Shown here: in pieces, positions 1 through 64,000 of the stretch | How the letters are laid out: each line of letters begins with the position of its first letter | Numbering within the stretch: position 1 is the first letter of the stretch | Assembly (NCBI RefSeq): GCF_009914755.1 | Contig: NC_060943.1 | DNA from: the human T2T-CHM13v2.0 reference genome, Homo sapiens | Direction: 5' to 3' (one strand) | DNA length: 64,000 nucleotides | Program-made: the position numbers and the translations under genes | The notes under the pieces: generated by a model | Told to the model about the DNA's origin: nothing | Databases searched by the model: none | The model's input: the letters and a program-made list of their open reading frames with translations, nothing else

Positions 1-244
1 AATAAATAAAGGTCTTGGTGGAACCAGATCAGCTCTGCCACAGCTCATTATTCTGTCATTTGTTGGCACCTACTGTGTACCCAGACCTGCTCCAAGACCC
101 TGAAGGGAGGGAAAACTGTCATAGTCATTTCATAGACAGGGAGACTGGGCTCAGGGCAGATGGGAACCCCCTGAGATCACCTGGTGGACAGGGTGGAGGC
201 AGGGTCCACCTCTTCTCCTGCACCCACTTCCCACTCCTACTTAC

Positions 245-344
245 TGGTGTTAATCAGAAACTGGTTGGAGACCCCAGGATGGTCCACGTCGTGGATGGCG
301 CTTGCAAAGAGGGCAGCCAGGATTTCCAAGTCTGTGAACACAGC
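245..344 (-). CDS. PDE4C: PDE4C catalytic-domain exon (AVFTDLE...[16 protein letters not shown]); the gene continues beyond the left edge of the window
   Basis: 100-nt exon flanked by ctcag| and |gtaag; contains the PDE class I HDxxHPG signature. Confidence 0.97.
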
Positions 345-429
345 CTGAGCAGGCAGAGGGCACAGGCGGTGAGGGGCGGGTTCTCTGGGCCCTGCACCCG
401 CCCACCTGCCTGCAGTCATGGCGCAGTAC

Positions 430-594
430 CTCGAGGGCGGGCGTAGCCAGCAGCACATGCGTGGACTGGGCCACGTCGGCGGCATGTAGGCTGTTGTGGT
501 AGGCCACATTGGCGTGGTAGTGACCCTCCAGCATCAGCAGGTAGGTGGCCAGTGTGTCTGCTGGGATCTGGAATGTCTTCAGCAGGTCCCGCTC
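430..594 (-). CDS. PDE4C: PDE4C catalytic-domain exon (ERDLLKTF...[10 protein letters not shown]...PALE)
   Basis: 165 nt, ccag| and |gtactg, phase 0-0; YHNxxHAADV metal-binding motif. Confidence 0.97.
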
Positions 595-1035
595 CTGGTC
601 CATCACAGACCCTGGCTCAGGGCCTTGGCCTTGGGGCTGCAGCACACGCTGTTCCTACCCCTCTCTTCTGAACTCCTATCTATGCCTCAAGCACCTGCTC
701 CTCTGAGATGCCCTCTGTGCTCTCCTGAACTCCTCCACTCTGTGTTATTTGGTGGTCCATCCCTGACCCTACAGGACTGGGGGTGTCTCTGTCCAGCTCT
801 TCTCTCCAGATTTCTCTCCTCTTCAGGGCCAGGGGCCGGGCCAGGGCTGAGGCTTCTGGACAACAAACTGTTCATCTGAGTGAACTCCTATTCATCCTTC
901 AATACCCTGCTCAAATTATCCCCTTCAGAAATGTCAGGGAGGATTTGAAAAATGAGTGTCCCTGAGGTCTGTGGTAGGAAGCAGTGAGGGAAACCCCAGG
1001 AGTTTTTCCTTGGAAGCCAAGGGCAGGGTAGGTAC

Positions 1036-1134
1036 CTGAAAAATGCTGAATATGATAGCTGTGAGGGGCCGGTTCCCACTTAGCTCCGCCACCTTGAACA
1101 CATCAAGTCCCCACTTGTTGGTGTCTTCTAGCTC
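1036..1134 (-). CDS. PDE4C: PDE4C exon ([33 protein letters not shown])
   Basis: 99 nt, ttag| and |gtacc; translated by hand, in frame with neighbouring exons. Confidence 0.95.
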
Positions 1135-1329
1135 CTAAGATATGAAGGGCTGAAGCTTAATTAACCCCAGCCCAACTTCCCCAGACTCTAGAGCCTCCAT
1201 CCTCCCACCCCAGGTTCCACAGTGAGCCCCAACTGCCCAGTATATAGGTGGGCAAACAGGCCCGAGATAGGGCATCCAGACAGAGCCAGGGACCAAACCT
1301 TGATCTTGGCATTGTGGTTGGGGACCCAC

Positions 1330-1493
1330 CTTGGCCAGTTGCTCCTCCTGGTCAGTCTGGACCCCAAAGCGTGGGACAGTGGCTGAGGAGAGGCTGGCAC
1401 TGTGGCAGAGCCCATGTAGGCCACTGATCCGGGACATGGGCTGTGGGGCCTCCTCAGCGGTCACCTTGGGCAGCTCCACCTCGGTCTGCTGGT
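1330..1493 (-). CDS. PDE4C: PDE4C exon (DQQTEVELPK...EEQLAK), linker region 2
   Basis: 164 nt, gcag| and |gtggg; overlaps ORF 1135..1479. Confidence 0.95.
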
Positions 1494-1636
1494 CTGCGGA
1501 TGGGCCAGGGTGAAGCTCAGAGAAGCCGATTTCACCTGCTGGGGCCTGGCCTCAGGACCTGAATTTTGCCAAACCCCAGAATCAACCTATTTCCCTTTCT
1601 ACAGGAACCAAAGTAAGTTCGGAGTAAAGACCCTGT

Positions 1637-1932
1637 CGGCCGGACGCAGTGGCTCACGCCTGTAATCCCAGTGCTTTGGGAGGTCGAGGTGGGCAGATCA
1701 CTTGAGGTCAGGAGTTCGAGACCAGTCTGAGCAATACGGTGAAACCCCATCGCTACTAAAAATACAAAAATTAGTCACGTATGGTGGCAGGCACCTGTAA
1801 CCCCAGCTACTCAGGAGGCTGAGGTGGGAGAATTGCTTGAACCCAGGAGGCGGAGGTTGCAGTGGCTGAGATTGCACGACTGCACTCCCGCCTGGGCAAC
1901 AAAGTGAAACTCTGTATCAAAAAAAAAAAAAA
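1637..1932 (+). mobile_element. Alu
   Basis: ggccggacgcagtggctcacgcctgtaatccc... ending in poly(A). Confidence 0.95.
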
Positions 1933-2321
1933 GATCCTGTCTTGCCTGTAGCTGCCTACCCCTCTCCTCTGTTCACAGCTGATCTCAGTAAACCCTTCTG
2001 CTAGGCTTGGCCCCTGGGTGCCTGGGGCTCAGCATTTTCCCCCAAACAGCCTAATGTCCTTTCCGTCTCCCAAGCTAGTGTCTGGTTCCCTCCATCTCCT
2101 CCTAGGCAAATTTCTACTCATGCTTCAAAACCGTAGCTTTAATGTCCCCTGCTCCTGGAAGTTCCCCTTGTTCCTCCCTCTGATCCAGCCCTGACTCATG
2201 GGGGCTGAAGGTGTCTGTGTCTGGCTGTATCTCCCCCAGACTGAGGTCTATCATAGGAATCTTTCTTTTGTTTCTTAGTACTCCTAAAATGTCGTCCAGG
2301 CAGTGACTCAACAAAGCTCAC

Positions 2322-2415
2322 CCAGGAAGGTCCGGGAGATGTACTCGGACACCTGGTTCCCGGAGCGGCTGGTTTCGGACAGGTGGGTCAACTCCCGGTT
2401 CAGGATCCGCTTGAA
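2322..2415 (-). CDS. PDE4C: PDE4C UCR2 exon ([31 protein letters not shown])
   Basis: 94 nt, cccag| and |gtgag; conserved PDE4 UCR2 helix. Confidence 0.97.
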
Positions 2416-2498
2416 CTGGGGCGGAGAGAAGGTGAAGACCGTGATGATGGGGCACCGTGGGCCGAGGCAGGTGAGCTCAGCGATCTGCCCCACCTCAC

Positions 2499-2611
2499 CT
2501 TGTTGGAGGCCATCTCCCCCACCGAGTGCCGGGTCTGCAGCGTCTCCAACTGATCCAGGCACCAGTCCAGCTCGTCTAGCGTCTCCAATGCCAGCTTCTG
2601 CCCCGTGTCCT
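2499..2611 (-). CDS. PDE4C: PDE4C UCR2 exon ([38 protein letters not shown])
   Basis: 113 nt, cccag| and |gtgag; [11 protein letters not shown] motif. Confidence 0.97.
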
Positions 2612-2968
2612 CTGGGAGCCGAGGCAGTCAGGGGCCTGCCCAACCCCCCGCTCAGGGACCCCACGCCTCTCGCGACTTCGTCTCTTCATCTGGACCCTGA
2701 AACTGTTCCCACGGGGGCCACCCAGGACTCCTGGACCCAAGTTCCAGATCTGTTCCCCGAGTGCCTGTGTGACCATGAGATCTCTGGGCCTCAGCCTCCT
2801 CATCTGTAATATGAGTGTGGTGGGGTCCATCCCCGAGGGCGTTATTGTTTTTGCAGGGGCGGGGCTACAATTAGCCCCAGTATAAGGGGCTCATGGACTG
2901 GGGAGGTCACTATGGAAAGGAAGCTCCCAGCTGTCCTCAGCGGGGGAGGGAAGGAACAGGTACTTTAC

Positions 2969-3018
2969 CTGCAGGAGGGAGCTGATTGCTGGATGAAGGG
3001 TTTCCGACGGGTCCCTGC
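2969..3018 (-). CDS. PDE4C: PDE4C linker region 1 exon (QGPVGNPSSSNQLPPA)
   Basis: 50 nt, gcag| and |gtaaa; its phases join exons 3293-3220 and 2611-2499 in frame. Confidence 0.92.
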
Positions 3019-3219
3019 CTGCGGTACAGCAGCCTCAGGCGTGGCTGCTCCGCCCATCTCGCCCCGCCCCCAAGTCCACCAGGCCCCGCCCCTCAAACCC
3101 ACCTGGAGGCGCCGGAGCCCCAGCCTCAATTTGCAGCCCGCTTTCCGCCAGGCCCCGCCCCACCCCGCCCACCTTGTCTCTGCCGGCCCCGCCCCCGCCC
3201 CGCCCCGCCCTCTACCTAC

Positions 3220-3293
3220 TTGGCTGCTCCTAGGCATTGCTGGCGGGCAAGGGCCGCCACGTTGCTCCGAACGGTCCGCAGACTGGCCAGGAC
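3220..3293 (-). CDS. PDE4C: PDE4C UCR1 exon (VLASLRTVRSNVAALARQQCLGAAK)
   Basis: 74 nt, aacag| and |gtagg. Confidence 0.95.
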
Positions 3294-3375
3294 CTGTTGG
3301 GAGGAGGTGGTAGGCGGTGGGAAGGAGAGGCCGGATCCGGAGGGGGTCAGGGCAGGGAGGGCGGGGGACACCCAC

Positions 3376-3412
3376 CTGGGCAAAGGGCGTCACAATCATG
3401 TCCTCTCCATGT
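3376..3412 (-). CDS. PDE4C: PDE4C UCR1 micro-exon (HGEDMIVTPFAQ)
   Basis: 37 nt, gcag| and |gtggg; conserved PDE4 IVTPFAQ motif. Confidence 0.96.
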
Positions 3413-3720
3413 CTGCGAGGAGACGGGCCATCAGGGAGAGCTCTCTCCCATCTTCCAGCTTTTTACCCACACCATATGCCCTCAACTGAGGGGGTCCTGC
3501 TCTCAGGACTTCTCCTCCAGGCTCCTTCTTAGTCCCTGGGGTCCCCTCATGCGACTCTCCCTGAGACCCAGCACAGCCCCTCCAACCATTCACTCACTTT
3601 ATCGGCATCTCATAAATGGGGAAACTGAGTCCTAGGGGTAAGTAGATATTTCCCTTTTCATTATGCCTACTAGGAAGCTCAAATCAAAGTATTTCTTCAT
3701 TTGCCGCTAATTGGCCTTAA

Positions 3721-5750
<2,030 letters not shown>

Positions 5751-6626
5751 TCTCCTGTTTCTAACATGTGCGTGATGTAGCCCATCCCCGAGAGCTCTTT
5801 GAGGGGGTTACAACCGAACATCCAAAGACTGCGACTGGATGACCATATTGCAAAGGGACAAACTGAGATCTAGCTCACATGGTGGACACGTGGACTGGAA
5901 ACAGCTTCTTGGGCTCTTCTACCTGGAGGAGGCCGGGGTTCTGCCTAGCTCCTGCGTGCGCCTTAGTCTAGAGAGACCCCACTCCTAGCCAACTTGCTCA
6001 CACCCTTGGCTACCTGCCACGCCCCCAGCGTTCCAGGCTCCACCCTCAGCCCATAAGGCTCCGCCCCACGGCCGCCGACCACGCCCCCAGCTAGCCGGGT
6101 CTTGCCCTAGGCTCCCCCACTCCTCCACTTCATCTTCAGCCTGAACGTTCCGCCTGTTATCTTCCACCTCCGGGTCTTTGCACAGGCCGTGCTTTCTGCC
6201 CGGCCCACCCTCCTCCCTCTCCACACTACCTGTCCCGTTCTACCCTCAAACCCTGTCTTTCCCTCTGGCTCCTCCTCTTTGGGGTCAGAGGTCAGAGAAA
6301 GGGCGTAGGGCAAGAACTGGGGCGCTAGAGAAGGCGGTGACCTGGGGGTGGGTTTTCAAGAAGGGCAGGCGGAAGCGGCACCGACAGGAAGACAACCGGG
6401 ACCGCCTGAGACTCGGAGCTCCCGGCCGAGGGCCAGTGTCCGGCTGGTCCCGGCCAAGACTTTTGGGTCAAAGGTCACCGTATCCCCGTCCACGAGCTGG
6501 GTCGGCACCCCGCGTAGGCTCAGATCTGGGTAGAGGTGGGGGATTTGGCAGCATTCGGTCCAAGTATGACCGGGTCTGAGTTGGGTCTGATCACGTCGAA
6601 TTGGACTTGGTCACGAAGAGTTTGTT

Positions 6627-6840
6627 CGATGAGTTCGGGAGAATTCGGCTACGTCCGATTGAGCTCGGGAGACTTCGGATAAGTTCGAGCTTGTTCGCCT
6701 AAGTCCGGTTACGCTCGGTCTGCTTCGAACAAGTCCGGGTGACGCTCGGGCCGGGTCGGGCATGTTCGGTCACGTCCGGCTACATGAGGGCTAGTTCGGG
6801 CATCTCCGACTAAGACCGGCCGCGCTCGGCCTGTTCCGTC
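6627..6840. repeat. Degenerate 10-bp repeat with a nearly invariant CpG (consensus approximately NAGTTCGGNN), about 21 units
   Basis: CpGs every 10 bp from 6636 to 6736, then from 6747 to 6837 (6787 missing). Confidence 0.88.
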
Positions 6841-8376
6841 CGACTCCAGCGGGTTTAGCAGCACCGGGATGAACCCCACGGCCAGCCGAAGGGGCGGGGC
6901 TTCTTAACCCTTCCCTGGCCCGTCTGGGGTGCGCCGTGGGCGCTGTGGTGCAATGGGAGACGCTCTTAGGGGCGGACTGGAGGCGGCGGATAACCCAGAT
7001 CTGCCCCTCGACGGGGAGGCATGCGGATCGCGACCCCCTACCCCTCTCTCGGCTCTCCCCAAGGGTTCCAGAAAAGCGCGTCTGTGGACAAATAGGGAAA
7101 CTGAGGCCAGGAGCGGCCACAGGGCGTGCAAATCCGGATCCCGGGCGCGGAGGGTTAAGGACTGGGCCCGGGTTTTCTTGGGGCGGGGGAGGCTGTTTTT
7201 CTTTCTGCTCTAAACTTAGCCGGGAGCGGCGGGGTCAGGCTGTGGTTCCATGACGCGGGCGGTGCGGGGGTAGGGCCCCCCGGCTGTGGGAACGGCGCGG
7301 CTGCCCATTGGCCAGGGGGGTAAACTGAGCCAGGGAGGCTCGGACTTGGGTTCGGGTCTGGCCTGCGCGGGGCCGGCCCTCGTTCATCCTCACTTCTGAG
7401 TACCCGCGACGCGCCCTCGACGTCCCTGCGCTGTCTCTAGCGCCTTCAAAAGGGAATGTGCTTCGCTAGTGTTTGGTGCCCCGAGGTCGCTCTCCAGGAC
7501 ACGGAACCCCCACTCTCCCACTCCCTGGTTGAAATGGAACCACCAGGAACCACGGTCATACCTTCTCCCTCCAACCCCAGCTATGACCTTGGAGAGGGAC
7601 CTCCCCTCTCAGCCTTTGGGTGCCAGACTTACCAAGTGGGTGCCAATTCGGCGCGGACCAAGCGCAGGATGCCAGCCACAGTCGGCGCCCACAAGCCCCA
7701 CTCCGAACCCCAGCCTTGCCCCCATCCCTCCCCACGAGGTCACAGTCGTTTCTGGAAAGGCAGGGATTCGAACCCAGAGGGGTGGACCGAGTGCTTAGAG
7801 GATGCAGCGCAAGCAGCTGCCGGGCGCAGGCGCGCGCTCAGCCTGGGACTCCCGAACGCCCTGCCTCGAAAACCCCCTCAATTCAGGTCTTCCTCCGTGG
7901 ACACCCAGAGTTCATTGTGAGGCCCCCAGGGCATCTCTTTGCTGGCACTGGGACAGGATGCTGGTGGGAGGGGGCACCAAGGGAAGGAGTGCCCCTTCCC
8001 CCTCCTCCCACTGCCAGGACGCACAGCCTGCCTGCCCCAGGCCGGCGAGGGTCAGGAGGAGACGTGAGCCTCAGCCCGTCCCACTCTGGGCCTCACAGCT
8101 GGAAGGAGACAGACGGCTGGTCCCCTGGGCCTATATCCAGGCGGCGGGTGGAGACAGACAGAGACAGAGAGAGACAGAGTCACCAACTGCGAGACAAAAG
8201 TAGGGTAAGGTAGGGTAGAGGGAGAGAGATACAGAGAAAGCGAGGGAGAGGCAGAGCGTCCAAGCCCGGACTCCGGCCCCGGCCCCAGCTGTCCCTGGCC
8301 TTGTCCCTGTCCCTGCCCTTCCCACCTCCACACCGGGCGTCCCGGTGACCCCGCCAGGCCCTCTGTCCAGCCTCAC

Positions 8377-8522
8377 CACAGCGGATGGGCCACCGTGAAG
8401 CGCCGCTGCAGGCGGATGCTCTGATTCACCAAAAGCTTCCTGAAGAGCCCGGGGGAGCCGCGCGGGGATCCCCGAGGGGAGCCGGGCCCGGGGACCGGGG
8501 CGGGCGCGGGGGGGCCCTGCAT
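8377..8522 (-). CDS. PDE4C: Alternative first coding exon of PDE4C (MQGPPAPAP...FRKLLVNQSIRLQRRFTVAHPLC)
   Basis: ATG at 8522; phase-2 donor TG|gtgag at 8377 joins exon 4434 in frame; RRFTVAH motif as in PDE4B3/PDE4D5-type N-termini. Confidence 0.92.
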
Positions 8523-8654
8523 CGCCAGGACTGCGTGGAGGCTGGACCGAGCGCCGGCTGCGCGGGACCTTTTCTGGACAGCTGCGGGGGCGGGGCCCAG
8601 CGGGGAGGGGGCAAAGGGCGCATCGGCCCCGCCTCGAGGCCGGCGGCTCCCTGA

Positions 8655-9039
<385 letters not shown>

Positions 9040-11039
9040 TAAGATCTCAGAGCCTGGATCTTACTCAGCCTTCCTCGGCACGTCCCTGGTTAGTGCAGCT
9101 TGCTGGGCCAATAACTGCTAAAAAGTGTAGAATGAGGGAGTCAGAAAGCAAGGTGCCCAGAGAAACAGCTGTCTTGCCTTCCATTATTGAGGGCATCACC
9201 GAGGTATAGAGTTTGCCAATGTCCGATCCCACGCAATGTTTCTAATCCTCCTCTGCCCATTTTCCAGATGGAGAAACTGAGGCCTAGTGCCATCAAACAG
9301 CGCACCAGAAACTACAAACCCTTAATCCTTTGCCAAGTGGGGAAACTGAGGCTTCCATGGACGCGGTCACGGGCATGGGTCTTTGTTGCAGAAAGCGAGA
9401 CCCAAACTCAGGGCCCCCTCTCCCAGCACCCCTCCACGCAACTCCCCACGTGATCCCCCACCTGCTCTGACATTCCCCAGGCCCTGTCTCTGGATGCCTT
9501 CACCTCTCCTGCTGTCTCCTCCTAGACAAACATCCGCACATCACCTCTGCCAAGTCTTCTGTCCTGCGAAACCTCAGCCGCCCACCCCTGCCATCAGAGG
9601 GACCTCACTGTCCCAGGACTGGGGGGGGCCTCTGGTGTCTGGGAGGATTCCCAGAGTCTGTACCAGGTGCTCTACCCTCAGAATGCTGGAGTCAGGCTGG
9701 CCTTGTTCCACTTTACAGAAAAGGAAACCAAGGCTTAGCATGTGTCACACAAGGAGGAGGGACCTAGAAACAGCCATGTCACAGGCAGAGGCCCAGGGGA
9801 CCTCCCAGCAACTGAGGCCTGACCGTGCCCCTTGCTGTGGAATGACCTCTGTCTCTCAGCCTGGGCCTTCCCCCCGGGGCGGCTGCCTCAGTCTTGGTGT
9901 CCCCAGACATGGTACCCATGTTTCTGGCAGTCCTGGAGAAGCCCATTGATCAGGGATCCCACAGGAGATCCTGAGGCAACCATGCTAAGGCCAGATACAT
10001 GAGAATCTCCCCATTCTACAGATGAGAAAACAGAGGCTCAGAGGAGGAGTCACACAGCCCAGAAAAACAGAGAGCCTCAGGTATCTGGCCAGGAAGCCCC
10101 CCTAACCCCCGCAGTCTTGCAACCAGACACCTGGCGGGAACCAGACCTCGCTGTCCCCAAGACAAAAATACCATCGTTGTCTGCTGGGGCCAGACCTAAT
10201 TATAGCCATCCCTAGGGGACACATGCTGCTAGGATTGGCCTTGTGGGGACACTGGAGCCAAGGTCTCAGCAGTCTTGACACCACCTCCCCGCCACTGTGA
10301 GAGAAGTGACAATAGTTACATGTCCCCAAGGAGAAACCGAGGCACAGAGATTCAGCCCCTCCCCCAAAATCACAGACATAAAATAGGAGGCTAAGACTAA
10401 ACAAAATTATGTAAACTGAGTGCTTCAAAAACATGCAGCACTCAGCCAACAGCAGTGAAGGGAAAAGTCATTGGATTTTCAGACGAAACCTACAAAGTGT
10501 GGACTACTATTCCCATTTCGAGGATGGGGCTACTGAGGCACAGAAAGGCACAGTCATTTGCCTAAGGACACACAGCCATAAGGTGCAAGACTGGGGTCAT
10601 TTGAACCCGGACAGGTAGTGTTCTTCCCAGCCTGGGTCCTCCCGCACTGGATGCGTTAACTCATTTCATCCCCTCTGTAGTCCCAGGGGCGAGTCTCACA
10701 TTAATATTTTATCAATAGGTTTACTATTAATGTTTCATCCATATATTTAATTTTAAATATTTTATTAACAGTTCTAACAGGAAGGTGTTAATTAATAGCT
10801 GTTCGGATGGAGAAAGAGTCACAGCAAGGGGTGGCCACAGAGCCAGGACTCAGCATTCACAGCCTGGCTCCTACCAGGCCCTGGGAGGCTCTCCAAGCCC
10901 CGCTGGGTAAGGGACAAAAGCTGAAAGAGGTTTGGACAGAAGCACCCCTACCCTGACTCCATCCCTGCATTACTGCATCTCCTGTAGAGGTGCCCAGTAG
11001 TCTCTGGTGCCTTTATTTATTTTATTTTATTTTATTTAC

Positions 11040-14480
<3,441 letters not shown>

Positions 14481-14482
14481 CT

Positions 14483-14513
<31 letters not shown>

Positions 14514-14520
14514 GTGTGTG
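14483..14520. repeat. (TG)n microsatellite at an Alu tail
   Basis: Read directly. Confidence 0.95.
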
Positions 14521-14949
14521 TATTTATATCCAAGCACCCCAGGGTTACCTCGGGTGCTTGAGCTGGTCACAAACTTCCCCCACAGGCCTGCGGACATTCC
14601 ACAACCCCGAAAACCTTCGGACCCCCAGCTATGTTAGCACAAGGACAGTCACACTCAGCCACATACCTACAGGCACCACAAGGGGAGACACACAGGCACA
14701 CCCACAACTACCTGGGACACATGGAATCATACCCAAGCATGAACGTACAGGAGCACCCCAAACACATCTGGTCACCCCAGTCTCACGCGCGCGCGCGCAC
14801 ACACACACTCTTTCAGTCCCAACCGCACGTGGGCACACCCGGTCACACAGACCCACAAGCCATGATGACACCAGCACCCTCAGCTCCACCCCTACGTAGA
14901 AATAGCTTTTTCCTTCCAGGCGCCAGCCTCAACCAAGCAGCAGAGACCC

Positions 14950-15500
14950 CCGCCCCCTGGAGAAGCAAGGACCCTCCCCCACTCCCGCCAGGCCCCGCGC
15001 GCCCCTCCCCCGCGCTGCAGGAGGCCCCTGCCCCGGCCACCTACCGCCTGCAGGAGGAAACGGGCCAGGAGAGCCGCGACTTCCTGAGCTCCGGCCGCGG
15101 GCTCAGGTCCCTCTCGCGGCAGCCCGCGGACTTGTCCGGATCCGAATAGAAGCGCTGTTGGATGCGGATGGGGCGCCGGGGTTGCCGCCACAGGTGCTTC
15201 GGGGCTCTGGTCATGCTGTGGCGGCCGCGAGAGCGACTCAACCTGCTGCAAGCCTCTGCCCCTTCGCCGACCCCCAGGTTCTCCATGCGCCAGAGAAAGG
15301 GGTCTGGGATAGCAGGGAGCAGGACTCGTCCCCGTGAGCGGGCGCCGAGGAGCGTCTGCTCCCGGGTCCGGCCCAGGGCCGGGAGTGGAGGCGACAGCGA
15401 GGAGCTGTCCGCGCCGGAGGTGCTGAAGCGGTAGAAGGTGGAACTGGGGCTCAAGGTGGGGCCGACACCGAGGAGCTGTCGATGCCCAGATGGTGCTGAA
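14950..15500. promoter_or_regulatory. CpG island over the PDE4C1 first coding exon
   Basis: Dense CpG around exon 15045-15286. Confidence 0.8.
15045..15286 (-). CDS. PDE4C: First coding exon of PDE4C1 (MENLGVGEG...APKHLWRQP...RKSRLSWPVSSCRR)
   Basis: ATG at 15286; phase-2 donor CG|gtagg; PKHLWR and R-x-SWP motifs as in PDE4A4/PDE4D4-type N-termini; probable upstream acceptor at 15496/15495. Confidence 0.94.
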
Positions 15501-17241
15501 GGGTAGAACAGGGGAGAAGAACGTGGTGAGGGGGTGTTGAAGCTAGGGGCTGAAGAGACCCCCCCCAACACACCAGCCCCGAAAACCGTCTGCCGTCCCC
15601 TATAGCGCTGCATGGAAAAGAACCAAGACAAGGACTTGGAGTGGAGAAGACAGAAATTGTCCACTGATCGCTGCTAAATGGAGGGCAGGGAGACAGGGTC
15701 TCAGGAGACCCCCGGGGCCGAGACGGTGTCCCTCGCACCGTGTTGAAAGAGAAAAAGGTAGCTTTGGGTTCTCCGGGTGGATGAGACAGCGAAGAGCTGT
15801 CCGCGACCTGATGGTGCTGAAGGCAGGGGAGGGAGACCGGGGTTCAGGTGCACCCCCAGACCAGGGCGTCATCCGCCCAGGAGGTGCTGAAACATGAGCA
15901 GTGACGGGCCCTCAACCTTCCCCAGCAACAATGGCAACAAGGAGTCTGGAAGCAGTCAAGGTTCTGGTCTTCGGAGGTACGTACAGATAGCAGTCTTTCT
16001 GCCAAGCCCAGGAAGGTAGGCTCCGCGGTTCAGCCCCAGAAGGGGTCTCTTTGGAGCCCTAAAACCCCCACCCATGCCAGGCAGGGATATGAGAAGGACA
16101 GGGAAATTGGCAAGGCTGTGAGGGGGCTCCCATGTCTGGGATGGGCACACAGAGGCTACCTCTGGCCAGAGCTCCAAACAGCTACCAGTAGGGATGGGCA
16201 AAGAGGGGAAGTCAGGTCTCTCTAAGAAACATCCTAGTTCTGCTTCTAAGACCCTCCCCACCCCAAAGCCATGCTGCAGCTGAGTTGGGGGAGGACTGGC
16301 AGAAAACCCACCTTTTGTGGAAGCTCAGGACAGGCAGGAGGAGTATCTCTGAGACTCTCGTGCTTTTAAAGCCACACCAACACACAGACCCTCAGCGGAA
16401 ATGGCAGGATCTCATTCGCCCTGAGAAAGGCCCAGGCCCCACCTCACAGCCACGATTCCTGCCCTCAAACCCCAGGCCTGCCCCTCCCTCCCAGTTCTGG
16501 AAACTCAAGTCTCCACCCACCAGGCGTCTTAGTCTCAGGGGTAATTTCCTGGGAAGTGCAAGGATGGGTAAGAACATTTTCCATCATGGTTAACTGAAGT
16601 AGGCATGAACAGCAGCAGGGCTGGGCGGGTGAGTGTGGTGCAGAAAGAGGTGAGATTTTGTACTCCCAGGGTCATGACTTGGTGGAGGCCTCCTGTGGGC
16701 TCTGGGCTTGGGCAGGGAGGCATTTAAGGCCATTAGGGTGCCTCTTGCTGCATCAGATTTGAGAAGAGCCCCGATGTTTTTGGAAGTCTCAGAAGCACTC
16801 AACAAGGTCTTTCCCATGGAGACCATCTCCCAGTGACCCCAGCCATGTCCCCAGGTTGGAGAAAAGGAAAACATTTGGGCCAGGATGTCAGACAGACTGA
16901 ATTCAAGCCCCAGTACCATCATGTCTTGCTGTGTGACGCATGACAAATGACTCCCTCTCTGTTCTATGCTTGGGTGGTTCAGTCCCTGTTCTCCACCCCC
17001 CCACCACTCCCAAGAACTGACTGTGGGAGACAACTTGGCTCAATGGTGAGGGACATGGTCACTGGCTGGCTCTGTCACTTCCCCTCCCAAAGTCTTTTTT
17101 TTAAATATTCTGGAAAAGAGGAATAATAATGGTGTCTCCAACTCTTGGCATCATTGCAAGGACTAAAAGTGATGCCAGATGTAAAGGGTCTGAGACCAGG
17201 AGCTGTGCATACCAGTGCCCCCTCTCCCCAGCTCCTGCTAG

Positions 17242-29680
<12,439 letters not shown>

Positions 29681-29755
29681 GCTCTGGGTATTTCTCAGTA
29701 GAGGGTCTCTGGGATCTCCCCACCATGGCCTGGGCCACCCCCACCCCCTACTCAC

Positions 29756-29816
29756 TTCACTCAGCAGGAAGGAGAGTGTTGTCCTGCTGTGCCTCATGCT
29801 GCTGGCATCTGTGGCC
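29756..29816 (-). other. PDE4C: Start-codon exon of the ancestral super-long PDE4C isoform ([17 protein letters not shown] at 29797)
   Basis: atttctgcag| acceptor, 14 codons, GAA|gtgagt phase-0 donor; resembles recalled mouse MRRSGTALSFLWTE and the 14-codon start exons of PDE4B1/PDE4D7. Confidence 0.8.
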
Positions 29817-30254
29817 CTGCAGAAATGGTTCTGAGACCTCCAGACCACTGGGAGCCCAGGTACGGCCCTGTGGGACACCCCCTAGACAGAAGCTCACTCC
29901 CACACTCTCTGCACCCTCCCTTGAACCCCAAGGAACTAAATCAAGGTGGCATGGACCACACCACAGGCACCAGTGTGAGACACCCGCCCGGACCTTGCAG
30001 CGGTCCCCATCCAGGGACAGCAGCCAGGTGCCCAAAGCCCCTCCCCACACCTGTCCGGGTTCAGCAGCCTGGGTGGGGGCATCAGGACTGGCGAAACAAG
30101 GTCTCCTGGCCCCAGACACATGGGAGACCCATTCAGCTCCCAGAGTGGCTCTGATGGTTTCAGGGGGATTACGAGACCCCAGCACCTCTCCTGAGACGCC
30201 CCCAAGCTCAAGAATAAGCTTGCTCCAGGAGGCCCAGGCATGTCTGGCACTTAC

Positions 30255-30330
30255 CACCACTGCGGAGTCCTGCCTGGGTCCCATGACCTGCTGGCTAGTG
30301 AGGGAAGGAGGGGAGAAAATGACCTGACCA
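30255..30330 (-). other. PDE4C: Probable non-coding first exon of distal PDE4C transcripts (5' end approximate)
   Basis: Strong donor GTG|gtaagt at 30255/30254; purine/pyrimidine-skewed promoter-like tract upstream at 30480-30660. Confidence 0.5.
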
Positions 30331-30889
30331 AGAGGGAGGCCCAGGGCTCCCTCAACACCCACTCAGCGGAGCCCCTTAACTGTCTGGGCACCAGGCCAGG
30401 ACATAATCCACACACTTTCCTTGGGTGAGGCTCCCAGTGGGTGGAGGGCAGAGTGTCCAAGAGGGCCTGAGGGGACGAGAGAGTGGCCAAGAGGGTGGCC
30501 GGGCATGGAGGGGGAGGGGCGGGGAGGGCAGAGGAAGGAGGGGGGAAGGAGGGAAGGGAGGCGTAGGAGTGAGGAGGCTGGGTGAGAGGTGTTAAGATTA
30601 ATTGTTCATGTGTTTGCATATGATAGAGTGAGAGAGAGGGCGCGAAGGAAGATGGTGGTAGGGGACCAGCAGCTCTGGGAAGGGGGGGATTTTATCAACT
30701 CAGGGTCTAGGATATCTGCTTCCAAGCAGAGCCCATGGGGTGTGGCCTAAGGAGCTTGGGGGCTCCAGGAAAGTTGCCCGCTGTGCTGTGCCGCCCCGGG
30801 TAGATCAAAGACCCTCTCTGGTCATTGGCTGGGCGCGGTGGCTCACGCCTGTAATCCCAGCACTTTGGGAGGCGGAGGCGGGTGGATCA

Positions 30890-31107
<218 letters not shown>

Positions 31108-31446
31108 TTATTAAAAAAAAAAAAAAAAGAATGGCTTGAACCCAGGAGTCAGAGGCTGCAGTGAGCCAAGACTGCACTACTGCACTCCAGCCTAGGTGAC
31201 AGAGGGAGACTGTCTCAAAAAAGAAAAAAAGAGAGAGAGATGGGGTTTTGCCATTTTGCCCAATTTGGTCTCAAACTACCAAGCTCAAGCAATTCACCCA
31301 CCTCAGCTTCTCAAAGTGCTGAGATTACAGTGGTAAGCCACCATGCCCGGCACCCCCAGTTTTGTTTGTTTGTTTTGAGACAGGGTCTCACTCTGTCACC
31401 CAGACTAGAGTGCAGTGGTGCAATCTCAGCTTACCGCAACCTCTGA

Positions 31447-31674
<228 letters not shown>

Positions 31675-32136
31675 TGAGATGGAGTCTTGCTCTGTTGCCC
31701 AGGCTGGAGTACAATGGGGCGATCTCAGCTCACTGCAACCTCCGCCTCCCTGGTTCAAGCGATTCTCTGCCTCAGCCTCCTGAGTAGCTGGGATTACAGG
31801 CACCTGCCACCACGCTCAGCTAATTTTTGTATTTTTAGTACAGACAGAGTTTCGCCATGTTAGCCAGGCTGGTCTCAAACTCCTAAGCTCAGGAGATCTG
31901 CCCGCCTTGGCCTCCCAAAGTGCTGGGATTACAGGTGTGAACCACCGCACCCAGCCAAGTGAGCTCCTGATTCTTATCTGTCCCTGCCTTGAGTCTGTGG
32001 ATCCCCTGAAAGTAAAGACATGGTCCCCACTGTGACCCCAGCACAGAGCCCAGCACATAGTAGGTGCTCAGTTAATGTTTTCACACGAGTCCATAACTCG
32101 TGTTTTCACACGAGGCCTTGGATGAATGGTAGGGGC

Positions 32137-32142
32137 TTTATT
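32137..32142 (-). terminator. AATAAA poly(A) signal of the mucin-like gene
   Basis: tttatt on the plus strand about 70 nt past the TGA at 32214. Confidence 0.75.
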
Positions 32143-32213
32143 TCCTCAGGTTCTGCTCCTCCCCAGGAACCCCAGCCCCATCCATGCCCCCATCTCTGTT
32201 GGCTCCTCAGGGC

Positions 32214-32261
32214 TCACTCCTGGAGGTGGTGGGCAAAGGACAATCTGTCATTCACGGATCC
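32214..32261 (-). CDS. Mucin-like type I membrane protein, exon 4 (GSVNDRLSFAHHLQE*)
   Basis: gtgttccttcctcag| acceptor in phase 0, matching the exon 3 donor; TGA at 32216-32214. Confidence 0.8.
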   Translation of the reverse strand, partial: GSVNDRLSFAHHLQE

Positions 32262-32389
32262 CTGAGGAAGGAACACACAGGGAGGCATTCAGACACCAAA
32301 AGGCTCTGCAGCCCAGGTTGGCCCTGCTTGGGATAGCAGCTCCCCCAACCATGCCTTGGCCCCAGGGCTGAGCCCCCAGCCCAGCCCTA

Positions 32390-32692
<303 letters not shown>

Positions 32693-32709
32693 TTAATCAT
32701 GTATTTTAG

Positions 32710-32874
<165 letters not shown>

Positions 32875-32992
32875 TGAGACAGGGTCTTGCTCTGTCACAC
32901 AGGCTGGAGTGCAGTGACGTTATCTCAGCTTACTGTGACCTCCATCTCCAAGGATCTAGTGATCCTCTTACCTCAGCCTCCCCAGTAGCTGA

Positions 32993-33148
<156 letters not shown>

Positions 33149-33180
33149 TGAGCCCAGCCTAATTTTTAAATTTTATTTAA

Positions 33181-33753
<573 letters not shown>

Positions 33754-33760
33754 TGATACA

Positions 33761-33799
33761 CGCCCCCCCCGCCCCCGCCCCCGCCCCCGCCCCCGCCCT
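33761..33799. repeat. (GCCCCC)n hexamer tract inside an Alu
   Basis: cgccccccccgcccccgcccccgcccccgcccccgccc. Confidence 0.9.
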
Positions 33800-34151
33800 C
33801 GGCCTCCCAAAGTGCTGGGATTACAGGCTTGAGCCACCGCGCCCCGCCATTTTTAGATTTTTTTGTAGAGACAAAGTCCTGCTATTTTGCCCAGGCCCAA
33901 ATACATAATGTATAACCTGTCTCCCCACCACAGCAAGTATTAGTTTCTCTCTTTGCCCATCGCTGCGTGCCCAGCCGTGACATACACTAGGCACTTAATA
34001 AATGCGCATAGCATGAAGAGCTTTAGACAATGGAGCAGAGACAAGAAGCCCTTCCTAGAGCATTCTCGGGGCTGTACCTCCCCCTGGTGGTCAGTTCCAA
34101 AACTGCAGCCTGTTACACCCGCCACCTCCCTACAAACACCCAAATCTCTTA

Positions 34152-35018
<867 letters not shown>

Positions 35019-37306
35019 TAATTAATTTATTTTTTTGTCCAGGTCATAGGGAGACCTGAAAGATTTAGGACACCATGTGAGCTCTCAGTGGGAAACTGAA
35101 GCTCCCACTCAAATTCATGCTCCTGGTCTGAAGTCCCACAGCCTGGGTTCAAGTGCAGATCAGCGTTCCCAGTCCTCTTGGCTGAGAGCTCTAGAAGCCC
35201 TTTGGATATGGGAAGTGACTGCATCCCAGGCAGTGCTGGGCAGCTCCTTTAAATTTTCTGGGACTCAGTTTTCTTTTCTGTAAAATGGAGTTCATGTGGA
35301 GTTGGTGCCTCTGACAGTTCATCAGTCAGGTTCATAGTGGGTGTACACAAGCTGGGTGCTCCCAGCTACTGGGGAGGCTGAGGCGGGAGGATTGCCTGAC
35401 CCCAGGAATTCAAGGCTGTAGTGCGCCATGATTGCGCCACTGCACTCCTGCCTGGGAGACATAATGAGACCTTGTCTCTACAAAAAAATAAAACAAAAAT
35501 TAGCCAGGCATGGTGGTGCATGCCTAGTCCCAGCTACTCAGGAGGCTGAGGTGGGAGGATCGCTTGAGTCCAGGAGTTCAAGGCTGCAGTAAGCCATGAT
35601 CATGCCACTGAACTCCAGCCTAGGCAACAGAGTGAGACTCCGTCTCAAAAAAAAAAAAAACACACACACACACAATAGAATAGAAACACAGTGGGTGCAC
35701 AGTGACACTCAACTATAAAGATCCACCTATGAGCTCAGAGAGGATCAGCCCTAATTTTCTCCAGGTAGCCCTAGGCTAACCTCAACTTTAATGGAAGACA
35801 CAAAGACACAGGCGCTGGGAACATGTCTCCGGAACCCACCCTTCTACGTGTTGGTCCAGCTACTTCCTGGCTCACATCCCATCCCAGGCATGGAGTCCAG
35901 GGACCAGGCTGAGGGCAGGTAAGCAGTTCATGAGCCACCTCCCACAACGACTTCCCACCCAGTTCCAGGTGACTGGGCCTCTTAGGCACTTACAAGTTCA
36001 TTCATCAACTCTCTGCTCCACCCATGCACTCTGCTCTGGGCCAAACTTTGTGCTTCCTCCTTGACTCACCCTAGGCAGCAGAAATGCGGAAATAACACAC
36101 AACACTGGCCCTGAGAGGGGGCTGGGTCCACATGCCACCCTCCCCAGATCTCTATGTAGCCCCCCAGGCCCTGTGGGGATGACGGCTGAGTCTAGAAGAG
36201 GCATGGAACTCAGGCTGGGCTTCATCCCCATTTGACAGATGAGAAACTGAGGCTCAGAGTAGCAGAGGGTCTGGCCTGAGGTGACTGGGGAGCTGGGAAG
36301 AACGCCCCTCAAGGACCCTTGTCCTCTGTTTCTGCTGAAATGAAGATGATTCAGAGGCCAGAGTGGACCCCAAGCCAAGTCAGAATTCTGGGGAGCTGAG
36401 TGCTTAGTGAACTGAGGAAAAGCTGTGGACTTGAAAAAGGAAGAGTTGGAGGACACAAGCCCTGTTGAGTGCCTGGCACTGAGTAGGCACTGGTGAGCTG
36501 CTGAAGGGTTGACCAGAAGGTAAAAATAAAGATGTTTCTAGGCACTGTGCTGGGTGTTTGCTCTCCCCAGAGACTCCTAGACTGGGAGGCTCACATGAGC
36601 CAAGTCAACCAGTTCTAATCTGGGTCTGGGACAAGCTGGACTGAGCCTCAGTTTCCTGAGCTATGAAATGGGGATAAAAGTGGTGCCTTCTGAATGAAAC
36701 CCTTCCCTGCAATGAGCATTTCAGCAGCCATGGTGGCCTCTGCTCTGCTATTACAGGTCTGTGGGGTAGGACACCGGTCAGAGAGAGTGACAACATAGTG
36801 GCAGGTAAAGGGCAGAAAAAGGGAATGCGAGAAGCTCAAGGCTCCTCCCCTCCACCCTAGGCACTGTCTTATAGGAGAGCAAGAGGGAATTAAGTCAGAC
36901 ACCCAGAAGAACTTCTCATGGGAACCACAGATGTTTGATGACCAGGAAGTGAGTCCCTGTTCCCTGGAACCCCCATGGCCCTGAGGTCTTCACCATTCTC
37001 CCTTTGGGGATTGGCTAAAAGCAACAGATTTGAAAAGGAGCCCAAAAGTAGGTGTGAGGCCATCTGTGGCCTCCAGCAGGTTCAGGGCTCACTGGAGTTG
37101 CAGGACCCACAGCCCCAGGGCTTGGGAGCAGCGGTGCCTCATCTGTCCTCACAGCTGCTCCGTTTGTTTCTGGGGGAAAAGCCAGCCTTCCTCGGAGGGT
37201 TGGCGGACCAGCGTGGCCTGAGGGAGGGGTCCAGAAGCCAGGTGTGTGACTGGGCTGTGCGTCCCCCACCCCCACCCTTCCGCTTTCTGGAAGCTGAGCC
37301 TCTTTA

Positions 37307-37666
<360 letters not shown>

Positions 37667-37903
37667 CTAAAGACACCCTGCCCCTGCCGTCCTCTTTCCC
37701 CCTGCTCCTGGTTCCACAGCTGCCCAAACCCCTGCTGTCACTCCCTCTGCCCCTCGTCCAGCCAGGTTGTCCCCTCTGGGAGCACCAATTTCTCCCACCT
37801 CCCTCCGATCCCTGAACCCACAGGGCTGGGGATGTCCTTGTTCTCTGTCCTCGTCCTCCTCTGTCCTCTGTCTCACCCAGACTGGGGCCTTTTGGGGACA
37901 TGA

Positions 37904-38862
<959 letters not shown>

Positions 38863-39210
38863 CATCCTGTAGGATTTTTTAGGGGTGAGGGACTTGAGGT
38901 GAGTGCTCTGGGCCAGGTCCCAGGCACATTTCTAGAGTGCACTGGGGACAGTTTCCATCTGGGACGGGCTGGACACCACCCCACTACCTGTACGTGGATA
39001 TGGCAGAGGCACAGCTGAGACCACATTGGCAGTGCCTGACCTCCAGGAAAGATTTGAGGTCCCCATGCTGGCCACAGACCCCAGATGCATACTGCATGGT
39101 TGGTAACTTCAGAGTTCTCTTCCCTCTGGGATGTTCCAGATTCCCCCACTATACCCAAGCCACTTCCATTAACCCAGAACACATCACCCAAGATCTAGGC
39201 TGTGGAGGAC

Positions 39211-39216
39211 TTTATT
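39211..39216 (-). terminator. IQCN: IQCN AATAAA poly(A) signal
   Basis: tttatt on the plus strand about 60 nt past the stop at 39278. Confidence 0.85.
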
Positions 39217-39277
39217 CATTAGACCCAGAGAGCCATGAGTGCCTCCCACGAAGTCCCCACTGCAGGGAGCCAGGGTC

Positions 39278-40204
39278 CTAGATGCCAGGCCAATGCATGT
39301 GCCGTGAGCTGGCCGAGGGGTCTGCTGGTCCCAAGAGCGCCTCTGTGTTCTTCAGACAGCTCCGGGTATGGTGGCCTCGCCAGGTGGCTTGAACTATCTT
39401 CGCTGCCATTTGCTGCTGCCTCATCTGCTGGCGGATCTTAAAGCCCCTCCAGGCGGACTGGATGGCTGTGGCCGCTTTGTCCTGGCGATGCGGCTGCCTG
39501 GGACTCAGGGCAGCCAGCTGGTAGGCGGAGGCCCAAGACACTGCCCCGGGGCCCTCAGTGCCCTGGCCCATGCCCTGCACCACACGGGTGGGCTGTGTGC
39601 GTCCACAGGTATGACAGGTGCGAGGGCTGGAGCCCACTAGCATCACCACGCTGGGCGGGCTCCCGATCCTGGAGCTCAGGGAGTGGCAGACGCTGCAAGC
39701 GTGTGCCTGGCAGGACTGGAAGCAGCGATGGTCAGATACTGTCCTGGCTCTGCCATCCTGGAACCAGCTTCGGTCAGACATGACCCCGGCCCGGCTGCCC
39801 AGCTCCACCCACGTGACGGGGTGGAGCATCTGCCAGTGCCGGGCTTGGTCCCGGCGGGTGCTGTAGCCGCGCCAGGCAGACTGGATGGTCGTGGTGGCTC
39901 TGCAGAGGTGTGCCAGGTTCCGCCGCACACGGTAGCCGCGCCAAGTAGCTTGGATGACCATGGCCCCCCGGTGCCACAGCCGGATCCTGCGACGCGCCAG
40001 GTAGCCACGGACGCCCGCCTGGATAGTGATCACTGCGAGGATGCGGATCTCCTCTGCAGCCTGCATGGACACCATTGGCTCCCCGGACCGCCTGGGAGGC
40101 ACCACCGCCTTGTTGCGCCAGGTGTCCCAGGACGCAGCACCCCTGGCTGGCTCCCATGCGCGGTTCCACGATTGGCCACCAACCACACCAGCGTCCGCGG
40201 GGCC
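39278..40204 (-). CDS. IQCN: IQCN terminal coding exon (308 aa, five IQ motifs)
   Basis: actatactccag|GGC acceptor; IQAGVRG, IQATWRG, IQSAWRG (twice) and VQATWRG motifs; TAG at 39280-39278. Confidence 0.93.
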   Translation of the reverse strand, partial: GPADAGVVGGQSWNRAWEPARGAASWDTWRNKAVVPPRRSGEPMVSMQAAEEIRILAVITIQAGVRGYLARRRIRLWHRGAMVIQATWRGYRVRRNLAHLCRATTTIQSAWRGYSTRRDQARHWQMLHPVTWVELGSRAGVMSDRSWFQDGRARTVSDHRCFQSCQAHACSVCHSLSSRIGSPPSVVMLVGSSPRTCHTCGRTQPTRVVQGMGQGTEGPGAVSWASAYQLAALSPRQPHRQDKAATAIQSAWRGFKIRQQMRQQQMAAKIVQATWRGHHTRSCLKNTEALLGPADPSASSRHMHWPGI

Positions 40205-43200
40205 CTGGAGTATAGTGGAGTTCAGGGATGCCTTGTGACTAACGGCAGGATTCTGGGGGCTATAGGAGTCCTGCCGTCTCCACGGTGACTCCTGGTTAAA
40301 AAGGGGTGGCAGGGAACCACTTGGGGAAGACTCATAGCCTAGAGACACCCTCCGAACTCCCGGGGCCAGCGGAGGAATGACCGAGGAGTGTGTCATCTCC
40401 CCAGTGCGGATGACGGGCCTTACCTCTGCAGAGGGCCTGTGGGTGGGGTTTGCACCACTTCGGGCTGAGGCCTGGGATGGTTGTCTTTGCACATACTGTA
40501 AGGGCCTAACCCTGGCCACAGAACTTTCTAGCAGTTCTGGAACAATCCTACCATGCACGGATCTGTAGGAATTTTTAGGGCCCATGGCGTCCCAGCGGCT
40601 GCTCGGAGCCATGTTTCCAGACACTGTTTTCTGGAGTGGATTGGGGACAGCTTCTGTCTGGAAGGGACTGGACAATGCCCTTCTAGCCGAGGACGGATAT
40701 AGTGGCACATGTGAGACCATGCTGGTGGTCCCTGACCTCTGAAGAAGACTAGGATTCCCCATCCTGCCCACAGACACTGAAAGCAATCTGAAAGCCTCAG
40801 TACTGCCACGGGCCAGCTGGGGTGATCCTGAGACTACATTAGAAGCCACTGTACCCTGAGAGTGATTTGGGGGTATGACGTGAGTGACAGACCCCTGTTG
40901 ATAAACTGAGGGGGACTTAGTGGCTAAACCCGGGGCCTGGAAAGGGACAGGGACCATGCCACTAGCATGGCTGGGAGCCACCTCCCTTGGGGAAGAGACC
41001 CTTTCTCAGACAGGGACCTATGATCATGGCCCCCATCAGCTCCCAGAGGACTGGAGTACATCCACTGGGTTGCACCAGTGACCCTGGCTTTGCTGAATAG
41101 GTCATTGGATCCACTTGATCCTGACACTTGGAACACAGCCTCATCCAATTCTCCTAGCTTGGCTTGGTCCCCTGTGACCCCAGATGGCATTATCCTAGCA
41201 TCTTGGCTCAATTGTAAGGCTCTTGATAGAACCGTGGGCACTCGGTGTAGACTCCTCACTGTGCCACTAGCTGCCGGGGCTGAGGAGTGACCTGGAGCCA
41301 GACTGGTGGTGTGGGGCATCTGCAAGGGGGCTAAAGACCTCTCCCCAGCCAGGGCTTTGAGGTAAGGAGGGGCAGTGATGTCAATCACCATGGGCCCCTT
41401 GGAGCAGCTCTGAGCCACACTAGAGGCCCCCATCATTGGCACAGAACCAGGGGGGACAACTGGGCTCACCCGACTCACTACTGAACCTGGGAGCAAGTTT
41501 GGAGCAGCTAAGCTAGCGGAGGGTCTTACAGATAGACTTGGCTTCTTTCTGTCTGCCATCAGACTGGGAGCCACCCAACTGGACACAGAGCCTGCGGGAA
41601 GGCTGTGACCCATGCCTCGGATGGTGGAGCCCGGGGGAAGGCTGGAGGTTATGCCACCAGGCAGAGTGCCTGGGACTGCGCCCGTGCTCATTCTACTGGC
41701 TACAAAACCTCCTGCCGCACCACGACCAGCCCTGCTCTTCAGAGAGTCCTGCGGAATCACATCTCTCTGCTGGTAACTGGGTGGGACCATGGATGCCTCA
41801 GAAGGGTGCCAGCAGTCTATGTTTTTTGGAATAACCACACTGATCTGGGAGCTGCTGGGGTCCATGCTGTTCAGGGAAAGATTAGACTGAGTCACGGCCA
41901 GTCTGTTGGGCACTGAAGCCAGAGAGGGGCTGGGGGCCATCCCTGTGGTTCCAGAGGGATGTGTCAAAGGGCCACCTGCCTCTAAGACCTGGGATGCAAG
42001 GGAAGCCATGCCATTGGCCACCTGACATTGACTTTGGCCCATGCCAGTTGCTATGGTTCTCCAGGGGAGATTCCCAGCTAGGCCAGGAGATGTGGTCCCC
42101 TGAGACCCACTGGGGAACATAGCATCAGCCAAAGGCTCCTGGGGATGGCTTACAGCCACACCCCTGAACAGAGGCGTGATTCACTGGCCTACACAACAGG
42201 CCTCCTCATCAGCATGAGAGAGATTTGGTGTTGAAACACTAACCACAGAGGGTGGACACACATGCCTCCCACCAACCCTGGGTGGATGATGGAACCCAAG
42301 GGACACGTCGTTGAACTTGAAGTCCGGGGGGCTGGATACCATCTCACTAACCATCAGAGGTTCTTCACATAGGTTCACCCCAGTACCCAGGGATGGCTGG
42401 TTCAGACCCTGGTCCATATTTCCAGCCACAGAGGGATATGGTCCACCCAGGCTAACTGAAACAAACGCTGATGGGTGACACAGACACGGGGCTACTGAGT
42501 CCACCCTTGAACACTGCAGATTTGAATCCAGCCTAGAGCCCCAGCATGGCTCATTGAGGCCATGACATGTACCACTGACCACAGATGGCTGGGATCGGCT
42601 TGGGGCCAACCTAGTGTCCGGGGGTGACTGAGCCAGGCTTAGGGCTTCCGTGTGGGCCACAGATGGTGGGAATAGGCTGGGGGCTATAGCTGGCTCGGCT
42701 AGGCTGGAGGCTAGGGTACAGGATGAATTTGTCTTGCCTGGACTGGAGGCCACAGATGGTTGGGCTTGCCTTGGGGATACTGCAGTGGTCTGAGATGGGT
42801 GGGCTAGGCTGGAGCCCGCCCCACTGGCCACATATGGGTGAGCTAGACTTGGAGACAACCCATGGGGTCCTGATGGGTGGGCTAGGCTTGGGGACACACC
42901 AATGGCTTGAGATGGCTGGGCTGGGCTTAAGGACACCACACAGGTCATAGGTTGGTGGGCTAGCCTTGAAGACATCCCTGTGGCTTGAGACGGCTGGGCT
43001 AGGCTTGGGGATACACCACAGGCCATAGGTTGATGAGCTGGTCTTAAGGGCACTGCAGTGGTGGCCTGAGATAGCTGGGCAAGGCTTGGGGACACCTCAC
43101 TGGGCATAGATCGATGAACCTGGCTTGGGGACACCATACAGGTCATAGATGCATGAGCTCTGCTAGGGGACATCCTGCTGGTTATAGATGCGTGAGCTTG

Positions 43201-46200
43201 GTTTGGGGACACCCTGGAGGCCACTGGTGGGTAATCTTGTCTAGGGGACATCCCACTGGCTTGAGATGGCTGGGCTAGGCTTGAGGAAACCCTACTGGCC
43301 ACAGATTGGTGGGCTACACTTGGGGACACCCCAGTGGCCTGAGATGGCCAGGTCAAGCTTGGGGATTCCCCAGTGGACTGAGGAGGCTGGGCCAGGCTTG
43401 GAGACTCCCGAATGGCCATAGATGGGTGAGCTAGGGTTGGGGACACTCCAATGGTGTGAAATGGCATGGCTAGGCTTGGGGACACTCCAATGGTCTGAGA
43501 TGGCATGGCTAGGCTTGGGGACACTCCAATAGTCTGAGATGACATGGCTAGGCTTGGGGACACTCTGATGGTCAGAGATGGCTGGGTCAGGCTTGGAGAC
43601 TCCCCAGTGGGCTGAGATGGGTAGGCTGGGCTTGGGGACATCTCAGTGGGCTGAGATGGGTAGGCTGGGCTTGGGGACTCCCCAGTGACCACAGATGGGT
43701 CGCCTGGGCTTGGGGACACCTCAGTGGCCATAAATGGGTAGGCTGGGCTTGGGAACACCTCAGTGCGCTGATATGACTGGGCCAGGCTTGGAGACTCCCC
43801 AGTGACCACAGATGGGTAGGCTGAGCTTGGGGACACCTCAGTGGGCTGAGATGGCTGGGCAAGGCTAGGGGACTCCCCAGTGGCCACACATGGATAGTCT
43901 GGGCTTGGGGACACCTCAGTGGGCTGAAATGGGTAGCCTGGGCTTGGGGACACCTCAGTGGCCATAGATAGGTAGCCTGAGCTTGGGGACATCTCAGTAG
44001 GCTGAGATGAGTAGTCTGGGCTTGGGGACACTTCAGTGGCCACAGATAGGTAGCCTGAGCTTGGGGACACCTCAGTGAGCTGAGATGGGTAGCCTGGGCT
44101 TGGGGACACCTCAGTGGCCACAGATAGGTAGCCTGAGCTTGGGGATATCTCAGTGGGCTGATATGGGTAGGTTGGGCTTGGGGACACCTCAGTGGCCACA
44201 GATGGGTATTCTGGGCTTGGGGACATCTCAATGGCCATAGATAGGTAGCCTGGGTTTGGGGACACCTCAGTGGGCTGATATGAGTAGGCTGCACTTGGGG
44301 ACACCTCAGTGAGCTGATATGGGTGGGCTGGGCTTGGAGATACCTCAGTGGGCTGAAATGGCTGTGCCAGGGTTGGGTACTCCCTAATGGCCTGAGATGG
44401 GTAGGTTGGACTTGGGGACACCTCAGTGGGCTGAAATGGCTGAGCCAGCATTGGGTACTCCCCAACAGACTGAGATGGGTAGTCTGGACTTGGAGACACC
44501 CCAAAGGCTTGAGATGGCTGGGCCAGATTTGAGGTTACCCCAGGGGCTTGAGATGGCTGGGCTAGGCTTGAGGGCTCCCCACTGTCCATAGATGGCTGGG
44601 CTAGGTTTTGGGACCCCCAGTTAGCCATTGATTGGTGACCTTGGTCTGAGGCCACTCTAAAGGTCCTTGATGGGTGTCCTCGGCTTGGGGACCTCCTAGT
44701 CACCACAGATGGCTGTGCTGGTCTTGGTGTCACTCTATTAGGCACAGAGGAGTGTGGTAGCCTTGGGGTCACCCAATTACCCATAGATGGGCAGGTTAGC
44801 CTTGGGGATACCTTACTGGATGCTATATGCTGGGATAGGCTTGGGGCCAGCCTACTGAACCCTGATGCCTGGCCTAGGTTTGGGGCTACCCTACTGGCCA
44901 GTGTAGCCTGGGACACAATTGGGGCCAAGCTCTTGGCCACAGATGGTGGCTTATATGCAGTGGAGACCACAGTACCTAAAGACAGAGTCCTCCTCAGCTC
45001 TGTCTTGACGGTTGCCTGGGACACCTCAATCAGATTCACAGAGCTCTTGCCTAAGGAGAACTTGTGGATCTCAGCCTCTGAGCCCCAGTGAACACGCAAG
45101 GTCAAGCAGTTAGACACTGAGCTGTGTTGGAAACTGGGCACTTTCTCCGAGGCTGGAGTGGGCCGGTAGGGGAAGTGTAGGGTCATGTACCTATAGCCGG
45201 TTTCAGTCTCTTGCGTATCCTTAAACCTCTGGAGTGTCCCCATGGACTCCGGAGGAAAAACAGACTTCACCGCAAGGTCCCCTTCTAAACTGCTTTCCCG
45301 TGACTCATCTATCTTGTTGACGGCAGGCAGGCTGGCCACAGACATAGTGGAAAGGCTGAGGGAACTAGAACTTTGCAGAGAGCTTTCGGAATTGTTCTCC
45401 TGACTGTAGGTCACAAAGCCCTGGGAGAAGCTCCTGGCCAGGTCACCGTCTCGATCCTGTGGCAAACCACCTACTGGCTCACCGAGGATGGATGGCTGGT
45501 GGTCTGTTGCTAGCTTCTGGGGGCAGAGCAGGGCAGACACAGAACCCTGTGTTCGATTCCTCCCCTGTCCACAGACAGATGTCTTGGGACGAACTTGAGC
45601 CAATGCACTGCCGGGGGAAGCTTGAAACAGACCATGAGTCTTGGATGCCTGAGTTTTGGTCACCATGGTGACCTGCAAGGGACTTGGGGCCCCCTTGTCT
45701 ATCACCTCCCTAGTACCCGGGGGGGCCTGTTTGCGATTTGGGGGCTGATACCTCCTCCCCAGGCTCTCCCTGGAAGCCCTGGATGCCTGCTGCTGGCCTC
45801 TGGCCACTAAGGGTTGGTAGAGACCACGATGTACCCCTGAGGACTGACACCAAGGCAGGCCCCCACAGGTGAGGTAAGGCTGGTGAACATGGGCAGCCCT
45901 CCCACCACCCACGCTGCAAGGAAGCCTACCCGAGGCCACCCTGCCCTCCCTGGTCGATAGATAAGAGGCCACCCTGCTGACCACATGTGGCCTGTGGCAG
46001 CTCGGGGCTGTGCCATAGATCACAGAGGGCTGGTTCATGCTTGGGCCCACACAGTTGGCAATGAGAGGCTGCCACAGACTCGGGGGTGGCTGCATGTGGG
46101 ACAGCTTGAGCAAACTGGGGCCCTCCCCACTCCCCTCGGGGTTAAAATCTGATGCCAATGTGCCAGGCTCCAGGGTCGGGCATGCTTCTTCCTTTTGGAA

Positions 46201-46462
46201 CTTGGGGCTCAAATCCAGGTTTGAGGAGAAGTCCCTGCTGGACTCCATCATCTCCCGGGACAGCATGGGATACAGGCCAGTGATCAGGGGACCCTGGTGA
46301 ATGCTGGTGATGACGCTACCCATCACCGAGGCTCCCACAGTGACCACAGATAAGCAGGGTGACCCCCACAAGATGGCCCCATCAATCCCCCATCTCCTCC
46401 AAGGGCCCGGCAGGTTGGCCCATGGTGAAACAACCCCAGATCCCAACCTGGGAATCCCTGAC
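40205..46462 (-). pseudogene. IQCN: IQCN last intron made of a disabled continuation of the IQCN reading frame (intronised coding sequence)
   Basis: ORFs 42181..46446 (1421 aa), 40924..42159 (411 aa) and 39278..40981 tile the whole intron; one TGA and two frameshifts; no Alus. Confidence 0.8.
42570..44950 (-). repeat. Degenerate 39-bp (13-aa) tandem repeat, about 55-60 copies, consensus approximately VSPSPAYPSQPTE
   Basis: Recurrent plus-strand gggcttggggacacctcagtgg; most homogeneous at 43570-44500. Confidence 0.92.
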
Positions 46463-50320
<3,858 letters not shown>

Positions 50321-50635
50321 AAAAAGAGAGAGAGAGAAGTGTGGTGGGGGAGATTATTTGCCTCTCCCCATTGATTGTGAATCCTAGAAGACAGAGTCAT
50401 TTCTGTGTCCCCATCTCAGTCATAGAGCTTGGTTCCAAGCTGTGAATGGGTAGGTATTGGGTGGGGGGGGCATCTTGACTGATAAATGGTGAGTGGATTG
50501 GAAGTTGGATGGACAGATAGATACAGGACTAGATACTGAATGGATGAATCAGTCGATGAGTGAATGGTAGATGGGTTGGAAAGACAGATGAAGGTTTGGA
50601 TGAATAGGTAAATAAAGCTGATGAATAAAGTGTTA

Positions 50636-50797
<162 letters not shown>

Positions 50798-50875
50798 TCA
50801 TGCCTGTAATCCCAGCACTTTGGGAGGCCGAGGTGAGCGGATCACAAGGTCAGGAGTTTGAGACCAGCCTGGCTA

Positions 50876-51228
<353 letters not shown>

Positions 51229-51565
51229 TCAAATAAAAGGAAAGAAGGAAGGAAGCAAGGGAGGGAGGGAAATTAAAGAGAGCTGGAAAGACTGGTGAAG
51301 AGATAACCCAACAGGAGGTAGACTGATGGGTGGATGGGTGGGTGGGTGGATTAGGGGATGGGTAGGTAAATGGCATATGGAAGGATGGAAAGAAGGAAGA
51401 AAAAGTGGTGACTGTGGCTTTCAGAAGTAACTAGGATGCAGAGAGAGCTGGGACACTGTCAAGCCACCCTGATGCATAGCCTGGAGCACAGCACACTTGT
51501 TTGGCAGAAGCCCCTCTCTTCAGGTTGGACTAGCCAGACCCCTTGCCCATAGACCATCTTCTTAC

Positions 51566-51578
51566 CTTGAAGGGTCAT
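51566..51578 (-). CDS. IQCN: IQCN start-codon segment (MTLQG) of exon 2; UTR part extends to about 51685
   Basis: ATGACCCTTCAAG|gtaaga; phase 1 joins exon 49626 in frame (MTLQGRADLSG...). Confidence 0.88.
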
Positions 51579-52147
51579 AGATTTGGAGGAGTAGCAGGAG
51601 AAGAAGGTGCAATCTCAGAAGCCAGCCTGCAAGAGGAGGCAGCCTTCAGCCTTTCATCCATGCAATATGCAGCAACACTGCCCTGGGCTGGCTCAAGACC
51701 AACACAAAAAGAAATGTTAAAAGCAAAAATGCTAAATTCTAAAATTTCTAAATTCTAAAAAAGCTAAATTCTAAAAAAAAAAAAAAATGTGCAAAGATGA
51801 GGAAATTTATTCCAGTGTTATTTTGTAGCTAGAAATCAAACAAAACAACTGGAAATAACCAAAACAGTGATTGGTAGAGGTTCTGCTACAAATGAATACA
51901 GAAGTATGTTCAAGGATGTTTAACACTGTATTGTTTAGCAGAGGAAAAACTGGAAGAAACCAAAATTATCAATGGAGACAGGCTTAAATTAATCATACAA
52001 GGGCATGATATCCAGGCATCAGAAATGGCGTCCAGGCTGAGCACAGTGGTTCTTGCCTGCAATCCCAGCACTTTGGGAGGCCAAGATGGGAGGATCACTT
52101 GAGGACAGAAGTTTGAGACCAGCCTGGGAAACTAAGCAAGAACTGTC

Positions 52148-52311
<164 letters not shown>

Positions 52312-52350
52312 TTAGCCAGGCATAGTGGTTGACGCCTGTAATTCCAGCTA

Positions 52351-52963
<613 letters not shown>

Positions 52964-53054
52964 TAAGTATAAGATAAAAGGTAACCTGGGAGGCCAGGCA
53001 TGGTGGCTCACACCTGTCATCCCAGCACTTCGGGAGGCCAAGGCAGGTGGATCA

Positions 53055-53598
<544 letters not shown>

Positions 53599-53918
53599 CT
53601 ATGTGGTACTTTAGGGCTGAGGGAGTATCCCCAAAAAAGGGGCAAATTTGGAGAGCATTCAGACTTCCTTGGAGAAAGTATGGTCCCGCCTAACAAGTTA
53701 ACGGAGATAATTGCTGGATCGGCCAAGCCAGAGCTGGTCTGGAGTTGCAAAACAAGCAAAAGGCCCACCCTCCAGGGTGCAGATGTGGGAACAGGTTATC
53801 AACAGTTGGTGCTCTGGATGTGCACTGGAAACCTAAGTGTTGCTGGGGCAGGAGGCCTTCAATGTGTATGGGCCACCGTGGGGGCTCTGTTCGTTTATTA
53901 TCATTTATTTATTTATGA

Positions 53919-54597
<679 letters not shown>

Positions 54598-54701
54598 TCA
54601 CAGGACCACGTTCTGGATCCAGGGCTCGGGCAGGCTTCACCTGGTGTCTTCACACCTCTATCCCTAATGCCTCACCAGCGCCCTCTATTGAGAAATCTTA
54701 G

Positions 54702-54890
<189 letters not shown>

Positions 54891-55180
54891 TAGTAGAGAC
54901 GGGGTTTCACTATGCTAGCCAGGATGGTCTCCATCTCCTGACCTCGTGATTCGCCCACCTCGGCCTCCCAAAGTGCTGGGATTACAGGCGTGAGCCACCG
55001 CGCCTGGCCGAGCATTGTGCTCACTTTAAACAAGACATAACGAAAGAAATTCCTTTGTTTATCACATATTGAAAGGGTCCATTCGGAGACAAGAGGCAAT
55101 GCATGGATAATTGACACACATATATTTATTATTTTTATTTTTTTGAGATGGACGGAATCTTGCTCTGTTGCCCAGGCTGA

Positions 55181-55453
<273 letters not shown>

Positions 55454-55456
55454 TGA

Positions 55457-55564
<108 letters not shown>

Positions 55565-56427
55565 TAGCTAGGATTACAGGCATGCGCCACCACACCTAAT
55601 TTCGTATTTTTAGTGGAAATGGGGTTTCTCCATGTTGGTCAGGCTGGTCTTGAACTCCTGATCACAGGTGATCTGCCCGCCTTGGCTTCCCAAAGTGCTG
55701 GCGTTACAGGCGTGAGCCACCTTGCCCGGCCTAATTTTTGAATTTTTAGTAGAGATGGGGTTTGACCATATGGGTCAGGCTGGTCTCGAACTCCTGAGGC
55801 AGGAAAATCACTTGAACCCGGGAGACAGCAGCTCTGGGAGCTGAATGGGCCCATTCCAGGGGCTGAGGTTTCATCAACCAAACGGTGCAGCTCTTTAGAG
55901 GAACTCAACCAGAAGGGGTGAGAAACGGGATTGTGGGGGATGAGAAGAAGGAACAGGGGCCCCCTGGACACAGAAGCCAAGCGACTGGCTCGGTAATTTT
56001 GAGTAAACCCCTCTGAGCCTCAATTTCCCTATCTGTCACAAGACATAAGATCACCATCCTCAGGTTGCCAAAGAGACACAACAGGCTCAGCTGGGCGCAG
56101 TGGCTCCTGCCCGTAATCCAAGCACTTTGGGGGACCAAGGTGGGAGGATCGCTGCAGCCCAAGAGTTTGAAAACAGCCTGGGCAACATGTCTCTATTTAT
56201 TTAAAAAAATAATAATAAAGAGACATAACAGGCTCTCCATGATGTCCCCCATCACAGGTGAACAAATCCACCATCAAGGCTTTAGAGGTCCCTAGAGCCC
56301 CTGCTGTGAGGGGCCAAGGAGCTGACCCATCATTTGCAGTCACCCAGAAGGCCCAGAAGGGCTCTAAAGGCACTGGGGGCCAGAGGAGAACGACAGGGTC
56401 CCCCACGAACCCTCGCAAACAAGTCCT

Positions 56428-56514
56428 CCACCAGCCCCACTCACCCGCCCCTGAAGCCACCAGCCCCACTCACCCGCCCCCAAAGCCACCAGCCCCACTC
56501 ACCTGCCCCTGAAG
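56428..56514. repeat. Three 29-bp tandem units, each containing a minus-strand GTGAGT donor
   Basis: ccaccagccccactcacc(c/t)gcccc(tg/ca)aag at 56428, 56457 and 56486. Confidence 0.92.
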
Positions 56515-56600
56515 CTAAACCTAGCAGTCTGAACGGCCAGTCTTGGAGCCCTGGTGCCGCAGCAGCTTTGTGACTCAAAGCCAAGTTCTGGCCAATCCCT
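56503..56600 (-). other. IQCN: Probable non-coding first exon of IQCN (5' end approximate)
   Basis: Consensus donor CAG|gtgagt at 56503/56502 in a non-Alu island upstream of exon 2. Confidence 0.6.
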
Positions 56601-58271
56601 GGCAGCTCTTAGGGGGTGGGGATTCTAGAAGGCACAGCCAGAGGTTGGGGAACAGGATGCAGGGCAGGGCCAAAGGTCATGGTGGTTGCTACCTACACCG
56701 GCTCATCCTGAGTACAAAGGGTTCTCAGCACAGAGGGAACCCCAAATCTCCCCCTCCATGTACCTAGAGGCAGTTTCAGTCTTTCATCCCACGGGCATTT
56801 TCTGAGCACCTACTATATGCTGGAATTTGCCCCATGTCTGGGGATACAAACAACTCAAAGAATTTGAGGCTGTAAAATGGCTAGATGGGAAGGGACCAAA
56901 AAGGGGGTGCAACGGGCCAGTCAGGGTTCTCACTGATGTCTTGGGTGTGGCTCTGAGACTGCGGGCTCCTTGGGGTGGGGCCGGACTTGATCTCTTGGGA
57001 TCCCCACTGGGCCCGGCAAAAGTGGGTACTGACCCTGAGCCGCAGCGCTATAAGGGGAAGTCAGGCTGCTGTCCTGGATCACCTCCTGGGGCTGGGCTGG
57101 GGCCCAGCATGAGTCACCGCTGGCTGGGCCAAGGCTGACACGCACCTTGGACTCAGTGCAGCTGGCTCCAGCCAAAGCCAGCCTGGCCCAGAAGCCTCTG
57201 CCTGGCTTCCTTGGGGAGCCGCTGGGGGTTGCCGGGACAAGAACCAGCAGGGGTGCCTGACCTCCCTCTGCAGCGATCACCCCCTCCAAAACCTTCCCTA
57301 TACTGTGGGTGTGACTTTGGACAAAATCAGGGACATGGCAGATGGCAGTTGGGTGGGGTTTATATCCTTTGTCTGTTTTTTGAGATTGAGTCTCGCTCTG
57401 TTGCCCAGGCTGGAGTGCAGTGCTACGATCTCAGCTCACTGCAACCTCCACCTCCCCGGGTTCAAGCGATTCTCGTGCCTCAGCCTCCTGAGTAGCTGGG
57501 ACTACAGGTGCATGCTATGACGCCCAGCTGATTTATGTAGTTTTAGTAGAGATAGGATTTCACCATGTTGGCCAGGCTGGTCTCAAACTCCTGACCACAA
57601 GTGATCCGCCTGCTGCGGCCTCCCAAAGTGCTGGGATTACAGGCATGAGCCACTGCACCCAGCTCATCCTTTGGATGTTTCATCAGAACAGGTCCCTTCT
57701 GTGCTGTCAACGAGCTAAACACAAACTGGGAGTTCTCAGGGCAATTGGAGACCGTAGGAGCCCAGTAAGGTGCTGGCCTAGCCTGAGGGTTACTAGGGAC
57801 AGGCTTCCGAGGACTGTGCAGCTGAGGCTGGGAGGTGGCGCTCAGCTGCATGACTGGGGGAAGAGTAGCTGGCACAGAACTACAGCTGCAGCCGTGCAAA
57901 GACCCTGAGGCCAGGAAGGCAGGATATTGGGAATTTGGGTGGAGAGGCTCCTGAAAGGAGACACTGGCCAGCCCAGGGACTGGTGCAGTCAGGACTTTTT
58001 CCAAAAAGGTTTCAAGTAAGGAGTCAGATCTGTGATTTAGAAAAAGCCCTTCACATCACAGCTCATGCCTGCTTGACTCCCCCATCAGACTGGAGGGCTG
58101 GCCTCAACTAGGTGTCAATAAATGCTGGGGACGCTGGGCGCGATGGTTCATGCCTATAATCCCAGCACTTTGGGAGGCCAAGGCGGGCAGATCGATTGAG
58201 CCCAGGAGTTTGAGACCAGCCTGACCAATATGGCAAAACCTCGTCTCTACTAATAATACAAAAATTAGTCA

Positions 58272-58562
<291 letters not shown>

Positions 58563-58759
58563 TTATTTAAAAATTAGTAGGGCGGCTGGGCGTGGTGGCT
58601 CACGCCTGTAATCCCAGCACTTTGGGAGGCCAAGGCTGGCGGATCATGAGGTCAGGTGATCGAGATCAACCTGGCTAACACGGTGAAAGCCCATCTCTAT
58701 TAAAAACACAAAAAAATTAGCCAGGCATGGTGGCAGGCGCCTGTAGTCCCAGCTACTCA

Positions 58760-59497
<738 letters not shown>

Positions 59498-61873
59498 TTA
59501 GCTGGGCATGGTGGCAGACACCTGTAATCCCAGCTAATCAAGAGGCTGAGGCAAGAGAATCGATTGAAACTGGGAGGTGGAGGTTGCGGTAAGCCAAGAT
59601 CAGGCCATTGCACTCCAGCCTGGGCGACAAGAGGAAGACTCAGTCTCAAAAAAAAAAAAGAAAAACAAAGTACGTCCTCCACCTCTCTGCAGGGCTCCTC
59701 AGAGTCCTTTCGCCTTAGACCACTTGGGGGCAGGCAAGCAAGAGACCTGGGTTTGAATCGCTGCTCTGCCATTTAACAGGGGTGTTGGCCGGGCACGGTG
59801 GCTCACGCCTGTAATCCCAGCACTTCGGGAGGCCGAGGCGGGCGGATCATGAGGTCAGGGGATCAAGACCATCCTGGCTAACACGGTGAAACCCCATCTC
59901 TACTAAAAGTACAAAAAATTAGCCAGGCGTGGTGGCGGGCGCCTGTATTCCCAGCTACTCAGGAGGCTGAGGCAGGAGAATGGCATGAACCCAGGAGGCG
60001 AAGCTTGCAGTGAGCCGAGACTGCGCCACTGCACTCCAGCCTGGGAGACAGAGCGAGACTCTGTCTCAAAAAAAAAAAAAAAAAAAAACAGGGGTGTTGG
60101 GCAAGTCTCAAAACCTCCCTTCCCCTTCTCTACTAATTGGGGGCCACAGTAGGTACCATCATTGAGTGCGGTCACTGTTGTCCGTCCCCTGAGCACCTCC
60201 CAGTTCTGACTTCTGACCTGAGAGATGTTATGCTGGATGCAAACACCCGCATCTCACAGCACAGGATGTAGAGGCCATCGGGGGAGGAGGACTCGCCTGA
60301 GATCTCACAAATGCCAACTGGAACCTAAGCTGGGTCCCGGTCTCCCAACCAGTGACACTCTGCCCGAGATGTGGTTCTTGGTCTCTTGTGTGTCAAGACA
60401 CCCCTGCTCTCCCACCTCAGCCTCAGTTCCCTTCAGCAGGTTCCTTCAGGCCCTGCTGAAACGTCTGCATGACCTCCCACAAGGCAACGTGACAGCTAAA
60501 AACCAAACCCTGGCCGGACGTGGGGGCTCACGCCTGTAATCCCAGCACTTTGGGAGGCCGAGGCGGGTGGACCACTTGAGGTCAGGAGTTCCAGACCAGC
60601 TTGACCAACATGGTGAAACCCTGTCTCTACTACAAATACAAAAAAGTAGCCGAGCATGGTGGGCACCTGTAATCTGAGCTACTTGGAGGCTGAGGCAGGA
60701 GAATCACTTGAGCCCGGGGAGGCAGAGGTTGCAGTGAGCCTAGATGGCGCCACTGCACTCCAGTCTGGGTGACAGAGCGAGACTCTGTCTCAAACAAATG
60801 AACCCCAACATAGCTGTTGGTGGCAAGGCCTTTCTCCATGACCAAGGGACGGTGGCCATTCTCTCCAAGTTTCTTCATCTGTAAAATGGGTACAATTCAG
60901 TGGCCCTCCCTAACAGGGCTGGCTAGGTACACATGGCCACCAGCCCTACTTGCTGTGTGACCTCGGCCACTAATGTTCACATCCCTCAGGGTCCCCAATG
61001 AGTTGGAAGCCCAAAGCGCAGGGTCTTAACAGCAAAGGGCAGAGCAGGCAGGAGAAGCAGGAAGCCTCGGGTCAAAGCTCTGAAAGTGAGGGAGTCCAAG
61101 GTCAGACTATCTCTGCACAGTCTCCTTAAAAGGCTGTGTGATGTCAAGCCAGTTGCTCAACCTCTCTGAACCTTAGATTTCCTCAAAGTAGGGAGTAGGA
61201 TGTTGGGAGGAGGAGGAGAAGCGAACTTCAGGGAGATACTTGGAAAATCCCAGTCCTGGAGGCAGACCTCTTGGGTTAGATCCCACCTGTGCCAACTTCC
61301 TCCTGGTACTGGGTCCATCAGCTTGTCCTGGGCCTCAGCATCCCCCGATCCACCAAAAGAGAAAAGCTTACACTGTAAGCCAAGCACTGCTCTGTAAACA
61401 TAAACTCTCTTAATCGTCACAACTTTATGGGGCAAGTTTTTCGACTGTTCTCCCCATTTTATACGGACAGGCAAACCAAGGACCAAAAGGTTAAAAAGTT
61501 TACTAAGTTTCTGTCTCTTCCTTCCTGCTTTGGGCTGGGGCTGTGCCCTTTCCACCTCGAAATCTCTCCTTCCCAAAAGGCAAGGGGGCATTAGCTAGTT
61601 CCAAACGCAGATCAAAGACCCCAAGACCCCTCCCCAACCTGGACATCAGCCGGCCCCGCGCCAAGGCGCGTCTAGGGGGCGCTCGCTGCGCGCCAGATGT
61701 GCGGGCCGCTCTCAGACACCCGCTCTCTGCTCCCTCCAACAAGGGGAGGAGCTAGGGACAGAGGGAGGAGAGAAAGGCGGGGGTGTAGGGGGGAAGCGAA
61801 CCAGGCCCCGCCCAGCCCGCCAGGCCCCGGCGGGGGAAGAAGGAGGCGGAGAGCCGAGCTGGCGTAACGAGAC

Positions 61874-61879
61874 TTTACT
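61874..61879 (-). terminator. JUND: Variant AGTAAA poly(A) signal of JUND
   Basis: tttact on the plus strand after U-rich 3' UTR tracts; no AATAAA seen nearby. Confidence 0.7.
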
Positions 61880-62540
61880 GAAAACAGAAAACCGGGCGAA
61901 CCAAGGATTACAAACAGGAATGTGGACTCGTAGCAAAACAAAACAAAACAGAACAAAAAAGGGAGGGGGGACCGGTCGAAAGAACCGAAGGGGGGAGCGA
62001 GATCGAGGAAAGGGGCGGAGAATTTTTTTTTCTTCTTCCCATTTCTTTAAAAAACCAACACAAGAAAACACACACACACACAACCAACGTTTGTTCCCGA
62101 GTAGAAACATAAATAGGGCAGAATCGAACACTCTGTTCTTCTCTCTTCCAAAGAAAAAAAAAAAAAAGTAAAAGTAAAGGAAAGGCAGGGTTTGAGGCTG
62201 CGCCCCCTCGGAGCCCCCTTCCGCGGCGCGGTGTACAAAGGGGCAGCCGAGACGCGCGGGTTTGTGCAACACGGGGCGGCCGCGCGGGGGAAAGAGGCAG
62301 CGCGAGGGCGGGGGGGTCATGCGCTCGCCCCCCCGGGAGCAGGGGGTCCAGCTTGTCGAGTCCTGGGCACCCTCGGGGGGGGGGAATCCCCGGGGGCCGC
62401 GCCCTCTCTGAGTTCCTGGGCACACTCGGGGAGGGGGGGTCCCCAGGGCCGCACCCTCTCCAAGTCCGGGGCGCCCACGACACCCCCCCGCGAGCCCGCC
62501 CCTTGGGGAGGGTGGCCGCGCATGCGCCCCGCGCGCGGAC

Positions 62541-63922
<1,382 letters not shown>

Positions 63923-64000
63923 TGGGGGCGGCCGCGCGCCCGGGCCGGGTCACCCCGCCCCGGGACCGCTGTGTACGACCGATCTCCCCGGCGCCGCCTC

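What the first reader, a model, noticed from the sequence alone, without database searches (positions are those of the whole stretch)
6627..6840. Helically phased CpG array: about 21 degenerate 10-mers in which the CG is almost invariant
Seen: CpGs at 6636, 6646, 6656, 6666, 6676, 6686, 6696, 6706, 6716, 6726 and 6736. After a 1-nt slip they continue at 6747, 6757, 6767, 6777, 6797, 6807, 6817, 6827 and 6837. Cores are mostly TTCG, CTCG or TCCG, while the other positions vary widely. In an ordinary decaying tandem repeat CpG is the first thing lost, so this pattern is the reverse of expectation. Established: the SAND-domain factor DEAF1 binds unmethylated TTCG motifs spaced roughly one helical turn apart, and DNMT3A/3L has been proposed to favour 8-10 bp CpG spacing. 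Inference: a methylation-sensitive multivalent binding platform or nucleosome-phasing element within the PDE4C CpG island.
Basis: partly seen in the sequence, partly recalled or inferred. Interest (0 to 1): 0.7.

Follow-up and report, generated by a model that had tools for sequence, protein, structure and literature searches.

The report
Tandem p53 half-site array at PDE4C
This is a 200-base run of twenty degenerate 10-base repeats, four of them perfect half-sites for the tumour suppressor p53, just upstream of an alternative start of the PDE4C gene and under a published p63 binding peak; the evenly spaced CGs are the joints between the repeats, and the array likely explains why PDE4C responds to p53 in human but not mouse cells.

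Summary
The 10-bp CpG phasing is real: 20 of 21 register positions, against 7.1±1.0 in shuffles. Cut at C|G, 6637-6837 is 20 decamers, four of them perfect in-phase p53 half-sites. A published meta-analysis puts a p63 peak (15 of 20 datasets) over the array and prints its response element, which is window 6760-6778. Human PDE4C has p53 peaks in 20 of 28 datasets, at TSS distances that fit the array, and expression score 11; mouse Pde4c scores 0 and 0 of 9. Nineteen other phased-CG arrays hold 0 perfect half-sites in 96 units, and a pre-registered test found no p53 enrichment at 5 of 5 such genes held. So CG phasing looks like an inherited scaffold, and the cores make this copy special. Unexplained: junction C and G are better kept (1/40 departures) than the p53 core C and G (16/40). 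One DEAF1 consensus pair exists; occupancy is untested. Verdict: a catalogued p53/p63 site with an array architecture I did not find described; a likely human member of the fuzzy-tandem-repeat p53 element class.

The parts
6637..6837 (.). Fuzzy tandem array of 20 decamers (one is 11 nt, slip at 6737), general form G-R-N-Y-W-N-G-Y-Y-C, in register with the p53 half-site RRRCWWGYYY
   Evidence: 4 units with 0 mismatches, 2 with 1, 1 with 2, 12 with 3, 1 with 6; single copy by DNA search of the genome
6636..6838 (.). Phased CpGs = junctions between the last base (C) of one decamer and the first base (G) of the next
   Evidence: C at position 10 in 19 of 20 units, G at position 1 in 20 of 20
6687..6696 (.). 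Perfect p53 half-site GAGCTTGTTC; with 6677-6686 a spacer-less 20-mer with 1 mismatch (at a core C)
6727..6736 (.). Perfect p53 half-site GAACAAGTCC
6758..6777 (.). Perfect half-site GGGCATGTTC plus GGTCACGTCC: full site with 2 mismatches and all four core C/G intact; this is the catalogued p53+p63-class response element (printed 19-mer = 6760-6778)
6788..6807 (.). Perfect half-site GGGCTAGTTC plus a half-site with 1 mismatch (at a core G)
6468..7034 (.). Published p63 ChIP-seq peak (hg38 chr19:18224360-18224927, 15 of 20 datasets), centre about 6750
   Evidence: PMC7735755 supplement rows; mapped to the window through the printed element
6634..6648 (+). Single match to the DEAF1 8-space consensus TTCGK-N5-TTCGK; occupancy untested
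   Evidence: consensus from PMC4274154; match
6557..6636 (.). Probable decayed continuation of the array, overlapping the TSS; junctions partly TG or AG, spacing 9-11
   Evidence: junction-free profile tiles on to 6579; left limit by eye; not calibrated
6342..6600 (-). Alternative first exon of PDE4C, starting 37 nt from the array; has a stop in the PDE4C frame, so translation would start in the next exon at residue 75 of the selected isoform, just before the RRESF motif
   Evidence: hub annotation; transcript NM_001098819 is listed 150 nt from the peak centre
6653..6892 (.). RefSeq-annotated enhancer, nearly coextensive with the array
   Evidence: hub annotation (assay behind it not seen)

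Best explanation
The element is a fuzzy tandem array of 10-bp units, four of which are perfect p53 half-sites, lying under a published p63 peak, and it likely acts as the p53-responsive enhancer-promoter of the PDE4C transcript that starts at 6600. Steps: (1) shown: abutting decamers end in YYC and start with GR, so a CG falls at each joint. (2) Inferred: the scaffold descends from a GC-rich (GGCTC)n-like repeat of a kind found at other CpG-island promoters, expanded locally; that scaffold already gives 6 of 10 matches to the p53 half-site. (3) Shown as a pattern, inferred as history: in this copy the middles of some units became RCWWG, giving several overlapping full sites, the best at 6758-6777. 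(4) Shown by published ChIP-seq: p63 binds here; p53 binds at a TSS distance that fits here. (5) Inferred: bound p53 activates the adjacent TSS after some stresses, raising a long PDE4C form without a unique N-terminus and so cAMP breakdown. (6) Inferred: the mouse lacks an equivalent site. The CGs likely persist because the island is unmethylated and they are the conserved frame of the repeat, with no function of their own required.
For: Four perfect half-sites in one phase within 110 nt, each with a different WW core; the rest of the 64 kb has 18 scattered ones. With the CG-flanking columns kept and cores randomised, P(>=4) <= 1e-5; with columns shuffled among units, P = 0.0057. p63 peak in 15 of 20 datasets with printed element = 6760-6778. 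p53 peak in 20 of 28 human datasets, 19 of the 20 at 115-185 nt from a TSS (median 152; window 6752 if that TSS is 6600), expression score 11 on a -20..20 scale; mouse 0 and 0 of 9. PDE4C named as p53-bound in PMC3048874 and as a candidate target in PMC3740285. Nineteen comparison arrays: 0 of 96 units perfect vs 4 of 20 here (p = 0.0007), while the GYYY quarter is equally common (64/96 vs 12/20). One unit here is identical to a unit of the comparison arrays and two more differ by one base. Same architecture drives three mouse-specific targets in PMC3386156.
Against: Junction bases depart from the column majority 1 of 40 times, the p53 core C and G 16 of 40 (Fisher 5e-5; inflated by boundary choice); p53 recognition does not predict this. 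13 of 20 units have 3 or more mismatches, and the two 1-mismatch full sites are hit at a core base. The p53 table gives distances without naming the TSS, and a search for peak coordinates in those supplements found none, so p53 placement is inferred. Induction is conditional: in U2OS up with doxorubicin, unchanged with Nutlin; bound after both drugs but induced mainly by actinomycin D. No reporter, deletion or isoform-resolved data seen. No mammalian orthologue could be examined, so mouse absence of the array is not shown, only absence of p53 peaks within 5 kb of its TSS.
Confidence: 0.72

Rival explanations
1. Dual element: a second, CpG-reading factor (DEAF1, GMEB or another SAND or CXXC protein) binds the phased YYCG junctions and keeps them constant, and p53-family sites arose later in the free middles. 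Methylation would switch off the first factor.
For: Junction over-conservation. Eight phased TTCG and one exact DEAF1 8-space pair; DEAF1 binds TTCG pairs with 6-11 nt between CpGs and is blocked by methylation. Comparison arrays also keep YCG|G, though they were found by that motif.
Against: No occupancy data seen. DEAF1 accepts spacings 6-11, so it does not require a strict 10-bp period over 20 units. Only 8 of 20 junctions are TTCG. The left part of the array has lost junction CGs.
Confidence: 0.15
2. Neutral old minisatellite in an unmethylated island; p53/p63 binding is an incidental, non-functional by-product and PDE4C induction comes from another site or indirectly.
For: Similar scaffolds without p53 cores are common. 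PMC6755996 argues that most species-specific p53 targets may be dispensable. Other perfect half-sites lie near other PDE4C exons (15128, 19178, 30216, 30236).
Against: Perfect half-sites exceed both nulls; binding recurs in 15 of 20 and 20 of 28 datasets; expression score 11; annotated enhancer coincides.
Confidence: 0.08
3. Nucleosome-phasing element: SS steps at the junctions and WW steps in the cores alternate at half a turn and would set a rotational frame. That frame is predicted to be opposite to the bend p53 imposes (core into the major groove, junction into the minor groove), so it would damp or delay binding.
For: SS at the junction step in 19 of 20 units, WW at steps 4, 5 and 8 in 6, 8 and 7 of 20; groove rules from PMC8098069; conditional induction.
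Against: The pattern follows automatically from any run of GR..WW..YC half-sites; WW content is modest; no nucleosome map examined; CpG-island promoters are often nucleosome-poor (established knowledge).
Confidence: 0.04
4. Remnant of a transposon subterminal repeat, a coding repeat or a structured RNA.
For: Many p53 sites derive from retroviral LTRs (stated in PMC3386156).
Against: One match (itself) in the genome at E <= 10 (with the tool's caveat that common words are skipped); stops in all six frames of 6540-6900; no Rfam match at E <= 1; minus-strand folding z = -0.09.
Confidence: 0.01

Closest known systems
[quoted passage not shown] 2012, PMC3386156)
   Same: Cluster of p53 half-sites inside an imperfect tandem repeat near a TSS; p53 regulation in one species and not the other; missed by ordinary repeat detection.
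   Different: Human-positive, mouse-negative; half-sites abut with no spacers in one 10-bp phase; only 4 of 20 are perfect (Rbl2: 6 of 7); junction CG nearly constant; no reporter or deletion test seen here.
Canonical p53/p63 response element at PDE4C (PMC7735755 supplement; PMC6755996 supplements)
   Same: The same place: peak and one 19-mer are already catalogued, and PDE4C is listed as a predicted direct human p53 target.
   Different: The tables list a single best element; they do not describe the 20-unit array or its CG phasing.
PIG3/TP53I3 (TGYCC)n microsatellite (named in PMC3386156)
   Same: p53 acting through a short tandem repeat at a promoter.
   Different: PIG3 has pentamers in head-to-tail order; here the unit is a decamer with palindromic half-sites, highly diverged (identity at lag 5 is 0.24).
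DEAF1 TTCG-pair elements (PMC4274154)
   Same: TTCG/TCCG motifs with CpGs 10 bp apart; one exact 8-space consensus pair.
   Different: No occupancy shown; 20 units rather than a pair; most junctions are not TTCG.
(GGCTC)n-like phased decamer repeats at other CpG-island promoters (this work)
   Same: GG......TC frame with CG at each joint; shared or near-identical units.
   Different: Shorter (2-12 units), more GC-rich, no perfect p53 half-site in 96 units.

Membership tests
Canonical p53/p63 response element | Two RRRCWWGYYY half-sites, spacer 0, core C and G intact | tested here: met
   6758-6777, 2 mismatches outside the core C/G; classed primary.p53+p63RE
Canonical p53/p63 response element | p63 occupancy in cells | tested here: met
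   15 of 20 datasets, peak mapped to 6468-7034
Canonical p53/p63 response element | p53 occupancy at this exact place | tested here: inconclusive
   20 of 28 datasets near a PDE4C TSS at distances that match the p63 peak; coordinates not seen (p53 sheet of PMC7735755 not in the stored part)
Canonical p53/p63 response element | Element drives p53-dependent transcription | not testable with these tools
   gene-level score 11 only; no reporter or deletion data seen
Fuzzy tandem repeat with clustered p53 REs | More than two half-sites clustered within an imperfect tandem repeat near a TSS | tested here: met
   array starts 37 nt from the annotated TSS
Fuzzy tandem repeat with clustered p53 REs | Species-restricted p53 regulation | tested here: met
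   human 11 and 20/28, mouse 0 and 0/9
Fuzzy tandem repeat with clustered p53 REs | Repeat sequence poorly conserved between species | not testable with these tools
   no other mammalian genome available
Fuzzy tandem repeat with clustered p53 REs | Cluster deletion removes p53 response | not testable with these tools
   bench test
DEAF1 element | Two TTCG half-sites with 6-11 nt between CpGs | tested here: met
   6634-6648
DEAF1 element | DEAF1 occupancy, methylation-sensitive | not testable with these tools
   no ChIP tracks; one literature search was not gene-specific
PIG3-type pentamer microsatellite | Head-to-tail pentamer period | tested here: not met
   lag-5 identity 0.24 vs lag-10 0.49
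Interspersed transposon-derived repeat | Multiple dispersed copies | tested here: not met
   one genome match; Dfam not available
Nucleosome-positioning sequence | Phased nucleosome dyads in cells | not testable with these tools
   only dinucleotide phase counted

The most novel reading that the evidence does not exclude
CpG-island repeats of the (GGCTC)n type are nurseries for p53-family sites: their frame is 6/10 of a half-site, and the PDE4C array is a matured human case that still carries a second code, with near-invariant phased CGs held by a methylation-sensitive reader or a nucleosome frame that gates p53 access to an alternative PDE4C promoter. The arrays upstream of SKI and GNA11 (7 of 28 p53 datasets each, at positions that fit the arrays if recalled TSS positions are right) would be early stages.
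Probability: 0.15. Interest if true: 0.7.

Novelty: new member of a known kind. Interest (0 to 1): 0.42.

Why it matters
PMC3386156 described this kind of element only for three mouse genes and noted that such repeats are hard to find. This looks like a human counterpart, and it offers a sequence reason why PDE4C is a predicted direct p53 target in human but not mouse, linking p53 to cAMP breakdown through one promoter. The regular spacing makes it a clean substrate for separating core from junction effects in a reporter library. The binding site itself and the target gene are already catalogued, which limits surprise.

Tried and rejected
Coding repeat: stops in all six frames. Structured RNA: no Rfam match, folding z = -0.09. 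Dispersed repeat: single genome match. Pentamer period: lag-5 identity 0.24. A 30-bp higher-order unit is only hinted (lag 30 identity 0.60 vs 0.46-0.58 at other multiples of 10; not tested for significance). General claim that phased-CG arrays recruit p53: suggested by SKI 7/28, GNA11 7/28 and ENHO 2/28, then tested prospectively on six genes named beforehand (note): ZHX3 0, GNAO1 0, CDK5R1 0, BRSK2 1, B4GAT1 4 but away from the array; GRK6 not in the stored part of the table. 0 of 5 reached the threshold, so the general claim is rejected. TTYH3's p53 (9/28) and p63 peaks are mostly about 1.2-1.6 kb from its TSS, not at its array. Genome patterns for a second PDE4C-like array: three-unit pattern gave 5 matches, 3 of them this array, 1 the SKI array, 1 a chr21 repeat, with 6 matches for the reversed control; a two-core pattern gave 0 and also misses this array; a TYCGR x4 pattern gave 13 matches, mostly ATTCC-like satellite, none here. 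Exact p53 peak coordinates were not obtained: none in the supplements searched, the p53 part of one table was not in the stored text, and supplements of PMC3386156 and PMC12143595 could not be seen; these may bear on placement and on whether the array was already noted.

Full report
Observation. The best-phase count at period 10 is 20, against 7.07 ± 0.97 (max 12) in 2000 dinucleotide shuffles, and no other 220-nt window of the 64 kb exceeds 10. Tandem Repeats Finder does not report it because units are only 52% alike on average. The region has CpG-island composition, so the premise that CpG should vanish first, which holds for methylated DNA (established knowledge), need not apply. A profile built without the junction columns tiles on leftwards to 6579, where several junctions read TG or AG (uncalibrated).

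Re-phasing. Cutting between C and G gives 20 decamers at 6637-6837. Against RRRCWWGYYY (as given in PMC3386156), four are perfect (6687, 6727, 6758, 6788), each with a different WW pair; two have one mismatch, one has two, twelve have three, one has six. The window holds 22 perfect half-sites in all, fewer than shuffles give (30.3 ± 4.8), so the signal is the in-phase cluster. Keeping the CG-flanking columns and randomising positions 3-7 gives four perfect units in at most 1 of 100,000 trials; randomising positions 3-6 gives P = 3e-5 to 7e-5; shuffling columns among units gives P = 0.0057 for perfect units but P = 0.37 for units with at most one mismatch. So a few units are fully canonical among degenerate ones.

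Occupancy and regulation, from published tables. PMC7735755 (passages and supplement rows seen; file cut when stored) lists a p63 peak at hg38 chr19:18224360-18224927 in 15 of 20 datasets, 150 nt from the TSS of NM_001098819, with a primary p53+p63-class element. The printed element is window 6760-6778, which places the peak at 6468-7034, centre 6750. That class name describes the motif, not p53 binding. PMC6755996 (passages and supplement rows) gives human PDE4C a p53 expression score of 11 and p53 peaks in 20 of 28 datasets, 19 of them 115-185 nt from a TSS and one at 47; mouse Pde4c scores 0 and 0 of 9. The median distance of 152 equals the p63 distance and falls at 6752 if the TSS is 6600; the table does not name the TSS, so this is inference. 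PMC3048874 (passages) shows PDE4C bound after actinomycin D and etoposide but preferentially induced by the former. A supplement row of PMC4033189 lists it as up with doxorubicin and unchanged with Nutlin in U2OS. PMC3740285 (passages) names it a candidate target. The hub annotation has an enhancer at 6653-6892.

Downstream gene. The exon at 6342-6600 begins 37 nt from the array on the minus strand. Joined to the common exons it has an in-frame stop, and the first in-frame ATG is in the next exon, at residue 75 of the selected isoform, just ahead of the RRESF motif; that this is the PKA site of UCR1 is recalled. The predicted product is a long form without a unique N-terminus. Which transcript p53 induces was not seen. 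PMC2929239 (passages) did not address this exon in what I read.

Is CG phasing special? Genome patterns found other short arrays with the same GG......TC frame. In 19 of these loci examined (chosen by me from those lists; pure pentamer runs, an LTR-like and a GGTTC locus were left out, and some hits were not fetched), 0 of 96 units are perfect half-sites and 5 have WW cores, against 4 and 8 of 20 here; the GYYY quarter is equally common. One PDE4C unit is identical to a unit in these arrays and two differ by one base. These arrays were found through their CGs, so they cannot measure CG conservation, but they show the scaffold is a recurring CpG-island repeat type. Two loci were tied to gene families by Pfam (Ski and Tweety); other names rest on recalled N-termini or positions. 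SKI and GNA11 have p53 peaks in 7 of 28 datasets each, at distances that fit their arrays if recalled TSS positions are right, but no p63 TSS rows in the stored part. A test on six genes named in advance gave 0 of 5 held genes at threshold. Phased CGs alone therefore do not recruit p53 in general.

What stays unexplained. Junction bases depart from the column majority once in 40, other columns 69 times in 160, and the p53 core C and G 16 times in 40. p53 does not need the junction more than the core. Boundary choice, an unmethylated island and GC-biased conversion (established, not tested) may suffice; a second reader is the alternative. PMC4274154 (part 2 of 4 read) shows DEAF1 binding TTCG pairs with 6-11 nt between CpGs, blocked by methylation, with an 8-space consensus at over 200 promoters. 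The array has one such match, the only one in the window, and 8 phased TTCG. By the groove rules in PMC8098069 (passages), SS junctions and WW cores would favour a nucleosome frame opposite to the p53-bound bend; this is speculation.

Comparison. The architecture matches the fuzzy tandem repeats of PMC3386156 (parts 1-3 of 6 read; supplements not seen): clustered half-sites in an imperfect repeat, species-restricted regulation. Two of four defining features are met here and two could not be tested. It is not a dispersed repeat, coding repeat or known RNA.

Novelty. The site and target are catalogued. I found no description of the array in the listings of five PDE4C searches: 31 papers with 25 listed, 5, 1, 1 and 0; one search also gave 0, and PMC4470028 does not name PDE4C in its main text. 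Subscription papers and unseen supplements are outside these searches. Verdict: new member of a known kind, interest 0.42.

Noticed in passing
L002:1482-1625 (G000:C1 about 1663110-1663250): Twelve-unit fuzzy decamer array with phased CG about 1 kb upstream of a Ski/Sno ORF; one 1-mismatch half-site. SKI has p53 peaks in 7 of 28 datasets, 6 of them at -894 to -1005, which fits the array if the recalled TSS is right.
   Followed up: partly
L052:1316-1370: Five-unit array 562 nt upstream of a G-alpha-11-like start (name recalled), with no canonical p53 20-mer in the locus; GNA11 has p53 peaks in 7 of 28 datasets at -246 to -381. Unexplained coincidence.
   Followed up: partly
L053:2634-2708: Seven-unit array upstream of a 76-aa ORF (ENHO by recall); 2 of 28 p53 datasets at +95 and +99.
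   Followed up: partly
L054:1573-1712, L056:1983-2063, L060:1714-1786: Further 7-9-unit fuzzy decamer arrays with phased CG; no p53 peaks for the two genes looked up.
   Followed up: partly
window 30216-30245: Two perfect p53 half-sites 10 nt apart next to a small annotated PDE4C exon (30255-30284) and an annotated enhancer.
   Followed up: no
window 42754-44897 and 48225-48546: 39-bp tandem repeat, about 48 copies, inside the IQCN gene span; three perfect p53 half-sites spaced exactly 156 nt apart at 48225, 48381, 48537 suggest a longer repeat in the IQCN coding exon.
   Followed up: no
window about 15200: The well-known age-associated PDE4C CpG lies, by recalled coordinate and the offset, in a different island about 8.5 kb from this array; a perfect half-site is at 15128.
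   Followed up: no
L015 (G000:C13:43361959-43362077): Pure (GGCTC)n run of about 23 copies in a GC-rich setting, a candidate length-variable repeat.
   Followed up: no

What the first reader, a model, noticed from the sequence alone, without database searches (positions are those of the whole stretch)
40205..46462. IQCN last intron is a fossil giant coding exon (intronised / exitron-like)
Seen: minus-strand ORFs tile the whole stretch from 49626 to 39278. The exon-3 frame stays open to 46385. A second frame is open from 46479 to 42184, hits a single TGA (42183-42181, possibly CGA>TGA), and continues in the same frame (ITPLFRGVAVSH...) to 40927. The original frame reopens at 41005 and runs straight into the terminal exon. 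So only three lesions interrupt about 10.3 kb: a frameshift in 46385-46479, one stop, and a frameshift in 40927-41005 (one extra G in caagggaggtgg would give SLPQG-EVAPSH). The intron is 6258 nt, a multiple of 3, and both splice sites lie inside open frame. The 11 kb from about 38865 to 49870 contains no Alu although the flanks are heavily Alu-filled. Inference: ancestral IQCN encoded a protein of about 3450 aa from one exon, and this lineage now expresses a shortened form by splicing out the damaged middle.
Basis: partly seen in the sequence, partly recalled or inferred. Interest (0 to 1): 0.88.

Follow-up and report, generated by a model that had tools for sequence, protein, structure and literature searches.

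The report
Dead long-isoform coding inside IQCN intron
The last intron of the human sperm gene IQCN is the broken remains of about 2,000 codons that dog, pig, cattle and horse gene models still read as part of a giant version of the protein, so humans appear to have lost that giant version fairly recently.

Summary
On the minus strand, open frames tile 49648-39280 with three breaks. These are a frame change at about 46381-46387, a TGA at 42183-42181 and a frame change at about 40982-40986. Off-path frames carry 3.5-4.8% stops per codon.

The stretch is real former coding sequence. Predicted IQCN proteins of 2,317-3,111 aa from bison, cattle, pig, three canids and two horses align colinearly with the whole intron. 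The 39-bp tandem array covers only about a third of the intron.

The short-isoform junction (…SK|GP.DAG…) occurs in 22 of 26 short orthologues checked, from primates to mouse and elephant. The splice is therefore ancient and coexists with the intact long frame elsewhere.

Best reading: this is an ancient, frame-preserving alternative intron inside a roughly 10-kb coding exon, whose retained form has died in the human lineage. Three lesions in 6.2 kb suggest a recent loss, after the Old World monkey split by rough, recalled rates. No primate DNA, RNA or variant data could be examined.

The parts
46463..49626 (-). IQCN exon 3 coding part (frame p%3=1). It carries IQ motif 1. An alternative internal donor makes the exon end at 47024.
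   Evidence: RefSeq rows; Pfam IQ hit in this frame; 52-72% identity to the long orthologues.
46385..46462 (-). First 26 codons past donor 1, still in the exon-3 frame (VRDSQVGIWGCFTMGQPAGPLEEMGD). They are homologous to the orthologues' read-through sequence.
   Evidence: Blastp of this piece hits bison, pig and horse (46-55% identity over 20-26 aa) but gives no hit in dog, so 3 of 4. Orthologue windows are shown.
46381..46387 (-). Lesion 1, a frame change. The DNA reads GGGGAT-TGAT-GGGGCC where orthologues read M-G-D-G-A-M-L, a 4-nt surplus that creates the TGA at 46384-46382.
   Evidence: Horse residue 1077 ends the frame-1 match at 46385 and starts the frame-0 match at 46383. Reading is continuous here in bison, cattle, pig, camel, two horses and tamarin.
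42184..46383 (-). Long-isoform-specific coding remnant, piece A (frame p%3=0, 1400 codons), rich in Ser and Pro.
   Evidence: Open frame. Colinear with pig residues 217-1842 and C. aureus residues 3-1919. Camel matches at 45% over aa 8-358 and sheep at 37% over aa 222-542. Single copy in the genome.
42754..44897 (-). Array of 13-aa (39-bp) repeats inside piece A. There are 47 in-register units plus diverged copies.
   Evidence: TRF; units listed. The same repeat type (…SGVAPSLAQPSVT…) is present in all long orthologues.
42181..42183 (-). Lesion 2, an in-frame TGA.
   Evidence: It aligns with E in ruminants and with a variable position in pig and dog.
40981..42180 (-). Long-isoform-specific coding remnant, piece B (same frame, 400 codons).
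   Evidence: It shows 32-41% local identity to all four long orthologues tested, or 42-47% in global segment alignment.
40982..40986 (-). Lesion 3, a frame change back to the exon frame. Human reads LPQG in frame 0 and then EVAPSH in frame 1, where 7 orthologues have LPxxQRPLLEEVxP.
40205..40975 (-). Long-isoform-specific coding remnant, piece C (frame p%3=1, 257 codons). It runs without a break into the terminal exon.
   Evidence: It shows 38-48% identity to the four long orthologues. A bonobo model uses its last 29 codons as coding.
39278..40204 (-). IQCN terminal exon coding part, with five IQ motifs.
   Evidence: RefSeq rows; Pfam IQ with 5 stretches.

Best explanation
IQCN's last roughly 10.4 kb was ancestrally one giant coding exon containing an internal, frame-preserving alternative intron of the exitron type.

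The two forms:
- The donor AAG|GT lies inside the codons K-V-R and the acceptor CAG|GG inside L-Q-G-P. Using them removes a multiple of 3 nt and joins the N-terminal part (IQ1) directly to the C-terminal cluster of five IQ motifs. This short form of roughly 1,300-1,600 aa is annotated in all placental orders sampled.
- Not using them gives a long form of roughly 2,300-3,100 aa as the models are annotated. It carries about 1,700-2,200 extra Ser/Pro/Ala/Gly/Val-rich residues, including a 13-aa repeat array. This frame is still intact in canid, pig and bovid models.

In the human lineage the long frame has been broken three times: a 4-nt surplus, a TGA, and a deletion of about 19 nt. Only the spliced forms can now link the N-terminus to IQ2-6. 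An unspliced human mRNA would stop 26 codons past the donor, giving about 1,085 aa without IQ2-6.

What is shown: the frames, the lesions, colinear homology, the ancient junction, and single-copy status. What is inferred: that the long form is translated and selected elsewhere, that it was ancestral, and that the human loss is recent.
For: - Frames and lesions.
- Long orthologue models: one search gave 12 hits among 2788 candidates, 8 of them 2317-3111 aa. Sequences of four (bison, pig, one canid, one horse) were read.
- Colinearity: every one of the 9 human segments found its counterpart in order in the orthologues that contain it. All 53 of 53 tblastn matches inside the intron are on the path frames, none off it.
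- Intact long-specific stretches: 2070 aa in bison and 2232 aa in pig between the donor- and acceptor-equivalents, and 2139-2321 aa in canids counted from their Met-1 start.
- Lesion sites are continuous in the orthologues.
- The short junction is conserved in 22 of 26 short orthologues checked, including mouse and elephant. The mouse knock-out of exons 3 and 4 removed 9,832 bp (PMC9728048, passages), which fits the same layout.
- No excess human divergence: the ratio of human-to-Laurasiatherian distance over Laurasiatherian-to-Laurasiatherian distance is 1.42-1.53 in intron segments and 1.62-1.74 in exons.
- The lesion count fits a short neutral period.
- There is no paralogue in the genome.
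Against: - All long proteins are computational models from NCBI Gnomon, UniProt (unreviewed entries) or submitters. Both horse models are flagged LOW QUALITY.
- The three canid models begin at an internal Met, exactly at the human lesion-1 site, rather than reading through from exon 3.
- I saw no RNA, ribosome or peptide evidence for any species.
- Amino-acid conservation of the long-specific part is low, 57-61% among Laurasiatheria against 75-80% in the exons. By my own rough estimate this is not far above neutral drift, so the case for selection rests on frame integrity.
- Third-position GC in the intron pieces (0.52-0.65) lacks the rise seen in exon 3 (0.70) and exon 4 (0.78).
- The tamarin model uses only fragments of the intron, which could mean the tamarin frame is broken too.
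- No primate, rodent or afrotherian DNA could be read. Search length limits mean that primate proteins above about 2,500 aa would have been missed (limit 2506 aa, words from the first 500 residues only; sheep words, limit 3136 aa).
Confidence: 0.85

Rival explanations
1. The giant exon was intact until damage occurred in this lineage, and an intron then arose (intronisation) to splice the damaged middle out.
For: The lesions lie inside the intron. The intron length is a multiple of 3 and both splice sites lie in open frame.
Against: The same junction is present in 22 of 26 short orthologues checked across placental orders, including species with an intact long frame: dog, cattle and horse short forms next to their long forms. 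The donor K-V-R and acceptor L-Q-G-P contexts are conserved in the long proteins.
Confidence: 0.04
2. The open frames are a by-product of composition, meaning a GC-rich sequence plus an in-frame tandem repeat, and never coded for protein.
For: A 39-bp array fills about 2.1 kb. Codon-position GC shows no clear coding signal in the intron pieces.
Against: About 4.1 kb of open frame is non-repetitive. The off-path frames of the same DNA carry 3.5-4.8% stops per codon. The non-repeat pieces align in frame with proteins of five or more Laurasiatherian lineages at 32-48% identity.
Confidence: 0.01
3. The long frame is not dead in all humans. One or more of the three lesions would be polymorphic or peculiar to this assembly, or the 1,380-codon frame from the first in-frame ATG after lesion 1 would still be translated from an intron-retaining or internally started mRNA.
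For: The very small number of lesions. Canid models start translation at the very site of lesion 1, which shows that a separate start there is conceivable.
Against: RefSeq lists no long human model on this assembly. Three independent lesions would all need to be variable. The human frame has lost the Met used in canids. A product ending at the TGA would lack all of the IQ2-6 cluster. No variant, RNA or peptide data could be consulted.
Confidence: 0.06
4. The long form is a Laurasiatherian novelty, an intron turned into exon there, and the human frame is open for an unrelated reason.
For: All intact long models found are Laurasiatherian.
Against: A 6-kb frame with only three breaks cannot persist unselected in the human lineage since the split from Laurasiatheria. 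Even since the tamarin split, P(3 or fewer lesions) is 8e-7 or less at the rates used. The tamarin reads continuously through lesion 1. My searches could not have seen long primate, rodent or afrotherian proteins above the length limits.
Confidence: 0.03

Closest known systems
Long predicted IQCN isoforms of Laurasiatheria: bison P0121, cattle P0122, pig P0123, canids P0124-P0126, horses P0127-P0128
   Same: The order of segments is the same: exon-3 tail, unique Ser/Pro-rich part, 13-aa repeat array, second unique part, and the 'RRVSLGYESSP…LQGP' lead-in to the IQ-motif exon.
   Different: The human copy has two frame changes and one stop. It lacks roughly 45 residues after lesion 3, a count I made by eye, not with an alignment tool. 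It also carries a Tyr-containing repeat subtype shared with tamarin. Repeat numbers differ widely between species.
Exitrons, meaning introns inside protein-coding exons (concept recalled from Marquez et al. 2015; not read here)
   Same: Both flanks are coding, the ends are GT-AG, the length is a multiple of 3, and spliced and unspliced forms both encode protein. Both forms are annotated for Canis lupus and for Bos and Equus species.
   Different: At 6.3 kb it is far larger than the exitrons I recall, which are tens to hundreds of nt. In human the retained form is no longer open. Actual alternative use was not tested with RNA.
Unitary pseudogenes and lineage-specific loss of coding sequence (general concept, recalled)
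   Same: The sequence is homologous to coding sequence that is intact in other mammals, it carries disabling lesions, and no functional paralogue exists in the genome.
   Different: Only the isoform-specific middle is dead. The gene itself stays essential for male fertility through its spliced form (PMC9728048 and PMC11749140, passages).

Membership tests
Exitron (alternative intron within a coding exon) | Intron flanked on both sides by coding sequence of what is otherwise one exon | tested here: met
   The frames run into and out of the intron. The orthologue long proteins read straight across both splice-site positions.
Exitron (alternative intron within a coding exon) | Canonical splice sites and a length that keeps the frame | tested here: met
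   The ends are GT…AG. The lengths 6258 and 6819 nt are both multiples of 3.
Exitron (alternative intron within a coding exon) | The retained form has an uninterrupted reading frame | tested here: not met
   The human copy has two frame changes and one TGA. The feature is met in the bison, pig and canid models.
Exitron (alternative intron within a coding exon) | Both spliced and retained mRNAs are actually made | not testable with these tools
   No RNA data were available. Both forms appear only as annotated protein models for dog, cattle and horse relatives.
Pseudogenised (dead) coding sequence | Clear homology to coding sequence that is intact in other species | tested here: met
   53 of 53 matches are on the path frames.
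Pseudogenised (dead) coding sequence | Disabling lesions relative to the intact relatives | tested here: met
   Three lesions were located against the orthologues.
Pseudogenised (dead) coding sequence | Neutral evolution since inactivation | tested here: inconclusive
   The distance ratios show no excess human divergence, but the test is insensitive because this part evolves fast everywhere. No nucleotide alignment was available for dN/dS.
Lineage-specific intronisation (new intron made from exon) | The splice junction is restricted to the lineage that carries the damage | tested here: not met
   The junction SK|GPxDAG occurs in 22 of 26 short orthologues checked, from primates to mouse and elephant.
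IQCN gene (IQ motif containing N) | IQ motifs, with one N-terminal and a C-terminal cluster | tested here: met
   Pfam PF00612 matches once in the exon-3 frame and five times in the terminal frame, and not at all in the intron pieces.

The most novel reading that the evidence does not exclude
The giant IQCN isoform was lost only within the apes, possibly only in the human/African-ape line. Monkeys and most other mammals would then still make a sperm-head protein of about 3,000 aa or more that humans cannot make. That would be a recent, isoform-specific gene loss in a gene needed for male fertility. It would also raise the question of whether mouse and other animal models of IQCN infertility test a protein that men do not have.
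Probability: 0.4. Interest if true: 0.75.

Novelty: new member of a known kind. Interest (0 to 1): 0.6.

Why it matters
IQCN is a proven cause of fertilisation failure and male infertility in men and mice (PMC9728048 and PMC11749140, passages).

- If other mammals make a form with about 2,000 extra residues that humans have lost, then human and animal IQCN are not equivalent. Knock-outs that remove exons 3 and 4 together with the intron remove more in the animal than a patient's mutation does.
- Variant interpretation in the intron differs between species.
- The locus is a clean natural example of how an alternative intron inside a coding exon lets one isoform die while the gene survives.
- The three lesions can be dated simply by looking at ape genomes.
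- It also flags an annotation gap. The long forms sit in databases as 'uncharacterized' or 'LOW QUALITY' models.
- I found no paper that discusses them. Searches: IQCN (75 papers, 20 listed), KIAA1683 (51 papers, 25 listed), IQCN+exitron (0), IQCN+intron retention (2, with intron retention discussed for IQCH, not IQCN, in the one I opened) and IQCN+human-specific (1, unrelated).

Tried and rejected
- **First protein search.** The 1432-aa intron frame as query gave only the tamarin model, 1 hit among 2928 candidates with 5072 sample-only candidates left out. It uses words from the first 500 residues only and sees proteins of 788-2506 aa, so its near-blank result meant little. The long forms appeared only when a sheep model was used as the query.
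- **Relative-rate test on protein distances.** It showed no excess human divergence, but I judge it too insensitive to date the loss, because the long-specific part evolves fast in all lineages.
- **Codon-position GC.** It gave no clear coding signal in the intron pieces, with GC3 of 0.52-0.65 against 0.70 and 0.78 in the exons. I report this as weak evidence against, not as support.
- **Pfam on the intron frames.** No domain was found.
- **Paralogue search in the human genome.** It returned only the locus itself and a small relic at 38863-39078.
- **Literature.** Nothing on a long IQCN isoform. No protein sizes are given in PMC9728048. The bovine KIAA1683 paper concerns gene duplication, not isoforms.
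- **Structure prediction.** I did not run it on the long-specific part. With about 10 sequences, low confidence could not have been told apart from disorder.
- **Dating.** It uses indel-to-substitution ratios (0.04-0.14), a frameshifting share of indels (0.83) and branch lengths that I recalled. None of these comes from a tool.
Full report
**Observation.**
- On the minus strand, the exon-3 frame of IQCN is open from 49648 to a TGA at 46384-46382.
- A second frame is open from 46479 to a TGA at 42183-42181, and then on to 40927.
- The first frame reopens at 41005 and runs into the annotated terminal exon and its stop.
- RefSeq lists four mRNAs with two alternative donors inside exon 3 (exon ends 46463 or 47024) and one acceptor (exon start 40204). 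Both introns are multiples of 3, at 6258 and 6819 nt.
- The splice sites are CAAG|GTCAGG, ACACG|GTAGGC and …CTCCAG|GGCC.
- No masked repeat of 100 bp or more lies between 38869 and 49867.
- Inside the intron the five off-path frames carry 73-101 stops each, or 3.5-4.8% per codon. A 1432-codon open stretch therefore has a chance probability of 1e-22 or less.
- A 39-bp tandem array (42754-44621, about 48 copies, with diverged copies to 44897) explains about a third of the openness. The rest is non-repetitive.

**Orthologue searches.**
- A search with the exon-3 frame returned 163 hits among 1933 candidates, of which 120 were listed; 6067 sample-only candidates were left out. It showed that placental IQCN is usually annotated at about 1,300-1,600 aa.
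- I ran BLASTP of the 120 proteins stored at that point against the three intron pieces. Four matched piece A: a camel model, two sheep-hybrid models and a tamarin model. None matched piece B, and one bonobo model matched the end of piece C.
- The camel protein reads from the exon-3 frame straight into the second human frame and matches human residues 8-358 at 45%.
- The sheep proteins match residues 222-542 at 37-40%. They then match the end of piece A, the position of the human TGA and the start of piece B.
- Using the sheep protein as query (12 hits among 2788 candidates, 5177 left out) uncovered long IQCN models. These are bison 3099 aa, cattle 2317 aa, pig 2772 aa, three canids at 2447-2629 aa, and two horses at 3017 and 3111 aa (both LOW QUALITY).

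**Colinearity.**
- The long proteins carry the same 13-aa repeat type as the human array and end in the IQ-motif exon.
- In tblastn against the window they are colinear with the whole 10 kb. For example, horse residues 7-1077 match 49621-46385 in frame 1, residues 1077-1997 and 1561-2500 match 46383-40981 in frame 0, and residues 2572-3111 match 40921-39281 in frame 1.
- Each of my nine human segments has its counterpart in order in the orthologues that contain it.
- The intron pieces are single-copy in the human genome.

**The three lesions.**
- Lesion 1 lies directly after M-G-D. The human DNA has four surplus bases where bison, cattle, pig, camel, both horses and tamarin read …(E/R/G)(M/G)G(D/N)GA… without interruption. 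The three canid models begin at that very Met.
- Lesion 2, the TGA, aligns with Glu in ruminants and with a variable position in pig and dog.
- Lesion 3 lies where seven orthologues read LPxxQRPLLEEVxP. The human reads LPQG in one frame and EVAPSH in the other, so six residues and one base are missing.

- I checked 32 hand-picked proteins out of the 129 stored.
- Of the 26 short-type proteins, 22 show the same junction, …SK|GP.DAG… (elephant …SK|GLTDTG…). They cover apes, monkeys, lemurs, colugo, carnivores, camelid, rhinoceros, hippopotamus, horse, cattle, whale, pika, rabbit, vole, mouse, chinchilla and elephant.
- The human 1180-aa form shows the donor-2 junction. Two proteins did not match my pattern. 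One, a desman model, reads …VLQ|GP… like the long forms.
- Four long forms read K-V-R across the donor position and L-Q-G-P across the acceptor position.
- The mouse knock-out of exons 3 and 4 removed 9,832 bp (PMC9728048, passages), which fits the same layout.
- The splice is therefore ancestral to placentals and coexists with an intact long frame. It did not arise to remove damage.

**Interpretation.** The last 10 kb of IQCN is an old giant coding exon with an internal, frame-preserving alternative intron. The long form adds about 1,700-2,200 Ser/Pro/Ala/Gly/Val-rich residues between IQ1 and IQ2-6. The human pieces are 58-60% SPAGVT, and Pfam finds no domain in them. In human the long frame is dead, and an unspliced mRNA would end 26 codons after the donor.

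**Dating (rough).**
- About 3% of random substitutions in the path would create a stop.
- I combined this with recalled indel-to-substitution ratios of 0.04-0.14. Three lesions then correspond to 0.003-0.008 neutral substitutions per site, with a 95% range of 0.0007-0.022.
- With recalled branch lengths, P(3 or fewer lesions) is 0.2-0.8 for the time since the chimpanzee split.
- It is 0.0001-0.1 since the orangutan split, 0.0015 or less since the macaque split, and 8e-7 or less since the tamarin split.
- Lesion 1 is absent in tamarin.
- The loss therefore looks recent, probably within the apes, but no primate DNA could be read to test this.

**Evidence against, and limits.**
- Every long protein is a computational model, and the horse models are flagged LOW QUALITY.
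- The canid models start internally rather than reading through from exon 3.
- The long-specific part is only 57-61% identical among Laurasiatheria, against 75-80% in the exons.
- The GC3 signal is absent in the intron pieces.
- The tamarin model uses only fragments of the intron.
- The distance-ratio test is insensitive.
- My three protein searches could not see primate proteins above about 2,500 aa or proteins above 3,136 aa.
- No RNA, peptide or variant data were available, and supplements of papers were closed.

**Literature.** IQCN is described as a four-exon, testis-specific gene whose loss causes fertilisation failure (PMC9728048 and PMC11749140, passages). I found no paper on a long isoform or an exitron in IQCN. 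The searches are, and passages were read.

**Verdict.** This is a decayed long-isoform-specific coding segment inside an ancient alternative intron. It is a new member of known kinds (exitron; lineage-specific loss of coding sequence), with real biological interest because of the gene's role in human fertility and the apparent recency of the loss.

Noticed in passing
window 38867-39079 (minus strand), just downstream of the IQCN 3' end: A 216-bp stretch is 68.5% identical to 40563-40775, which lies inside piece C. It matches the dog and horse long proteins at 45-53% and contains one TAG. It looks like an old relic copy of a fragment of the long-specific region. Cattle are reported to carry a duplicated KIAA1683 gene (PMC3276122, passages).
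   Followed up: partly
window 46381-46393; proteins P0124-P0126: All three canid long IQCN models start at the Met of 'MGDGAML', exactly where the human frame breaks, instead of reading through from exon 3 as the pig, bison, cattle, camel and horse models do. The reason is unknown. It could be an internal start, an upstream break in canids, or a different transcript.
   Followed up: no
window 42754-44621: Many human repeat units are a Tyr-containing subtype (EVSPSPxYPSQPT), partly in 26-aa double units. The tamarin model shares this subtype. Laurasiatherian arrays use SGVAPSLAQPSVT-type units. Core-motif counts range from 10 (bison) to 60 (wolf and jackal), with 33 in the human piece.
   Followed up: partly
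RefSeq rows for IQCN in the window: By the coordinates given, NM_001145304.2 encodes 1367 aa (13+3164+927 nt) and NM_025249.4 encodes 1180 aa. PMC9728048 (passage) cites NM_001145304.2 as encoding 1,180 amino acids.
   Followed up: yes
proteins P0035, P0121, P0124: There are lineage-specific tandem expansions elsewhere in IQCN. A lemur model has a repeat of about 21 aa in exon 3 (…PPCVPQGQPATSPTKALCHER…). Bison has a 10-aa repeat (SLTPADSLGA) just before the acceptor position. Dog has an AHIIPQSPS repeat after the lesion-3 position. The whole protein seems prone to in-frame repeat growth.
   Followed up: no
protein P0011 (bonobo isoform X2, 1209 aa); window about 40205-40291: A bonobo model joins donor 2 to an acceptor 29 codons upstream of the usual one, so it uses the last part of piece C as coding sequence. 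No such human transcript is listed in RefSeq for this window.
   Followed up: no
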